In this document: positions 1 through 64,000 of the stretch, piece by piece
Numbering within the stretch: the stretch's first letter is position 1
Layout of the letters: each line of letters starts with the position of its first letter
Sequence record: MK250027.1
Strand: one strand, 5' to 3'
DNA length: 64,000 nucleotides
Made by a program: the position numbers and the translations under genes
Notes under the pieces: generated by a model
Seen by the model: the letters and a program-made list of their open reading frames with translations, nothing else
Database searches by the model: none
What the model was told of the DNA's origin: nothing

Positions 1-308
1 ACACTTGTACCGTTTTTTATTACTCTTATTAATTCATTTATATCTTGTAACATAAATACTTTTCCTTCAGGATCAAAGAACTAATCATTATTAACAAATT
101 TTCTGTTTAATAAAATATCTTTTGTCTTTAATGGTAATAATCTTGAAGTAATTTTCTATGCAAATCCAGTGAACTCACCAGGAAGTGTGTATTCACTGAA
201 GAATAAACTACTTCCTGGTGTTCCCTGTTCACCGTCTTTACCTTGTATACCATAAGTGGCAATACCTGGTGCATATGTATCATTATGAAATCTCTAAGAA
301 ATCTGCAT
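1..308 (-). CDS. Partial (runs off window) virion/tail-fibre-like protein with short collagen-like G-X-Y stretch; TAG=Gln
   Basis: Manual translation from ATG at 308: MQISQRFHNDTYAPGIATYGIQGKDGEQGTPGSSLFF..., open to the window edge when TAG is read as Gln. Confidence 0.6.
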
Positions 309-313
309 ACTTT

Positions 314-3300
314 TTATCGCTTATAAATTTTAACTGTTGGATATATATTCTTACCAGTTGTTTCATTAATCACAATAGTTAGAGTATTTAAATTTTCTTT
401 TGTTTCTATATTTGTAGAATAATTTTCATACTTATAATATGTGTTTAAATTAGCTGGTTTTTCAGTTACTATATTTATATTTGAATTTGGTTCTGTGTCT
501 TTTGCATAAAGTTCAACTTCAATATTTGACTATGCATTATAATATACTGATAATGTATGATTTATATAATTTTTCTAACCTGTATATTGAGAATCTTTAA
601 AATAATTCCAATTTTCATTAAATGATTCATTATTTATAAAATGATTAAATATTGCGGATGTTAAATTTATAGTTATAACTGTATTACCTTGATTAATATC
701 AGAAATATTATATGAAGAATCTGAATAATTAACAGATAATATGTCATTCGCAGTAGGATAAACAAATTTATTAATTAATATATAATCATTATGAATAACC
801 ATACAGTGTGAACCTAAGAATGATTTATCATCAATTCCTGTTTTATGTCCATCAATACTTATATAATCATTTTCATTAAGATATTTACGATAATAATTAT
901 TATCCCATGTCGCGCTTAATAATGAACGATTATCTACTAAATAATAATTTTTATTTAATCTCTATAAATTAGTGTCTTCAAATACTTTATTACCTGGATA
1001 ATTCTGTATTCTATTAATATTTTTTATTTTTGTATTAGATTGCAATAAATCAACATTAAGAATATCTCGTAATTCATCATCTATATAAAAATCAACCATA
1101 TTATTCGTATTAGGTGTAAACCATCCGTAATTAAATTTAATCTAATTAGGTATTGATAATGTAAATATTAATGGATTATATTCTTCTGTATTATGTATTA
1201 ATTTAACCTCTGCTTTTTCTGGGATAATATATATATCAATATCATTAGTAAATGTATCAACATATCGTTTTAACTTATCCTTCGGTGTTTCTAATGATAT
1301 TAATTTTGATATATACTTCTTAAAATGTGTTAAATTAGTTCCTGTTATCAATTTCGTGTTAGTTAATAAGTTTGTTTTATCATTTTTATATGATATAATA
1401 AACTAATCACTATTAAGAATATTTGATAATTTTATATTGTTAACATTATTTACATTATTTTGTTTCTTTATAGTTAATCCTAATTTATTTTCATTTAATG
1501 TTATTAATTTCGGATTTAATACATTTGTTATATTTAAATGCTAACTTATATTTTTTCCTATAGTTGTAGTACGTCTTATAACATTTTCAAGGATCTATTT
1601 AGCTGTATGATTATATTCACCATCTGCCTTTGTAATAATATACGCATGACTATTACTTGATATTGAATTTACATGAGTTAATGTACCTGGATAATCAATA
1701 TACTCATAATTTGTTAATACACCAATATCATTATAATTATTAACAGAAACATATTCATTACAATCAACTGAATTTTCCATATTAAATGAAACAAACTATG
1801 GTGAATTAGTTGATAATGTTGTATTTACTATCGGTACATCATACTATGTAAATAATGAAGACCATAAATTATGTTCATCTATTAATGACATTAATTGTTT
1901 ATGAAAATTATTCTTCTTATGAGCATGAATACCATTATTCATACAGTTAAGTGTCCTGAAATCAATATCATATGGTGCGTTAAGAACTGCATAATCAGCA
2001 TAACTCTAATATTCATTTGTTGTAACATTCTTTATGTTAGATGTGCCTTCATGTGCATAATCAATATAGAACTAATGATTAATCAATAAGATGAACCTTT
2101 CTTTTAACGATATATAAATCTCATTAGTTTTTGATAAATCATAATCGGTTAAAACAAATGCTTCAAACCCTGAATAATCTTCAAGATGAATATAACTATT
2201 AACAACCTTTGTATTTAACTTAATATTAAATTTAATACCGGAAAATATAAACTCAAGACTTTTAATATTAGAATTATAATATACAGATGCTGTATCAATA
2301 TTAGTATTATCTATCAATAATTTTTTAATGGAATGCTGTACAGAACCATTTAATATACTTTCCTTATATGTAATTGATTCATTATTAATATACAATATAT
2401 TATCTACTTTATTAGTTACATATTGATTTGTATCATAATCTGCTACATTATAAGTATTTTCACAGAAATTACCATTAAATTCATAATTTTCATTTAATGT
2501 ATTAACATCTAATATGTTATTATTATCATAATATTGTCCATTAGATTTCCATAAACATTGTACAGATGGAACAATAGGATATAATAATTCACTATTACCT
2601 GTATTATTAGGATTTACAAAATAATTATTTGATTTTAATTCTGGAATTACAGTATCATAATTATATTCCTAATATTTTTGTTTGTCTGCTATTTTTAATT
2701 TAGTATTTTCTATAACAGATATTGAATTCAAATTATTTACGTTTATAGTTGTACTTATATATGCTGTTTTAGAAGGTGTTATTATAAATGTCGTTCCTTT
2801 AGACACATTTACTTTATTGAATTTAAGTTTACCATCTAAAACTTCATACATCACTCCATGTTGTATTCTATAATCCGTTTCATCTGTTGCAATAGTTTCA
2901 CCTGCCGGAATATCAATATATAAATTATCCTCATTATGTAATGTTCTGCTTAAATCAATAGTTGTATCTATATCTTTAATATTAGTAATACCCATTATAG
3001 CAACTGCGACTTCTGTAGGTTTATACAAATGAATCTTATTAGTTATTAATAACGAAGGATTAATAGTAGAAATCATGCATGTATTTACATCATATGGATT
3101 TGTTATTACGCATAAATCCTATGTTTTATTAATAAACTACTATTGATTATCTAAACTATAATTCTTATAATTATCTGGTTCCCATACATTATTTCTCAAA
3201 TATCCATTTGTAATATTAAATACATTAACTGTATCATAAATACCATTTGTGTTATAAATTAATGGATACTTAATTTTATTAACTAAGTCACTAATATCTG

Positions 3301-6300
3301 TATTAACAGAATATGTATAATTAAGTTCTTTTGTTGATTTAAACTTAACAACATTATTGTAACGCCAACCTAATGTTTCAAAACAATAATTGGAGAATGC
3401 ACAATAATAATTATCAAAATAATCTGATTGATTTGTCAATGCATGCATTTCATAAGTTATATTACTATTAAAATATGAAATAGTATCATCTTTAATATTA
3501 ACAGGATCTTCTGATTCAACATAACAATGTAAATCACTTATATTATTTAAATAATTATGTTCAGAATTATTATCTATATTCTTTATCCAATCATTTTCAT
3601 TATCATCCGGTTGTATATCATTTTCAATATATTTAATACCATTATGTTTAATAAATGAAATACTGTTATTATATTCTTTATTTGTTGTATATAATGATGA
3701 TACAAGACCATTTACTTTATCAAATCCAAAATAATCATAATGAAAATCATCAAACTTTGGTGCTAATATATGTTGAACATACATATTATCATATGATGAA
3801 ATTATAGAAATACTCTTATCATTATAAGATCCAACTTTAATTATATTAGTATTAAATTTCTCAATACATTTTATAATACGATTAATCTGTACATCTAATG
3901 TTGCAGTTATATCATTATATTCCAAATCCTATGAATAAAATGAAATTCTATAGAAATAAGTATTTTCAGAATATCTACATTTCTATTTGGCAACATATGG
4001 ATTTATATTATAATCAGTCTCTAATAATCTATCATCATTTGATGCAATTATTTCATATACAATATGTTCAGTTGTAAACTTATTTGTTTCATATGTATTA
4101 CCAGCATTAGTAACAGAAGATTTAATAGGATAATCCTATGCAATAAATTTAATATGTTCACCACATTCAATAGGTTTATTGAAATGTAATATTATAAAAC
4201 TTTTATCAGTATCTTTATCTATCTTAATTTCTGATGAATCTAATGACATTAAATTTGAGTCTGGAGTATTAGTGACATAATTCTTAAAGAAATTCTTTAA
4301 ATCAATATCAGTCTAAACTCTACCTACATTATTATTTGTTATTGCGAAGAATAATCTATCATAATATTTCTTATCGAATATTACTTTATAAATATTCTCA
4401 TCTCCTTTATAAATATCACCATTTTCATCATATTTAGTTAATACTGTATTTCCTGTACTATTCTTAGAAGAAACAACATAACCATAATTAATGAAATCAT
4501 TTGCAGTTAAATATAATCCAAAATAACGATGCATAGAATATTCTTCCATATCATTATCATCAAACATAAACTCAAGGTTTATAATATTGGAATATATAAG
4601 ATTATGTCTTTCAAAGCCAGCAATAATATAATTATTAAACATTTCTTGTTTATTAGCTATATCTGAATTTAATATTTTAGATCCAAAATATGTTGTCTCT
4701 GACTAATTAACAAGAATGCCTCTATCTACTGATATACCTTTCCATATATTATTGCCTTGTCTATAATAAGGAGAATTCTAATTATAATCCTGTTCAATAA
4801 ATTGCAAATAACATTGTCCATAATTAGACAACATATTCTTATAATTATTAAGATATTGTCCAATAGATGTTGTTGTTCTTAAATCAAATGTCTTTATAAC
4901 CTTTGATTCTTTAATTAATTTCTTTAATTTTTCTGTATCATTAATTCCTTCACCTGAATATGTCTCTTCATTAAATATATCGTCATATCTGAATATCGCG
5001 AAGAATTCTGGTACATTATTTCCTATATGTAATGGCGCGAGAATCTTCATATTTTCAGAATAAAGACTATCTGTATTTGTTTCTGCACCATATTCATACA
5101 TTGTTTCATATTGATCTTTATAATCAGTATAAACCTTATGTGCTTTCAGAGAATTTTCTGGTAATCCAAATAAATTTTTAATAGGAATTTTACTGAATAC
5201 CTTTTTTATATCTCTTGGATAATTACCATCAGATGAAATAGGGTATTTACGAACATTCTTATTATTTAATACAGCATTAGCTTTAAATGTATCAAGATAT
5301 AAGTTATAATCTTTATCTACAACTAATTTAATATTTCCAGATAACTTTGGATTTGCTCTTAATAACATTGATGAATGATGTTGTGTATTAAGTTCATAAC
5401 CTTTATTATCATAATTTGTTAGATGCTTTTCATTTTCATCATTAGTAACTATTAATCGTCCGTTTATTTTATTGCTAGATTTATCAGTAATAGTTAAAAC
5501 AATATCTTCTGATGAGCTAATAGGATAATCATCATCTAAACTTATTGTAAATATACCAGGTTCTATCCTATTTTCAAATATAATATTATTATCTGTTTTA
5601 TTTATGAAATCATTAATATGAACACCATTAATTCTTAAATAATTTTTCAAAGCATTATTCTATAATGTTATAATATAATTTGAAGGAGTTTCTGTTTTTA
5701 CACGAATATTACTTCCATATACAGATATTTTATTTATAACAGACTATGTATTAATATCAGATATTTTTTTATCTTTTAAAACTATCATATCCGGTACTTG
5801 TTCTTTTAATTTATCCTAATCAATTATCAACTAATCTGTAATTTTGTCAACATATGAAATTTCTAAATTTGCTTCAATATCTGTTAAACTTTTATCGGAT
5901 ACTTCTTTTTCTGTATTTGTATAATCATATACATCTGTTAAATAAATATAATTTCCAGATAAAATAGGATATACACCATATCTAGGAATTTGTTTTGTTA
6001 AAGGATTCGCACATTCTTTTGTTTCAATACTATGTCCGTCTTCATCTATGTCTATTTCATAATTATATAATTTTTCATTATTGTTTATATCGTCATTACC
6101 AGTTGCTATTTCATACTTAGGTTTATCTTCATCCGTATTTATTAATACATAACGATGATATATAGCTCTATAAGAACTGTCTATACAACTTATACTCTTT
6201 TCACCTAATGTTATTAATTTTGTGTTATCAGCTATATTACCATTATTAGGATAATCGTTATTATCTTGGACAGGTACACTATAAATTATAGTATCTTTAT

Positions 6301-7645
6301 TATTAATAGTAGTATCATTATACTTATTACATATACGATTACTAAAATTATACATTTCTTTATAATCATTGAAGAATTCGGTTTCATCCTAATCAAAAAA
6401 CACGCTTGAATCAAATCGATTATATATTCTATATGAATTATTATGTGTACAAAAATTCTTGATTATAAAATCATTAATACTAAAGCTATAATTTTCAGCA
6501 TTATTATGATATATTTTTATATTAGTTCTATATGTCTTAAAAGGCTCTTTATCATTATTAAACGTAAATGAGCCGTTAATATTAAAAGTATAAAAATCAT
6601 TCTATGCATCCTTATCAACTTTAGTCGTAATATTTCTATCTTTAATATAAGTATTATATACAGTAGGAGACCAGATAAAAACAGGTTTATAATATATAAA
6701 TTTTAATGGTACTGATTTTTGTTTATATCCTAAATAAGCATTCTAAGAAACAACACATTCTGTATATGCACTAACAGACAATAATGATTTAGGATCTGTA
6801 TATATTGCACTAATTTGAAACCTTAATACATTTCGGTCTTCCTATATAAAATTATCAGGTACATACAATAAATTTGTATGTGGTATTAATGTATTATTAT
6901 CTGTATTATAATCAAATGCTGGTAATAATAATGTATTGTTATTAAGTTTATCATCTTCCCATTTTGGTAAAGTTATATCCTTAATTGCCTCTTGTAATTT
7001 CTGCTCTTCTATATTAATTTTATTATTATTATATAAAATTACGGGTTTAATAATTAATTTAAATGGAAAGTCACCTATATTTTTATCATATAAATTCCAA
7101 TTAGTTAATGAATCATTAATATGTGATTTATTATCGCTCCAATATATTTTAACATTAATCTTATAATTTGCAACATAATGATCATCAATATAACCTCCAT
7201 TAAAATTTGAATTAAATGCACTTGGTAAATCATTACCAATATTTACAAATGTACCTTCATCATATGTAGAATCGTCAGAATGAAATAATAAGTCACTAAA
7301 TATATTATTTGCTATATTTTTATTAACATTAATATTATTTAATGGGAATATATTTCCATAAATTATTTTATTTGAATTTTTCTCTGAATTCTTTCCATAA
7401 AAAGGTAATTTATCAAATTTTGCTGTTAATTCCATTTTAACAGGATATGGTAAATCACTATTTATATTTTCTTTATCTTTAAACTAAAACGAATCAGGGT
7501 CATATACATATCCTAATTTATCTGTATTCATGACAGGAATTGGATATTCTACATCTTCATACCCATTTATTAAAACAGATGAATTAATAACAACATCTCT
7601 CTTATTTGGTGTTAACTTAAATAAATATTTCTTTTCTTTTGCCAT
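314..7645 (-). CDS. Giant (2443 aa) putative virion structural protein; TAG=Gln
   Basis: Track ORFs 575-802, 1142-1351, 1595-1780, 2072-2395, 2669-3076, 3140-3925, 4313-4642, 4778-5650, 5831-6355 and 6842-7435 share one frame. I scanned the gaps and found only TAG, with no TAA/TGA until 314-316. Function inferred from operon context. Confidence 0.8.
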
Positions 7646-7686
7646 TTGTATCCTTAAATCAAATTCGTTTCATTATTTATTAGATG

Positions 7687-7730
7687 AAAAAAGAGATATT
7701 ACTTTTTATATTGAAGTAATATCTCTTTTC
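7687..7730. terminator. Intergenic hairpin / probable terminator
   Basis: AAAAGAGATATTACTT-loop-AAGTAATATCTCTTTT inverted repeat between two minus-strand genes. Confidence 0.6.
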
Positions 7731-7747
7731 ATTAAAATTATTTTTAT

Positions 7748-10003
7748 TTAATCATCTTCTGAAACACTAATATCATAATTAATATAATTAATACTTGCAA
7801 TATCTCCAAGATAACCAACGCTATCAAACTCTTTATCGATAGTATCAACTTTATCCTATAATGATATAGAAGTAATTACTTTTGTTCCTGATGATTCATC
7901 TGTATTCTCATACGCTATATTTTTTGCTATGTGTTTAAAATACAAACCATTAACTGAATTACTATTAGGTATTGTATCATCAAGGTGCGAAGTAACTCCA
8001 GACGAACTTAATGTATTATTAATAGCGATAGTTAACGCATCATCATTTACATCCTTAATTAAATCTGCAATTTCATTTGTTGATGAAAGATTATCAGGAA
8101 ATGATATAATAATAGAATTAGACCAATCTGATCTTAAAGGATTTGTTGGATAACCTGCTTCTGATATTGATCTTACTTTAATCTCTACACGTTCACCTTT
8201 CTAAATAGGTATATCTATTTGATTAATGTTAACTTCCGTGGAATCTGCGACATTCTCAACAACCCATTTATAGCCGTTACCATCATTTACTTTTGTCTTC
8301 ATCTATGACTATGATATATTCCAATCAGAGAATGTACCTGTAACGCTTGAACCTGTATTCTAATCATTATATGTAAATGTATTTAATAATACAGGTGTAT
8401 TATCTTCTTTAACATAACGATATGCAATATCAAATCCTATAATTTCTTCTTGTAATTCAGAATTTCCTATACGTGTTTTCTATACAGGTATAGAAAAGAA
8501 ACCTCTGATTCTATATTTAGGATCTGTTAATAAGGCACCATTTGAACGAACTTCAGACTAAAACGCAGAAACATTACTTGAATAACTAGACTATGCATTC
8601 TATAATTCCAATGTTTGTGTGTTTATTTGCTCCTGTTTCGCGTTATAATCACTGATGTTAGTAATATTCTATAACTCTGATTTTAAGTCCGCTATGGCAG
8701 ATTTAAGGCTATCTATCTTTGTCTTATCATCTGCAATAAGAGCTGCTGTATTCTTAATAGTTGTTGTGTCAATTGCCGCATTAATTTGTGTGTTAACCTA
8801 TACGACTCTCATATCGGATTCTGATAATGTTGGTGCATTTGGTTTCTAACCACTCCATGCGGTAACAGTTCTCTCCTTAGCCTCATCAATCATCTTTGCG
8901 CCCCAATCAACTACATAATTACTGTAATATTCAGATAATGAAGTTGTTGATACATTACCATTATTATCTTCATATAAAAGATTATCAGTATCAACTCTAA
9001 TCGGTGTTGACCATGTATCTCCTTGAAGATTATATGCTTCTGAAATACCTTTTACATATATAATATCATATTCATGTGCACCAACTCTTACAGAAATAAC
9101 TTTACTTCTGAATGGATCTTCATAATAATTAAGTGTCGCATAAACACCTGGCAAAGCCGCTCCTGTAATTCTCTTTAATCTTACCTTACTTGAATTCTAG
9201 TTAATCGCTATAATCTCAAATATTGAATCACTATATGATAACTAATCTCCAATAGATAACACATTATTTTTCCCCTAATCAATACCTTCGTTTGATATTG
9301 TAGAATATGTTATATTATCCAATGTATACCAAACATTACCGTTAATAATATCTGGATCCTATATAATCTAGAAAATTCCTGATTTAGTATTTCTTACTAA
9401 TGGTAGTTGAACAATCTCTTCATCTTCAGAATATGAAATATTATTATTAGCTAATAATGATTTCAATGAAAGATAATCCATACCAGATGTTATTTGATTA
9501 TTATTCCACAATGTTGTAGCTGAATCATCATTAGAATTAAGAATTACCCTTACAACCTTAACTCTATCTGCATCATCTTCTATCTAACCTGTTAAATCAA
9601 TATCGACAGTTAATCCTGGAAACATTAAGTCTTCAAAGAACCAATTAGTATCTAATTTAAATGTAGATGGATCTTGTAAACCTGCAATCTATGTCGGTGT
9701 CTAAGGAATCGAGCTCAACTTAATAGTTCTTCTTGAACCATCGTTAAGATTAATTGTTCCTTTACCAGTTGAAAGTGAATTAAGCGAATCTTCAACAGCT
9801 TTCAACCTATTAACAATCGAAGCATAACTTGGTAATTGATATTTAGAATTTGTTCCCTATGTATCTTGATATTCATAAGTTACGAATGTATCATTAGTTG
9901 TTAAAGATCTTTGCATAGCGGATAATAATGAAAGTTCATTAGTTTGCTATGCAATAGTCTTACGCATATTCTCTGCAAAACTGTTTATATTATTTGTACT
10001 CAT
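7748..10003 (-). CDS. Putative virion structural protein, 751 aa; TAG=Gln
   Basis: ATG 10003 (MSTNNINSFAENMRK...) to TAA 7748 with only in-frame TAGs; includes track ORF 8846-9154. Confidence 0.75.
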
Positions 10004-10016
10004 CTTATATTATCCG

Positions 10017-11897
10017 TTATTTATTTTCTAATTCTTGTATTCTATTATTTAAATCTTGTATATATTTAATCATTAATGGTATCAATGACTCATAATTGAC
10101 AAATGTTGTTCCTCTCTCATTATCATTTGTTTCATCACCTGTTCTATATACTAACTTATCAAATCCAAATCCTTGTAATATATACTAAGGCAAATCAATA
10201 CTTGGATATACATTATTGTTATATGTATAATAATTAACCTAAATACCGTTTATAATATCATTTATATTACCATTATCTGTTGTCCATTCACCTAATGCAG
10301 TATCAGCTTGTGATTCAACATTAAATATAGGTTTATAAACAGAAGGAACATTATAAGTATATTCATCATTCAAAATTTTTATTGGAGGCGTATAAGATGA
10401 ACCTTGATATATAGATGTATTGATAAAATCATTTTTTAAATTATTAAGTTGAATCTTAATAACATTATTGCCATCGCTTGTAGTTGAATCTGTAGACGTG
10501 TCTGTAATAGGTAATATAACATTTGTCTTTACATTCTATGCAATAATACCAGATGTTTTTGAACCATTAAGGTAACCATCTAATTTAGTTTCTAGTTCCT
10601 CTAATTTTTGTTTATTTTCATCTGTTAACTTAAGTGTTGTCATATAAGCATCTTGAATAGCCATTGTTGACTAAACATTAGTATTCATCACATCAATAGC
10701 TCTGTTAAGATTACTAACAACATCAGAAAAATCAACACTATTAATAGAAGACATTGTTGTATTATCCTATATCATCGCATCTGTATTATCATATACAGAT
10801 AAAGTCTTTATATTAACACGGAATGAATAACTATTACCAAAGAAATTTGCCTTATTAGGACCTCCAAATGATTTCTTCTTAGTTAATGTAGGAATCTTAA
10901 TACCTTCTGCTGTACTTTTTGGTGAATCTAAAAATACAATGCCAAAAAGATTTATTGCATATGCTGATTTCGTAGTATCATTCTAATCATAAACACTATA
11001 ATAAAGAAGAATTGCATTAAAACCAAATTCACATGGTTTTGATGTAATATCACAGAATTGATCTTTAAACTAATTATTAGCATCAATATTTACATCATCA
11101 TAAGAATTAATCTATATTTGATTATTTGTGTCATTACAAAAGTTTCTACAGGCAGTTTGTATCTATGTAATATCTTTTACAATTTCATATGCGTCATTCA
11201 ACTGATAATTTGAATTATTAACATTATCATATCTAGGTTTTGTATCACTTAATATTTTTAATGTATCTACATTATTTGTTCTTCCTTGTAAATGTTCATT
11301 ATCACCACAATTATATGTATGTCCATATATATAATTAGTTTCTGCGGAATCCTAAACCTATTTAAAAAATACAGGACCATTACCATAACTAGTTGGAATA
11401 TTAACATATGTTTCATTAAACATACCAAATTCTGTACTTAATGAATTACCTGCATCTATTGCTCCAAAACATTGAACAGTCCTTGTTTTATAATTGTCGT
11501 TATCTCCTTTTTCTCTATAATAAACGTCATTATTCTTTTGATTTCTCTCTAATGTTAATAAATTATTAATATGTCTATTCTCAAATGATTTTAACCAATG
11601 AAAGAAACAACGCTCAGTAACTGTATGGTATTCTTGATAATTATACTTATCATCATTTAATAATCTTGTTTCAAGATTCATCATATAATTCTATAAATCA
11701 GTTGCAATTGCTATTGATTCCTATTTAAGATCTGTATTACCAAACATTCTTGGAAGATTAAGTAAAGCATAATGTGACATTGCAACACCTGTTGCTCGAC
11801 TATTTAAATTCAAACCAATATCTTCATTAGCAGATGGGAAAACATATAATGTTGCACCGTTATCTCTCAACGGTCTTAATAAAGGTGTTCTAATCAT
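10017..11897 (-). CDS. Putative tail/structural protein, 626 aa, C-terminus resembling an intramolecular-chaperone coiled coil; TAG=Gln
   Basis: ATG 11897 (MIRTPLLRPLRDNGATLYVFPSANED) to TAA 10017; ends VNYESLIPLMIKYIQDLNNRIQELENK; includes track ORF 11358-11684. Confidence 0.7.
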
Positions 11898-11915
11898 TTT
11901 CTTTAAAAATTAATT

Positions 11916-12887
11916 TTATTTTCTCTCTATCATAATATCATCTGCTGAACGAACTGAATAATCTAATACATCCCAAGATGATCCATATTCATCATCATTG
12001 GCAATACATTTCAATGTAATTCTATTTAATTCATCCTTTGATATTCTTAAAAATTTATTTTCTTCCCTTGATAATACAACTCTATAAAATGCTTTTGATT
12101 TACTATCATTAAATCTTAATTTAACTATAGAACCAGGAATTCCATTTATAGAAGCAGTATGTTCATCATTTATAGTAACCGTATGATTGTAATCATAATA
12201 AGTATATATAAATCCAGATTTAATATCATTGTATTGATATTTTGGTAAATTCATTCTTTTTAACTAAATAGCTGTTGCAAACAGCATACTCTAATCAAAA
12301 GTAAATGACTAAGGTTCATTCAAACTCTACTCAGATGATTTACTTGCGCCATATAAACCAATATAACCTTGTTCATCAGAATAACTATTACTAAACTATT
12401 TCTTTAAACTATCAACACTACTTATAATCTATTCTAATGTATCAGCCAATGACTAAACGGTTCCATTTCCTAATTCAACACCAATAGCGCCAGAATTATG
12501 TGCATACTTATTCATATCTGAATTAATTTTATCATATGGTACAGTTTTTAATAAGCCACCATCATTATATAAATAACGTCCATTTAATGCATCATGGTTT
12601 ATACCTTCATTATTACTACCACCAGATCTAATAATCTATTCAAGACTTTTTGTATCTTCAACTGAAAACTATTTAGCTGTTATTTTATTAAATACACCAG
12701 TATTAGCCTTTACATAAGATTTCTAATCATCTGTATTATCTATATTAACTTTAATACATTGTTTATTACTATCATATATATTATCTATATAATCAGATAT
12801 TGATTGATTATTCTCATTAATAATTCTTGGAAGCTAACCAATCATTGTTCTTATAGATATATCATTTAATTTCTCTTTTAAACTCAT
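11916..12887 (-). CDS. Hypothetical late protein, 323 aa; TAG=Gln
   Basis: ATG 12887 in frame with track ORF 11916-12254 across about 10 TAG codons. Confidence 0.7.
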
Positions 12888-13146
12888 CTATATCAAATAA
12901 AGATTTTATTTACTTATTTATTTAGAGAAAATCATACATGTCAAAATTAAATTGATTATTTAAAATAAGTTAAATAAAACTTTATTATATTATATATTTT
13001 ACTAAACTTTTCTAATAATGTTTATCTATATATAAAATAAAAAAATGATATAATAAAGAAAAAATTCTAAATTACATCATTTATATTAATTTCAAAAATA
13101 TTTTACATTTTCCAAGGATCTACCTTTCTAAAAATATTATTTAATA

Positions 13147-13542
13147 NNNNNNNNNNNNNNNNNNNNNNNNNNNNNNNNNNNNNNNNNNNNNNNNNNNNNN
13201 NNNNNNNNNNNNNNNNNNNNNNNNNNNNNNNNNNNNNNNNNNNNNNNNNNNNNNNNNNNNNNNNNNNNNNNNNNNNNNNNNNNNNNNNNNNNNNNNNNNN
13301 NNNNNNNNNNNNNNNNNNNNNNNNNNNNNNNNNNNNNNNNNNNNNNNNNNNNNNNNNNNNNNNNNNNNNNNNNNNNNNNNNNNNNNNNNNNNNNNNNNNN
13401 NNNNNNNNNNNNNNNNNNNNNNNNNNNNNNNNNNNNNNNNNNNNNNNNNNNNNNNNNNNNNNNNNNNNNNNNNNNNNNNNNNNNNNNNNNNNNNNNNNNN
13501 NNNNNNNNNNNNNNNNNNNNNNNNNNNNNNNNNNNNNNNNNN
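13147..13542. other. Assembly gap (396 N) in the divergent intergenic region
   Basis: Run of N. Confidence 0.99.
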
Positions 13543-13686
13543 TGAAAAAAGTCTACATTATTTTAAATTATTTTTTAATTATTTTTAATGTAATTTTAAC
13601 TAATAAAATAGACTTTTAATTAAGACTTTAATATAATTATGCTATATAAATATAAGAAGAGAAAATTATACATATATAAAAGTAAA

Positions 13687-14712
13687 ATGAAAGTTGATAT
13701 AACATTTGATAACAAATGGTTTGTTGTCAGTTCAAATTATCTATTTGAACTTAATGTTATACGCAGAGCTTTTACAAGGGAAATTCCAAATGCGTGGATG
13801 TTAAAGAAGATTACTGACATACAAATTACTGATAGAGAATTCATGAACAAATATAATATGATTTCTACTAATTTGTGGTTAGAAATTATTAAGGTTGCTA
13901 AAAAGTTCAATATAGCAATGGAAATGACTCCAGCTGCACAGAATTATTTAAATTAGTTTACATTAAAGTTTGAAGATTTTAAGAGTTATATAGATGATAT
14001 TTTTGAAGGTGCAGAAACAGATGAAGGAAAAGAATTTAGACCATATGATTATCAGATAAAAGCGGCGTATACATTATTAAAATATAAAAAATGTTGTGGA
14101 GAAATTTCTACTTCAGGTGGAAAAACATTAATTTCATTCATGATATTCAAATATTTAATTGATACACAAAATATAGATAATATTTTATATATTGTTCCAT
14201 CAGTTGACTTAGCTAATCAATCTGCTGAACAATATGAACGATATGAGTCTTACCTTAAGAAACATAATCATAATTGGGAAATAGGAATTCTTAGGTCTGG
14301 TTTAACAAAGAAACAAAAAGAAAAAGTCGAATCATGTAATATATTGTTTGGAACTTTTCAAAGTCTTTGTAAACGTAAAAAAGAGTTTTTTGATAGATTT
14401 GAATCATGTATAATAGATGAGTGTTGTCATCCAGATACATTAATAACAATGGCAGATGGAAATAAAAAGAAAATTTCTGATGTTGTAGAAGGCGATAAAG
14501 TATTTACGTATAATGAAAACACAAAGAAAAAAGAAATACATGAAGTTGAGTATGTATATAAAAATTTATCATCACATGATGTAATATATGAATTAGAAAA
14601 AGAGGATGGTACATTTATTAAATTAACAGGTAATCATAAAGTTTTAACAAAAAATAGAGGTTATGTACGTGTTGATGATTTAAATATAGATGATGATATT
14701 TTAGAGTTTTGA
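13687..14712 (+). CDS. uvsW: UvsW-like SF2 DNA helicase, N-terminal half fused to N-intein; one TAG=Gln
   Basis: Reading through TAG 13954 joins the ORFs: FRPYDYQ (Q motif), ISTSGGKT (Walker A), CIIDE then intein start CCHPDTLITMADG; ends at TGA 14710-14712. Confidence 0.85.
14422..14709 (+). mobile_element. Split intein, N-terminal fragment (96 aa)
   Basis: Block A CCHPDTLITMADG, block B IKLTGNHKVLT, followed directly by a stop codon. Confidence 0.9.
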
Positions 14713-14719
14713 TTTTTTA

Positions 14720-14761
14720 CTTCTAACATGATGTTTAATTATTTATTCATCATGTTAGAAG
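14720..14761 (+). promoter_or_regulatory. 14-bp hairpin sequestering the endonuclease start codon
   Basis: CTTCTAACATGATG (14720-14733) pairs perfectly with CATCATGTTAGAAG (14748-14761), which contains ATG 14752. Confidence 0.65.
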
Positions 14762-15969
14762 ATATGGGTCTAAGAGAAGTTAATATGGATCAATTAAATG
14801 ATAAATCAATTTTATAGAATGTATTAAAAAATGTAGATATGTCTATACATGTTTGGAATAAACATGATTTTCTTATCAATAATAAAATTAATATAGATTT
14901 ATATAACAATGTATTTTTTAATTTTATCAAAAAATTAAGATTAGATGTTTATAATTTTTTAAAAGATAATTATACGGTAGATACAGTATAGGAATTATAT
15001 AACATGGTTTATGGTAAATCATCTATATGTAAAAAATGTGGTAAAAAATTAGAATTTATAAGATTTAATTAGGGATATAAAGATTGTGATAATTGTTATA
15101 AATTAGAAGCAAATAAATTAGGTACAAAAGACAAAATAATAGATTATATTAATAATACACAAAATACTATACCACTTATATAGTTTATATATAAACATCC
15201 TGTTTTAAAAATAGTTTTTTCAAAATTTCCTAAAATTAATACAGAAGAAGAATTATATTTATTTTTATATAATGATAAACCACATACATGTGAATGTTGC
15301 GGTAATAAAACAAAGTTTGTTAGATTTAGACCATTTCATACATACTCTGTATGGCCATATCATTAGTTTTGTTCAATTGAATGTAGAAATAAATGGTGGG
15401 CATAGAAACAGTGTGAAAATAATACAATATATAGAGCAAATGAAGAAACTTTAAATAGAGTTAAAAATGAGAATAGTATTAGAATGAAATAGAAGATTAA
15501 AGATGGTGAATTTACACCATGTTCAACTAATTCCTGGTGCCATTCTAGATATAAAATAAAATTTATTCAAAATAATAAATTAGTTACAAAATTTTTAAGG
15601 TCTTCATGGGAAGTTATATTTCAATTATTAAATCCTAATTTATTATATGAAAAGTTAAGAGTACAGTATATAGGAAAAGATAATAAATTACATAATTATA
15701 TAGTTGATTTTATAGATATTGATAATAAAATTGTATATGAAGTTAAGCCTGATAGTTGTAAAGAAGTTAGAGATAATATATTAAAAAATAATGCTTTAAT
15801 TAATTGGTGTAAACAAAATAATTATGAAATGCATTATATAGATGAAAATTATTTTTAGAAACATATTTTTAATGTTTCTTTATTAAAATATACAGATAAA
15901 GAATATAAAGATAAATTAGTAAATTTAATTAAAAGATATAAAACATTTAAGGTTGATTATGAAAATTAA
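14752..15969 (+). CDS. Free-standing putative homing endonuclease (Zn-ribbon CxxC motifs + PD-(D/E)xK/TnsA-like nuclease), 405 aa; TAG=Gln
   Basis: Open with TAG=Gln; CKKC, CDNC, CECC, CSIEC motifs; C-terminal RSSWE...YIVDFIDIDNKIVYEVKP; its stop overlaps the IntC start. Confidence 0.75.
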
Positions 15970-16075
15970 GAATATTAGAGTTTTAGAATATAAAGGAGAT
16001 GTATATAATTTGAGAATCAAAAGTGAGAATGAGTAGAATCATAATTATTATGCTAATGATTTATGTATAAGTAAT
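15959..16075 (+). mobile_element. Split intein, C-terminal fragment (39 aa)
   Basis: Own ATG; block F VYNLRI...HNYYAN, block G ending SN followed by Cys+1. Confidence 0.9.
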
Positions 16076-16936
16076 TGTCATCATGTAGGTGCTGCAAAAA
16101 GTTTTAAGGATATTTTACAAAAAACAGAAAATTTAAAATATTCTATAGGTGTAACAGGTACATTTCCTAAAGAAAGTATGTATGAGAATTTATATATACA
16201 ATCTATTATAGGACCTGTAATATATAAGTTAACAGCAAATCAATTAATTAATACAGAGAAAAGAGGAACACCTATATATGCAGTAATTCAATATCTTAAA
16301 TGGGCAGATCAAAAAACAAAGGAAACAATGTATATCTATAGAGCAAATAAAAATCCTATGGATATAGGCGCAGGTAGTAAGGTTCTGAAGATCGAAAGGA
16401 AAACGGTTAATGAATCATATACAAGATTAAAGTATATTTGTGATCAAGTTATCAAGACAAAGAAAAATGCTTTGGTACTATTTGGCGATATTAAATATGG
16501 ATATGGTAGAAAAGTATATGATTATATAAAAGATAATTCAGATAAAAATGTTTATTATACAGATGGAAATACACCAAATAAAACAAGAGATTATTATAAA
16601 GCAGAAATGGAAAAAGATACTTCTGGAAATACAGTGATAGTGGCGTCTATCAATACATTTGGTGAAGGTATCGATATTAAAAATCTTTGGTCTATTTTTT
16701 TGGTTGATACAGCGAAGTCTGAAAGATTAGTAAGACAAATATGTGGTCGTGGAATTCGTTTGTATCCAGGAAAAGATAAAGTTGTTATTTTTGATTTCGT
16801 AGATGATTTGAGATATTCTGCAGATCCTAATAAGAGATATAAAGATAATTATTTATGGAAACATGGTCAAGAGAGAAAGAAAATTTATCTTGAACAACAT
16901 TTCCCTGTATATGAGCAGAAGATAGATTTTAAATAA
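15959..16936 (+). CDS. uvsW: C-intein fused to the C-terminal half of the UvsW-like helicase; one TAG=Gln
   Basis: MKIKNIRVLEYKGDVYNLRIKSENEQNHNYYANDLCISN|CHHVG... restores motif II as DE+CHH; later GVTGT (III), TFGEGIDIKNL (V), QICGRGIR (VI). Confidence 0.85.
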
Positions 16937-16993
16937 TTTAAGAAATTATCGTTTAAAGAATAAATAATTAAACGATAATTTTAAATTTTTATT

Positions 16994-18475
16994 ATGTTGT
17001 TAAGTGAAGTCTTATATATAGCAAAAAATATAAATAAATATAAATCTCTTAATGAATCACTTAAGTCTAATATATTATCTGATATATTTCATAAGTTTGA
17101 TTATTCTAATATAACTATTGAACCTGTTAATAAAAACTATTATATAGGTTATACTGATAAGGGCGTTTCATTTTTTGATGTCAAATTTGAATATCAAAGG
17201 TTAGCAGAAAGAAATTAGTTAACACAAGATATGTGTGATACAGTGGAAGGAAGATAGAAAATTATTAATTGTGATTATAAAAAGAAAAAACGTAAGAAAT
17301 TATGGAATGGAACTTATGAAGATAATGGAATAATATATATGATTATGGAAGCTATCAAAAATAAGTCAACACATAAAATCGGTTTATCTGATATAACAGA
17401 TTCAGAATTAATAACTATATCACCAATAGACGCAAAGAAAAAAATATATAAAACTGGATTACAATTTTGGGTTGATTATGATAATAATCTTAGAGCTGTA
17501 GTAATAGATAACACAATAATATTATATATTTAGCAATTAAATCAATATAATTCATGGTTGAAACCAAATCCAGATTATCACGAGAAAACAGATTTCTCTA
17601 CATTTGCTGATAATAGGAATGATGAGTATTTAGAAAATTTTATAAATAAAGCATTTATTAAAATACCAGTTTATAATATATTAACATCTAATGTAGAATT
17701 AAAGAAAGAATTAGGTGCAAATAATGTTAAATCATTATAGAATGTTCCAGGAATATCAAAAGTATATGTGGTAAATACAGAAGGTATGGAAAATTCCAAT
17801 ATAGAGGAAAAACTAAAAACAAGAAGAGATTATAAAATATTTTTAGAGAGTCAAATAGATCTTAATAAGAAAAATATTGAAAGATATTAGAATGAATTAA
17901 AAATTAGGCGTTCGCAAGGTGTTGATTCTAAAATTATAAATAAGATTTATGATTTCCTTGATGTTTGTATGGATACAACAATAGAATTATAGAATTTAGA
18001 TAATGATGTATTGACAAATAAATCCGCCGATGATTTTATAGGAGATACCTATTGGCATTCTGCACCATTAGATTATGTATATTCATCTGCTTTAAAACGA
18101 ATATATCCAGATAGAAGTTTTTTTGATTCAAAAGTAAGAAATATGTATGGTAGAGGAACACATATGGAAACTAATTGGTCTTTTAATTCTATAGGAGATT
18201 GCTTGGTTGTGGCTAATTTAAAAGTTGAAAAATGTATAGAATATTCATAGTCTATAATTGATAGATATGACAAATATAATAATATAAAGAATAAAGCTGA
18301 TATTTCTTAGGATGAAATATTATATGAGTTGAATATATTAAAATCAAAGTATAAAGAATTAGAAGATTTTCTATCTTATAACTCATCTGTATATAATGAA
18401 ATAAGAAGGCAATTAGATAAAGCTAATATAGATCTTGATAAGATAATGACAAAAATAGATAATTTTCAATTTTAA
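16994..18475 (+). CDS. Hypothetical late protein, 493 aa, N-terminal LNES motif; TAG=Gln
   Basis: Track ORFs 16994, 17339, 17558 and 18011 are in one frame separated only by TAG; TAA at 18473-18475. Confidence 0.75.
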
Positions 18476-18511
18476 TATAATAAAGGGATAAGAAATAAAT
18501 CTTACCCCTTT

Positions 18512-18727
18512 TTATTTTTTATAAACAATTAAAGGTAATTGTTGAATACCGTTGAATGAATGTTGTACAGGAGGTTTTGAATAAATTTTCTTATTCTTAT
18601 TTTTTGATTTCTTTCCTATACCACCATTAAATCTATCACCAGAACCAAAAGTTCTCATACCAGCAGGAACTGGATCACCTATTCCTATTGTATTCATAGG
18701 CGTATTATAAACTACTCCTTCACACAT
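18512..18727 (-). CDS. Small hypothetical protein (71 aa)
   Basis: ORF starts 2 nt after the stop of the upstream minus-strand gene. Confidence 0.55.
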   Translation of the reverse strand: MCEGVVYNTPMNTIGIGDPVPAGMRTFGSGDRFNGGIGKKSKNKNKKIYSKPPVQHSFNGIQQLPLIVYKK

Positions 18728-18729
18728 AA

Positions 18730-19485
18730 TTATCTTAAACCATTGTTATTTTTAGGTAATGAAACTCCTATACCATTGGGTGCTCTTCGAGATAAAGACT
18801 ATAAAGCATTTATCTTATGTTTAACTGAAATACCAGGATGCTACTTACTTTCATATTTAGGATTATCTAAATCTAAGTATTCACTGTTTCCATCCTTATA
18901 TGGATCATATTCCTTAGATATTAATTCTCTTTCACCATTAGCATTTCTTATATATACATCATAATAGTTATAAACAAAAGACCATGTAAATGTATTGAAT
19001 GTACCCATTCTGGCTGCATAAGACATAGATAAATCTCCTATACTTGTTGGTGTTAACTATTGATAACAATAACTAACAGTTTCAAATCCACCATCATCCA
19101 ATAAGGAAACAGTTATATTAGGTAGATATAAAGGTGTTAACTATCCTAACCTTAAATATAAATCATATTGATGTCTAGCGACAAAATAACTAATATAACT
19201 TTCTGCAGTTTTAACAGTCAATGTTAATGTTTTCTCTAATAACATGTCTTCCTATTTTCCTGGACGTTTCTATATTTTATATTCTCTTCCTTGCTATATA
19301 ACAGAACCTGAATTTAAGCCTGGAAAATTAATTGATGCAATCTAAGCGTTAAAGAAATCTTCCAATGTTACATAAGGTAAATACATCCTATTTAATATTG
19401 GCATCCACTTTTCTGTAACATCTGGATAAAACCAATTGAAATCCAATGCTATTACGAAATTTTGATCTAGATTATTTAATAACAT
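18730..19485 (-). CDS. Tail tube / tube-initiator-like protein (gp19/gp54-like), 251 aa; TAG=Gln
   Basis: ATG 19485 in frame with track ORF 18841-19026; LTPTSIGDLSMSYAARMGTFNTFTWSFVYNYYDV resembles the C-terminal tube-fold pattern. Confidence 0.5.
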
Positions 19486-19553
19486 TTTTAATTAAACTAT
19501 ATGATTGTTTGTATATTTATTGAAGATTATTTTTTATTTTCAAATATTTTATG

Positions 19554-19561
19554 TATCTTTG
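19554..19561 (+). promoter_or_regulatory. Bacteroidota sigma-A -7 element (TATCTTTG), early promoter
   Basis: Matches TAnnTTTG; the same TGTATCTTTG recurs at 21106, 24493, 43739, 48159, 50608, 54465 and 55041, always just upstream of a gene start. Confidence 0.8.
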
Positions 19562-19602
19562 TGTTGTTAATACAAATAATAAACAATTTAAAATATAAAA
19601 TA

Positions 19603-19791
19603 ATGAGTGATATTACATTATATAAAGTAAAAACAGATAGAGGTTTTTTCATAGTGAATGCAATTGATGAAGTAGAGGCACGTTCACTTATGGAGAAGAA
19701 CGGTGAATATGTTCATACATGTGACAAAATCATAATTAAAGAAAATGATATTATACCATATAATTTATTTGATTCATGTATTAAATATTAA
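19603..19791 (+). CDS. Small early hypothetical protein
   Basis: ORF MSDITLYKVKT... downstream of the promoter. Confidence 0.65.
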   Translation: MSDITLYKVKTDRGFFIVNAIDEVEARSLMEKNGEYVHTCDKIIIKENDIIPYNLFDSCIKY

Positions 19792-19801
19792 ATTATGTGT
19801 T

Positions 19802-19981
19802 ATGAGTAAAAAGAAAACGTATTCAGAGAAAGTAAAAGATTTATGTGATAAATTTTGGAATGATTATCAAGTTACATGTGATATAGAATTTGTTGATAGA
19901 ACAATAAAATATTATATTGGAAGATTTAAAGCTATCGCAAGGTCTGCAGATAAAGAAATAGAAAAGTTATCTCAAAAATAA
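19802..19981 (+). CDS. Small hypothetical protein
   Basis: ORF MSKKKTYSEK... Confidence 0.6.
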   Translation: MSKKKTYSEKVKDLCDKFWNDYQVTCDIEFVDRTIKYYIGRFKAIARSADKEIEKLSQK

Positions 19982-20081
19982 AACTTTTTATATATTTAAT
20001 GTATAATACAAATATAATAGTTAACTGAGTTAATAATCCTCTAATAAAATTAACTTAATTAATAAAGAAAGGAATATTACT

Positions 20082-20927
20082 ATGGGTAAGCAAAAAAGAA
20101 GTGAAAATACGTATCAGAAGATTAACACAATCTTTAAGAGAGATGCGAATAATGTAATTATGCCTTATGATGAGTTTGCACTTCCCGAATTGGAATGGAT
20201 GCGAAATTGTAAGTTTGATGCAGAATCTAAAATCGATGGTACTAATACTCGTATTGAGGTAACTCGTGAATTTATTACATCTGATATTGGTAATAATGAA
20301 GGTATTAGATGGAGTGTTGCATATAAGGGAAAGACTGATAATGCACAAATTCCAAAGATGTTGTATACTTATCTTACTACTGTTCTTACAGAAGATAAAG
20401 TTCTTAATTCACTAGGACTTACAAAAGAGATGTATGTCAATGATGAGTTGATGAAAGAAAAAGGGTGGTCTGTATTGAATGAACAGTTTAATGTATATGA
20501 ATTGGATGAAACAAAGATTCCTAAGAGATATACATTGTATGGTGAAGGTTACGGAAATGGAATACAGTCTGGTGGATACTACAGACAAGATAATTCTTTT
20601 ATCGGATTTGATGTAAAAGTTGATGATATGTATCTCCTTCGAGAAAATCGTGATGAGATCTTTAATAAATTAGGTGTTGATATTGTTCCATTTGTAGGAC
20701 AACTTACTATTGACGAAGCAATTGAAATGGTAAAGAAAGGATTTAGATCTAAAATTGCAAAAGATGATCATCTTGAAGAAGGATTGGTTCTTCGTACACC
20801 TATGGGTTTGAAGAATCGTAGAGGTGAAAGAATTATATTTAAAATTAAAACATGTGATTTCCAGAAATATTTTTCAAAGTATGGAACATATGATAAGGTA
20901 GATCAACCAAAGAATGAAAACTTTTAA
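20082..20927 (+). CDS. RNA ligase (Rnl2-like nucleotidyltransferase)
   Basis: Motifs I ESKIDGTN, III LYGEGYG, IIIa FIGFDVK, IV EEGLVLR, V IFKIK. Confidence 0.85.
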   Translation: MGKQKRSENTYQKINTIFKRDANNVIMPYDEFALPELEWMRNCKFDAESKIDGTNTRIEVTREFITSDIGNNEGIRWSVAYKGKTDNAQIPKMLYTYLTTVLTEDKVLNSLGLTKEMYVNDELMKEKGWSVLNEQFNVYELDETKIPKRYTLYGEGYGNGIQSGGYYRQDNSFIGFDVKVDDMYLLRENRDEIFNKLGVDIVPFVGQLTIDEAIEMVKKGFRSKIAKDDHLEEGLVLRTPMGLKNRRGERIIFKIKTCDFQKYFSKYGTYDKVDQPKNENF

Positions 20928-20930
20928 TAT

Positions 20931-21068
20931 ATGATAGAAATTATTGAAATATGGTTTCCTATTATTGCATTTATTGCATGTTCATATTTAATATATATGG
21001 ATAGAAAACATTTTAAGAAAGTTGAAAAAGAATTAGATAAAATAGAAAAAGATATTCATCATGAATAA
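20931..21068 (+). CDS. Small membrane protein (45 aa)
   Basis: MIEIIEIWFPIIAFIACSYLIYMDRK..., one hydrophobic helix; below the track cutoff. Confidence 0.5.
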   Translation: MIEIIEIWFPIIAFIACSYLIYMDRKHFKKVEKELDKIEKDIHHE

Positions 21069-21105
21069 TTTTTTGATTTTATTTTTTTGTTTGAAATAAA
21101 ATATG

Positions 21106-21113
21106 TATCTTTG
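21106..21113 (+). promoter_or_regulatory. Bacteroidota -7 promoter element
   Basis: TATCTTTG with TTTG upstream. Confidence 0.75.
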
Positions 21114-21160
21114 TATTGTTAATAAAAATAATATTAATTAATTTTTAAATAATAAAAAAT

Positions 21161-21631
21161 ATGATTACACGTAAGGAACTTGTTGCTAAGTACAAGATTG
21201 CAGTTAAGCGAGTAAATGAGTTGGAGAACAAGAAGTATGAGTATAAGACTAATCGACCATGTGCTCCATTTGGTAATGTGAAGAATATGAATATTCCTGA
21301 CATTATTAGAGCTGGCGCAAATGTGCATGATAGTGATGCTAATGTAACAGAGCGTATTAAGCAGTATGGTATTCTTCCAGAGGATTTGAAGAATGCAAAT
21401 GATCATTTGTATGAGGGATTTGCAATTTCTACATGGGACCACGATTTTAAACTTCGTGTAGAGCAAATTCACGATGAGAAGAAGTTGAAGACATATAAGG
21501 AAGTAATGAATAAGTTGTCTGCTAACTTTACTGATGAGGATCGCTTCATGATTGAGATGGGTGAGATTGATGCACTTGACATCGATTTGGATGATGATGC
21601 ACCATCAGATGAAGTAAAGTCTGAAGAGTAA
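21161..21631 (+). CDS. Early hypothetical protein with acidic tail
   Basis: 156-aa ORF with strongly biased AAG/GAG codon use. Confidence 0.8.
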   Translation: MITRKELVAKYKIAVKRVNELENKKYEYKTNRPCAPFGNVKNMNIPDIIRAGANVHDSDANVTERIKQYGILPEDLKNANDHLYEGFAISTWDHDFKLRVEQIHDEKKLKTYKEVMNKLSANFTDEDRFMIEMGEIDALDIDLDDDAPSDEVKSEE

Positions 21632-21725
21632 TATTTGTTACTTAAACAAATATATGTATGGTTAATACTTAACCCAATGTGGTTGGGTATTAACCATTTT
21701 TCATTTTTAATTAAATTAAACTAAT

Positions 21726-22025
21726 ATGGATGAATTTTTAAAACAACTCATATCTAAATATAAACCAAAGTTTTCTCGTGATAAACTTTTTGGTGGATAT
21801 GATATTGATGTATATGATAGAGATCAGATAAAGCACGAAACAATTAATTATTTAAATGAACATTTTCAAAATCCTGATATAAAAAGTGAAGAGTATCATG
21901 ATTATTATAAGAAAATGTTAATAATTAAAGAGTTCGCAGAAACATTTGAAACATATTTTGCAAATTTAAGTTTTAGATTACCAGTACCATCAGGTACAGA
22001 AGTTTATTGTTCACAACGAGATTAA
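21726..22025 (+). CDS. Hypothetical protein
   Basis: ORF, tight operon packing. Confidence 0.7.
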   Translation: MDEFLKQLISKYKPKFSRDKLFGGYDIDVYDRDQIKHETINYLNEHFQNPDIKSEEYHDYYKKMLIIKEFAETFETYFANLSFRLPVPSGTEVYCSQRD

Positions 22026-22028
22026 TAT

Positions 22029-22427
22029 ATGAATAGTTTTATTAAGTTAGATAATGGAATAGTTCTTAATATTTCACAAATAGAAACATTCGGACCAATT
22101 TGGCCATTTGACTTACTAGAGTTCGATGATTCACAACCTATAGGTGATAATATTGGCGATTCTGTTAAACGTTTATTTCAAGATAAAGAACATAATAATA
22201 TTGCAAAAGAAATGGTTAGAACTTCATTTGCTACACCATTAAATTGCAATGATAATATGAGAAAATACGGTGAAGGCAAAATACTTAATTATACGGTTCT
22301 CTTAAAATCTGGTCATAAGTTTTTTATTACTGAAGCAGAATATAATAATATTTTGGAAGTTATGAATTTATCTGCAAATAATGTATATTCTAATGTAGAT
22401 AAAAAGTATACTAAATTTGATTTTTAA
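22029..22427 (+). CDS. Hypothetical protein
   Basis: ORF, tight operon packing. Confidence 0.7.
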   Translation: MNSFIKLDNGIVLNISQIETFGPIWPFDLLEFDDSQPIGDNIGDSVKRLFQDKEHNNIAKEMVRTSFATPLNCNDNMRKYGEGKILNYTVLLKSGHKFFITEAEYNNILEVMNLSANNVYSNVDKKYTKFDF

Positions 22428-22429
22428 TT

Positions 22430-23044
22430 ATGAATTTTGAATACGAAACAACATGTTATAAATTTACAGACAATGATACATATGTCTCTATTGATGATAT
22501 ATTGGATGAGATTGATAAGCATGCTATAAAAATAGGTTGTAGTACTAATAGACCAAAATCCGCAAATGAAATTATAAATGATAATTTGAAACAATGGAAT
22601 AATTTTGAGCCTTATTCAAATACATTTAGAAAGAAACATATTTGTTGGTTTCCTGTATATATACAAATTGGTTTAGATAAAGATCTTGCTGATTATTTTG
22701 TATTGAAAGATATTAGTAATGATTATCATAGAGCAATTTATTATAAGATTTCGGGTGAATATGCGTTTACATTGTGTTATGATGGTTATATATATAAGAG
22801 AGAATCGTTCTCAGATTATTGTGATTATCTTCCATGTTATGTATTACCGTGTACAGCAAAAGATGTATTAGCACATAATTCATGTTGTAAGTTAAAAGAT
22901 ACTGCATTATTGCTGAAGGAAATTTGGGAAGATGTAAAAAAGAACTATTCTGATGCAATTGAGCAAAACATATGGTTTGAAAATGGTTATTACTACCATA
23001 CAGAACATTATATAAAAAATAAGTTTATTCATTTTGATTTTTAA
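22430..23044 (+). CDS. Hypothetical protein
   Basis: ORF, tight operon packing. Confidence 0.7.
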   Translation: MNFEYETTCYKFTDNDTYVSIDDILDEIDKHAIKIGCSTNRPKSANEIINDNLKQWNNFEPYSNTFRKKHICWFPVYIQIGLDKDLADYFVLKDISNDYHRAIYYKISGEYAFTLCYDGYIYKRESFSDYCDYLPCYVLPCTAKDVLAHNSCCKLKDTALLLKEIWEDVKKNYSDAIEQNIWFENGYYYHTEHYIKNKFIHFDF

Positions 23045-23052
23045 TTTATTAT

Positions 23053-24435
23053 ATGTCAAAACAATACGATAAATTTAATTTGGAAGTTGAACAAGATCCA
23101 CTTGTTCAACTTCATAAAACTGATTATAATAATTATAGTGATTTGTCACATTTTGTAGATGAATACTATAAAGCGCAAGCACTTATAAAGGAATGTGGTA
23201 ATTTTTATAAATCTTTTCTTTTAAGTAAACTTTTAACCTATTCTAAACTTACAAATACTTCATACAAAGAAAATGAATATAATTTCTTTAATATTCATAT
23301 AACAGGAATACCATATAAAGCTGAAACATATTGTCTATATGATATGTTTGATGATTTGGATAATAATTATAAAGGGTATTATAATTATAAGTCATTGAAG
23401 GGATATGAAAAACTTGCATATTCACGTGCAGTATTTAAGTTTAAGGAATTTTGTGATAATTCTAAAGATAAGTTATTTACTATAAGAATTGAATGTAACA
23501 GAACTTCATATTTTCCAGGAGATAAAGATAAAGAAACAAATTATTATTTTACATTTAATGATTATATTTTTAAATCATGTATGTGTGAACATTATATTTC
23601 ATCATATAGTTCTATAACATATAATAATAAGTATGATGATGTAAATAATAAAGATCTTCAATCTAAATTAAAAAAACTGGTTGATAAAGAAAAGAAATCT
23701 TTATATGATTATATGAAAGAACTTGATTTTTTATATAAAAAAGAATTTGATACATTCTATAAAGATGAATTAAAAAAATTATTTAAAACTATAAATGTTC
23801 CTATTATTTATATAAATATCGATAATGATTTAAAGGATTGTGCATATTCGTCATATAATTCATATAAGAAAAAAGTTAAATCAAAAGATATAGATAAAGA
23901 TATTAAAGAACTTACAGAAAAGTATAATAATGATGGTGAGCGAACATCATTATATTTAAGTGAAATATTATCTGATGATGAAATTGATAATATGTTTGAT
24001 TCTTTTGAATATAAAGGTTGGTATAGTATGTATGATTGGATCCTGAAATATATTAATGATAATTATTATAATAAGATTATTGAACTTGTAAAACGTAATA
24101 TTGCAGATTCTACATATGCATATAGAACTATTATAAGAACATGTTCAGAATATAATAATAATCAAAAATTATATATTATAGGTAAACATAATGAATCACA
24201 TTATTTTTGTAATCAAAATGATGTAGATAAAATTAAAATAGAACTTATAGAAAGAGAATTAGTATGTACATATATAAAAGTTAATAAACATCTTAAATAC
24301 AGTTGGCCTTCGAATGCACCAACTGTTGTAAATGAATTGACGCGAACAGTTAAGTTTAATGTAGATACAAATTCTGTAAGTTCTTTTAAAGAATCAACAG
24401 ATACATATGAAATAGCAAATAAAGATAGATATTAA
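23053..24435 (+). CDS. Hypothetical protein (460 aa)
   Basis: Long TAG-free ORF. Confidence 0.8.
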   Translation: MSKQYDKFNLEVEQDPLVQLHKTDYNNYSDLSHFVDEYYKAQALIKECGNFYKSFLLSKLLTYSKLTNTSYKENEYNFFNIHITGIPYKAETYCLYDMFDDLDNNYKGYYNYKSLKGYEKLAYSRAVFKFKEFCDNSKDKLFTIRIECNRTSYFPGDKDKETNYYFTFNDYIFKSCMCEHYISSYSSITYNNKYDDVNNKDLQSKLKKLVDKEKKSLYDYMKELDFLYKKEFDTFYKDELKKLFKTINVPIIYINIDNDLKDCAYSSYNSYKKKVKSKDIDKDIKELTEKYNNDGERTSLYLSEILSDDEIDNMFDSFEYKGWYSMYDWILKYINDNYYNKIIELVKRNIADSTYAYRTIIRTCSEYNNNQKLYIIGKHNESHYFCNQNDVDKIKIELIERELVCTYIKVNKHLKYSWPSNAPTVVNELTRTVKFNVDTNSVSSFKESTDTYEIANKDRY

Positions 24436-24492
24436 AATTAATCTGTTACCTAAGTTTTAGGTAACAGATTTTTTTATTTAAAATATTTGATG

Positions 24493-24500
24493 TATCTTTG
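24493..24500 (+). promoter_or_regulatory. Bacteroidota -7 promoter element
   Basis: TATCTTTG. Confidence 0.75.
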
Positions 24501-24539
24501 TAATATAATAAATAAGTTAGATAATTAAAAAATAAAATT

Positions 24540-24746
24540 ATGATTAAATATATTTTTGCGTTTGTAATGTTCCTTATGGTATTTGGAATTATCTGTTTGC
24601 CATTTTATGTAATTTATCAAGGATTCGTATTGGTTGCATCTGGTTCACTATGGGGAATTCTTTCTGTTGCCGTAGGATTGATTATACTTAGGTTGTTTAA
24701 ACCTATTTCAAATTTGTATGAAAATAAAGATTTTAAAATATTTTAA
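24540..24746 (+). CDS. Small membrane protein (2 TM)
   Basis: Two hydrophobic stretches. Confidence 0.7.
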   Translation: MIKYIFAFVMFLMVFGIICLPFYVIYQGFVLVASGSLWGILSVAVGLIILRLFKPISNLYENKDFKIF

Positions 24747-24749
24747 CAT

Positions 24750-25169
24750 ATGGTTTACATTGATATTAAAACAGTTTCATATAATGAACTTAAGAATTTG
24801 ATTAATTCAGAAGCATTTATGTTTGATAATGAAAATGATTCAAATGTAAATCTTACTAAATTGATTCAACCGATGTTTATTAAAATTATGTGCAGAGATA
24901 CATTACGTATTAACGCATATAAGGATAATATTGGTAAAGTTCATATTATGAATGGAGAGAATGAATTTTCAGCTATTAATGAATTGATAAGCGGAAATAT
25001 TTGTATTACAGATTTTCCTGAATCATTTAAGCAGTTCAATAATCTTCCATATAATGAATGGCATTCATATAATAAGAAACAAATAGAGATTACACCTGTA
25101 TTTGAACTTCATATTTTGGAATGTCCTAATGAAGATGAAAAACAGTTTTATTTAAATATGATTAAATAA
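24750..25169 (+). CDS. Hypothetical protein
   Basis: ORF. Confidence 0.7.
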   Translation: MVYIDIKTVSYNELKNLINSEAFMFDNENDSNVNLTKLIQPMFIKIMCRDTLRINAYKDNIGKVHIMNGENEFSAINELISGNICITDFPESFKQFNNLPYNEWHSYNKKQIEITPVFELHILECPNEDEKQFYLNMIK

Positions 25170-25231
25170 ACATTTTTATTGTTCTTCATTATAAATAGTT
25201 GTGAAAGATTAAAATAAAATAATTAATAACT

Positions 25232-25780
25232 ATGGACGATCAGAAACAATATATACAGGATGATAATGAGAATGTATATAAGGTTATGCCAACTCATTAT
25301 CTTAAATTATCTCCATGGAATGATGGTGAGGATCGTCGTGTAATGGAGAAAGATATAAATGGATATAAGTATATATCATATAAAAACGCATGTATGATTA
25401 TTAATAATCAATTTGCGAATAAGACAGAAAAATGGACACATAATGGTAAGGAGTACATTGCATCAAAAATAAATGAAGATAAATCTGTAGATGAATATAC
25501 AGCTTTAATCAGTATGTTACCAAACCATAAAGCTATCCTTCATGATAGCAAGAATCTCATGAAACATTTTAAAGATGAAATGTCTCTTACAATTACATCT
25601 GAGGATAATAGTACAGAATTGAAAATGGTTAAACATAAGGGAAAGATTTATTATATTCTTCTTTTAAATAAACCATGTTCTCGAGTAAAAGCATATAATC
25701 TTTTTGGAGAATTTGTTCAATGGGTAGGAATTAAAGATTGCAAACCTATTTTTTGTGAAACAACTAAAAAATATATTTAA
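25232..25780 (+). CDS. Hypothetical protein
   Basis: ORF. Confidence 0.7.
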   Translation: MDDQKQYIQDDNENVYKVMPTHYLKLSPWNDGEDRRVMEKDINGYKYISYKNACMIINNQFANKTEKWTHNGKEYIASKINEDKSVDEYTALISMLPNHKAILHDSKNLMKHFKDEMSLTITSEDNSTELKMVKHKGKIYYILLLNKPCSRVKAYNLFGEFVQWVGIKDCKPIFCETTKKYI

Positions 25781-25782
25781 TT

Positions 25783-26268
25783 ATGAAATTACATAACGGC
25801 ATTTATCATACAAGAAATTCATATAGTAAAGACTGTAAATTTTGGAAAGAAAAGTGTATTCCTTATATTGAATGGTATAAGAAACATCGACTTAGAAATA
25901 TTCAATTGAGAGAACATAGAATTCCAGATGATTATGATAAGAGAGATGTTATGTCTCATCTTATGCATTGTTATACAGATTTATATATGCAATCACATAT
26001 TGGACGTGTAAAGAAATCTGTTATACGAAAAATATTTAATTATTGGTATAAACAACCGGGCGCATATCTTAAGAATGATGAATATCTTAATTATGATATT
26101 TTAACACCATATCCTATGTATACAGGAGATAGAGATGATGTTAGATTCCCTGTAGGTGAACCTGGTTGTTTTATTCTCTATATTACATTATTTAAAAGAA
26201 ATAAGAATGCTCTTACGAAGAAACAACAAAAATTATTGAATGAACTTCATTCATATAGAGAAAAATAA
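25783..26268 (+). CDS. Hypothetical protein
   Basis: ORF. Confidence 0.7.
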   Translation: MKLHNGIYHTRNSYSKDCKFWKEKCIPYIEWYKKHRLRNIQLREHRIPDDYDKRDVMSHLMHCYTDLYMQSHIGRVKKSVIRKIFNYWYKQPGAYLKNDEYLNYDILTPYPMYTGDRDDVRFPVGEPGCFILYITLFKRNKNALTKKQQKLLNELHSYREK

Positions 26269-26275
26269 ATTTATT

Positions 26276-27130
26276 ATGAATAATTTTGATGATGCAATAA
26301 AAAAGAAATTATTAGAAGATGTTAATAATTTCAATGATATAATTTATAATAGAAAGACTATTAATGAAAGTTCTATTAATAGAATGTTTTATTGGATTAA
26401 TACATGTGATTGCGCATTTATTATTGCATTTAGATATGAATTAACAAATGTAGTAAATCCTGATAAAACATATTACGGACCTAATAATGATTGGAAAGAT
26501 AAAAAGATATTCACTCATGAAGAGAATCGCATGAAGAATAAATTGCTTTATGGTGAATTACTTAAATTAAAATATGGTGTTATCAAGGTAAAAGGTGTAT
26601 ATCCAGAAGGTATGGATAAAGAATCATCTGAAGAAAGTTATTTAGTTGTAAATAGATTTAATGATCTTGAATTTTTAAATAATATTTTAAGATTAGGAGA
26701 ATTTTATAATCAAGACTCTATCTATTATAAGCCGAAGAATAAAACATATGGTTATCTTATAGGCACGAATAATGCATACCCAGGTTATCATAAGAAAGGA
26801 GATGAAAGTACATTAAAATTAGGTACTGCTTCAAATTTTATGTCACGACTTGGAAATAAAGCATTCTCATTTATTCCAAAAAATGCTATTAAATTTAATA
26901 ATAAAGAAGATGCAGTAAATACAGAATCTGAATATCAAAAGTATTGGACAGATTATTCAGGAACGTCATTTAAAGATAGAAAAAAGAACAGAACAATAAA
27001 TCCTAAATTACAAGAAGCTTTAGAATTTTGGAGAACTAATTTAGGTGGTATTGATATTATTGAAAAAATGCATCCAAAAACAAGATTATGTATGTTTAGT
27101 TTTTTAAGAGAAAATTTAAATAATGAATAA
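26276..27130 (+). CDS. Conserved phage hypothetical protein (INESS...AFR...KGVYPE...EESYLVVN...QDSI pattern)
   Basis: ORF; start moved to the second Met to avoid overlap with the upstream gene. Confidence 0.7.
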   Translation: MNNFDDAIKKKLLEDVNNFNDIIYNRKTINESSINRMFYWINTCDCAFIIAFRYELTNVVNPDKTYYGPNNDWKDKKIFTHEENRMKNKLLYGELLKLKYGVIKVKGVYPEGMDKESSEESYLVVNRFNDLEFLNNILRLGEFYNQDSIYYKPKNKTYGYLIGTNNAYPGYHKKGDESTLKLGTASNFMSRLGNKAFSFIPKNAIKFNNKEDAVNTESEYQKYWTDYSGTSFKDRKKNRTINPKLQEALEFWRTNLGGIDIIEKMHPKTRLCMFSFLRENLNNE

Positions 27131-28133
27131 TAAAGATAATTAGATAATTTCAAAATATATAGAAAATAATTCTATTAAAAAGAATTGTCAATATTGGAAT
27201 CATATAGATACAGATGATCAAATTTATATTAAAGATAAATTTAAACATATCAAAGATATAAAATTATCAGAATGTCTCTATATGATTCTTCATCATTTAG
27301 ATAATAGACCAATTTGTCCTATATGTCATAAAGAAATAAAACTAGAAAGATTCTCATTAGGATACAAAACATTTTGCTCTAATACATGTAAATATTCAGA
27401 TAAAGGAAAACAACTTATTCATGAAAAACAAAAGGAGACATGTTTAGAAAAGTATGGAGTTGATAATCCTATGAAAGATATTTCCATCAAAAATAAATCT
27501 ATATCTAAATGTAAAGAAACAAATAAACGAAAATACAATGTTGAATATAATTTTCAACGTGAAGATATAAGAAAACAAATTATTCAAACAGTAAAAAATA
27601 AAACCGGTTATGAATATGCGTTTTTAAATAAAGAAAAAGTATTATATACATTACATAATAAATATGGCTCTGGTATAGATAATGTATTTCAATTAGATAG
27701 TATTAAAGATAAATCGAATAAAACAAAAGAATTAAATAATAGTTTTAATACTTCTAAATATGAAGATTTAACATATGAAATATTAAGAGAACATTATAGT
27801 AATGTAATAAGACAATTTAAATCAGAATTATATCCATTTAATTGTGATTTTTATATTGTAGATAAAGATACATATATAGAAATAAATGCAAGTTGGACAC
27901 ATGGCAAACATCCATTTAATGAGGATGATTTAAATGATGTTAAACTTTATAATGAATGGATGAATAAATCAGACTATTATAAGAATTCTGCTTATAATTG
28001 GAGATTTAGAGATACAAAGAAAAGGAATATTGCAAAAGAAAATAATTTAAGATATTTTGAAATATTCCCTATAAATATAGAAGATTTAAAAAATAAATTG
28101 AAAAAAATTATTCAAAAAATAGACAATTTATAA
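27123..28133 (+). CDS. Putative homing endonuclease (Zn-ribbon + repeats + PD-(D/E)xK/EDxHD-like nuclease); one TAG=Gln
   Basis: ATG 27123 in frame via TAG; CPIC, FCSNTC, ETCLEKYGVDNP, C-terminal CDFYIVDKDTYIEINASWTHG. Confidence 0.75.
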
Positions 28134-28175
28134 AATTTCTTCTATAAATAGATAGAATAAAGAAAATTAGGAATA

Positions 28176-29300
28176 ATGCCTAAGAAAGTTTAGTTTGAAG
28201 AATTTGAGTAGAGATTAAAAAATAAATTTGGTGATAAGTTTAAATATATTGATTTAAGTTTAATAGATAAAGAAAACTTTAATTATTTAGATAAGTATCC
28301 TATTAAATGTTTAATACATAATAAAATAGCATATAAAGAGCCGAAAATCTTTTTAAGATCTACAACATTAAATATATGTAGTAAATGTCAAAGGGAATAG
28401 CAAGTTCGTGATTCACATAAAATGCATGAAGGTAAAGAAAGACATTATACATCAGTTGATGAATTTCTAGAGCGTTTATATTAGAAATATAAAGATAAAA
28501 TAACTATTGATAAAAATGATATTTTATTAAATAAAAATGGTTCAGTAAATTTTTCATAGAAAATGAAATTTATATGTCAAAAACATGGTGAATTTTATTG
28601 TAAACCATCCGATATATTTCGTTCAACTCATGGATGCTCAAAATGTGCTAATGAATATATGAAATTAAAAAATATTCAATATGGTGAAGAACGAAGATAG
28701 TCATTTATAAATGATGCTATTAAAATTCATGGTAATCAATATGATTATTCAAAGGTTGATATAACAGGTAAACTAAAAAAAGTTGAAATTATATGTAAAG
28801 ATCACGGTTCATTTTTTATGATGCCATCTTTACATTTAAGAGGTGAAGGTTGTAAACTTTGTAATAAAACAAATTTATTAAATTGTGAACGACGTTTATA
28901 TCAAATATTAATTGATAATTTTCCTAATGAAGAAATTATTAAATAGTATCATAACTTTTTAGGAAGACAAAGTTTAGATTTTTATTTTCCTAAATATAAA
29001 ATAGGAATAGAATATCAAGGTAAGCAACATTTTGTTACTAGTGAATATTTACATAATGACACAAGGCATTCATTAAAACATTAGAAAGAACTTGATGAAA
29101 AGAAGTTCAATAAATGTAAAGAACATAATGTTACACTTTTATATTTTACATTTGATAAATAGTATGAAAATATTGAATATTACTCAAAACTATATGTAAA
29201 TATAAAAGACTTAATTGAAAAAATACAATATATAATAAATAATTACAATGTTTGCGTTAATAGTAATACAGACATTGAGCAACAAAAATTAAATACATAA
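28176..29300 (+). CDS. Putative homing endonuclease (repeated C-x2-HG...GC-x2-C modules + Vsr/DUF559-like nuclease), 374 aa; TAG=Gln; absent from the ORF track
   Basis: Manual translation: HGNQYDYSKV...IICKDHGSF...GEGCKLC; LDFYFPKYKIGIEYQGKQHF; several in-frame TAG. Confidence 0.8.
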
Positions 29301-29306
29301 TAAATT

Positions 29307-31855
29307 ATGAGCAACAAAAAAGTAGTTGGAATTGATTTAGGTACTGGAAACAGTGCGGTAGCCATCATCGAGAATGGCGTAGCTAAAGTAATTGAAAATG
29401 CAGATGGTTATAAGACAACTCCATCTGTAGTGTACATCAAGGGTGATGAAACAAAAATTGGTGCAGCCGCAAAACGTGGTATGGTAATGAATCCAAAGAA
29501 TACCATTTCATTTGTAAAGCGTTTTATGGGTGCTAAATGGGATGATCCTGATGTACAGAAGATGTTAAAGATGGTAACATATGATGTTATCGATGAAAAT
29601 GGAAATCCTCGTCTTAAGATTGACGATAAAACATATTCACCAGAGCAAATTTCATCTATGATTCTTAAGAATATGTATGAAGTTGCAAAGGGATTCTATG
29701 GAACAGAAGATTGTAAAGACGCTGTTATTACTGTTCCTGCATGGTTTAATGATATTCAGCGTAATGCTACAAAGGTAGCAGGTCAGTTGGCTGGTTTGAA
29801 TGTTCTTCGTATTATTAATGAGCCAACTGCAGCAGTTCTTTCTTCAAATATTGATACAAAATCTGGAGATAAGATTGTTCTTGTTAATGATCTCGGTTGT
29901 AAATATTCTGTTACTGCATCCGCGCTTGCTGCTTAATCACTAAAGCAAGTGTAAAGTTAAAAACCCGTTAATTGCTGAGAGTCCCACGTTAGTTATATAC
30001 TAATGATAAAAATGGTCTTAAATACCGCTATTAGATGGTGACATACTAATTAGCACCAACTTTAATGTGTTGGGTATGGTAAAAAGTTTAAGAATTGGGT
30101 GACCGCCGTAAATCTTAAAATATATTAAGATAGAGCAGCCAAGTATCTTGGTAACAAGATAAAGGTTCAACGACTAGAAAAAGTAATCCTATTAATTTAT
30201 GAAGAAATTTCCACGAATGCGGGTTAGTTTAGAAGTGGTACAAGTGATATAAGATAAATATTTAAAGTATTTATTTATCTTATGATTAATACATAGTTCT
30301 TTGATTTATTGATTAAACACATATTTAAATTATATGATGAAAATAATAATTTGGAATTTAAGTTTGTGTTTGATTATGAATTAAATGAATTTAATCAATA
30401 ACTTCTAAATGAAAGAGATAGTCTTGAGGAATGAAAGTTCCTCGGTAAGATAAAGAGCTTACAAAGTTAAATAGAAACAAATAGGGTACAGAGGATGTTT
30501 CTATTGTTGAGATTTCTGATGGTATGATTGAGGTTCTTGCATCTGATGGTGATGTGTTCCTTGGCGGTCAGAATTATGATAATGCCATTGTTCAGTGGCT
30601 TATCGATGAGTTTAAGAAAGATACAGGTATTGATTTGAGTAAGGATAAGATGGCATATGCACGTCTTGTAGAGGCAGCAGAGAAAGCAAAGTGTGAGTTG
30701 TCAACTACTACTCAGACAGAGATTAACCTTCCTTATATTACTGTATCTGATGGTGTTCCTCAGATGTTGATTAAGACTCTTAATCGCGCTACATTTGAGA
30801 GACTTACAGAAGATCTTACAAATAAGGTTGTAGAGATTGCACATCGTGCTGTAGAGAAGGCAGGTATTACAGAGGATCAGATTAGTGAGATTCTTCTTGT
30901 TGGTGGTTCTTCACGTATTCCTTCAGTTCAGGATGCATTGGAGAAGTCATTTAACAAACCTTTGAATAAGACCTGTAATTTTGATGAGGCTGTTGCACTT
31001 GGTGCTGCTATTCAGGCAAATACACTTGCAGGTAATGCAACAGAGGATTCAGTACTTCTTTTGGATGTTACACCAATTTCACTTGGTATTGAGGTAAATG
31101 GTTGTGAGATGGCTAAGTTGATTGAAGCTAATACAACTATTCCTACACGTAAGTCACAGACATTTACAACTGCAGTAGATAATCAACCAGCTGTAACTAT
31201 TAAGGTACTTCAGGGTGAACGTCCAATGTCCGCTGATAATAAGGTAATTGGTACATTTAATTTGGAGGGTATTGCACCAGCTCCTAAGGGTGTTCCTCAG
31301 ATTGAAGTAACATTTGATATTAATGCGGATGGTATTCTTGAAGTAACTGCAAAGGATAAGGGTACAAATAAGGAACAGAAGGTAACAATTCAGTCTCCTA
31401 ACGCACTTTCTGATGAAGAGATTGCACGTATTAAGGCAGATGCTGAGAAGTTTGCAGAAGCAGATAAGAAGAAGAAAGAGGAAGTTGATAAGTTGAATAC
31501 TGCAGAACAATATGCAACACAGGTTCAGAAGTATATTGATGATGAGAAAACAGGTGCATCTGTTCCATCTGATAAGAAAGAAACATTGAAGACAAAGATT
31601 ACTGCAGTTCTTGATGCAGTTTCTAAGAAGGATGTATCAGCAGCAGAGACTGCACGTGCAGATCTTGAAACTGTATTTAAACCTATTGTTGAGGAAATGT
31701 ATAAGAATGCAGGTGGTGCAACAGCAGGTCAACCTCAGAATGAATCACAGGGAAATCCATTTGCTAATGCAGGATTTGGTGATGCAAATGCTTCAACTTC
31801 TGATACTAAGGCAGATGATGACGTTCAAGAGGCAGATTTTGAGGAAGTAAAGTAA
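29307..31855 (+). CDS. dnaK: DnaK/Hsp70, two exons (29307-29900 and 30485-31855) split by a group I intron
   Basis: GIDLGTGNS, TVPAWFND, INEPTAA; splicing gives VNDLGC|GTEDVSIVEISDG (canonical DLGGGTFDVS); LVGGSSRIP, LLDVTP, EAD..E tail. Confidence 0.95.
29901..30484 (+). mobile_element. Group I self-splicing intron (584 nt) without a full-length ORF
   Basis: Exon ends in U and intron ends in G; core elements AATTGCTG, GCAGCCAAG, GGTTCAACGACTAG and AGAGATAGTC (P7 GACTA/TAGTC); removal restores the frame and the conserved motif. Confidence 0.9.
30282..30401 (+). pseudogene. 39-codon intron-internal ORF, probable homing-endonuclease remnant
   Basis: MINTQFFDLLIKHIFKLYDENNNLEFKFVFDYELNEFNQ with one TAG; ATG sits in a 12-bp hairpin in the peripheral loop. 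Confidence 0.4.
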
Positions 31856-31969
31856 TAAAAATATAAGGTCTTGAAATATAGACCTTATTCTAAATAAGTT
31901 ATATATATTATAACAATATACAATTTAGAAATAATGAAAACTATTAAAAGTGAGTAAAAGTATGTAAAG

Positions 31970-32008
31970 AAGGGACGTTATCATGGAAATTGTATAACGT
32001 CCCTTTTT
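31970..32008 (+). terminator. Intrinsic terminator-like hairpin immediately upstream of dnaJ
   Basis: AAGGGACGTTAT-loop-ATAACGTCCCTT followed by a T tract. Confidence 0.7.
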
Positions 32009-32039
32009 ATGTTTAAACATTAATTTATTTGATTTAAAT

Positions 32040-33128
32040 ATGGCAAAAGACTTGTATGATATATTAGGTATTGAGAAAGGTTGTAATGATCAGAAAAAGA
32101 TTAAAACTGCATTTAGACAACTTTCTAAGAAATACCATCCAGATATGCAGAGAGGAAAATCAGATGCAGAGGTAAAGGAAGCTGAGGAAAAGTTTAAGGA
32201 TGTTAACCATGCATATGAAGTTTTGAGTGATCCTCAAAAGAAAGAGAATTATGATAATTTTGGTGATGAAAATGGAAGACCAAATCCATTTGGAGGCTCC
32301 GGTGGTTTTAATCCATTTGGTGGTGATTTTGATCCATTTGGAGGATTTAATCCATTTGGAGGATTTGGTGGAAGTTCACGTCAGAAGAAAAATCAGGTTC
32401 AACCAGGTAGAGATATTCAGATGAAGATTCCTGTATCTATTGAAGATATATTTAAGGGAGTTAAGAAGAGTGTTAAATTTAAGAGAAACGTAAGGTGCTC
32501 TGTATGTCATGGTGCAGGTGGAACTGGTCAGAAGACATGTCCAAAGTGTCATGGAACTGGTAGAATTATTCATCAGCAGCAATTTGCAATGGGGTCATTC
32601 TCTATTCATGAAGAAGTTTGTCCATTGTGTCATGGAACTGGTTTTTATGTAGAGAACAAATGTGATAAGTGTGGTGGTTCTGGATTTGATAAGAAAGAAG
32701 TAAAACTTGATATTGAATTACCATCTGGTGTACAGAATGGAGAATATCGTGTATATAGTGGTGAAGGATCCGAATCAAAGAATGTTTCAGGACCTAATGG
32801 TAATTTTATCGCTATTGCAGATTATACGTTTGATACAGATAGGTATCAGGTTGATGGGTTGAATGTAGTTGAACATATTCATGTCCCTTATTATAAATTG
32901 TTGCTTGGCTGTTCATATACTCTTAATATTCCTTCTGGTGTAAGTAAGGTTGTTAAGTTGAAGAGTTGTATTAAGGAAGGAACAATTATGAGATTAACTG
33001 GTGAAGGACTTAAGAGACCTGATGGTCAAAAGGGTGATTACTTCATTTGTGTTCATTATCAATTTCCAGAAGACCTTAGTGCGAATGATAGAGCATTGCT
33101 TGAAGTTATAGAGAAAAACAATAAATAA
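32040..33128 (+). CDS. dnaJ: DnaJ/Hsp40 co-chaperone
   Basis: J-domain HPD, G/F region, four CxxCxGxG repeats. Confidence 0.95.
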   Translation: MAKDLYDILGIEKGCNDQKKIKTAFRQLSKKYHPDMQRGKSDAEVKEAEEKFKDVNHAYEVLSDPQKKENYDNFGDENGRPNPFGGSGGFNPFGGDFDPFGGFNPFGGFGGSSRQKKNQVQPGRDIQMKIPVSIEDIFKGVKKSVKFKRNVRCSVCHGAGGTGQKTCPKCHGTGRIIHQQQFAMGSFSIHEEVCPLCHGTGFYVENKCDKCGGSGFDKKEVKLDIELPSGVQNGEYRVYSGEGSESKNVSGPNGNFIAIADYTFDTDRYQVDGLNVVEHIHVPYYKLLLGCSYTLNIPSGVSKVVKLKSCIKEGTIMRLTGEGLKRPDGQKGDYFICVHYQFPEDLSANDRALLEVIEKNNK

Positions 33129-33194
33129 TATTTATTAAAACAATTTAGCTATTTTTATATATAAATAAAAATAGCTATTTTTATTTTGTAAACC

Positions 33195-33581
33195 ATGGAA
33201 GATTTTAGTAAAGTAGAAGGTATTAAGACTAAAGGTGGAAAACCTTATGTGTAGAATAAAGAACTTATGAAAGAGATTGTACTTTCAAAGTAGAGAGATG
33301 AACTTACATATAACGCTGTTGTTATGCTTTAGTTAATTGCCGAAAATTTAGCAAAGAAAAAACATTATAAATGTCAAGAGGATAAAGAAGATTGCATACA
33401 AACAGCAATGATGGATGTTGCCATGTATTGGAGAAGCTTTGACCCTGAGAGATTTAATAATCCATTTGCTTATTATACAAGTATGTTATGTAATGGATTA
33501 TCAAAAGGATGGAATAAGATATATGGTAAATTTAAAGCATCTGAGATGACAAGTCTTGACAACAATATACATTCATTTTAA
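33195..33581 (+). CDS. T4 gp55-like late-transcription sigma factor, 128 aa; three TAG=Gln; absent from the track
   Basis: YVQNKEL...EDCIQTAMMDVAMYWRSFDPERFNNPFAYYTSMLCNG matches the gp55 pattern (YVNNKEL; FDPEK..NPFAYFT). Confidence 0.8.
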
Positions 33582-33600
33582 AATTAAATAATATAAATTT

Positions 33601-34134
33601 ATGCCTGCATATGATAGTTATATTGCAGAACATGGAACTGCAATAAGTGATTTAACATTGAAGAAAATGTTAGTTAATAAAAAAGATATTTAGGATAAAA
33701 TTAATAATACATTTGCATATGAAGATACGCCAGCTGTAATTCCTGGTAAATCTATTGATGATACAATAGATAAACAATTAGATTCTTTGAATGAAGATAC
33801 TGGTATGAATTCATTGATTACACAAGCAGCAATGATGAAAGCAAAAAGTGAGACTGATAAAAAAGAAGATTTAAAACAAAAAACAGAGCGACGTAAGAAT
33901 TTCATTGAATCTATGATGTATCAGCAAGGTGAACTTTATTATCAACAACATCATTATTTTATGGATGGTAAGACAAAACGTAGAGTTCGTAAAGCAGTTG
34001 AACGTGCATATGATAAAGGTAAGTATAATAAGAGCGGAATTTATTTTGAACAACCACAAACAAAGACTATTATTAGAAAACCAAAGAATACTAATAAGGA
34101 ACCAGTAAATATGCAAGATATGTTAAAGATGTAA
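33601..34134 (+). CDS. Hypothetical protein, 177 aa; one TAG=Gln
   Basis: ATG 33601 in frame with track ORF 33787-34134. Confidence 0.7.
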
Positions 34135-34161
34135 AAATAATATATATGCTCTATTAGATAT

Positions 34162-34953
34162 TTGATTTCTGATAGAGCATTTAATTTATATATGGATAAA
34201 GATTTAGATACTATATTAAAAGAAAAGTTTGATATTTGTTATATATTAACTTTAAGTGATAGAGAAGATAGACGTAGTAGAATGCAATATCAATTTCATA
34301 AGATGTATTTAGATGATATAGATAGAAGTGATTTTTATCATTATCATTATACTACTAAATTTCCTTATAATAAGTTAATTGCAAATGCGTTTAATGAATC
34401 AGGTTTAGGTAGATTTACAAAACCTAATGAGTATGATTGTTCAAGGAATCATTATTCTATTGTAAAGGAATGTTATGATAGAGGATTTAATAATATTTTA
34501 ATAATGGAAGATGATTTAAAATTCTTAAATAATAATCAGACTTTTACTAATTTTATTGATAATATTCCTGTAGATTATGATATACTTCAATTTGGTGGAT
34601 TTACTACAGATCCAAAAGCAAAAGGTATATTAGAAAAATATAATGAGAATATTTATTGGGTAAAACATAGAGATATTGGTTTATGGAATGCGTCTATGTA
34701 TGCTTTATCACGAAAAGGTATGGAATATTACATTGCATTTATGGATAAATTCTTTTGGGTTGCAGATGGACCATTATTTAAAGCGCCAATAAATGATAAG
34801 TTAGTAAATACATACGTTTCTACTATACCTTTAGTTATTCAGGAAAATAAAAATATTGTTTTATCAGATATAAGAAATAATGTGAATGATAAAATAGATT
34901 ATCAGAATGACAATGTATATGAATCACAAGTTAAGTTATCAGACTACTATTAA
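34162..34953 (+). CDS. Glycosyltransferase family 25-like
   Basis: YILTLSDREDRRSRM, CSRNHY, ILIMEDD, DYDILQFG, ASMYALS. Confidence 0.8.
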   Translation: MISDRAFNLYMDKDLDTILKEKFDICYILTLSDREDRRSRMQYQFHKMYLDDIDRSDFYHYHYTTKFPYNKLIANAFNESGLGRFTKPNEYDCSRNHYSIVKECYDRGFNNILIMEDDLKFLNNNQTFTNFIDNIPVDYDILQFGGFTTDPKAKGILEKYNENIYWVKHRDIGLWNASMYALSRKGMEYYIAFMDKFFWVADGPLFKAPINDKLVNTYVSTIPLVIQENKNIVLSDIRNNVNDKIDYQNDNVYESQVKLSDYY

Positions 34954-35008
34954 AAATTAATTTTTGATTTTTGTATAAATAAAAAAATAATTTTATATAA
35001 TAATCTAA

Positions 35009-35374
35009 ATGACTATGATTAACATGTATGACGAGGCTAATATAGATTTAGAAGAAATGATGTACCTTCAAGATGTTCAGGATGAAATAGAAGGTGATGA
35101 AGAACAAATTGAAGACGATGATATTTATGAAGATGATTATGATTTAACTTCTTCTTTTTTAGATAAACAATCTTTATTAAAAGATGATGAGCGTAGACAT
35201 ATAAAAGTTTTACATAAACCAACGGGAAAAATATTTTCTGGAAAGTTATATGGTAAATGCGCTGGTATTCCTGATAAGTATGTATTTTCTATGCGAGAGG
35301 TGATAGATAATAAGGAAGTTGAGCCATTGAAGACTAAGATCTTTAAATTGTCAGATCTTGTGAAGAAAAAATAA
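35009..35374 (+). CDS. Hypothetical protein with acidic N-terminus
   Basis: ORF. Confidence 0.7.
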   Translation: MTMINMYDEANIDLEEMMYLQDVQDEIEGDEEQIEDDDIYEDDYDLTSSFLDKQSLLKDDERRHIKVLHKPTGKIFSGKLYGKCAGIPDKYVFSMREVIDNKEVEPLKTKIFKLSDLVKKK

Positions 35375-35407
35375 ATATCATAACTAAATTATTAATAAAG
35401 GAAACTA

Positions 35408-35590
35408 ATGGTAAAGAAAATGGCACCGCGACGGGTAAAGATTTGTCCAGGATGTCCCTCAAAAGGATTGGATTTTGATGTGACTCCACAATTTAATTTC
35501 GTTCCAGAGAAAAAACGAGATACTAAAAAAATTACAATTATCAGTGATGTAAAAAATCATATTAAAGGAAAGATTTCATCATTGTTTTAA
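35408..35590 (+). CDS. Small hypothetical protein
   Basis: ORF. Confidence 0.55.
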   Translation: MVKKMAPRRVKICPGCPSKGLDFDVTPQFNFVPEKKRDTKKITIISDVKNHIKGKISSLF

Positions 35591-35594
35591 TAAA

Positions 35595-35636
35595 ATAAGA
35601 GATTATAGTTTTTTGTATACTATAATCTCTTATTTT
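35595..35636. terminator. Bidirectional terminator between convergent genes
   Basis: AATAAGAGATTATAG-loop-CTATAATCTCTTATT. Confidence 0.7.
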
Positions 35637-36082
35637 TATAAATCTAAATCATATGTATCTAAATTAATCATCTATAAATGTAATGTATCATGCTCTTTAT
35701 CGAATTTCTATTCTATTTTCTTTATTCTTCCTTCAATTTGTGACCAATTTTTATTTGCATGATTTATTGTATCTACCATGTGATTAATTACATTTTTTTG
35801 TTTAACTACATCATGATGAATATGTTCTAAATCTCTATCCATATCCTATCCATTTTTGAATATAATGTTACCAGCACCTTTTAAATTACCGAATGCAGTA
35901 ATAGCATTTATACCAATTAATGAGTTTTCATCAAAATAATATGCAACAGCTTGTTCACCAGGGGATAAATGTTTTGACATTAAATTTTGATATGCTTCTT
36001 CATAACATACGAATGGATAACGGTTATATGAATTTATATTTGATTTAGCAGTAGGTAATATTTCGTATTGATTGTTATTCAT
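35636..36082 (-). CDS. Hypothetical late protein, 148 aa, paralogue of the 56657 N-domain; TAG=Gln
   Basis: Reads through TAG 35846 to TAA 35636. Confidence 0.7.
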
Positions 36083-36153
36083 CTTAATTAAAACTAAACT
36101 TTATATATTTATTGAAAATCAATAAATAGAATAAAGGTTTAATATCATAAATA

Positions 36154-36678
36154 ATGGAAAAGGATATTATATTAGCTAAAGGTAATATATAGAATGTGCT
36201 TAAACGAATAGGCGTATATAAAAGTAATTTATTTTGTATAGGTGAAGATGATATAACAAAATCAGGTGTTATTGTATGTAACGGTGATATTATTTCTTCA
36301 CGTATATTAGATATTACTATAAAGGCCGGTGGTGCAACTGGTAGTATGTTATCATATAATTAGAATTATATTAATCATATAGATGTAAAATATGTTGATC
36401 CTAATGATAAAGATATAAAAACAATGTCATTTAATATACTTGATAATGATGCTTTAATTGAAATTATTAAGTTTATCACAGAAAAATAGCAAGATAAAGA
36501 AAACATCGAAAAAATTGAGAAAAACTAGCTAATTTTTGATGAAAAACTTAAAAAAATCTAGCAATTTTTAATCGAAAATAAAACACAGATAGAATGTATT
36601 GGAGAATTGAAAAACTAGATTTTAGATATGAATAATAAACTTGATGTTTTACTTACAGAAAGAAGTTTAAGACATTAA
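36154..36678 (+). CDS. Hypothetical protein with C-terminal coiled coil, 174 aa; TAG=Gln
   Basis: Manual translation MEKDIILAKGNIQNVLKR..., six TAG. Confidence 0.65.
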
Positions 36679-36701
36679 TTTAATTTTACAATATAATTTA
36701 T

Positions 36702-37646
36702 ATGATGAAGAAATAGAATAATAAATTTGTATCATTTTATGATTATAAGAAAAGTAATTCATTAAGATATAAATTAATGAATGAAAATATAAAGTATAAT
36801 TATGAATATACATCCTATAAGAATGAAATGATATAGTTATATGAAGAATATATAAATAGATATTTTTTAAATACAAGTATATTTAATCCATATGATAATT
36901 ATATTGATTCATTAAATGAAGGATTAATTATGTCATATAATTATGATATATTTGCAGAATATCTTGAGAAATATTCAGGTATAACGGTATTGGATATTAA
37001 TTATGTTGATAATAATGATGCAGATACAAAAATGTTATATTTTATTACATATGAAGATGAATATAATAAGTATAAAGATAAGTTAAAAACGTATATTAAT
37101 AAATGCGGTTATTTTATTTCATTATTAAATAAGTATACATATCAAGGATTAAAGCTAGTAGATATATAGGTTGAACCAAAATTTATTGTGGAAGTAACAT
37201 CAGGTATATATGATAAATATGATTTAATATATGATAAAGAAAATGATGGTATTAAAAATAAATGTAATGGTATTTTATATCATATAACTTTGGATGCAAA
37301 ATATAATAAAATAAAAGATAATGGATTAATACCAAAATCAGGAAATAAAAAATCTATTCATCCTGAAAGAATTTATTTTTATCCATCAAATCTTATAGAT
37401 AAACCTGATATATCATTAATTTCACAAGCAAAATTTTTATATAAACCTAATGGAAAATATATAAATTCTGTTATGAAATATGTAACGAAAAAAGGGTTAA
37501 AAATAGATATATTAAAAATTGATTTATATAAGTATCAAAATATAAAATATAGATTTTTTCAAGATCCTAATCATCCACAAGGAATATTTACATATGAACC
37601 TGTACATCCAGAATGTGTAGAATTATATAAATCATTTTATGTTTAA
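36702..37646 (+). CDS. LNE-motif protein with C-terminal ADP-ribosyltransferase/KptA-like domain; TAG=Gln
   Basis: Joins track ORFs 36930 and 37188 via TAG; LYHITLDAKYNKIKDNGLIPKS...HPERIYF...ILKIDL. Confidence 0.55.
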
Positions 37647-37768
37647 AATATGAGTAAAGAAACAAATATACATTTGAAAGCAATAATATAGGTAATTATA
37701 TTATTTTTAATTTTAGGAATAATATATTTTATAATAACTTTATAATTCAAAATTAAATCTATTTAAGC

Positions 37769-38275
37769 ATGGATCGTGGTGAACGACGTTATCGTCAAAA
37801 GAAAAAGTGGATTTCTCGTTTAAAGAAATTATGGAATTCACATGTATTTTGGAATTATATTTCTCCTGTAAAGAAAAAGAAACCAAAATGTATTAGAGAA
37901 ATGAAAGAACATAGAGCTACATCATGGCAAGATTTTACGAAGGATCATTTTGGTGTATTAGTTAAAAATACAGGAACTGTTATGACTGATAATAAACGTT
38001 TGGATATTACAGAAGAACATAAGAGAAAAATGCAAAACAGAAAACTTACAAAGGAAGATCAAGAAGAAGTTGATGAATATCTTGATAGAAAAGAACATCC
38101 ATATAGGTTTGAAGATTTTTGTTGTAATTGTGATAATTTTCCTGGAGATAGATTATATGAATCTAGAGAATACGATGGTAAAGATGTTTGTCCATTTGTA
38201 GAAAGATTTAAATCTGGTGAATTAAATGGAGATACAGAATGGCAGAAGTTAGGATGTGAAAGTTTTATTGATTAA
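37769..38275 (+). CDS. Hypothetical basic protein
   Basis: ORF. Confidence 0.7.
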   Translation: MDRGERRYRQKKKWISRLKKLWNSHVFWNYISPVKKKKPKCIREMKEHRATSWQDFTKDHFGVLVKNTGTVMTDNKRLDITEEHKRKMQNRKLTKEDQEEVDEYLDRKEHPYRFEDFCCNCDNFPGDRLYESREYDGKDVCPFVERFKSGELNGDTEWQKLGCESFID

Positions 38276-38373
38276 TTAAATATTATTATAGGTGATTAGC
38301 AAATTATAGTTAATCACCTATAACTTTTTATATATTTTCTTATATAATCTTTAACTAATAATATTTTTAATTT

Positions 38374-40095
38374 ATGACAATGATGAAAACAGATATTGAA
38401 ATTTCGCAGAGTGCACAACTTCAAAGTATTGATTATGTATTTGAAAAACTTGTTCCTTATGATGATCGTATAAAAAATGGATATATTGAGCAGTACGGTA
38501 ATTATATGGGTAAAATTCCATTGACATATTTAAAATCAGGAATGGAATGTGCAAATAAACATCTTATTCTTGTAACTTCAATTAGTCCTACTAAATCTGG
38601 TATTGGTAAGACAACTGTAAGTGTAGGATTGAATGATGCACTTAAGAAATTAAAGAAAAATTCCATTGCGGTATTGAGAGAACCTTCTCTTGGACCATGT
38701 TTTGGTATGAAAGGAGGCGCATGTGGAGGTGGTTATTCACAAGTAGTACCAATGGATAAGATTAATCTTCATTTCACGGGAGATTTTCATGCAATTACAA
38801 CAGCAAATAATATGATTGCTTCTGCAATCGATAATTATTTCTATCATAATCCAGAAAAAGAATTAGATATAAAGAAAATTACATTTAGACGCTGTTTAGA
38901 TATTAATGATAGGTCTCTTAGAACTATTTACACAACACAGCGATATGGAAAACTTATTCAAACAGGATTTGATATTACACCAGCATCAGAAATGATGGCA
39001 ATTTTTTGCATGGCATATGATATAGATGATTTACGTAAACGTATTGATAAAATTATCATTGCAGAGCGAGAAGATGGTAGTTTTATGTATTGTAAAGAAT
39101 TAGGAATAACCGGTTCAATTGTTGCATTGTTATCAGATGCGATTAAACCTAATTTAGTACAGAGTCTTTATAATAATCCTGTTATTATTCATGGTGGTCC
39201 ATTCGCTAATATTGCACATGGTTGTAATTCAGTTATCGCAACACGTATGGGATTGTCATTATGCGATTATGTTGTAACAGAAGCAGGATTCGGTTCAGAC
39301 CTTGGTGCTGAAAAATTCATTGATATTAAATGTAGAACTGCAGGTTTTTCGCCAGATGTTATTGTATTGGTTGCGACTATTCCAGGTTTGAAAAATCAAG
39401 GTGGTTGTAAAGATATAACAAAGGAAGATACAAGATCACTTGAGACAGGACTCAAGAACCTTGATCAACATTTGAATGCACTTAATACATTTGGTTATAA
39501 GATTATTGTCACTAATAATGTATATGATACAGATACGCGAAATGAACAGATAATTCTTGAGAATTTCTGTAAGAGTAGAAAGGTAAAGTGTATTAAGAAT
39601 ACATGCTATGTAGATGGTAGAGATGGAGCATTAAATTTAGCACAAGAAGTTATTGATACCATTGATAATACGAAGCATATAGCATTTCCAAATTGGGCAT
39701 ATCAAAAATATGATAATATAAAAGATAAGATTTCAGATCTTTGCGAAAATATTTACGGTATAAATCCAGATAATATACGTTATTCATATAAGGCTGAAAA
39801 GTTTATTGAGAAATATGATAAGACATATGAGAATTATAAGGATGAATTAATTCAGGAAATTAGTGAATATCCTATTTGTATGGCAAAGACACAATATTCA
39901 TTTTCAGATAATCCATCAGTATTGCCAGTACCAACACATGATACTACATTTACTATTGATGAAATTAAAATTAATAGAGGTGCTGGATTTTTAGTTGTTA
40001 TTGCAGGTAATATGATGCGAATGCCGGGTTTACCAAAAGAACCAGCAGCAAAGAAAATAGATTATGTTGATGGAAAAATTACAGGATTGAATTAA
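38374..40095 (+). CDS. fhs: Formate--tetrahydrofolate ligase
   Basis: SPTKSGIGKTT, LREPSLGP, KGGACGGGYSQV, NLHFTGDFHAIT, HGGPFANIAHGCNS, VTEAGFGSDLGAEKF, MPGLPKEPAA. Confidence 0.97.
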   Translation: MTMMKTDIEISQSAQLQSIDYVFEKLVPYDDRIKNGYIEQYGNYMGKIPLTYLKSGMECANKHLILVTSISPTKSGIGKTTVSVGLNDALKKLKKNSIAVLREPSLGPCFGMKGGACGGGYSQVVPMDKINLHFTGDFHAITTANNMIASAIDNYFYHNPEKELDIKKITFRRCLDINDRSLRTIYTTQRYGKLIQTGFDITPASEMMAIFCMAYDIDDLRKRIDKIIIAEREDGSFMYCKELGITGSIVALLSDAIKPNLVQSLYNNPVIIHGGPFANIAHGCNSVIATRMGLSLCDYVVTEAGFGSDLGAEKFIDIKCRTAGFSPDVIVLVATIPGLKNQGGCKDITKEDTRSLETGLKNLDQHLNALNTFGYKIIVTNNVYDTDTRNEQIILENFCKSRKVKCIKNTCYVDGRDGALNLAQEVIDTIDNTKHIAFPNWAYQKYDNIKDKISDLCENIYGINPDNIRYSYKAEKFIEKYDKTYENYKDELIQEISEYPICMAKTQYSFSDNPSVLPVPTHDTTFTIDEIKINRGAGFLVVIAGNMMRMPGLPKEPAAKKIDYVDGKITGLN

Positions 40096-41180
40096 TGAAT
40101 GATAAAATAATAGATATAAATGAGTGGTTGAGATGGGTGATTTCCTTACATCCATCTCAAAAACAAATTAATACCATAAAACCATATTGGAAATGCAACT
40201 CTAAGGGAGATTATCTTAAAGTATTTAAAAAAGATATAGGACGATTTGGTAAACCTATACCAAATATTAATGATACAGAATGGATAGATGGTAAATATTC
40301 ATGGGAGTTAGATAGATTATTTGATATATATAAATTTGTTCCTAATTGTGAACAACTCGCAAAGGTTAATATAGGATATTTTGTATTAAAAGAAACATTA
40401 GACAATGATAAATGGAAATATTATATTCAAGTGATAAAACAATATGATAAAGAAGTGAAAGATTATAAAGGTGGTCCATTTACATTTAGAATTATAATGG
40501 TAGACTTTGGTATTTTTAAATTATACGCACGTCAAACAAGAGAATTAGAAGGTGACCATAAACATGTAATGTATTCTAATATTAAAAATAAAGAATTAGA
40601 GGAACAAAATAAGTTTATTGAATGCTGGAGTGATGATCAATGTATATTCATATCTATACCAGGACTAAAAATCAATAAAGATTTAATAAAAGGTAAATCT
40701 CAAAAAATTGAATTACAAAAAGAAAAACGTTTATATTGTTTTAATGATAATAATGGAAACAAATATCAATTACCAGAATTATATTATCCTACAAATATAA
40801 GAACATTTATTGATTATTGTATAGATAAAAAAATATTACCATTTTCAAAAACTGTTAGAATTTGGTCTAAAACTGATTATTATGAGATATATTCAGACCC
40901 TGAAAATAAATCGTTCAAAGATTATATGTCAGAGGACGAAATGTTATATCGTTATCCATTTCCTATGATGAATATTAAATCAAAAAAAGAAATAAAAGAA
41001 TATATTAATGATAGGAAGCAAAAACATGCATGGGAAATAAATCGAGGTTTACCAAAAACAGTTACAATAAATTATAATATAAATGATATATTCGTACCTA
41101 TTGATTCAATTACGCAAGATATATGTAATGAATTTATATATAAGATGAATAATAGTAAATTATATGAAATAATACAATGA
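40095..41180 (+). CDS. Hypothetical protein
   Basis: 361-aa ORF coupled to fhs. Confidence 0.75.
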   Translation: MNDKIIDINEWLRWVISLHPSQKQINTIKPYWKCNSKGDYLKVFKKDIGRFGKPIPNINDTEWIDGKYSWELDRLFDIYKFVPNCEQLAKVNIGYFVLKETLDNDKWKYYIQVIKQYDKEVKDYKGGPFTFRIIMVDFGIFKLYARQTRELEGDHKHVMYSNIKNKELEEQNKFIECWSDDQCIFISIPGLKINKDLIKGKSQKIELQKEKRLYCFNDNNGNKYQLPELYYPTNIRTFIDYCIDKKILPFSKTVRIWSKTDYYEIYSDPENKSFKDYMSEDEMLYRYPFPMMNIKSKKEIKEYINDRKQKHAWEINRGLPKTVTINYNINDIFVPIDSITQDICNEFIYKMNNSKLYEIIQ

Positions 41181-41671
41181 ATAAGGAATTACAACAATAT
41201 ATAAATAAAGCAGATAATTCTCAAAATATAAAGTATTTTGAGAATATGATGAATGCTTTATATAATAAAGCATATGAATATCGTAAATTAAGAGATGAAG
41301 CAATTATATCTAATAAAGATTTGAGAGGAAAATATGTAAGGTTATCAAAAGAACGAGATTATGATAATCCAGTATATATGCATGTAGTTAATCAGTTCGT
41401 TACAAATGATGGTGGTAGAGATAGATACCAAGTATATCTTGAAGGATTAACATTTAGATATAGTGATGCAACTATATATTTGGATAATATATGGCAAGAA
41501 GTAGATGGATGTAGACAAATTCATTATGATATTCATGAATTTGAAAATCTTCAAGTTAAATATTTAACAGAAGGAGAATTCAGAAAGTTATATATGGAAA
41601 TGGTTAGTAATATGGTATCTATTTATGAACATGCAGAAAAGTTAATAAATAATAAAATTTCATCAAAATAA
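41177..41671 (+). CDS. Hypothetical protein
   Basis: ORF with ATGA overlap. Confidence 0.75.
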   Translation: MNKELQQYINKADNSQNIKYFENMMNALYNKAYEYRKLRDEAIISNKDLRGKYVRLSKERDYDNPVYMHVVNQFVTNDGGRDRYQVYLEGLTFRYSDATIYLDNIWQEVDGCRQIHYDIHEFENLQVKYLTEGEFRKLYMEMVSNMVSIYEHAEKLINNKISSK

Positions 41672-41814
41672 TTTTAGACTTTATTAATATAATTATATAT
41701 AAAATACATAACGAATGTTAATTATAAGTTAAGTTATTTTAATTATTAAAATTAAAATTAAAAATATTTTAGACTTTTTTAACATTCTTATGTAAAATAT
41801 ACATAAGATTTTAA

Positions 41815-42225
41815 ATGATTGAATTTCTATATAAAGGACAAAAATGTTTTACTAATAATCTTCCGAAGAAATTAAAGAGAATGAAGATTACAAAGGATGA
41901 TATAGAAATCCTTAGAGAATTTGATGAAACTGAAAAGAAAGTAAAACCAGAAGATAATAACAATGAATTTGATGATTGGATTAAAGTTGTATATTGGGAT
42001 CCTATTACAAATTATACACATATTGGTTTTACACATGGTATGAATAAACCTGATAAAAATGAATTTTTTAAAAATTCTAAATGGAATGAAGAAACAAAAA
42101 CAGGGTTAAAATATTGTACTAAAGAATGGATTGATAATGTTGTTTTGTTAAATGGAATACCTAAATATCCTATTGTAATAGGTGATGATGGTAAACCTGT
42201 GTTAGAAACAAAATATAATTGGTAA
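41815..42225 (+). CDS. Hypothetical protein
   Basis: ORF. Confidence 0.7.
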   Translation: MIEFLYKGQKCFTNNLPKKLKRMKITKDDIEILREFDETEKKVKPEDNNNEFDDWIKVVYWDPITNYTHIGFTHGMNKPDKNEFFKNSKWNEETKTGLKYCTKEWIDNVVLLNGIPKYPIVIGDDGKPVLETKYNW

Positions 42226-42231
42226 TTATTA

Positions 42232-42993
42232 ATGTCTAAAGATGATTTAGTAAATATACAAGAACAACCAGGAATTTATATGATTTAGAATGATATAAAT
42301 AAAAAATGTTATATAGGCTAGAGTATAAATTTACATACAAGATTGTTACATCATATAAATAATTCTATAAATAATCGTTATAATGCACCAATATATAGAA
42401 CATTTAAAAAATATGGTATAGAAAATTTTTCTGTATATATTTTAAAAAAATTTGATAATCCTATAACTACATATATTAAAGAATAGTTAGATATTTATGA
42501 GAAGAAATATATTAATGAATATAATAGTTATGGAAGCACGGGATATAATCAAACAAAAGGTGGTGATGGAGGTATAGATGGATATAAATTTACTAAAGAA
42601 CAAAAATTAACAATTTCTAAAAATTCGTATAAAATATAGAATGATGGTAGAAATACAATATATTGTTATGATATAAAAAATAATAAATTTATTGAATCAA
42701 CATCATTATAGGAATTAAAACGATAGTTAAATGTTAATTTTAGAACAGGATGTATTAGAAATTTATTAATATATAATCAATATATTTTATCACGTTCAAA
42801 AGATGATTTATTATAGAAAATTAATAAGTATAATAATAAATTATAGGAGTATAATACAAATGGTTGTAGTAAATTAACTCATGAAATGAAAGATGATATA
42901 ATTAATAATATATCAGAAAAAGAATTTCTTAGTAAATATAATGTATGTAAATCTACATATTATCATTATAAAGAAAAATTAAATATATCTTAA
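42232..42993 (+). CDS. GIY-YIG homing endonuclease, 253 aa; TAG=Gln; absent from the track
   Basis: PGIYMI(Q)NDINKKCYIG(Q)SINLHTRLLHH...YEKKYI...GYNQTKGG; TAG falls on the conserved YIGQS Gln. Confidence 0.9.
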
Positions 42994-43016
42994 TTGCGTG
43001 TATTAAGATATAGTAT

Positions 43017-43088
43017 TGGGGATTAGTATAGTGGTCAGTACAGAGGTCTCTAAAACCTTTAGGCCGAGTTCGAGTCTCGGATCCCCAA
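43017..43088 (+). tRNA. Amber suppressor tRNA (anticodon CUA), Gln-type
   Basis: Acceptor TGGGGAT/ATCCCCA (U1-A72), D stem GTAT/GTAC, anticodon arm GAGGT-CTCTAAA-ACCTT, T arm CCGAG-TTCGAGT-CTCGG. Confidence 0.92.
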
Positions 43089-43130
43089 CAATTAAATGAC
43101 ATAAGTAATATTTTAAAGATTTGATGAATT

Positions 43131-43415
43131 ATGAAGCAGAAGACAATTATTAAGACAGAATATTACGCAGATGATGGTAGAGTATTTAATAATGAGAATG
43201 ATTGTAAGTTATATGAGGATAAAGTGAAAATTCCAAAGATTGGATTATACTCGGTTATTGATAAGTATGACGCTAAATCAGTTGTTAATTATATAGATTT
43301 GATTTTAGGACAATATAATGTTATTGGAGATTCATATATTAGAGATACTAAAATTAAAAATATGTTAACACATCTTCAAAAACAATTTTCTAGTTATTTA
43401 CCGGATGAAAAGTAA
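43131..43415 (+). CDS. Hypothetical protein
   Basis: ORF. Confidence 0.7.
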   Translation: MKQKTIIKTEYYADDGRVFNNENDCKLYEDKVKIPKIGLYSVIDKYDAKSVVNYIDLILGQYNVIGDSYIRDTKIKNMLTHLQKQFSSYLPDEK

Positions 43416-43461
43416 TATATAAGATGTCTTATTCTATTAAAAATAATAGTGAGATGATTTA

Positions 43462-43680
43462 ATGAATAAGGAAGATATATTGAAGAATGAATATACAGAA
43501 ATTGCAGACTTAGCAACAAGAATGATTAATAATGCAAAAGAAGCAGAAGCATTATATAATGAAGTAAAGAGAATTAATAGTATGCAATTAATAGAAGATA
43601 ATTTATTTAACCTTCAATTTGTAATGAATTGGCAGGATATTTTGAATAAGGTATCTATTACACAGGTTGAAGATTGTTAA
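43462..43680 (+). CDS. Hypothetical protein
   Basis: ORF. Confidence 0.65.
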   Translation: MNKEDILKNEYTEIADLATRMINNAKEAEALYNEVKRINSMQLIEDNLFNLQFVMNWQDILNKVSITQVEDC

Positions 43681-43738
43681 GAAATATAAGGTCGAGATTA
43701 TTTTTTAGTCTCGACTTTTTTAATTAAAATATTTTATG

Positions 43739-43746
43739 TATCTTTG
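43739..43746 (+). promoter_or_regulatory. Bacteroidota -7 promoter element
   Basis: TATCTTTG. Confidence 0.75.
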
Positions 43747-43773
43747 AATTGTTAAATATAAAAATAGAATTTT

Positions 43774-44574
43774 ATGAAAGCTAAATCATATATATTTGTA
43801 CATAATAAAGAAAAATCTACATATAATATTCCAGACGAATATTTTGTAGATAATACAAATCTTAGAATAACTCATTTTAATACAGAAAATAGTTATTTTA
43901 ATATATCTGCATATGGATTTCTTATTAAGAAAGATATTTTTGATAAAGAATGTAAATCATTTTATACATTAAATCCTGTATCTAAATATACAAATGGTGA
44001 TATTAATGGAAGACGCATTGCATTTGTAAAAATTAATAAAGAATTACCAAAATATGATTTAACCGGAAATGCTATTAAAAGTTCTTTATCTTCAGATAAT
44101 TGGACAGTTGTAAATGTTATAGATAATACATCAAGATGGACAAGAATTCCAGATGATTGTTATTTACTTACACCAAAGTTTAAATCAAGTGGACTTAAAA
44201 TTCGGTGTTTTGAAAAAGAAGAAGATGCTATTGCTGAATATAATAAAAATGAAGAGAAAAAATCAGCAAATAAAAAAGCAAAATGGAACGCAATAAATAC
44301 GGCGCCAAATAATGGTAATATCAATTTAGCAACACTTAAATATAAAGTTGAACGAATTCATATAAAGACAAATTATTTGAAGGATGTTCATGAAGGTGAT
44401 ATTATATATGGCGTTATTTCTGTATTAGAGAATGGTAAGAATAAACTTAATGTATCATCTCATTATGCAAATTATGTAGATGTATATGTTAATGATAAAT
44501 TATATAAAACAGTTCCCATGAATGTATTTGGAGATTTACTTTCAAAACATTTACAATTATCTGTTTTTGTTTAA
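43774..44574 (+). CDS. Early hypothetical protein
   Basis: 266-aa ORF. Confidence 0.75.
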   Translation: MKAKSYIFVHNKEKSTYNIPDEYFVDNTNLRITHFNTENSYFNISAYGFLIKKDIFDKECKSFYTLNPVSKYTNGDINGRRIAFVKINKELPKYDLTGNAIKSSLSSDNWTVVNVIDNTSRWTRIPDDCYLLTPKFKSSGLKIRCFEKEEDAIAEYNKNEEKKSANKKAKWNAINTAPNNGNINLATLKYKVERIHIKTNYLKDVHEGDIIYGVISVLENGKNKLNVSSHYANYVDVYVNDKLYKTVPMNVFGDLLSKHLQLSVFV

Positions 44575-44600
44575 TTAATAATCTTAAAAATAATTTTAAT

Positions 44601-44903
44601 ATGAAATTTTCAACATATATTAATAATATAATAGATGCAATATTTTTTCCGAATTTTCTTATTGAAGAACGGGAAGATAATAAGAAATTAAATGAATCAT
44701 ATAAAAATTATATCAAATCAATTAATGATTATGGTGATTCAGGATGGAAAGAAGCAACTAAATATGCGAAGTTAGTAGATAATTTAAGTTATCAACTAGA
44801 TGTATTAGCAAGGGATTATAAGAATTTAACAAATATAAATAGAGATTTAAAAAGAAAATTAGAACGGTATTATAAAACAGGAAAAAATTCTAAGAAAAAG
44901 TAA
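44601..44903 (+). CDS. Hypothetical protein (coiled coil)
   Basis: ORF. Confidence 0.7.
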   Translation: MKFSTYINNIIDAIFFPNFLIEEREDNKKLNESYKNYIKSINDYGDSGWKEATKYAKLVDNLSYQLDVLARDYKNLTNINRDLKRKLERYYKTGKNSKKK

Positions 44904-44944
44904 ACTATTTTATATTTCTTATATATAAATAATATAATTATTAA

Positions 44945-45351
44945 GGGGATGAATTTGGATTTGCTTATTAATTATGTGGTAATAAATCGTGTAGGAAAGT
45001 TAATAGCCTTTTGTAGTAATACAAAGAAACTTAGCAAATAAATTTAAATGACGACGAAATAGAATTTCGTATGGCAGCTTAATCCTGATAGGATTGGTAA
45101 TATACACCCATTGAAGCATTTGCTCCTTATACGGTAAGTTTGAGCATTGCCACGGAGTTCGTAAGAGTGATAATCTCTGTTAAATAAAACTCTTACATAT
45201 ACTTATTCATTGTCCAATAAGAGTGATTATGACATTAAACTGTTTAACTCTAATAACACAGATATAAATGAAAACTAATAAAGACATACGCACGTAGATA
45301 GTTTATTATTGACATGTTAGTAATACGTGGTTTCGAGTACCACCATCTCCA
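44945..45351 (+). ncRNA. ssrA: tmRNA; tag reading frame ...DDEIEFRMAA* (about 45050-45082)
   Basis: 5' GGGGATG pairs with 3' CATCTCC-A including the G3-U70 Ala determinant; T arm GTGGT-TTCGAGT-ACCAC; internal tag ending AA-stop; exact resume codon uncertain. Confidence 0.88.
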
Positions 45352-45490
45352 CATTTTTAGATTATATTTCATAATATAGAATTTTTAATTGTTTAATTTT
45401 GTAAATGAGTTGTATGTTTAGATAAACATATGACTCATTTTTTTGTATAATAATAAATAAGATAATAAAACTAAATATAAGCATAAATAT

Positions 45491-47377
45491 ATGCCAACTA
45501 AATTTATAGCAAGAAAGTTTAATCCAGGGAAAGCAGATCATAATAAAATAAATACACTTATTAATCTGTCTTCACTTAGTTTAAATTCAGCATAGAGTAT
45601 TCTTAAAACTTCATTGGCTTTAGGATCTACTCAAACAAGTAATTATTCTGGTGATTCATTAACACCGTTTAATGATATTTTAAATCAAGATTAGAATAAG
45701 TTTACATAGTATGCAGATATTACTAAAAATACAAGTTAGTCTTATGCATACTATGATTTGTCATATCAATAGAGAAGAGAATAGTTAAGGTAGTTTGCTT
45801 CACAACAAACTATTTCATTTGTTTTAGATACTATTGCAGATGAATCTATTATATTGGATGAAAATAATTATTTTGCATAGTTAGATTTAAATCTTCTTAA
45901 ATTAAAACTTAATACTAATTATAAAGGTGCAAATGGAGAAACTGCTGATGATTTAATAAAGAATTGTCAGAAAGCATTTAAGATTATATATTCAACATAT
46001 GGATGGGATAAATCTAATGATGCATGGAATTATTTTAAGAAATTTCTTATAGAAGGTTATCTTGCATTTGAGATTGTTGTTGATAATCTTATGAAACCTA
46101 CAAGAATCATAGGTATGAGGGAATTGGATCCTGCTACATTGGAACCTGATATTGAAATTGATCCAATGACAAATAAAGAAGTAAAGGTTTGGTATCAATA
46201 TAAAGGTGACGCATAGTTAGAAAGGAAAATTCCAGATTCTAATATTGTATATATATCATGGTCAACAGGTATGTATGGAGAGTAGTCACGTGTATCATAT
46301 CTAGAAGGTTTAATAAGATCATATACAATGTTAACATAGTTGGAGACTTCTCGTATGGTATGGAATATCATGAATGCATAGAAAAGAGTTAAAGTAGGTA
46401 TTCCTGTAGGTAATATTTCTTAGGATAAAGCTCGTGCACGCGTAAATGAAGTTAAAGCAGATTGGAATGAAGAAACAACAGTTGATGAAATATCAGGTGA
46501 GATGGTAGTAAATGGACAACCACGATTCTCATTTTCAAAGACACATTTCTTCCCTGTACGTGATGGTAATTCAATGACTATAGAAGAAATCCCAACAGAA
46601 GGATATGATTTAAGTGATATTACTCCATTGAAATATTTCTGGAGGCGTTTTATATTAGAAACTAAAATACCAGCTAATAGATTTATGATTGATCCTGCAG
46701 CAGAAGGAGCGCATCCATTGGGTGGTGATGATGCAAGTATAACACGAGAGGAATATGCGTTTGGACGTTTTATTAGTCGTGTTAGAAATATATATCGTGA
46801 AATTTTGTTAAAACCATTATGGGTACAAATATGTTTAATGATGCCAGAGTTAGCAAGTTCTGAATTATTGAAACAATGTATAGGTATTGTTTTTAATGAA
46901 GAAAATATGTTTGTTAAAGCAAAAGAAAGAACTGCGTTAAAACAAGGCGCGGAAATTATAGGTACATTAGCATAGATTCAATTAGGTGAGAATAAACCAT
47001 TCTTTAGTATGAAATTCTTAATTGAGAAATTCTTAGGTATGTCTGATGAAGATTTTGCACTTAATGAGAAATATAAACAAGGTGAAATTATAGAGCGCTT
47101 AGAACAAGCTAAAACTATTAAACAACATCAAGAAATGGGTAAACAAGTTGGTGAACAACAAGGTAATGGAACTCCTGGTGAAATGGATTTCGGCGGAGGT
47201 TCTGATGCAGGTGGCGGAAGTTCATTTGACGATTCATTTGGAGGCGGTTCTGATGCAGGCGGTGATTTTTCTGGAGGTGATGAAGTATTCTCTGGTGGTG
47301 ACACTGGTATGGGATCCGGTGGTTCTGAAATTGCAGATACTGGTGGCGGTGATGAAGGTGGAGGTGACTTCGCTTAA
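45491..47377 (+). CDS. Portal vertex protein (T4 gp20-like), 628 aa; many TAG=Gln
   Basis: LDTIADESI, GIPVGNIS.DKA, FFPVRDG..TIEEIP, LKYFWRR...IPANRF, ITREEYAFGRFISRVR; Gly/Asp-rich tail. Confidence 0.88.
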
Positions 47378-47461
47378 TCAAAATATTAAAGGATTAGATA
47401 TTGAATTATCTAATCCTTTATTCATTTAAAAATAAATATATTAAAATATATTATTATAATA

Positions 47462-48091
47462 ATGAGTGATAAATAGAAACATTTTTATGGATGTTTACCA
47501 TCTAAATTGGATGGTACAGAACATATAGTAAATGTTGATTCAAAAATAGTATTACCAGATGAATTTTCATTGCGTGATGTAATGCCGCCAGTAAGAGATC
47601 AAGGAAACACATAGACATGCGTATGTTAGTCTTTAACTGCAATGTTGGATTTCCTTCATAACAGTAAAGTAGGAACTGATGGTAAATGTAATAATTATTC
47701 TATAAATGATTTGTATAGATAGAGATCTAATTATCCATAGGAAGGCATGTCAATTAAAGAAGCTATGAAAATTCTTAAGGATAAAGGCCTAAATGGAGAA
47801 AAGATTAATTCATACGCATTAGTTCCATCAGTAGAAGTTATGAAAAGAACTTTAGTTATGTTTGGACCTTGTTGCGCTGGATTACCTGTGTATTCTGATA
47901 ATGATCCATATTTTTGGAAGAAAGGTTGTGAATATGCAGGGGGTCATGCGATCTGTATTTGTGGATATAATAAAAGAGGATTTATTATTAGAAATTCGTG
48001 GGGAAGTTCATGGGCAGATCATGGATATATAACGATTCCTTATGATGAATATGAAGATTCTGTATTTGAAGCATGGACTGCAATTTTATAA
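47462..48091 (+). CDS. Papain-like (C1) cysteine peptidase, 209 aa; TAG=Gln
   Basis: VRDQGNT(Q)TCVC (oxyanion Q, catalytic C), GGHAICICGY, IRNSWG. Confidence 0.85.
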
Positions 48092-48158
48092 TAATATATT
48101 AAAGATGATTAGTAATGTTAAATGTTACTAATCATTTTTTATTATAATATAATTTATG

Positions 48159-48166
48159 TATCTTTG
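48159..48166 (+). promoter_or_regulatory. Bacteroidota -7 promoter element
   Basis: TATCTTTG. Confidence 0.75.
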
Positions 48167-48202
48167 TATAAACAATTTTATATTTAATTTATAATATTTA
48201 AT

Positions 48203-48658
48203 ATGATGAACTTTAATCATCCTTATAATGAAGATAAGTGTATAGAAAGACTTATGAAAGAATATCATAAGCATAATAATTTAATAGTAGCATTTGATTT
48301 TGATAATACAGTATTTGATTACCATAATGATGGTGGTGATTATTCAGATATTATAGATATTTTGGATTTATGTCATCAGTTAAAATTTACATTGGTATTA
48401 TATACATGTGAAACAAGTACAAAAAAATTAGCATGGAAAATAAATTGGTGTAAAGAACATATGGGATTTAAACCAGATTATGTAAATAGTTCTCCTGTAT
48501 TGAATAATATTACATCTAATGGTAAAATATATTATAATATACTCTTAGATGATCGTGCAGGACTAAATGAAGCATATTCTATACTTGTACATGTTATTTC
48601 AAATATAGAAGGCGAAAAAGGTATTTATTTAGAACCACAATGGGATAAAGAAAGATAA
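48203..48658 (+). CDS. HAD-superfamily hydrolase
   Basis: IVAFDFDNTV (DxD motif I), LYT (II), ILLDDRA (IV). Confidence 0.75.
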   Translation: MMNFNHPYNEDKCIERLMKEYHKHNNLIVAFDFDNTVFDYHNDGGDYSDIIDILDLCHQLKFTLVLYTCETSTKKLAWKINWCKEHMGFKPDYVNSSPVLNNITSNGKIYYNILLDDRAGLNEAYSILVHVISNIEGEKGIYLEPQWDKER

Positions 48659-48693
48659 TAAAATAATAATATTAATTTTAAATAATTTAGAAA

Positions 48694-49563
48694 ATGAAGA
48701 CTATAGATCTTATTAATGGTAATAAGTCAGAAGTAAAGTATGAACTTACTACATTCCCTGATGGTGAACCACATATTAAGTTCCTTGATGATATTAATCG
48801 TAAGGATTCTTATAATGTTAAGTGTCGTATTACAAATCCATCAGAGTTGTTCGTTGTAATGCAAGTTGGACATATTCTTAAGCGTCAGGGTGTAGAGTTT
48901 AATCTTTATATTCTGTATCTTATGAGTATGCGTATGGATCGTGTTATTAATTTCAATGAAGCTTTTACATTGGAGATTGTTGCTAACATGATTAATAGTT
49001 TTGAAGCTGAACATGTGTATATTTTTGAAGCACATTCTGAACGTACATTTAAGTTGATTAAGAATTCTGAACCATATTATGTATTGAGTATGTGTGAAGA
49101 TTATAATAAGATGCGTAAAGATTGTTATGAAGCAGAAAATGCAGTTATTTGTTTCCCTGATCATGGTGCATATGAGCGTTATTCAAAGGATTTCTATCCA
49201 ACATCTGCATACATTTGTATGAATAAAGTTAGAGACCTTGATAATAAGGGCGTTATTAAGTCCATGGAGATTTCAAAGATGCAACTTCCATTTATGCATG
49301 AGGAAGATGTTGAACAGATTACTATTGTAGATGATTTGTGTGATGGTGGTGGAACATTCTGTTGGGCTGCTAGTATTCTTAAAGAAAGATTTCCTAAAGC
49401 AAAGTTGAATATTTTTGTTAAACATATGGTAAATCCTATAGGATTAAAGAAACTTATAGGTTCATTTGATAATGTTTATATTACAGATTCATATAGAGAT
49501 TGGACATCTGAAATTGAAGTAAATGTTAATTCAACAGATAAAGTTCATATTATCCATTTGTAA
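48694..49563 (+). CDS. prs: Ribose-phosphate pyrophosphokinase-like enzyme (Prs / phage Adps-like)
   Basis: FPDGEPHI, RMDR, CFPDHGAYERY, IVDDLCDGGGTF. Confidence 0.8.
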   Translation: MKTIDLINGNKSEVKYELTTFPDGEPHIKFLDDINRKDSYNVKCRITNPSELFVVMQVGHILKRQGVEFNLYILYLMSMRMDRVINFNEAFTLEIVANMINSFEAEHVYIFEAHSERTFKLIKNSEPYYVLSMCEDYNKMRKDCYEAENAVICFPDHGAYERYSKDFYPTSAYICMNKVRDLDNKGVIKSMEISKMQLPFMHEEDVEQITIVDDLCDGGGTFCWAASILKERFPKAKLNIFVKHMVNPIGLKKLIGSFDNVYITDSYRDWTSEIEVNVNSTDKVHIIHL

Positions 49564-49655
49564 AAAATATAAAGTCTAGATGATTTTCTTGATTATCTAG
49601 ACTTTTTCTTTTTAACCTAATATATAATATATAATTAATTTTTAATAATAAGAAT

Positions 49656-50258
49656 ATGAAAGAAAACGAATTTATTGATGAAGTCGACGAGACAGAAGTA
49701 AATCCAGATATTGAAAATAATAACACAGAAGATACAAGTTCAGATATTAATGAAGATGATATTGTTACAGATGAAGATGATAATGAGTATGTAACAAAAG
49801 AATATGCTGATAATCTTATTAATGAACTTAATAAAGCAAAGCAAGAAGCAAAATCATGGAAAGATCGTTATACATATCTTTATTCTGATTGGGATACATA
49901 TAAGCGTAGAGTATTAAGAGAAAAAGATAATATTTCTAAATATGGAAGTGAGAAAGTGATTAAGGATATTCTTCCTATTATTGATGATTTTGATAGAGCA
50001 TTTATGCATATGTCTGATGAGCAGAAGGAAGGAATTTCTATTATTTACAAGAATTTTATTTCTGTATTGGAGAATCATGATGTTACTATCATTCCTGCAA
50101 ATCATGGTGATGATTTTAATGATAATCTTCATGAAGCTGTTTCAGTTGTACCTTCAATGGATGATAGTGAGAAAGGTAAGATTGCTGATTGTATCACAAA
50201 GGGATATATGTTGCATGATAAAGTTATTAGATATGCAAAGGTAATTGTATTCAATTAA
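49656..50258 (+). CDS. grpE: GrpE nucleotide exchange factor
   Basis: DILPIIDDFDRA, FNDNLHEAV, KGYMLHDKVIRYAKVIV. Confidence 0.92.
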   Translation: MKENEFIDEVDETEVNPDIENNNTEDTSSDINEDDIVTDEDDNEYVTKEYADNLINELNKAKQEAKSWKDRYTYLYSDWDTYKRRVLREKDNISKYGSEKVIKDILPIIDDFDRAFMHMSDEQKEGISIIYKNFISVLENHDVTIIPANHGDDFNDNLHEAVSVVPSMDDSEKGKIADCITKGYMLHDKVIRYAKVIVFN

Positions 50259-50502
50259 TATATCTAATATCATCGTCATCATATAATTGTTTAAGCATAT
50301 CATCAATATTCAATTTTTGAAATTGTTTCTACTATATACTCATATCAAAATTAAATCTATTTTCTGATTTATTATATTTTGCAATAGTTTTATCAAAATC
50401 AAATTGATTATCAGTATCAAATATAGAACGGAGTGTATAGTTTTTACCATTATGACGTAATGTTTTTACAAATTCTCTATTAGTTGGATATTTTCTATTC
50501 AT
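50251..50502 (-). CDS. Small hypothetical protein (83 aa); TAG=Gln
   Basis: MNRKYPTNREFVKTLRHNGKNY..., two adjacent TAG, TGA stop. Confidence 0.5.
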
Positions 50503-50607
50503 CTTTAAATATATACATTAATTATAATTTATTTATTCAGAATTGTTAATGAATATTAAATATAGAAAATAACTAAGTAAATATTTTTATATTTAGAAAA
50601 TATGTTG

Positions 50608-50615
50608 TATCTTTG
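50608..50615 (+). promoter_or_regulatory. Bacteroidota -7 promoter element
   Basis: TATCTTTG. Confidence 0.75.
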
Positions 50616-50639
50616 CAGTGTTAATAATTATTAAAGAAT

Positions 50640-51170
50640 ATGAATACAAATGAAGCAAAAGTAATCAACTGGTTTGATATTAAGGACGATGTAAAAGTCA
50701 TTAATGAGAATACTAAACATAAAAATAATGTTGAGAATAAAGTAAAACATAATCATGCAAATAATATTAATATATTTGATGGGTCTATTCAAGTAAATCA
50801 TGCTATTTGCAAAAAAACTACTGCAAAGATTATTGAGTCATTTGAAAGTGTACTTGTACATAATGTAGCTGATAAAGTAAAGTATCATTGTGATGGTGGC
50901 ATCTTTAATGGTAAGACAGTTTGTATTAAATGTCGTGCTAATGCATATAATACAGGTGGAAACTTTACATTCACAGAAGATGATTTAACAGCGGATATGA
51001 TTGCTGTTTATTACTATGATGAGAATAGTAATCTTGGACATTGGTTTATTTGTGATAGAAATCGTTTGAGCAAGAATAAGATGAAACAATCACAAAATAT
51101 TTATATTGTTCATCAAGATTATATTAAGAAACATGCATGGTGTGAATATACGGTAACGTTTAATAAATAA
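50640..51170 (+). CDS. Early hypothetical protein
   Basis: ORF. Confidence 0.75.
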   Translation: MNTNEAKVINWFDIKDDVKVINENTKHKNNVENKVKHNHANNINIFDGSIQVNHAICKKTTAKIIESFESVLVHNVADKVKYHCDGGIFNGKTVCIKCRANAYNTGGNFTFTEDDLTADMIAVYYYDENSNLGHWFICDRNRLSKNKMKQSQNIYIVHQDYIKKHAWCEYTVTFNK

Positions 51171-51272
51171 TTTTTAATTTTTTTGAGAAAAAAGTTTGTA
51201 AAATTATAGACTTTTGAAAAAAATTTAGATATATATTATATAGAATAAATTAAAATAATAAATAAGATAATT

Positions 51273-51401
51273 ATGAAAACTTTAAATATGACATATGGTA
51301 TGCATCCAGTTTGTGGTATGGTTCACATGTTCCCATGTGGAGGTGGTCGACCTATGTCTTTACTTGAGGATTTAAAGTTTTCTTGTATGTTGCAATCATA
51401 A
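51273..51401 (+). CDS. Putative Met/Cys-rich leader peptide (42 aa)
   Basis: MKTLNMTYGMHPVCGMVHMFPCGGGRPMSLLEDLKFSCMLQS: 7 Met, 3 Cys. Confidence 0.6.
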   Translation: MKTLNMTYGMHPVCGMVHMFPCGGGRPMSLLEDLKFSCMLQS

Positions 51402-51430
51402 CCGGTTAACTCAACATATATACAATTTTT

Positions 51431-51479
51431 AAACCTCAAGTAGAAAATATCAGAAAATCTACTTGAGGTTTTATTTTTT
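51431..51479 (+). terminator. Terminator/attenuator hairpin ahead of the tRNA cluster
   Basis: AAACCTCAAGTAGA / TCTACTTGAGGTTT followed by a T tract. Confidence 0.75.
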
Positions 51480-51484
51480 AATAT

Positions 51485-51559
51485 GGTCCGTCTGGTGTAA
51501 TTGGTAACATGACAGATTGTGATTCTGTTGTTCAGGGTTCGAGTCCCTAACGTGACCCA
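51485..51559 (+). tRNA. tRNA-His(GTG), imperfect acceptor stem
   Basis: ACAGA-TTGTGAT-TCTGT anticodon arm, G-1/C73, TTCGAGT loop. Confidence 0.8.
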
Positions 51560-51576
51560 AAATATTATTAATATTT

Positions 51577-51652
51577 AGCGTAGTGGCCCAGTTGGTCTAA
51601 GGCACCTGTTTTGGGAACAGGTTAGATCGCACGTTCGAATCGTGTCTACGCT
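51577..51652 (+). tRNA. tRNA-Pro(TGG)
   Basis: AGCGTAG/CTACGCT; CCTGT-TTTGGGA-ACAGG. Confidence 0.9.
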
Positions 51653-51767
51653 ACAGAATAGAGTTCTTATGTTATCCTTACATAACTAAAAGAACTAAAA
51701 CTTAAGATGGTAAGGCATCTATATAATGGAAGTTCACGCCCAAGGGAAGATTTATAAGTTATAATTT

Positions 51768-51842
51768 ACTCTGTTAACTCAATTGGATTAGAGTATTTCG
51801 CTACGAACGAAAAGGTTGTGAGTTCGATTCTTACACAGAGTA
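51768..51842 (+). tRNA. tRNA-Arg(ACG)
   Basis: ACTCTGT/ACAGAGT; TTTCG-CTACGAA-CGAAA. Confidence 0.9.
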
Positions 51843-51851
51843 CAAGTAAAT

Positions 51852-51924
51852 ATCTCTATAGCTCAAAAGAATAGAGCAGTTCTCTCCTAAAGAACAGATA
51901 ACAGTTTGATTCTGTTTGGAGATA
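51852..51924 (+). tRNA. tRNA-Arg(CCT), T-loop TTTGATT
   Basis: ATCTCTA/TGGAGAT; GTTCT-CTCCTAA-AGAAC. Confidence 0.8.
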
Positions 51925-52441
51925 CAAACAAAATTAACATTATTAATATAGACTTTTATCTATTAATGGAATATATTATAATGTAATTTGAATTTTAAAA
52001 TACTATTAAAATGTGGGGAGTAGAGTTCCCATCATTTAAAGAGTTTCGAGAAGAAGGTATTGTATGTAAAAGCATTAAGTTTCGTTTAGCTGACGAAATG
52101 TTACCAAGCGGTGATGGTATTCATGTACATAGGTCCATCCGTATAACTTCAGGGAATCGTAAGCATTAATCTTGGAGAGTACAGTTTTTAGTCTGAAATG
52201 ACGAATTTTCCTACTGGTTGCTCAATATGATATTAAGAGTCGGAGATAATTATTTGTAAGTTCCACAATTACGAGAGGAAAATGGAATTAAGTTGAAGGA
52301 ATAACGTGATTATTCTTGGTGTGATTAGGAGAACGAAAATAACCAGTATGTATGGTGTACGTGTGCATACAGAAACAAAGCAAATAATAGCCCTTAGAGA
52401 ATTTGCCGAGTAAAGGACATTAATAGTATTTTTATTTATTT

Positions 52442-52519
52442 GCAGTATTGGTGTAGCTGGAGGCGCATTCCTGACTTCCACTCAGGCGGCTTGCGCGAGT
52501 TCGATTCTCGCATACTGCT
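52442..52519 (+). tRNA. tRNA-Gly(TCC)
   Basis: GCAGTAT/ATACTGC, U73; CCTGA-CTTCCAC-TCAGG. Confidence 0.9.
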
Positions 52520-52728
52520 CATAATAAGGTAGAGTATCAATGAATGATAGAGAATAAGTTCCTGTCTGAGATCAACCTATCTGTAGTATTTAGATAATTT
52601 TATGTATACATAAAATTATAACGAAGTTTATATTACCTGTAGTCGTAATATTCAAATCGTTCGTTGACATAGTTATTCCGTGATGTAGTAGAGAGTTATA
52701 ATCAGCATATAACAAACGGAATATTTTT

Positions 52729-52801
52729 GCGGAAGTATATCAATGGCTAGATAGATACGTTGCCAACGTATAGGTTGTGAGTTCGAGTCTCATTTTCCGC
52801 T
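52729..52801 (+). tRNA. tRNA-Gly(GCC)
   Basis: GCGGAAG/TTTCCGC, U73; ATACG-TTGCCAA-CGTAT. Confidence 0.9.
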
Positions 52802-52944
52802 CTATAAACGTTTCGAGGTTTTAAAGTTGAATGTACCACCTTGCGCTTGTGTTGCTATTCACCTTTGAGTAATAGTAAAAAACTTATGGTACCAAGGATG
52901 TTTTCTACGTTGTTACATCCATTTTTTTGAATATGATAGAATAT

Positions 52945-53089
52945 GAGAGTCAATACAGCAAATTAAATTGATAGATAATGTTTGAAGATTATACACAAAA
53001 AGACTCTTGAATCAAATTATAATGGGAGGCAATACAGCAAATTTTGTATTAAGGATTATTTTGCTAAAATAATATTCTATACGCCTCCT
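52945..53089 (+). ncRNA. Two tandem structured RNA elements sharing CAATACAGCAAATT
   Basis: Copy 1 closed by AGAGTC/GACTCT, copy 2 by GGAGGC/GCCTCC. Confidence 0.5.
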
Positions 53090-53096
53090 GATACTT

Positions 53097-53179
53097 GACG
53101 AGTTGCTGAGAATTGGTTAATCGCACGGTCTGCAAAACCGTTGGTCTTTGACATGTCGGTTCGAGTCCGACACTCGTCT
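53097..53179 (+). tRNA. tRNA-Cys(GCA) with a 13-nt variable arm
   Basis: GACGAGT/ACTCGTC, U73; ACGGT-CTGCAAA-ACCGT. Confidence 0.9.
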
Positions 53180-53212
53180 CTTTAGATTAATATTTTAAAA
53201 TACTATTATAAG

Positions 53213-53473
53213 ATGAAGAAATTATTTTCTTTTATATTTTATACAATAATGATTACATCATTATTTGGATGTGCAACAAAACAAGATACAATTAATTATC
53301 TTAATAATTATGTACATAAAAATATTTCTGAAAATTGTATAAACATTTTCAGTAATCAAAGATATAATGAATATATTGATACTGTTACTAATATTAAATA
53401 TTATGTTTATATAGATTATAATAGTAACATCAATATAACAGATAAAAGATTTCCGAGGTATACAGCTCGTTAA
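53213..53473 (+). CDS. Small putative lipoprotein
   Basis: MKK + hydrophobic stretch + LFGC lipobox. Confidence 0.65.
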   Translation: MKKLFSFIFYTIMITSLFGCATKQDTINYLNNYVHKNISENCINIFSNQRYNEYIDTVTNIKYYVYIDYNSNINITDKRFPRYTAR

Positions 53474-53771
53474 AAGAGGTTGACTTGTATATTCTACATT
53501 ACCTACTGTATAACAATATATGAGTGTACATGTGAAAAGATACACCATGTTCTATTAATATAAAAATGTACATATATATGGTAACAATTATATTAATATC
53601 AGATGCATGACATATATGAATATAATAACGAATTCGTGAAATGACTATTGTTTTTAGTTGCTTGGAAACGGCGAACTTAGTTTTATCAATAGAGGAAGTA
53701 TAATATTAAAACAGTTAAATGTAAATCTTTCTGAGACAATGGGGACAACTTGTAGTAAGAGAGTATTTTTA

Positions 53772-53886
53772 GCTAGTATAGTTTAGTGGCAAAACACCCA
53801 AATCCCAGGGATAAGAGATGGTTTGAGTTGTAGTGTACAATACAATATACAGAAGATTTTGGTGAGTTCGATTCTCACTGCTAGCT
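53772..53886 (+). ncRNA. tRNA-like RNA (Gly-like ends) with an extra ~44 nt in the central region
   Basis: GCTAGTA/TGCTAGC-U, D arm GTTT/AAAC, T arm GTGAG-TTCGATT-CTCAC; no canonical anticodon arm. Confidence 0.6.
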
Positions 53887-53892
53887 CAATAT

Positions 53893-54022
53893 GAAGTGCG
53901 TAGTTTAAATGGTAAAACATCCTTTGAGTAGGACTCTGACGAGAGATAGATAACAATGTTAGACTCTATTTAATTCCATTGTTTTATTAATGAGTATAGG
54001 TTCGAATCCTATGGTACTTCCA
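53893..54022 (+). ncRNA. tRNA-like RNA with ~60-nt central expansion
   Basis: GAAGTGC/GTACTTC, D arm GTTT/AAAC, T arm ATAGG-TTCGAAT-CCTAT; irregular anticodon arm. Confidence 0.6.
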
Positions 54023-54310
54023 AATTTATATAGATAAAAAGATTCTGGTGATTAGATAAAACATTATAAGAAAAGAGAAAAAACTTAGGTAACTGCAGAT
54101 AACTAAGGGTCGTAAGAGTATATGAAGAAAGATGAACTATGGATACCTCCTTATAATGCGTTTTATCAATAATTAAAGTAGTCTATAATATAAGTTCATT
54201 AACGTTATAGAAAAAACGAATATTGATAAGTCTACTATGCAGATGGGGCATTGAGAATGCCGTATAGTTCTAAAGCATCGTAAAACAGTTTATTTATATA
54301 TTTTTAATAT

Positions 54311-54385
54311 GGCTAGATAGCTCAGTTCGGTTAGAGCGCGTGATTCATATCCACGAGGTCGTGTGTTCGATCCACACTCTTGCTA
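54311..54385 (+). tRNA. tRNA with CAT anticodon (Met or Ile2)
   Basis: GGCTAGA/TCTTGCT; CGTGA-TTCATAT-CCACG; GTGTG-TTCGATC-CACAC. Confidence 0.85.
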
Positions 54386-54464
54386 CAGTGTTTTTAGTTG
54401 TTTATTAATGATTTGAGATATATCAATTTTTGGTATATCTCTTTTTTATTTAGAAAATAATTTG

Positions 54465-54472
54465 TATCTTTG
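54465..54472 (+). promoter_or_regulatory. Bacteroidota -7 promoter element
   Basis: TATCTTTG. Confidence 0.75.
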
Positions 54473-54498
54473 TATTATTAATTTAAATTTAATAGGTT

Positions 54499-54990
54499 AT
54501 GAAGAAATATAAAGTATATCAACTTCGTCGAGAAAATGAAGTTATTATCGATGATAATGAAATATATGATGCAAGAATGAAAGTTATTGCAGAGTATGAA
54601 ATTAAATCAGATAGAATTGATTTTGATATTATTTCAGAAGATATATGGCATTTATGTAATGTTCATTGTTGGGATAGATCATGGCATGCAGGTGAAGGTG
54701 TTCAGAAAGATGATATTATATTAACTCCTACATCTGACTTTGATGGTTTCTGTAATAGTGATATTGTCGTAGAAACCGAAGATGGACTTTATCTTGCAGA
54801 ATCATTTGGATTTATGAAAGTAAATTCGTTAGAAGATGCATCATATAGAATCATTGCGAGATTTCCGTTTATTTCGTGGGATAATATGAGAAATAAGAAT
54901 GAATATGATAAAGATAAACTATCTGAAGTAAAACGTAAGATTGATTATGAGAATAAATTGATGTTAGAAGAATATAAAAATAAAAAATAA
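54499..54990 (+). CDS. Early hypothetical protein
   Basis: ORF. Confidence 0.75.
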   Translation: MKKYKVYQLRRENEVIIDDNEIYDARMKVIAEYEIKSDRIDFDIISEDIWHLCNVHCWDRSWHAGEGVQKDDIILTPTSDFDGFCNSDIVVETEDGLYLAESFGFMKVNSLEDASYRIIARFPFISWDNMRNKNEYDKDKLSEVKRKIDYENKLMLEEYKNKK

Positions 54991-55040
54991 TTTTTTGGAA
55001 TAATTTCTCCTAAATATTTTTTTATTTAAAAAAGAACATG

Positions 55041-55048
55041 TATCTTTG
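55041..55048 (+). promoter_or_regulatory. Bacteroidota -7 promoter element
   Basis: TATCTTTG. Confidence 0.75.
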
Positions 55049-55095
55049 TATTGTAAATAATAAACATATAATAAACAATTAAAAATATAAAAATT

Positions 55096-55533
55096 ATGGC
55101 AACAGTTAAGATTTCTCCAGCACAGGTTTTTCCAGTAGCAAACAAGATTCGTGCAGCAAAGCACATCTCAATGAAGGAAGCATACGCAGAAGCAAAGGCA
55201 CAGCTTATTGCTGAAGCAGAGAATGCAGTTAAGACAGCAGAGACTGTAGTTGAAGTACCTACTAATGTTGTAGAGATTCCTGTAAATATGGAGTTGCATG
55301 CACAGCTTGTAGAGAAGATGCAGAATGCAAATGTAAAGTTCGTATTCTTGAACAATAAGGGTAAGAAGATTATCACTACTGGTACTTTGAATATGTCAAA
55401 GGTTCCTACAAACCGTAAGGTACAGGGACGTAAGGAAGTAAAAGATGAGAACACACAGGTATTCTATGATGTTCGTCATGGTGTATATCGTTCATACCAG
55501 AAGGATAAGTTGGTAGAGATTATCTCTAAGTAA
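55096..55533 (+). CDS. WYL_2/DUF2693-like SH3-fold protein
   Basis: VKFVFLNNKGKKIITTGTLN...VFYDVRHGVYRSY. Confidence 0.6.
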   Translation: MATVKISPAQVFPVANKIRAAKHISMKEAYAEAKAQLIAEAENAVKTAETVVEVPTNVVEIPVNMELHAQLVEKMQNANVKFVFLNNKGKKIITTGTLNMSKVPTNRKVQGRKEVKDENTQVFYDVRHGVYRSYQKDKLVEIISK

Positions 55534-55926
55534 AATATTAAGTTATTAGTAACAAAAGGAAATAACAGGTTGTTTATTGAATGTAGACAATTTGTTATTT
55601 CCTTTATATAATATATAAATCGTTTCTGATAATAAATATAGAAGTGATTTTTATTTAATATGTTTATGAACTGATATTTTGCTAAGCATATGTCTGAATT
55701 GGAAAGCATATGTAATTTTCGTGCAATGTTCAATTTTAATTAATTTTAATTTTGATAGGTTAAGGAGTAAGCCTATAAGTGCGAATAATAAAGTCGTATT
55801 GAAAATCAAATTTTGATTCCATAAAAGTTGGAATATGGTTTTTGAAGGCTAAGATGAAGTTATAAGAGATATTTGATATATTTCTTTTCATCGAATAATA
55901 AAAAATAACATAGAAACAATTAATTT

Positions 55927-56529
55927 ATGAAGAAAAAAATGATGTTAAAGAAAATTTTATTATTTACGCTATTGTTTTTATTACCTTTCATATCAATAAA
56001 TGCCAGAACTATTGATAGTAATAATAATGCGTATGAAGAAGTAAATACAAAGACAACTACAGTAGTTAAACATACAAAGTCTAGTATTGAAAATTCACTA
56101 GTAGAAGAAGCTAGAACATATATCAAGTCGTTATATCCTGGTTGTCCAGATATAATTCCTAGTTATATTGTGAAAGCAGGTTTAGCAAATGGTATTGATA
56201 TTTGTTTTATGCTTGCTCAAACTCAATTAGAAACTACCTTTGGAAAGGCAGGTGTAGGAAGAACAACCTCAAGACGTTCTTTGTTTGGTATCGAGAAAAG
56301 ATACTATAAAAATTATAAAGAGGCTATTAATGCGTATGTAGACACATTAAGAACCAAATATTTAGTAAAAGGCCGTACAGAACAACATCTTATGAATAAT
56401 TATGTTAATAAAGACGGTCATCGTTATGCTGGTAATCCTAAGTATGAAAGTCAACTTAAGAAACATTATAATACAATTGCGTCTAAAACAAAAATAAAGC
56501 AATTGCAACACCAGTACAAGAGATTATAA
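55927..56529 (+). CDS. Glucosaminidase-like (GH73) peptidoglycan hydrolase with N-terminal signal/anchor
   Basis: Hydrophobic N-terminus; FMLAQTQLETTFG, SLFGI, INAYVDTLRTKY, RYAGNPKY. Confidence 0.7.
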   Translation: MKKKMMLKKILLFTLLFLLPFISINARTIDSNNNAYEEVNTKTTTVVKHTKSSIENSLVEEARTYIKSLYPGCPDIIPSYIVKAGLANGIDICFMLAQTQLETTFGKAGVGRTTSRRSLFGIEKRYYKNYKEAINAYVDTLRTKYLVKGRTEQHLMNNYVNKDGHRYAGNPKYESQLKKHYNTIASKTKIKQLQHQYKRL

Positions 56530-56656
56530 TTTTGAATAATCTCAAATCTTCTAGCAAATCAATTTATTCATATTAAATATAAAACAAGGGTAATGTTCAT
56601 GTTATTTGAGCATTACCCTTTTCTAATAAATATAATAAAGAAATTTTATTAAACAG

Positions 56657-58030
56657 ATGGCTTTATTTTTAAATAACAATATGCAATACGGTTCTGATAA
56701 TAAGACATATAGTGATTCTATTGTAATGTGTTATAATAAATAGTTTTTCTCTGATTATGACACAGCCAAAGAATCATTAATAAATAAAAATTCATTACCA
56801 GGTGAAATTACATTTGCTTATTATTATGATAAAAATTCAGAGTATGGACAAAATGCTATTTTTTCTGTTGGACCATTAACTCAAGGATCAAATATCATAT
56901 ATAAAAACGCTAATGAAATAGATACAGTCGTAGATACATTAAATGAAACACTTACATATATAAATTCAAGTGTATCTAATATAGATGAACGAATTAATAC
57001 TTCATTAAATAATTGTAGAGATTATGTAGATGAAAAAATTGATGATTTTAAAGTAGATATATCAGAAATAGAAAGTAATTTAGACATTCTTAATCGCAGA
57101 TGTAAAGATGATAGTACAAATTTAAATTTATAGATTCGTACTTTAAGAATTGATATGAATAATAAATTTGATGATACTAATAAAAATATTAAAAAATATA
57201 TTGATAATACATCAACTGCAATTGTTAACTATATTAATAATACATCCGACAATATTGTTGATTATATTAATCGTTCAATTTCTGAATCTTTTGATAATAC
57301 AGTAGATAATACAAATTCATCTATTAATTATACAAAAAATGAATTGACAAGTTCTATTACTAATTTTAAGAATGAGTTAAATTAGAAAATCACAGGTTTA
57401 GAAGGTACTCATAATAGTGATATTACTCGTTTAACTAACATTATTGATGAAGATGTTAAAGCAGATTTAACTAGATTATCTAATAGATTAAATAATTATA
57501 TTATATCAAATGAAGCTAATATAAAATCTATCAATGAAAGTATATCCACAAATGTATTAACTTTAAATGATAAAATAGAATCAGTTGCTGGTAGAATTGT
57601 AGATTATAGTCCTAGACTTTCAGATATAGAAAAACAAATATCAGTTGTTAATAATATTCCAGCAACAATAGAAAGTCAAAATAAATCTATTTCAAATCTT
57701 AATGACAAAATGAAACAAATTGAGGACAAATATAATATACATTTTCAAGCTAATATAGAACAAAATCAAAAAAATATAACGTTATTAAACGAAAATATAT
57801 CTGATATTAAAATAGATATGGCTGAAATACGTACAAGTATTCGTGTAGATTAGGGTACAATAGGCGATAATATTAGAACTATAGAATAGAAAATAGATGA
57901 TATAATTGAAAGATTAACAAAAATAGATGTATCAATTAATACATTAGAAAATTATGATAAAACAAATGATGATACCCATAAAGATTTATTAGTAGAATTA
58001 AAATCTTATAAAAATTCATTAGATTATTAA
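56657..58030 (+). CDS. Coiled-coil late/virion protein, 457 aa; TAG=Gln
   Basis: Frame scanned, only TAG until TAA 58028. Confidence 0.75.
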
Positions 58031-58052
58031 AAATTAAAAATTAAATTATATT

Positions 58053-60608
58053 ATGGAATATAAAAGTGCGTTACTGAATGAGTTAATATCTATATTAGAT
58101 AAACGTAGTCAAATAGGAGAATAGAAATTATCAGATACTATTAATTATGTAAAAAGTTATGATTCATCTATTACACGTAAATTAAGTAATGATGTAGATA
58201 ATCTTAATTCTTCTATTAATAATGTTGGCGATTTAATTACAGGGAAATTAAATACAAGTATTAATAAAATTAATAGTGAATTAAGTTAGACTATATAGAA
58301 TGTATCCTCAAAATTAGATTCATCAATTAAAGAACTAATTAGAAATATTAATAGTTCATTTAATATAGTTAATAATGATCAAACATTATTATTATCTCAA
58401 CTTAAAGATGAATTAGGAATTGACATAAACAATGTTGATAATAAATATGATTCATTAGTAAGGAATTTATCAACTAATTTAAATAGTAGTATTTCAGATT
58501 TATCAACAAGACTTACACAAAAAGTTAATTCTATTGATACTAAATATGATTCTGATATAGATAGTTTAAAGTCTAAGCATGCAGAAGATATTGGCGAATT
58601 ATAGAGATTAATTAATAGTACTGAAGAAAAGTTATCAAATAAAGAAACAAGAGATATTGGATCTGTTGAATCTAATATAAGAACAACTGAAACAACTTTA
58701 AGAAATGATTATGGTACGAAGATAGATACTTTAAATACATCAGTTAATAATTATTTCAATAAACAAGATACAAATATTAATTATAACAATATTTCTATAG
58801 GTGAAGTATCTACAAGATTAAAAAGAGAGGTAGACAACTTATAGAATACATTAAATGTATCTACAACAGATATTTATAATAAATTAGGTATTATAGATAA
58901 TAAAATTGATACATCATTAAGTAACTTAAATGATAAAATTAATAATTAGTTTGATGCATCAATTAAAGCATTAAATACATCTATCATCACATTAAAAGGT
59001 GACATAAATACTAAATTTGTAACTACAAATACATCTATAAACTTATTAGATAGTAAATAGAAAAAAATAGACACATCATTATCAAATCTTATAAGAACAT
59101 TTAATGATTTGATATATACAGAAAAAGTTAATGGCATTATTGATACATTCAGAGAAATGGAAGATTTCTTAAGTAATATATCAGATGATAGTACATTAAC
59201 CGGAATGATGAAAGATCTTAAAACATCTATTGATCAACATATTAATAGTTCTATTGATGAAGTTAATGGAACTATTTCAAGTGTTAAATAGGAAATAGGT
59301 TCAAACATTAATACTCGTATTAATGCTCTTGAACAAACATTAAATACTACCGTAAATAATAATATCGTAGATATTAATTCTTCAATAAGTGATATTAGTA
59401 CAAAATTAGATGCATCTATTAAATAGCAATAGCAATATGTTCAAGGTAATATTGAAAGTATTAATTCTTCATTAGATAAATTAAATACAACTATTACATA
59501 GAATGTAGATACTTCATTAAAGAGTATTCAATCATAGTTAAATACATCTTTGAATACAGTTAATACAAGTATATCAGGATTAAATCAAGATATAGTAAAT
59601 ACAAAAAGTAGGGTTAGTAAGTTAGAATTAGAAAATGTTGTAAGTATTTAGAATACACAAGGTACAAATAATAAAACATGGAATAATAATAATAATTCTG
59701 TATAGGATGATACATATGTTGTAAATACATAGGTATTTAATACACATGTAAATGGTAAACCTGTAAAGCAATCAGTTCGTCTTGTTAATGATAATATTAT
59801 TAAAGAGATGAATAAATCTGAAAAAGCTGTTACAACATAGTTACTTGCAATTAATACAAAATTATCAAATATTGATAGTAGTATTTCAAATGTATTAGAT
59901 ACATCTTATATTAATAAGAAAAACAAATATACAACTAATGGATTTAATACAATTGGCACATGTTTAGATTTTATTATTAATGATATGTATTATACTGCAC
60001 CTGCTGCTGTTAATGTAACATATAATGTAACACCTACATCATTTATTAGAGGCAAGAATACTGCTGTTACATTTACATATAAAGTGAATAATTATCTTAA
60101 TAATATACAAAGTATTACTTATAATAATCAGTCAAAAACAGAAAAAGAATTTACAGAAACTATTACTGTTAATAATTCTGTATCTAGATCATTGTCTGTT
60201 ATATCAAATTATGTTGATAGTAAAGACGCGAAACCTGCTGCATTTACAAAAACAATATCATCTAATGCAACACTCGAATTATATGTATGGACATCAACCT
60301 CTACTACATTTAATAAAGCATATACAGCAAGTAATATGCCAGATGGTTATACAATATATAATTATAGTTCATCTAATTATAGTATTAATGTAAATAATGG
60401 TAATACTGCTAAATATATATTCTTTGTATCTGATAAGAATTTATCAGAAGCAAAGTTCTTTGTATATGAACATGGTGGTTCGCCTACATTAGGTGGTGGT
60501 ATTTCTAATTTAGGAACTATAACAATATAGAAATATGATATTGCGATAACATATTACTTATATAGATCAAATAATGTTCTTAACGGAAATTGGGACATTA
60601 AGTTTTAA
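58053..60608 (+). CDS. Long coiled-coil tail-fibre-like protein with beta-rich C-terminus, 851 aa; TAG=Gln
   Basis: Joins track ORFs 59109 and 59985; recurring LDSSI/LNTSI/IDTSL/LDASI units. Confidence 0.7.
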
Positions 60609-60644
60609 CAATAAATAATAAAAATAATTATATAATTTAATTAT

Positions 60645-63600
60645 ATGGCAATTAAAATTCCAGATACACTGAGAACATCGAATAGTACATATCCTATTGC
60701 GTTATCAGAAGAAATACAAGGTGGTATTCGTGGAGTTTAGACTGTAGATGATTTAAGTAAGATTAATAAAGCTTTAATATCAACTGGTATGTTAGTATGG
60801 GTTGAAAAGTCAAAGAGTTATTATAAGTATACTAATGGTGAATGGACCATATTATCTGCATCTGCATCAGGAACACCATTACTTACATCTGCATAGATTA
60901 AAGTTTTAAAAGAGCAAGGTGTTTTACCAGAGAATTATATTTGGATACGAACTAAAGGAGATAGTGATTTTATTGAAGGTGAAGTAACTAATAATACATA
61001 TAAAACATCAAATAACGGAAATTATATAGATATTTTATTTCAAGCTATAAGACAGTTACAAACAGAAGTTGCTAAAATGAGGAATACATTCAAATATGGT
61101 ATGTATTCTTGCACTAATAAAGAAATGGCAGTTTCAAATGTTGTTAATGAAATGAAAACAACTCCCGCAGAAGAACCATTATGGGCAATAGAAGAAGATG
61201 GATTATCTTATGTATATGCATTGGATTTTTTACAAGGATATGATAAAGATCCTTCAAAACAAACATATAGTTTTTTTACGAAAATAAATGGTTTGATTGA
61301 AAATGTTAATGGTTAGTATTATGATATTTCAGATACTAATCGAGAGAAATCAAAAAATGTATATTTTACTCATAAATCTACGGATTCTATGGATGATGAA
61401 GATATAGATGATAAAAGTATATTTAATGACGCAGATGGAAGGGCTCCTGAAAGTATTAGTATGTTGGAAGCAATGGATGATCCAAAACAATTTATTTATA
61501 TGACAATAACCAATAAAAAAGAAAATGGAAAAACTTTTTTATTGGATTTCTCCGTACTTATAGAGCCTAAAAAACATAAGTCTATATCTTCAGGTACATA
61601 GCGTGTTTCTATAGATAATATTAACTTCACTAATTTAATGCCAAATTATGTTGATACAGTTAATGTTATGTTATTACTTAATCGTAAAATGTGTAAAGAA
61701 ACAACTGTAGGAGATGTAACGACATATACATGGTATGGAAATAACTATCTATATGTTTCTATTAGTGATTATTATTCTAATGATGTAATTATTCAGGGAT
61801 ATTATAATAAAAATGATGGAAAACTTTATAAGAATATTCAAGATTTAGGTGATCAATATTTCTTTAGTACTGTATATTTTGGTAATTTAAAATTGAATAA
61901 ATTTAACATTTATTCAAGATATTAGGATTTTACTAAATTCATAAATGAAACAGATAAAGTTGTTAAACCTAATATACCTAATGATAGTGATTATAGATAT
62001 AAAGTTGCACATATAACAATACGTTCTGTTACTGATGAAGCGGAATTAAAAGAAATAAAACAATATCTTCCAAATAATGAATTAATATGGGAAGAAAAGA
62101 ATAGTGTTTTATGGATAAAAACAAACAATAAAACAGTACAAATTGGAGGTACTAGTAATTCAAATAATAACGGAAATCAAAATAACAATAATAGTGATAG
62201 TATGACACAAGAAGAATTAATAAAAGCCCTTAAGGAAATGGGTATTGTTTATGATTCAAATAATGGGTTAGAATTAGAATAGGCAAAAGTTGAGGACATT
62301 ACTTTTATTAATTCTAATTTGACAGACAAATATGTATATTCAATAGATTCAGAAGGAAATCTACATTCTACTATAGTTCCTAAAGTAACATTGAAATCAC
62401 GTGTTGCAAATAAAGGCTTATATGAATCAAATAAACCAGGTTCTACATTTACAAGTCGTGGATTCGTCGCAAATCTCGTGTGTGGTGAGAAGAATACGGA
62501 ATTAGGAATTGATAATACATTAAGTGCAAGTTCAAATGGTTCAATATTAAATGAATCTGATAGAATTCACATTTCTCAATTTTATGCTCCATTATCAACA
62601 GATATAGAAGAAGGTAAAATAGGATGTTCTCATGCATTTATAGAGTTAACAAATACATCTCCATATGATTTCTAGTTAGATGGATGCTATTTGCATTTCT
62701 TCTCACTTAATGATACAAATTAGACAACATATTATAATTTACCATTAAAGGGTGTAATTCCTGCAGGTAATACATTTTTGATTAGAGGCAAAAAATATGC
62801 TGATTACAAGAATTCCAATGTATTCATTAAGGTAAATTCATTTGATATAGAATGGTTTATAGAAAAAGATCAACTTATAGATTTAACCGTTAATACTATA
62901 TATAATGGATATGCACTTGCGTTAACATATGGTAATACAGTAGTAGAAAATGGAGTAGAAACAGAAATTAGTCCAGTAACAACATTAGCAAAAGTAGATA
63001 CAGATAAAACAAACAAATATAGAGATAATTATATTGACGGTATTATATATTCTTATAAAGTTGCTAATATTCCTAATACATATAGAACATGGGCTATATT
63101 TAATTCCGGATATAATGTATTATCTAATAGCTTATTTAGAGAAACATTCTTATTGGACCCATCAAAACAAGGTTATCAAGCATTGAATTCAAATAAGAAG
63201 GATACATCTAGAGTACGTCATGCTACAACAGCAGATTTCTAGTTATTATCTTTAGCAAATGAATTCATACAATTCCCAAAATCTGATTCAGTAAAAGCCG
63301 TTTCTGATTATACACCAAAAGCATCATTTGAACATAAAACAGTTATTACAGAAAAGAGTAATATTGATTTAAATAAACCAAATATGATTACATGTGCGTT
63401 TGGTATTAATATGTTAACAACAAGATGTTTTAACTGGATTTCAGGAGGTATTTTTGATGAATTCATTTGGATTAGAAAGAAAGGTAGTATAACAGCTTGG
63501 AAAGATTGTGTACGATATGAATCTTATACAAGTTCAAAATGTGGTGTTGTTACAGAAAAATCTACTAATGAAATTCAAAAGAAAACATTTAATGTTGATA

Positions 63601-64000
63601 ATGAAAAGATAAAGGAATTAAAAGAATGTGTATATGATAGAATAACAGGTATATTTCCTGGTACTACCACACAATATACTGCACATAAGGTAATAGTTAC
63701 ATTACCTACGCCGTCAACTGGCACATCAGAATATGAATATTGCGTTGGACGACCATTATTAGATGGTACACCTGATCCTGATCATACAAATGTATCAGAT
63801 CCATATACATTTACAATGTATGCAAGTTCTTATGTTCCTAGAGTTTATCAAACATCTGACCAACAAGGTTTCCATTGGATTGAATATCAAGTATGGGCTG
63901 GTGCAGCTAAGAAATTAAATGAATACATTAATAATACTAAGAGTACAACATATATGCCAGTATTAGTAAATACTGGTGATATGACTCAATCTGGTTCTCG
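60645..64000 (+). CDS. Partial giant protein (>1118 aa): lamin-tail-like domain + purple-acid-phosphatase-like N-domain + metallophosphoesterase; TAG=Gln
   Basis: Joins five track ORFs; FIELTNTSPYDF(Q)LDGCYL...GVIPAGNTFLIRG, TRCFNWIS, YEYCVG, TSDQQG, VNTGDMT. Confidence 0.75.

Follow-up and report, generated by a model that had tools for sequence, protein, structure and literature searches.

We identified, in the giant gut phage Lak, a predicted ribosome-operated attenuator in front of the tRNA genes. Each of the two large tRNA gene clusters of the phage lies behind the same private putative promoter, a short reading frame rich in the codons read by that cluster's own tRNAs (an enrichment that is weak by itself for the second cluster), and a switchable terminator. 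This arrangement looks like a feedback valve on the phage's tRNA supply, although it has not been tested experimentally. The analysis started from a window of 64,000 nucleotides of Prevotella megaphage Lak-B7/B8 (MK250027.1). For comparison, we used Lak-B2, A1 and C1 together with IMG/VR records, while the complete genome from which the window derives was not included. The features of the first leader are collected in the table below.

Features of the first tRNA-cluster leader and its surroundings (positions in the 64,000-nucleotide window)
Feature	Position	Strand	Sequence	Description
Promoter region (function inferred)	51184..51243	+		Shared by the two tRNA-cluster leaders
Promoter core	51208-51236	+	AGACTTTTGAAAAAAATTTAGATATATAT	Invariant, 29 nt
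Leader ORF	51273..51401	+	MKTLNMTYGMHPVCGMVHMFPCGGGRPMSLLEDLKFSCMLQS	42 codons, with 7 Met and 3 Cys
Region 1	51275..51287	+	GAAAACTTTAAAT	Codons 1-5; pairs with 51370-51382 (anti-antiterminator P1, 13 bp, perfect)
Codon tract	51297..51356	+	GMHPVCGMVHMFPCGGGRPM	Codons 9-28
Region 2	51359..51382	+	TTTACTTGAGGATTTAAA (51359-51376); core TACTTGAG	51359-51376 pairs with region 3 (antiterminator; 11 bp, a 1-nt bulge, then 6 bp); 51370-51382 pairs with region 1
Intermediate hairpin	51384..51420	+	TGTATGTTG / CAACATATA	Stop codon TAA (51399-51401) in its loop; brings regions 2 and 3 together
Region 3	51427..51444	+	AAACCTCAAGTAGA (51431-51444)	Terminator 5' arm (51431-51444) plus the TTTA flank
Region 4	51458..51480	+	TCTACTTGAGGTTT (51458-51471); TTTTATTTTTT	Terminator 3' arm (51458-51471; 14-bp stem) and T tract to 51480
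tRNA cluster	51485..54386	+		His-GTG (starts at 51485), Pro-TGG, Arg-ACG, Arg-CCT, Gly-TCC, Gly-GCC, Cys-GCA, two tRNA-like genes with insertions, and a CAT tRNA at 54311
Probable internal promoter	51947-51983			May feed the distal part of the cluster independently
Closing hairpin with T tract	54415-54441			Closes the cluster

The original prediction had described a Met/Cys-rich 42-codon ORF, an intrinsic terminator just before tRNA-His, and a segment inside the ORF that nearly duplicates the terminator 3' arm and can pair with the 5' arm. Reading of the sequence, a list of ORFs and tRNA detection with ARAGORN confirmed every one of these elements, and the observation is real. Four nucleotides (AATA) separate the T tract from tRNA-His. 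Two features had been overlooked: the perfect pairing of region 1 with region 2, and the fact that the enriched codons are those for Gly, His, Pro, Cys, Arg and Met rather than for Met and Cys only.

The ORF begins 37 nt after the promoter core and is preceded by an A/U-rich, unstructured 5' UTR with A at position -3. No Shine-Dalgarno sequence is present, as expected for a Bacteroidota host. Loss of the leader ORF and of the internal repeat in relatives had been named in advance as an outcome that would speak against attenuation. We found instead that the ATG and the -3 A are invariant, that the ORF is open in all ~30 relatives recovered, and that the core of region 2 is invariant. One relative carries TAG at codon 8, which Lak is reported to read as Gln, consistent with the suppressor tRNA-CUA in the window.

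Folding of the alternative structures, one of the analyses originally suggested as a check, revealed a full four-region geometry. The antiterminator is the minimum-energy fold (MFE) of every transcript prefix ending before the terminator 3' arm, and region 3 is paired to region 2 in such prefixes in 19 of 22 variants. In contrast, the MFE of the full-length leader contains P1 plus the terminator in all 22 variants. The complementarity between regions 2 and 3 is more than chance: the best duplex between the terminator 5' arm and the upstream 144 nt has an energy of -17.8 kcal/mol, whereas 2000 dinucleotide shuffles gave a mean of -8.2 (sd 1.9) and none reached the observed value (p<0.0005 in Lak-B). 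In most relatives the antiterminator is weaker than in this window. In the Lak-A/C lineage the ninth G of the core is T and the duplex is weaker (-12.4, p=0.03), and in the majority lineage it comprises only 8 bp plus 5 A-U pairs (p=0.03). A simulated ribosome at codons 1 to about 25 leaves the antiterminator as the MFE, while at codon 28 through the stop it is abolished. However, the antiterminator also wins in the fold without a ribosome, so that the default state would be read-through. The ability of P1 to outcompete the 2:3 pairing is therefore doubtful, and its role in the scheme is not clear.

Covariation in relatives had likewise been proposed as a test, and the helices were examined with RNAalifold and a custom script for the pair counts. 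P1 and the intermediate hairpin are both present in the consensus, and the intermediate hairpin is also in the MFE. We found one compensatory double change, at pair 51389/51415 of the intermediate hairpin, which changes from G-C to A-U in the variants L024/L025, and nine one-sided changes that preserve pairing. All relatives belong to one narrow clade at 84-99% identity, so this covariation rests on few events. In P1, four pairs carry changes, of which three keep pairing (G-C/G-U, C-G/U-G, U-G/U-A) and a fourth, near the helix end, is broken (A-U to A-A in 2 sequences). The terminator stem is invariant while its loop is almost completely replaced between lineages; in variant L021 two changes become G-U pairs. 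The untranslated 3' half of the intermediate hairpin is invariant in nearly all relatives, whereas codon 33, next to the invariant core of region 2, is the most variable site (GAT/GAA/TGT/CGT).

The constraint on the leader acts on the RNA rather than on the peptide. The leader is 92-100% identical between Lak-B and Lak-A, compared with 70-85% for the upstream gene and about 90% for tRNA-His. Synonymous sites are 7-10 times more conserved than in the neighbouring gene (pS 0.04-0.08 against 0.38-0.55), and variable columns number 18/118 among paired and 32/83 among unpaired positions (p=2.4e-4). In contrast, pN/pS is about 0.6-1.6, and the variable columns show no third-position bias (7/11/12 by codon position).

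These data bear on the possibility that the unit is an independent small gene, encoding a Cys/His/Met/Gly-rich micropeptide (for example metal-binding) or a small RNA, with the tRNAs made by constitutive leakage through the terminator or from other promoters and the alternative pairing without a regulatory role. Promoter, ORF and terminator do form a complete unit, and Met/His/Cys-rich repeats recall metal-binding motifs. Furthermore, a DnaJ-like zinc finger in the same window reaches the same Gly/His/Pro/Cys/Arg density, showing that real domains can look like this. We nevertheless consider this explanation unlikely, since the peptide is not under purifying selection, Cys and His residues are replaced in variants, and synonymous sites and the untranslated hairpin are the most conserved parts. 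The antiterminator complementarity also lies beyond that of shuffled sequences in two unrelated leaders, and the same private promoter precedes a compositionally opposite ORF at the other tRNA cluster. In a protein search with the leader peptide, all 12 protein clusters found are Lak variants without a recorded Pfam domain, and no homologue was found outside Lak phages; the peptide of the second leader was not searched in this way. Structure and complex prediction were not used, because the peptide shows no sign of being a folded product.

The codon content of the leader matches the tRNAs encoded behind it. Codons 9-28 comprise 13 codons for Gly, His, Pro, Cys or Arg plus 4 for Met, so that 17 of 20 codons specify amino acids of the downstream tRNAs. 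The background frequency of the first five amino acids is 0.13 in the long ORFs of the window (0.15 with Met; binomial 1e-6 or lower). This is the only 20-residue stretch with 17 Gly/His/Pro/Cys/Arg/Met among 45,687 stop-free stretches in six frames, and by manual translation the other two frames of the same DNA give about 4-5. The His, Pro, Gly, Cys and Arg-ACG/CCT tRNAs occur only in this cluster of the phage genome, and the order of the cluster is conserved in relatives. Of the three CAT tRNAs only one is clearly initiator-like, and the one in this cluster was not assigned to elongator Met or Ile2. Met/Cys starvation as the specific signal was rejected as too narrow, because Met10, Cys14 and Cys38 are replaced in variants and Gly, Pro, His and Arg are equally enriched. 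The regulatory codons do not form a run of one amino acid, and several are lost in individual variants (C14Y, H18Y, R26Q, P21S/Q). They do lie where a simulated ribosome leaves the 2:3 pairing intact, and the same logic holds in the second leader. These observations correspond to the regulatory codons of an attenuator in modified form, and on their own they do not settle whether the tract acts as such.

The other large Lak tRNA cluster (Trp, Ile, Asn, Val, Ala, Tyr, Asp, Gln, Met, Phe, Lys, Glu, Thr and others) provides an independent replicate. An alignment of the regions upstream of both leaders from Lak-B and Lak-A shows about 70 nt shared, with the 29-nt core invariant. With up to 3 mismatches, the core occurs exactly twice in each ~545-kb genome, both times before a leader, and in IMG/VR it occurs only before these two leaders. 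The second leader contains an unrelated 37-codon ORF, MKQFNNIYKNNVDIYADSFNWYEQDCYADMLRDIVIS, without Gly, Pro or His, in which 30 of 32 classifiable codons belong to its own cluster. It also has its own 1:2, 2:3 and 3:4 helices and a T tract about 20 nt before tRNA-Trp, although in one variant of this leader the antiterminator is marginal (p=0.06). Own-versus-other codon counts in the two leaders, tallied by hand against the tRNA anticodons, are 14:14 and 2:30 (Fisher's exact test, p=2.5e-4). The own-codon enrichment of the second leader is weak by itself, because its set already makes up about 72% of Lak proteins.

The second leader also weighs against two further explanations. The first is an RNA-only leader, in which a structured domain closed by P1 (51275-51382) would bind a ligand, a protein or a tRNA to decide between antiterminator and terminator, the ORF being incidental. 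The architecture matches that of a transcriptional riboswitch, with a P1-closed domain whose 3' strand overlaps the antiterminator, followed by a terminator; the constraint is at the nucleotide level, and the start codon is buried in P1. However, this reading does not explain the frame-specific match between codons 9-28 and the downstream tRNAs, nor the complementary composition of the second leader. The two leaders share a promoter but no sequence or common fold in the putative aptamer, and in-frame expansions of 9 and 18 nt (the MVH repeats) are tolerated inside the domain. Rfam scans of 50500-55000 and sub-regions returned only tRNAs and nothing in the leader; no Rfam 15 family, including T-box, matches 51240-51484 on the + strand at E up to 10, and the only hit is a chance miRNA match to the hairpin on the minus strand. 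We therefore regard the RNA-only reading as unlikely. The second explanation is coincidence, that is, an ordinary terminator of an upstream transcript, a chance ORF and a chance repeat. AT-rich genomes contain many short inverted repeats, and we estimate about two 13-bp inverted repeats within 150 nt per 64 kb by chance. Coincidence is nonetheless very unlikely, as several independent features coincide and are duplicated at a second locus, with conservation well above that of the flanking genes.

We also looked for comparable leaders before the suppressor tRNA-CUA (position 43017 of the window), tRNA-UUA, and tRNA-Lys at 202 kb in Lak-B2, and found none, only an ordinary small ORF or gene plus a hairpin. 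At the suppressor tRNA(UUA) locus a terminator directly before a tRNA follows an ordinary-looking gene, so that a terminator followed by a tRNA is not in itself diagnostic. A search for related loci with the upstream 176-aa protein returned the same three IMG/VR contigs, and a metagenome scan with the hairpin sequence returned only near-identical leaders. A more divergent leader was seen only as a pig-gut RNA contig, which keeps the promoter and hairpin but has 149 unlike letters in place of the ORF. Contigs covering the leader exist in 3 of 4 metatranscriptome runs, and one runs through the terminator into tRNA-His. These are Logan contigs, from which transcript ends, strand and termination efficiency could not be read, and DNA carry-over in the RNA libraries is not excluded.

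Taken together, we consider it more likely than not that the leader is a ribosome-mediated (leader-peptide) transcription attenuator gating a tRNA operon. In this view, transcription from the private promoter first yields the leader ORF. If the codons of the 9-28 tract, including Arg(CGA), are decoded slowly because cognate charged tRNA is scarce, as early in infection or when host tRNAs are depleted, the lead ribosome would lag upstream of region 2. Region 2 would then pair with region 3 as soon as the latter is made, the terminator could not form, and RNA polymerase would run into tRNA-His and beyond. If decoding is fast, the ribosome would reach codon 28 or later, or the stop, where it covers region 2 or sits between regions 2 and 3 on the intermediate hairpin; regions 3 and 4 would then form the terminator, ending transcription at 51475-51480. 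Afterwards region 1 would pair with region 2, burying the start codon and locking the released leader. The result would be negative feedback of tRNA supply on tRNA gene transcription, although the probable internal promoter could feed the Gly, Cys and Met tRNAs independently. The sequence and computation establish the ORF, the three mutually exclusive helices and their conservation, the codon-tRNA match and the duplicate system at the second cluster, whereas translation of the ORF, the control of termination by stalling and the direction of the feedback are our inference; the dependence of read-through on leader translation and on cognate charged tRNA was not measured.

The interpretation in the original prediction is thus partly supported. 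Its core idea, a leader ORF with alternative terminator and antiterminator hairpins gating a phage tRNA operon, gains support from the four-region geometry, the RNA-level conservation and the second leader. Besides the weaker antiterminator in most relatives, two points need correction. A ribosome reaching the stop was proposed to cover the antiterminator strand, but at the stop codon it would cover about 51384-51411, and would instead sit between regions 2 and 3 and melt the hairpin that brings them together; ribosomes at codons 28 and later cover region 2. Furthermore, stalling had been attributed to Met/Cys codons, whereas the likely input is decoding capacity for the codons of the downstream tRNA set, meaning tRNA supply.

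A broader hypothesis, which we judge about as likely as not, is that Lak megaphages run a codon-matched tRNA homeostat, in which each of the two operons is gated by its own leader ORF sampling the codons read by that operon's tRNAs. Transcription of each tRNA set would be switched on when ribosomes decode those codons slowly and off when the tRNAs are plentiful. This would be the first attenuator whose regulated product is the tRNA itself, and would give a phage a direct read-out of host decoding capacity, including loss of host tRNAs to starvation or anticodon nucleases. Phage tRNA genes are usually discussed only in terms of codon usage or defence evasion, and how their expression is controlled is essentially unknown. 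A leader ORF whose codons mirror the tRNAs behind it would be a simple, testable feedback circuit linking decoding speed to tRNA synthesis, extending classical attenuation to a new class of target and to a Bacteroidota-infecting megaphage. The design is compact and modular, with one promoter and swappable leaders for different tRNA sets, and gives a search rule for other large phages, namely a short ORF plus terminator before a tRNA array with a codon/tRNA match.

Bacterial tRNA operons are thought to be controlled at the promoter, through stringent and growth-rate control. As in bacterial tRNA operons and the T4 tRNA region, tRNAs are made as multi-tRNA precursors from an upstream promoter and processed by RNase P, but we know of no tRNA operon gated by a leader ORF and attenuator, and literature searches found none. 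T-box riboswitches of Gram-positive bacteria also use terminator/antiterminator leaders that report the state of a specific tRNA pool. However, the T-box binds uncharged tRNA directly through a specifier codon and the T-box bulge, needs no translation, and regulates synthetase, biosynthesis or transporter genes, and the Lak antiterminator has no UGGN bulge. In pyrBI/pyrE-type coupling attenuators and drug-sensing leader peptides (ermC, cat), the distance between the lead ribosome and RNA polymerase, or a stalled ribosome on a short ORF, likewise decides between alternative leader structures, but the signals are UTP-dependent polymerase pausing or antibiotic-stalled ribosomes and the targets are protein-coding genes. 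The leader-peptide attenuators of amino-acid biosynthetic operons (trpL, hisL, leuL, thrL, ilvL, pheL) and of pheST (pheM) in Proteobacteria share with the Lak leader a promoter-proximal short ORF, four RNA regions forming 1:2, 2:3 and 3:4 alternatives, and an intrinsic terminator just before the regulated genes, with the fold chosen by ribosome position on codons whose decoding reflects the regulated resource (in Lak, an inference). In Lak, by contrast, only tRNA genes and non-coding spacers lie downstream, rather than biosynthetic enzymes or synthetases, and the informative codons are a mixed set for six amino acids, located between regions 1 and 2 rather than in region 1. Region 1 contains the start codon, a ribosome at the stop would block the 2:3 pairing sterically rather than by covering region 2, and the system is phage-borne, in a Bacteroidota host without Shine-Dalgarno sequences.

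The 1.4 kb surrounding the finding are 100% identical to Prevotella phages Lak-B7 and Lak-B8, 99% identical to the other Lak-B genomes, and about 81–82% identical to Lak-A and Lak-C. These are megaphages of about 545 kb that infect gut Prevotella and read TAG as Gln. The window, which has a G+C content of 26%, carries a suppressor tRNA with anticodon CUA.

The original prediction described a leader ORF, an intrinsic terminator in front of tRNA-His, and an internal element able to pair with the 5' arm of that terminator, and each of these was found where it had been placed. The complementarity between the terminator 5' arm and the upstream 144 nt amounts to -17.8 kcal/mol, whereas 2000 dinucleotide shuffles gave a mean of -8.2 (sd 1.9) and none was as low. 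The mechanism proposed from these elements, a ribosome-operated attenuator, is partly supported by our analysis, with the refinements described below.

Coordinates of the features discussed in the text, in window positions unless a relative is named
Feature	Position	Sequence	Remarks
DnaJ-type CxxCxGxG zinc-finger stretch	about 32480-32560		
Suppressor tRNA, anticodon CUA	43017		
GrpE homologue	49656-50258		
Neighbouring gene as compared with the leader ORF	50640-51170		528 nt
Leader ORF	51273-51401		42 codons, 7 Met and 3 Cys
Region 1	51275-51287	GAAAACTTTAAAT	codons 1-5 including the G of the ATG
Met-Val-His unit	51318-51326	ATGGTTCAC	9 nt
Region 2, internal element pairing with region 3 (2:3)	51359-51376	TTTACTTGAGGATTTAAA	
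Region 2, perfect complement of region 1 (1:2)	51370-51382	ATTTAAAGTTTTC	
Intermediate hairpin	51384-51420		stop codon in its loop
Estimated cover of a ribosome at the stop codon	about 51384-51411		
Region 3, partner of the internal element (2:3)	51427-51444		
Terminator hairpin (3:4)	51431-51444 / 51458-51471		13-nt loop
Tract following the terminator hairpin	to 51480	TTTTATTTTTT	
tRNA-His	starts at 51485		
Site between tRNA-His and tRNA-Pro of the insertion in relatives	51559-51576		about 1 kb insert
Promoter-like site (probable internal promoter)	51947-51983		
Spacer between tRNA-Arg(CCT) and tRNA-Gly(TCC)	51997-52431		
Two tRNA-like genes	53772-53886 and 53894-54020		57- and 69-nt insertions
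Leader 2 ORF, Lak-B2	L038:965-1078	MKQFNNIYKNNVDIYADSFNWYEQDCYADMLRDIVIS	37 codons
Leader ORF variant, metagenomic	L021:1501-1629		TAG at codon 8
ORF, hairpin and suppressor tRNA (UUA), Lak-B2	L040:73-252 and 328-400		at 346 kb

Folding of the alternative structures, which had been suggested in advance as a way to examine the prediction, revealed a fourth region that the prediction had not included: region 1, at the very start of the ORF, is the perfect complement of part of region 2. Three states follow. A transcript ending at 51426 forms this 13-bp helix (1:2), small internal hairpins, and the intermediate hairpin. A transcript ending at 51445 or 51457 instead pairs regions 2 and 3 (2:3), enclosing the intermediate hairpin. 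The full leader returns to 1:2 together with the terminator (3:4), with an energy of -60 kcal/mol and a z-score of -4.2 against shuffles. The same behavior is predicted across relatives, as the terminator and 1:2 appear in 22 of 22 variants, and 2:3 appears in the prefix fold of 19 of 22.

To simulate translation, we masked the RNA up to the leading edge of a ribosome and refolded it. With the A site at codons 1 to about 25, the antiterminator remains the best fold, whereas it is lost from codon 28 to the stop. In the absence of a ribosome 2:3 also wins, which leaves the role of 1:2 unclear and is a weak point of the model. The original prediction held that a ribosome reaching the stop would cover the antiterminator strand. 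However, such a ribosome would cover not region 2 but the hairpin between regions 2 and 3, and we infer that the linkers of 7 and 12 nt are too short to let 2:3 form around it.

We collected 22 distinct versions of the leader, from Lak-A1, A2, B2, B3 and C1, three IMG/VR contigs, and contigs that encode variant peptides. A further metagenome scan returned ten more loci, of which nine carried the full ORF, mostly with peptides already seen, while the tenth contig began inside it. All belong to the Lak clade, and the narrowness of this clade is a weak point. One metagenomic variant (L021) has TAG at leader codon 8 (TAT to TAG) and is an open frame only under TAG=Gln, such that leader translation in that phage would itself depend on the phage suppressor tRNA. 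In Lak-A/C and several metagenomic relatives, about 1 kb is inserted between tRNA-His and tRNA-Pro, as seen in L001/L003 and L027/L028. In L027 the insert carries a 222-aa ORF and in L028 a 333-aa ORF with a DUF559 hit, and it is probably a mobile endonuclease-type insertion in the tRNA cluster.

Failure of the leader ORF and its internal repeat to be conserved had been named beforehand as an outcome that would count against the prediction. Between Lak-B and Lak-A, the leader (51280-51440) is 92–100% identical, compared with 70–85% for the upstream 176-aa gene and about 90% for tRNA-His. Synonymous divergence is 0.04–0.08 in the leader ORF against 0.38–0.55 in the neighboring gene, while pN/pS in the leader is about 0.6–1.6, and variable columns split 7/11/12 over the three codon positions. 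Peptide replacements include C14Y, H18Y, P21S/Q, R26Q and C38F, and codon 33 is D, E, C or R. The Met-Val-His unit is present in one, two or three tandem copies in different Lak relatives (including L024, L029, L030 and L033), and these 9- and 18-nt expansions lengthen the leader to 45 or 48 codons. Within the Lak-B lineage, a comparison of Lak-B7 with Lak-B3 (L005) shows 5 changes in the 129 nt of the leader ORF, 4 of them non-synonymous, whereas the neighboring gene has a pS of 0.02 and a pN of 0.002. Between lineages the leader is far more conserved than the gene. A few leader sites seem to turn over fast while the rest are frozen.

The amino-acid sequence as such is therefore not what is conserved; the RNA is. 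Variable columns account for 18 of 118 positions in predicted pairs against 32 of 83 outside them (p=2.4e-4), and the terminator loop is almost entirely replaced between lineages while its stem is invariant. Covariation, another point put forward for testing at the outset, was limited: nine pairs change on one side to another standard pair, and pair 51389/51415 in the intermediate hairpin changes from G-C to A-U in the relatives L024/L025. One observation counts against the antiterminator. In most lineages its core loses its ninth pair (TACTTGAGG becomes TACTTGAGT/C), and the flank also changes without compensation, leaving -12 kcal/mol (p=0.03–0.06).

Codons 9–28 of the leader read G M H P V C G M V H M F P C G G G R P M. 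The tRNAs behind the terminator are His-GTG, Pro-TGG, Arg-ACG, Arg-CCT, Gly-TCC, Gly-GCC, Cys-GCA and a CAT tRNA, whose identity we did not resolve, which is a weak point of the model. Thus, 13 of the 20 codons (G, H, P, C, and R as CGA), plus 4 Met, are served by this cluster. In the long ORFs of the window these residues make up 13% (15% with Met), corresponding to binomial probabilities of about 1e-6 and 1e-11. Among 45,687 stop-free 20-residue windows in all six frames, this is the only one with 17, and only a DnaJ-type zinc finger equals its 13 without Met. A DnaJ-type CxxCxGxG stretch in the window, together with a GrpE homologue (Pfam GrpE is recorded on the orthologues in relatives), suggests a phage-encoded chaperone set. 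The other two frames of the same DNA, translated by hand and not by script, give about 4–5, so the enrichment is frame-specific and not a by-product of local G+C. Lak-B2 has 34 tRNA-like genes, and His, Pro, Gly, Cys and Arg-ACG/CCT tRNAs are found only in this cluster. The two tRNA-like genes with insertions match the Rfam tRNA model end to end, the insertions lying after the anticodon-arm region. ARAGORN calls neither with default settings, and with introns allowed and a lowered score threshold it calls only the first, as Gly-CCC with an intron. Their identity was not settled.

The other large cluster of Lak-B2 (L038) provides an independent second case with the same layout. It encodes Trp, Ile x3, Asn, Val, Ala, Tyr, Asp, Gln x2, Met x2, Phe, Lys x2, Arg-TCT, Glu, Leu-AAG and Thr. 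The promoter region is nearly identical over about 70 nt, with a 29-nt invariant core, and is followed by the leader 2 ORF and a hairpin AAATCTTGAAAC / GTTTCAAGATTT with a T tract, with tRNA-Trp about 20 nt further on. With up to 3 mismatches, the 29-nt core occurs exactly twice in Lak-B2 and twice in Lak-A1, and in all of IMG/VR it occurs only in front of these two leaders. The leader 2 peptide is unrelated to leader 1 and has no Gly, Pro or His. In a hand tally of codons against the tRNA anticodons, 30 of its 32 classifiable codons belong to its own cluster. Own-versus-other counts for the two leaders are 14:14 and 2:30 (Fisher p=2.5e-4), although leader 2 taken alone is only mildly enriched, because its set is already about 72% of Lak proteins. 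A terminator is also placed directly before a tRNA at a further Lak-B2 locus (L040), where a G+C-rich, lysine/alanine-rich 59-codon ORF is followed by a hairpin with T tract that abuts the suppressor tRNA with anticodon UUA, here without an attenuator-like leader.

Leader 2 has the same RNA logic. UAACAUAU near codons 5–7 pairs with AUAUGUUA near codons 29–31, and AUGUUACGAGAU then pairs alternatively with the terminator 5' arm AUCUUGAAACAU. Shuffle tests give p<0.0005 in Lak-B and 0.01–0.06 in other lineages, and the ribosome simulation gives the same boundary at codons 26–28. Between lineages, codons 25–29 change from DCYAD to VRCAC/VRCAY while lengthening the 1:2 helix, which again points to RNA rather than peptide constraint.

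We next compared Logan contigs from four metatranscriptome runs with positions 50640-52440. Three runs hold contigs covering the leader (51270-51417, 51286-51418 and 51278-51527), the last of which continues through the terminator into tRNA-His. As contigs cannot show ends or strand, and DNA carry-over is not excluded, this shows only that the leader is probably transcribed and that read-through molecules may exist. The spacer between tRNA-Arg(CCT) and tRNA-Gly(TCC) is covered by very deep contigs in these libraries, with depths of 113, 1866 and 77–129, against 2–14 for the leader. In one run the contig is circularly permuted, with 52431 joined to 51997 through 32 other letters, which suggests a tandem or circular form. 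The spacer has no Rfam match and a fold z-score of only -1.1, and may represent an abundant non-coding RNA of ~435 nt inside the tRNA cluster. The probable internal promoter may feed the distal tRNAs, which is a weak point for control of the cluster by the leader.

The most economical reading of these data is a leader-peptide attenuator whose input is the speed of decoding of the codons served by the operon's own tRNAs, and whose output would be transcription of those tRNAs. The arrangement of the leaders, their predicted alternative folds, their conservation and their codon content come from sequence and computation, whereas the regulatory behavior is inferred, in the absence of any functional data. 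Four observations favor this reading over an RNA-only switch or an unrelated small gene: the frame-specific codon match, its mirror image at the second operon, the private shared promoter, and the coincidence between the end of the enriched tract and the start of region 2. The leader lacks a Shine-Dalgarno sequence, but the host is a member of the Bacteroidota, which initiates translation without Shine-Dalgarno pairing on A/U-rich leaders, and this absence is therefore not an objection.

Literature searches for attenuation of tRNA operons, in phages or bacteria, and for regulation of Lak phage tRNAs found nothing relevant in the library searched, and we know of no described case. The class of mechanism is classical, whereas the target (tRNA genes), the mixed codon set matched to the operon, and the paired design in a megaphage are new.

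What the first reader, a model, noticed from the sequence alone, without database searches (positions are those of the whole stretch)
53772..54022. Two tandem tRNA-like RNAs with intact acceptor, D and T arms but large central expansions
Both keep the tRNA elbow (TAGTTTA..TGG.AAAACA D arm, TTCGA T loop) and a paired acceptor, but the segment between the D and T arms is about 66 and 77 nt instead of about 22, with no canonical 7-nt anticodon loop. They are too short for group I introns and lack a tmRNA tag. They may be tRNA mimics (decoys for anticodon nucleases or T-box/RelA-type sensors, or synthetase sponges) or a new processed-intron tRNA class.
Basis: partly seen in the sequence, partly recalled or inferred. 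Interest (0 to 1): 0.75.

Follow-up and report, generated by a model that had tools for sequence, protein, structure and literature searches.

The report
Two non-decoding tRNA-shaped RNAs, Lak megaphage
A giant gut phage (Lak) carries two neighbouring, conserved and transcribed genes for RNAs that keep the upper half of a tRNA but have structured hairpins where the anticodon should be, so they are probably tRNA mimics, not decoders, spliced tRNAs or dead genes.

Summary
The window is Prevotella phage Lak-B7/B8. At 53772-53886 and 53893-54020 lie two tRNA-family matches (36.0 and 29.9 bits) with 66 and 77 nt between the D and T arms.

- **Conservation:** both occur in every Lak lineage I could fetch. 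The acceptor and T stems show many compensatory changes, and the inserted hairpins covary too.
- **No anticodon arm:** it is replaced by a 3-4 bp hairpin with a 6-8 nt loop. In element 2 that loop changes between lineages.
- **No intron:** removing one segment never restores a canonical arm. Metatranscriptome contigs from four studies cover both elements unspliced, in a unit that runs from a conserved leader to tRNA-Met and a terminator.
- **Acceptor ends:** element 1 looks Gly-like (U73, G1-C72). Element 2 looks His-like (G-1:C73, invariant).
- **K-turn:** the invariant blocks of element 1 fit a K-turn pattern.

I read them as a paralogous pair of non-decoding tRNA mimics. Their target is unknown.

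The Lak paper's supplement already lists them as tRNAscan calls ('Gly CCC'; 'Undet'/'Pseudo') without analysis.

In passing I found a conserved, highly expressed structured RNA of about 450 nt at about 51988-52436. Its contigs look circular.

The parts
53447..53515 (+). Conserved upstream block: a covarying hairpin plus a promoter-like TTGACT ... TGTATAAC. RNA contigs of the A lineage begin 10-20 nt downstream of its equivalent.
   Evidence: Alignment (also conserved in crAss-like phage cr130_1). Contig starts at L009:4053-4066 in three of the four runs (4020 in the fourth).
53525..53771 (+). 5' leader RNA of the unit. Its 3' part (about 53591-53771) is almost invariant among Lak lineages and about 85% identical to a stretch upstream of tRNA-Gln in phage cr130_1.
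   Evidence: Covered by RNA contigs.
53772..53886 (+). tRNA-like RNA 1 (115 nt). Listed as 'Gly CCC' in the Lak paper's Table S2B. 7-bp acceptor, D arm, T arm, discriminator U73.
   Evidence: Rfam 36.0 bits. Covariation. Table S2B read.
53797..53810 (+). Element 1 hairpin in the anticodon-arm position: CCC / AAATCCCA / GGG. 3 bp with an 8-nt loop, or 4 'pairs' with A.A and a 6-nt loop. Invariant, except one C>A in locus L019.
53813..53860 (+). Element 1 extra arm. Invariant strands AAGAGAT (53813-19) and AGAAGATTTT (53851-60) flank a variable inner hairpin (53820-50; 31 nt here, 20 nt in the A lineage, 10 nt in L021). The two strands fit a K-turn pattern: U-A closing pair, GAA loop, tandem G.A/A.G, then 4 A-U/G.U pairs.
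   Evidence: Compensatory changes in the inner hairpin (GTTGTA/TACAAT, GTTACG/CGTAAT, GTTACA/TGTAAT). The K-turn assignment is my inference from the pattern.
53893..54020 (+). tRNA-like RNA 2 (G-1 plus 127 nt). Listed as 'Undet ???' in B genomes and 'Pseudo TTG' in A/C genomes in the Lak paper. G-1:C73 is present in all variants.
   Evidence: Rfam 29.9 bits. Covariation. Table S2B read.
53920..53933 (+). Element 2 hairpin 1 in the anticodon-arm position: TCCT / TTGAGT / AGGA. The outer pair covaries (U-A, C-G, A-U). The loop differs between lineages (GAG, GAA, GAT; 8 nt in L021).
53934..53945 (+). Element 2 hairpin 2 (CTCT GACG AGAG). Every stem position changes between lineages while pairing is kept.
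   Evidence: CTCT/AGAG, TCAC/GTGA, TGTGT/ACACA, CTG/CAG. Independent folds.
53953..53982 (+). Element 2 hairpin 3: a 6-bp stem ACAATG/CATTGT with a 16-18 nt loop that keeps TTAG...TTAAT. Flanked by the conserved linkers ATAGATA and ...TTAATGA.
   Evidence: ACAATG/CATTGT, CTATG/CATAG, ATAATG/CATTAT. The competing CATT/AATG pairing is broken in 2 of 8 sequences.
54021..54310 (+). Conserved non-coding spacer between element 2 and tRNA-Met, with a covarying hairpin near 54240-54265. Part of the same RNA contigs.
54311..54386 (+). tRNA-Met(CAT), the last gene of the unit.
54415..54441 (+). Intrinsic-terminator-like hairpin (12 pairs) followed by a T run. Conserved in the A, B and C lineages aligned.

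Best explanation
The two elements are a paralogous pair of functional, non-decoding tRNA-shaped RNAs specific to Lak megaphages.

Shown:
- They are transcribed unspliced within one unit: promoter-like block, conserved leader, element 1, element 2, spacer, tRNA-Met, terminator.
- Each keeps a covarying 7-bp acceptor stem, a D arm with GG and a T arm with TTCGA, so the tRNA elbow and the acceptor/T minihelix are intact.
- Each lacks a 5-bp anticodon stem with a 7-nt loop. That position holds a 3-4 bp hairpin.
- The variable region holds one (element 1) or two (element 2) further hairpins that covary.

Inferred:
- The tRNA top half lets the host tRNA machinery (RNase P, 3' trimming, CCA addition) cut them out of the precursor and stabilise them.
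- The acceptor ends carry synthetase identity marks. Element 1 has U73 with G1-C72, as the phage's own tRNA-Gly genes do. Element 2 has G-1:C73, the histidine mark, which suffices for HisRS even on minihelices. They are therefore probably recognised, and perhaps charged, by GlyRS and HisRS.
- With a stem 1-2 bp too short and a loop of the wrong size, they cannot pair with a codon on the ribosome.
- I therefore read them as tRNA mimics. They engage a tRNA-binding partner through the acceptor end and elbow. The invariant inserted parts give the specific function. In element 1 these parts form a K-turn-like kink at the base of the extra arm.

The partner is not known.
For: - **Identity of the window:** 100% identical to Lak-B7 and Lak-B8.
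- **tRNA core:** Rfam scores. 100% and 94% of cells paired, with 7 and 6 doubly compensated pairs.
- **Conservation:** both elements are present in the A, B and C lineages and in five further metagenomic lineages, with no 'ordinary' tRNA version anywhere.
- **Element 1 invariant blocks:** alignment positions 20-48 and 80-89 are invariant, apart from one substitution in one sequence, while the neighbouring stems have changed.
- **Inserted hairpins:** they covary and are recovered by independent folding of each lineage.
- **Element 2 loop:** the loop at the anticodon position varies (GAG, GAA, GAT), so it is not a fixed anticodon.
- **No intron solution:**
- **Expression:** RNA contigs from four studies cover the leader and both elements contiguously (L009:4055-4860, 4066-4645, 4020-4555, 4193-4715) with no junction. 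The downstream ORF has zero depth in three of the runs, so DNA carry-over does not explain it.
- **Terminator:** after tRNA-Met.
- **Paralogy:** the shared D arm is unique to the pair in each genome.
- **Identity rules:** bacterial Gly uses U73, G1-C72, C2-G71, G3-C70, C35 and C36. His uses G-1 and C73, and HisRS charges G-1:C73 minihelices (PMC9976931). G-1:C73 is present in all nine distinct variants of element 2. The phage's tRNA-Gly genes also end G1-C72 ... U73.
Against: - No data on mature ends, CCA addition or charging. Contigs cannot show processing, and rare spliced forms would be dropped from them.
- Only about five independent lineages, all Lak, so the covariation rests on few events.
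- Element 1 lacks G3-C70, and most lineages lack C2-G71, so glycylation is uncertain.
- The invariant UCCCA in the element 1 loop could still reflect a decoding or synthetase-binding role.
- The K-turn is a pattern match only. An alternative register (GAGAU/AUUUU) uses the same invariant bases.
- No L7Ae-family protein is encoded by Lak-B7 or Lak-A1.
- No binding partner has been identified. The neighbouring genes give no clue.
Confidence: 0.6

Rival explanations
1. The tRNA part is only a processing and stability scaffold, as in tRNA-linked small RNAs. The active parts are the inserted arms. These would act as a protein-binding platform (for example the K-turn of element 1) or as a base-pairing regulator, with no role for synthetases or other tRNA-binding factors.
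For: - The strongest sequence constraint lies in the inserted parts, not in the tRNA stems.
- The invariant strands of element 1 fit a K-turn pattern.
- The unit also holds other conserved non-coding RNAs, namely the leader and the spacer.
Against: - The G-1:C73 and U73 marks are conserved although a mere scaffold would not need them.
- No L7Ae-family protein in the phage genomes.
- The apical loops of the extra arm of element 1 are not conserved.
- No target was identified.
Confidence: 0.2
2. At least element 1 is a genuine decoding tRNA: a class II-like tRNA-Gly reading GGG or GGA, with an idiosyncratic anticodon arm and a very long variable arm, as tRNAscan-SE called it.
For: - The Lak paper's tRNAscan-SE call is 'Gly CCC', score 39.7 in A1.
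- UCCCA is invariant in the loop.
- U73 with G1-C72, and a T arm close to that of tRNA-Gly(GCC).
- Other Lak tRNAs have long variable arms with normal anticodon arms.
Against: - Only 3 Watson-Crick pairs and an 8-nt loop, with CCC one base from the 3' strand. No register gives more than 3 of 5 stem pairs with a 7-nt loop.
- One lineage has CCA in place of CCC.
- The phage already has tRNA-Gly(UCC) and tRNA-Gly(GCC).
- For element 2 the loop triplet changes between lineages.
Confidence: 0.1
3. They are intron-containing tRNA genes, a further kind of the 'enigmatic introns' of Lak phages or a bulge-helix-bulge type. Their transcripts would be spliced into ordinary tRNAs.
For: - Lak phages do have tRNAs with insertions after position 37: Tyr, Phe, Thr and Gly-UCC.
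- Both elements are far oversized.
Against: - The published introns carry their own acceptor-like stem and T arm. These elements have no second T arm.
- Exhaustive single-excision tests give no canonical arm shared by the lineages.
- No junction in RNA contigs of four studies.
- The inserted hairpins covary and their flanks are invariant, which is unlike a spacer to be discarded.
- No group I intron match.
Confidence: 0.05
4. They are decaying tRNA pseudogenes, kept only as RNase P/Z punctuation of the precursor or not functional at all.
For: - Low tRNA scores. The label 'Pseudo' or 'Undet' in the Lak paper.
- One metagenomic variant of element 2 (L029) has two acceptor mismatches.
Against: - Invariant central blocks at a local background of about 77% identity.
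- Compensatory changes in five helices outside the tRNA core.
- Present in all lineages.
- Expressed.
Confidence: 0.05

Closest known systems
Class II tRNAs (long variable arm: Ser, Leu, bacterial Tyr, Sec), including the long-armed tRNAs of Lak itself (Trp-CCA 91 nt, 'Undet' 96 nt)
   Same: Acceptor, D and T arms, with an extra helix that emerges between the anticodon-arm position and the T arm.
   Different: - Those keep a 5-bp anticodon stem and a 7-nt loop. Here the arm is 3-4 bp with a 6-8 nt loop.
- Here the extra region is 35-60 nt, with a K-turn-like base (element 1) or two hairpins (element 2).
The 'enigmatic intron' tRNAs of Lak phages (Devoto et al. 2019, PMC6784885, Table S6)
   Same: Same phages. 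Oversized tRNA genes. Conserved insertions of unknown purpose.
   Different: - Those insertions sit after position 37 of an otherwise normal tRNA.
- Each carries a hairpin plus its own acceptor-like stem and T arm.
- Excising them restores a canonical tRNA.
- None of this holds here. These two elements are not in Table S6; they appear only as calls in Table S2B.
Phage T4 stable RNAs RNAC and RNAD (species 1 and 2)
   Same: - A tandem pair of 119 and 139 nt, 6 nt apart, inside the tRNA gene cluster, with unknown function.
- RNAC ends in a T arm (GGTTCGAATCC) and an acceptor-like stem.
   Different: - No sequence similarity.
- Neither T4 RNA reaches the Rfam tRNA threshold.
- RNAD has no T arm, and RNAC carries a 5' extension.
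- This is a resemblance in kind, not membership.
Irregular allo-tRNA-like sequences with extra stems and G-1 (reviewed in PMC7609411)
   Same: Polycistronic tRNA-like genes with possible five-stem junctions and a G-1 base. Some are not usable for translation.
   Different: Those have 8/4 or 9/3 acceptor/T geometry and come from soil bacteria. Here the geometry is 7/5 (plus G-1 in element 2), in a gut phage. No homology was tested.
K-turn motifs (for example Kt-7 of 23S rRNA, box C/D RNAs, T-box and SAM-I leaders). What these motifs are rests on my own knowledge.
   Same: Element 1 has a canonical helix, a 3-nt bulge GAA, tandem G.A/A.G and a non-canonical helix. GAAGA on the bulged strand is as I recall it in Kt-7 (for the sequence).
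   Different: - To my knowledge a K-turn has not been described in the variable arm of a tRNA-like RNA.
- There is no structural or protein-binding evidence here.
- No L7Ae homologue in the phage.
Bacterial Y-RNA-like YrlA and tmRNA (other tRNA mimics)
   Same: Both use a tRNA-like elbow and T arm for a function other than decoding.
   Different: - No Rfam match of either family to these elements at E <= 10.
- In YrlA the ends form the Ro-binding stem, not the acceptor (my own knowledge).
- tmRNA has a tag reading frame and pseudoknots. The phage has a separate tmRNA at 44945-45354.

Membership tests
tRNA (Rfam RF00005) | Score at or above the family's gathering threshold (29 bits) | tested here: met
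   36.0 and 29.9 bits. Orthologues score 31-41 bits.
tRNA (Rfam RF00005) | 7-bp acceptor stem, D arm with G18 G19, and 5-bp T stem with a TTCRA loop, all kept by compensatory change | tested here: met
tRNA (decoding) | 5-bp anticodon stem with a 7-nt loop (U33, purine 37) | tested here: not met
   3 bp with an 8-nt loop in element 1. 4 bp with a 6-nt loop in element 2, supported by covariation of the outer pair. The best 7-nt register has at most 3-4 of 5 pairs.
tRNA (decoding) | Anticodon conserved among orthologues | tested here: not met
   The element 2 loop reads GAG, GAA or GAT, or is 8 nt long. The element 1 loop is invariant except CCC>CCA in L019.
Intron-containing tRNA (Lak type, bulge-helix-bulge type or group I) | Removal of one segment restores a canonical cloverleaf, at the same place in all orthologues | tested here: not met
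   ARAGORN run on all single deletions, plus explicit enumeration of 17-nt arms.
Intron-containing tRNA | A spliced junction present in RNA | tested here: inconclusive
   No junction inside either element in contigs of four metatranscriptome studies. Contigs drop rare forms, and structured small RNAs are poorly sampled.
Group I intron / tmRNA / YrlA | Match to the family covariance model | tested here: not met
   No match at E <= 10 in 53650-54150.
Class II tRNA | An extra helix between the anticodon arm and the T arm | tested here: met
Class II tRNA | A canonical anticodon arm next to the long variable arm | tested here: not met
   Contrast the Lak Trp and 'Undet' tRNAs.
tRNA-His identity set (bacterial) | G-1 paired with C73 | tested here: met
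   All nine distinct variants of element 2. Rule taken from PMC9976931.
tRNA-His identity set (bacterial) | Anticodon GUG; histidylation | not testable with these tools
   No GUG in a loop. Charging needs an experiment.
tRNA-Gly identity set (bacterial) | U73, G1-C72, C2-G71, G3-C70, C35, C36 | tested here: inconclusive
   U73 and G1-C72 are in all sequences. C2-G71 is in B7 only. Pair 3-70 is U-A. CC is present in the loop but not in a canonical register.
K-turn | Canonical helix, 3-nt bulge, tandem trans G.A/A.G, non-canonical helix | tested here: met
   Sequence pattern only: U48-A80, G81 A82 A83, G84.A47, A85.G46, then U-A, U.G, U-A, U-A. Invariant in all lineages. The canonical helix is 4-6 bp in the A lineage and L021, and 2 bp followed by an internal loop in the B lineage.
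K-turn | Kinked three-dimensional fold, or binding of an L7Ae-family protein | not testable with these tools
   No PF01248 gene in Lak-B7 or Lak-A1. Folding was not tested.
T4 RNAC/RNAD | Sequence or structure homology | tested here: not met
   The T4 RNAs give no tRNA-family hit above threshold and no similarity. Only the gene arrangement is alike.

The most novel reading that the evidence does not exclude
Lak megaphages make a dedicated pair of chargeable but non-decoding tRNA mimics. One is Gly-type and carries a K-turn in its extra arm; the other is His-type with a three-hairpin body. They would capture or redirect a host tRNA-binding factor during infection: a synthetase, EF-Tu, a tRNA-targeting defence enzyme or an aminoacyl-tRNA-dependent transferase. 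This would be a new class of phage tRNA-mimic effector RNA.
Probability: 0.25. Interest if true: 0.8.

Novelty: new variant of a known kind. Interest (0 to 1): 0.55.

Why it matters
Phage tRNAs are now seen as tools against host tRNA-targeting defences and for code switching. Lak phages recode TAG and carry the largest phage tRNA sets in the gut.

A conserved, expressed pair of tRNA-shaped RNAs that cannot decode, yet keeps synthetase identity marks, would be a natural example of tRNA mimicry used by a phage. It would also give a possible parallel to the T4 RNAC/RNAD RNAs, whose roles were still given as unknown in reviews of 2010 and 2022. It offers concrete, small targets (115-130 nt) for charging, structure and pull-down experiments.

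The analysis also shows that the tRNA array of Lak is a cluster of several uncharacterised structured RNAs. This explains in part the 'highly expressed intergenic regions' noted by the discoverers.

Tried and rejected
- **ARAGORN:** default settings find neither element. With introns allowed and a lowered threshold it gives Gly(ccc) with a 22-nt intron and Lys(ttt) with a 55-nt intron. Both models have mismatched anticodon stems and are not conserved, so I rejected them.
- **Single-sequence folding:** z-scores are only about -1, so single sequences are uninformative. Comparative data were needed.
- **Searches for more lineages:**
  - IMG/VR held only three Lak contigs.
  - The metagenome pattern scan returned mostly A-lineage copies.
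  - The genome-collection scan gave one Mesorhizobium hit, about the number expected by chance for 20 specified bases in 596 Gb.
- **The window's own assembly:** not held. The nearest record, G001, is a fragment.
- **RNA runs for the B lineage:** none found. A-lineage runs were used instead.
- **RNAalifold on MAFFT alignments:** it missed hairpins 2 and 3 because of misalignment, and proposed a CATT/AATG helix that is broken in 2 of 8 sequences.
- **RNAduplex between the elements and neighbouring RNAs:** it gave only long, meaningless duplexes.
- **Neighbouring proteins:** a 163-aa ORF, a WYL_2 protein, GrpE, a PRPP-synthetase-like protein and the portal give no functional link.
- **L7Ae-family search:** negative.
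- **tRNA-Sec or allo-tRNA reading of element 2 (8/5 geometry):** considered and dropped. The D arm is 4 bp with an 8-nt loop, no UCA is present, and pair 7-66 is a G.G mismatch in most lineages.
Full report
**What the window is.** A 4-kb stretch around the finding is 100% identical to Prevotella phages Lak-B7 and Lak-B8. It is 99.3-99.7% identical to the other baboon Lak-B genomes and about 80% identical to the human Lak-A1, A2 and C1. These are the 540-550 kb megaphages that read TAG as glutamine. The window carries:
- an amber-suppressor tRNA (43017-43089) and a tmRNA (44945-45354);
- a portal gene that is open only with TAG = Q;
- a tRNA array at 51485-54386, all on the + strand.

**The observation.**
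- Rfam's tRNA model matches 53772-53886 at 36.0 bits and 53894-54020 at 29.9 bits. In both cases a large insertion sits between the D and T arms.
- By direct count the stretch between the D stem and the T stem is 66 nt in element 1 and 77 nt in element 2.
- ARAGORN misses both with default settings. With introns allowed and a relaxed threshold it returns models with mismatched anticodon stems.
- Single-sequence folding energies are unremarkable, so the case rests on comparison.

**Comparative evidence.** I collected orthologues from several sources:
- Lak-A1, A2 and C1;
- three IMG/VR contigs;
- contigs found through homologues of the downstream 163-aa ORF;
- a metagenome pattern scan.

This gave 11 distinct sequences of element 1 and 9 of element 2, in about five lineages: B7; L015 and L017; L016; the A group; and L021. 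Every lineage has both elements in tandem, 7-10 nt apart. None has an ordinary tRNA in their place.

The tRNA core is kept by compensation.
- In element 1, three acceptor pairs and four T-stem pairs changed on both sides, and all cells are paired.
- In element 2, two acceptor pairs, one pair of hairpin 1 and three T-stem pairs changed on both sides, and 94% of cells are paired.
- For both, no shuffle in 500 reaches the observed covariation score. Sliding the partners by 1-3 columns drops pairing to 37-54%.

The two elements share a D arm that occurs nowhere else in the genome, so they are paralogues.

**The central parts are structured, not junk.**

Element 1 reads, in order:
1. D arm, then one A.
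2. CCC / AAAUCCCA / GGG.
3. AU.
4. AAGAGAU.
5. An inner hairpin.
6. AGAAGAUUUU, then one purine.
7. T arm.

Everything except the inner hairpin is invariant in all lineages, apart from one C>A in L019. Meanwhile the acceptor and T stems a few bases away have been rewritten. The inner hairpin is 31 nt in the B lineage, 20 nt in the A lineage and 10 nt in L021. Within the B lineage its 6-bp stem shows three compensated pairs (GTTGTA/TACAAT, GTTACG/CGTAAT, GTTACA/TGTAAT).

Element 2 reads, in order:
1. D arm, then one A.
2. Hairpin 1 (NCCU / 6-8 nt loop / AGGN). The outer pair is U-A, C-G or A-U.
3. Hairpin 2. All four stem positions differ between lineages and pairing is kept.
4. The linker AUAGAUA.
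5. Hairpin 3. Its stem is ACAAUG/CAUUGU, CUAUG/CAUAG or AUAAUG/CAUUAU. Its 16-18 nt loop keeps UUAG...UUAAU.
6. A linker ending UAAUGA.
7. T arm.

Constrained folding of each lineage on its own recovers the same architecture.

**Not a decoding arm, not an intron.**
- The hairpin at the anticodon position has 3 Watson-Crick pairs with an 8-nt loop in element 1, and 4 pairs with a 6-nt loop in element 2.
- In element 2 the 6-nt register is the one supported by covariation. The loop triplet differs between lineages (GAG, GAA, GAU), which excludes a fixed anticodon.
- I deleted every possible single segment and ran ARAGORN on the products. I also enumerated every way of assembling a 17-nt arm from a 5' part and a 3' part next to a 2-6 nt variable loop. 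No solution with 5 pairs, or with a shared anticodon, exists across lineages. The commonest ARAGORN calls simply reuse hairpin 1 as a defective anticodon arm.
- The introns published for Lak tRNAs are different objects. They lie after position 37 of normal tRNAs, and each contains its own hairpin, acceptor-like stem and T arm.

**Expression.** No RNA run holds the B-lineage sequence. The A-lineage copy is held by metatranscriptomes of pig and other animal guts. I laid contigs from four runs of four studies on L009.
- Contigs span 4055-4860, 4066-4645, 4020-4555, and 4053-4172 plus 4193-4715. That is the leader, element 1 (4292-4395), element 2 (4405-4526) and the spacer, in one piece and with no junction.
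- The ORF just downstream has zero depth in three of the four runs, so DNA carry-over is not the explanation.
- The contigs of three of the four runs start 10-20 nt downstream of a conserved TTGACT ... TGTATAAC block; the fourth starts inside that block, at 4020.
- A strong, conserved terminator-like hairpin follows tRNA-Met.
- The unit is therefore: promoter-like block, leader, element 1, element 2, spacer, tRNA-Met, terminator.
- Contigs cannot show mature ends, CCA or charging.

**Acceptor ends.**
- Element 1 always has G1-C72 and discriminator U73, as do the phage's tRNA-Gly(UCC) and tRNA-Gly(GCC). Its T arm in B7 is almost that of tRNA-Gly(GCC).
- Element 2 always has a G before position 1 that pairs with C73. 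By the compiled identity rules this is the bacterial histidine mark, and it is enough for HisRS to charge mini- and microhelices (PMC9976931).
- It is an inference, not a result, that the RNAs are recognised or charged by GlyRS and HisRS. Element 1 lacks G3-C70, and most lineages lack C2-G71.

**A K-turn-like motif.** ARAGORN's drawing of element 1 without the inner hairpin pairs AAGAGAU with AGAUUUU through a tandem G.A/A.G. Shifting by one base gives the exact K-turn pattern:
- the inner hairpin closed by U48-A80 as the canonical helix;
- a 3-nt bulge G81 A82 A83;
- G84.A47 and A85.G46;
- then U-A, U.G, U-A, U-A as the non-canonical helix (for the strings).

From memory, GAAGA on the bulged strand is also the string of Kt-7. 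This would explain why both strands are invariant while the hairpin above them is free to vary.

It remains a pattern match.
- RNAfold prefers a GAGAU/AUUUU register that uses the same bases.
- No L7Ae-family gene is present in Lak-B7 or Lak-A1.
- Element 2 has GA dinucleotides in both linkers, but with a 7-nt spacer rather than 3 nt. I do not call it a K-turn.

**What is already known.** Table S2B of Devoto et al. 2019 lists exactly these loci from tRNAscan-SE:
- 'Gly CCC' (A1 111254-111357, score 39.7; B1 423028-423142, score 26.2);
- 'Pseudo TTG' or 'Undet ???' (A1 111368-111487; B1 423150-423276, score 20.8).

They are not among the introns of Table S6. The only comment is a general remark that pseudo-tRNAs 'may confuse the translational apparatus'. 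Later Lak papers add nothing on them. The objects were therefore recorded but not analysed.

The nearest things in kind:
- Class II tRNAs.
- The T4 tRNA-cluster RNAs RNAD and RNAC. They are a tandem pair of 119 and 139 nt of unknown function. RNAC has a T arm and an acceptor-like end but no tRNA-family score.
- Irregular allo-tRNA-like genes.

**Verdict.** The function is unknown. My best reading is a pair of tRNA mimics matured by the tRNA machinery that engage a tRNA-binding factor. The main rival is a tRNA-scaffolded RNA whose active parts are the inserted arms.

**Seen in passing.**
- The 517-nt gap between tRNA-Arg(CCU) and tRNA-Gly(UCC) holds a structured RNA of about 450 nt (about 51988-52436).
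  - It is 80-99.8% identical among 13 distinct copies.
  - It has about 130 predicted pairs, at least 11 of them doubly compensated. A long helix joins its two ends.
  - It has no Rfam match.
  - In RNA libraries it is 10-100 times deeper than its neighbours.
  - Contigs of three studies run from its end back to its start. This points to a circular RNA, or to a tandem copy.
- The leader of the unit is shared at about 85% identity with the crAss-like phage cr130_1. There it precedes tRNA-Gln.

Noticed in passing
window about 51988-52436 (+); equivalent to L009:2826-3279: A conserved structured RNA of about 450 nt lies between tRNA-Arg(cct) and tRNA-Gly(tcc). Thirteen distinct copies are 80-99.8% identical. 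It has about 130 predicted pairs, at least 11 doubly compensated, and its ends are joined by a long helix. No Rfam match. RNA depth is up to 3227, against 10-260 for its neighbours. Contigs in three studies join its 3' end back to its 5' end (3279>2826 or 3277>2838), as for a circular RNA or a tandem repeat.
   Followed up: partly
window 53447-53515 and 53591-53771: The promoter-like block and the leader RNA upstream of element 1 are almost invariant among Lak lineages. They are about 85% identical to a stretch of crAss-like phage cr130_1 (NC_055901 about 67503-67720) that precedes its tRNA-Gln. A hairpin near 53630-53641 covaries. This is probably an independent small RNA, or a regulatory leader, exchanged between unrelated Bacteroidales phages.
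   Followed up: partly
window 54021-54310: The spacer between element 2 and tRNA-Met has several conserved blocks and a covarying hairpin (about 54240-54265: GGGGCATT..AATGCC here, GATGGTTT..AAACCATT in the A lineage). It is covered by the same RNA contigs. It may be a further non-coding RNA.
   Followed up: no
window 53213-53473: An 86-aa ORF is present between tRNA-Cys and the leader in B7, L015 and L017. It is absent from L016, the A lineage and L021, so it is an insertion or deletion inside the tRNA array.
   Followed up: no
window 51485-51558: The tRNA-His(gtg) of the array has a poorly paired acceptor stem in the ARAGORN drawing and only a local Rfam match (model positions 8-63, 36.4 bits). 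Element 2, by contrast, carries a clean G-1:C73 acceptor end.
   Followed up: no
window 53097-53180 and 52442-52520; Lak-B7 125290-125380 and 201603-201698: Several Lak tRNAs that are normally class I have long variable arms alongside normal anticodon arms: Cys 84 nt, Gly-UCC 79 nt, Trp 91 nt and an undetermined one of 96 nt.
   Followed up: partly
L009:3320-3417 (A-lineage tRNA-Gly(TCC) with its published intron): One RNA contig (run X22) skips 96 nt here, but with 9 different letters between the two sides. This fits an intron-less allele of another strain, not a spliced product.
   Followed up: partly
window 43017-43089, 44945-45354, 45491-47377: An amber-suppressor tRNA (cta), a phage tmRNA just at its gathering score (47.3 against 47 bits), and a T4-like portal gene with 14 in-frame TAG codons. 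All are consistent with the known TAG = Gln code of Lak.
   Followed up: no
L035 (Mesorhizobium sp. WSM4083 chromosome): The only hit of the 20-base core pattern of element 1 in 596 Gb of bacterial and archaeal genomes. About one match is expected by chance, so I treat it as chance.
   Followed up: no
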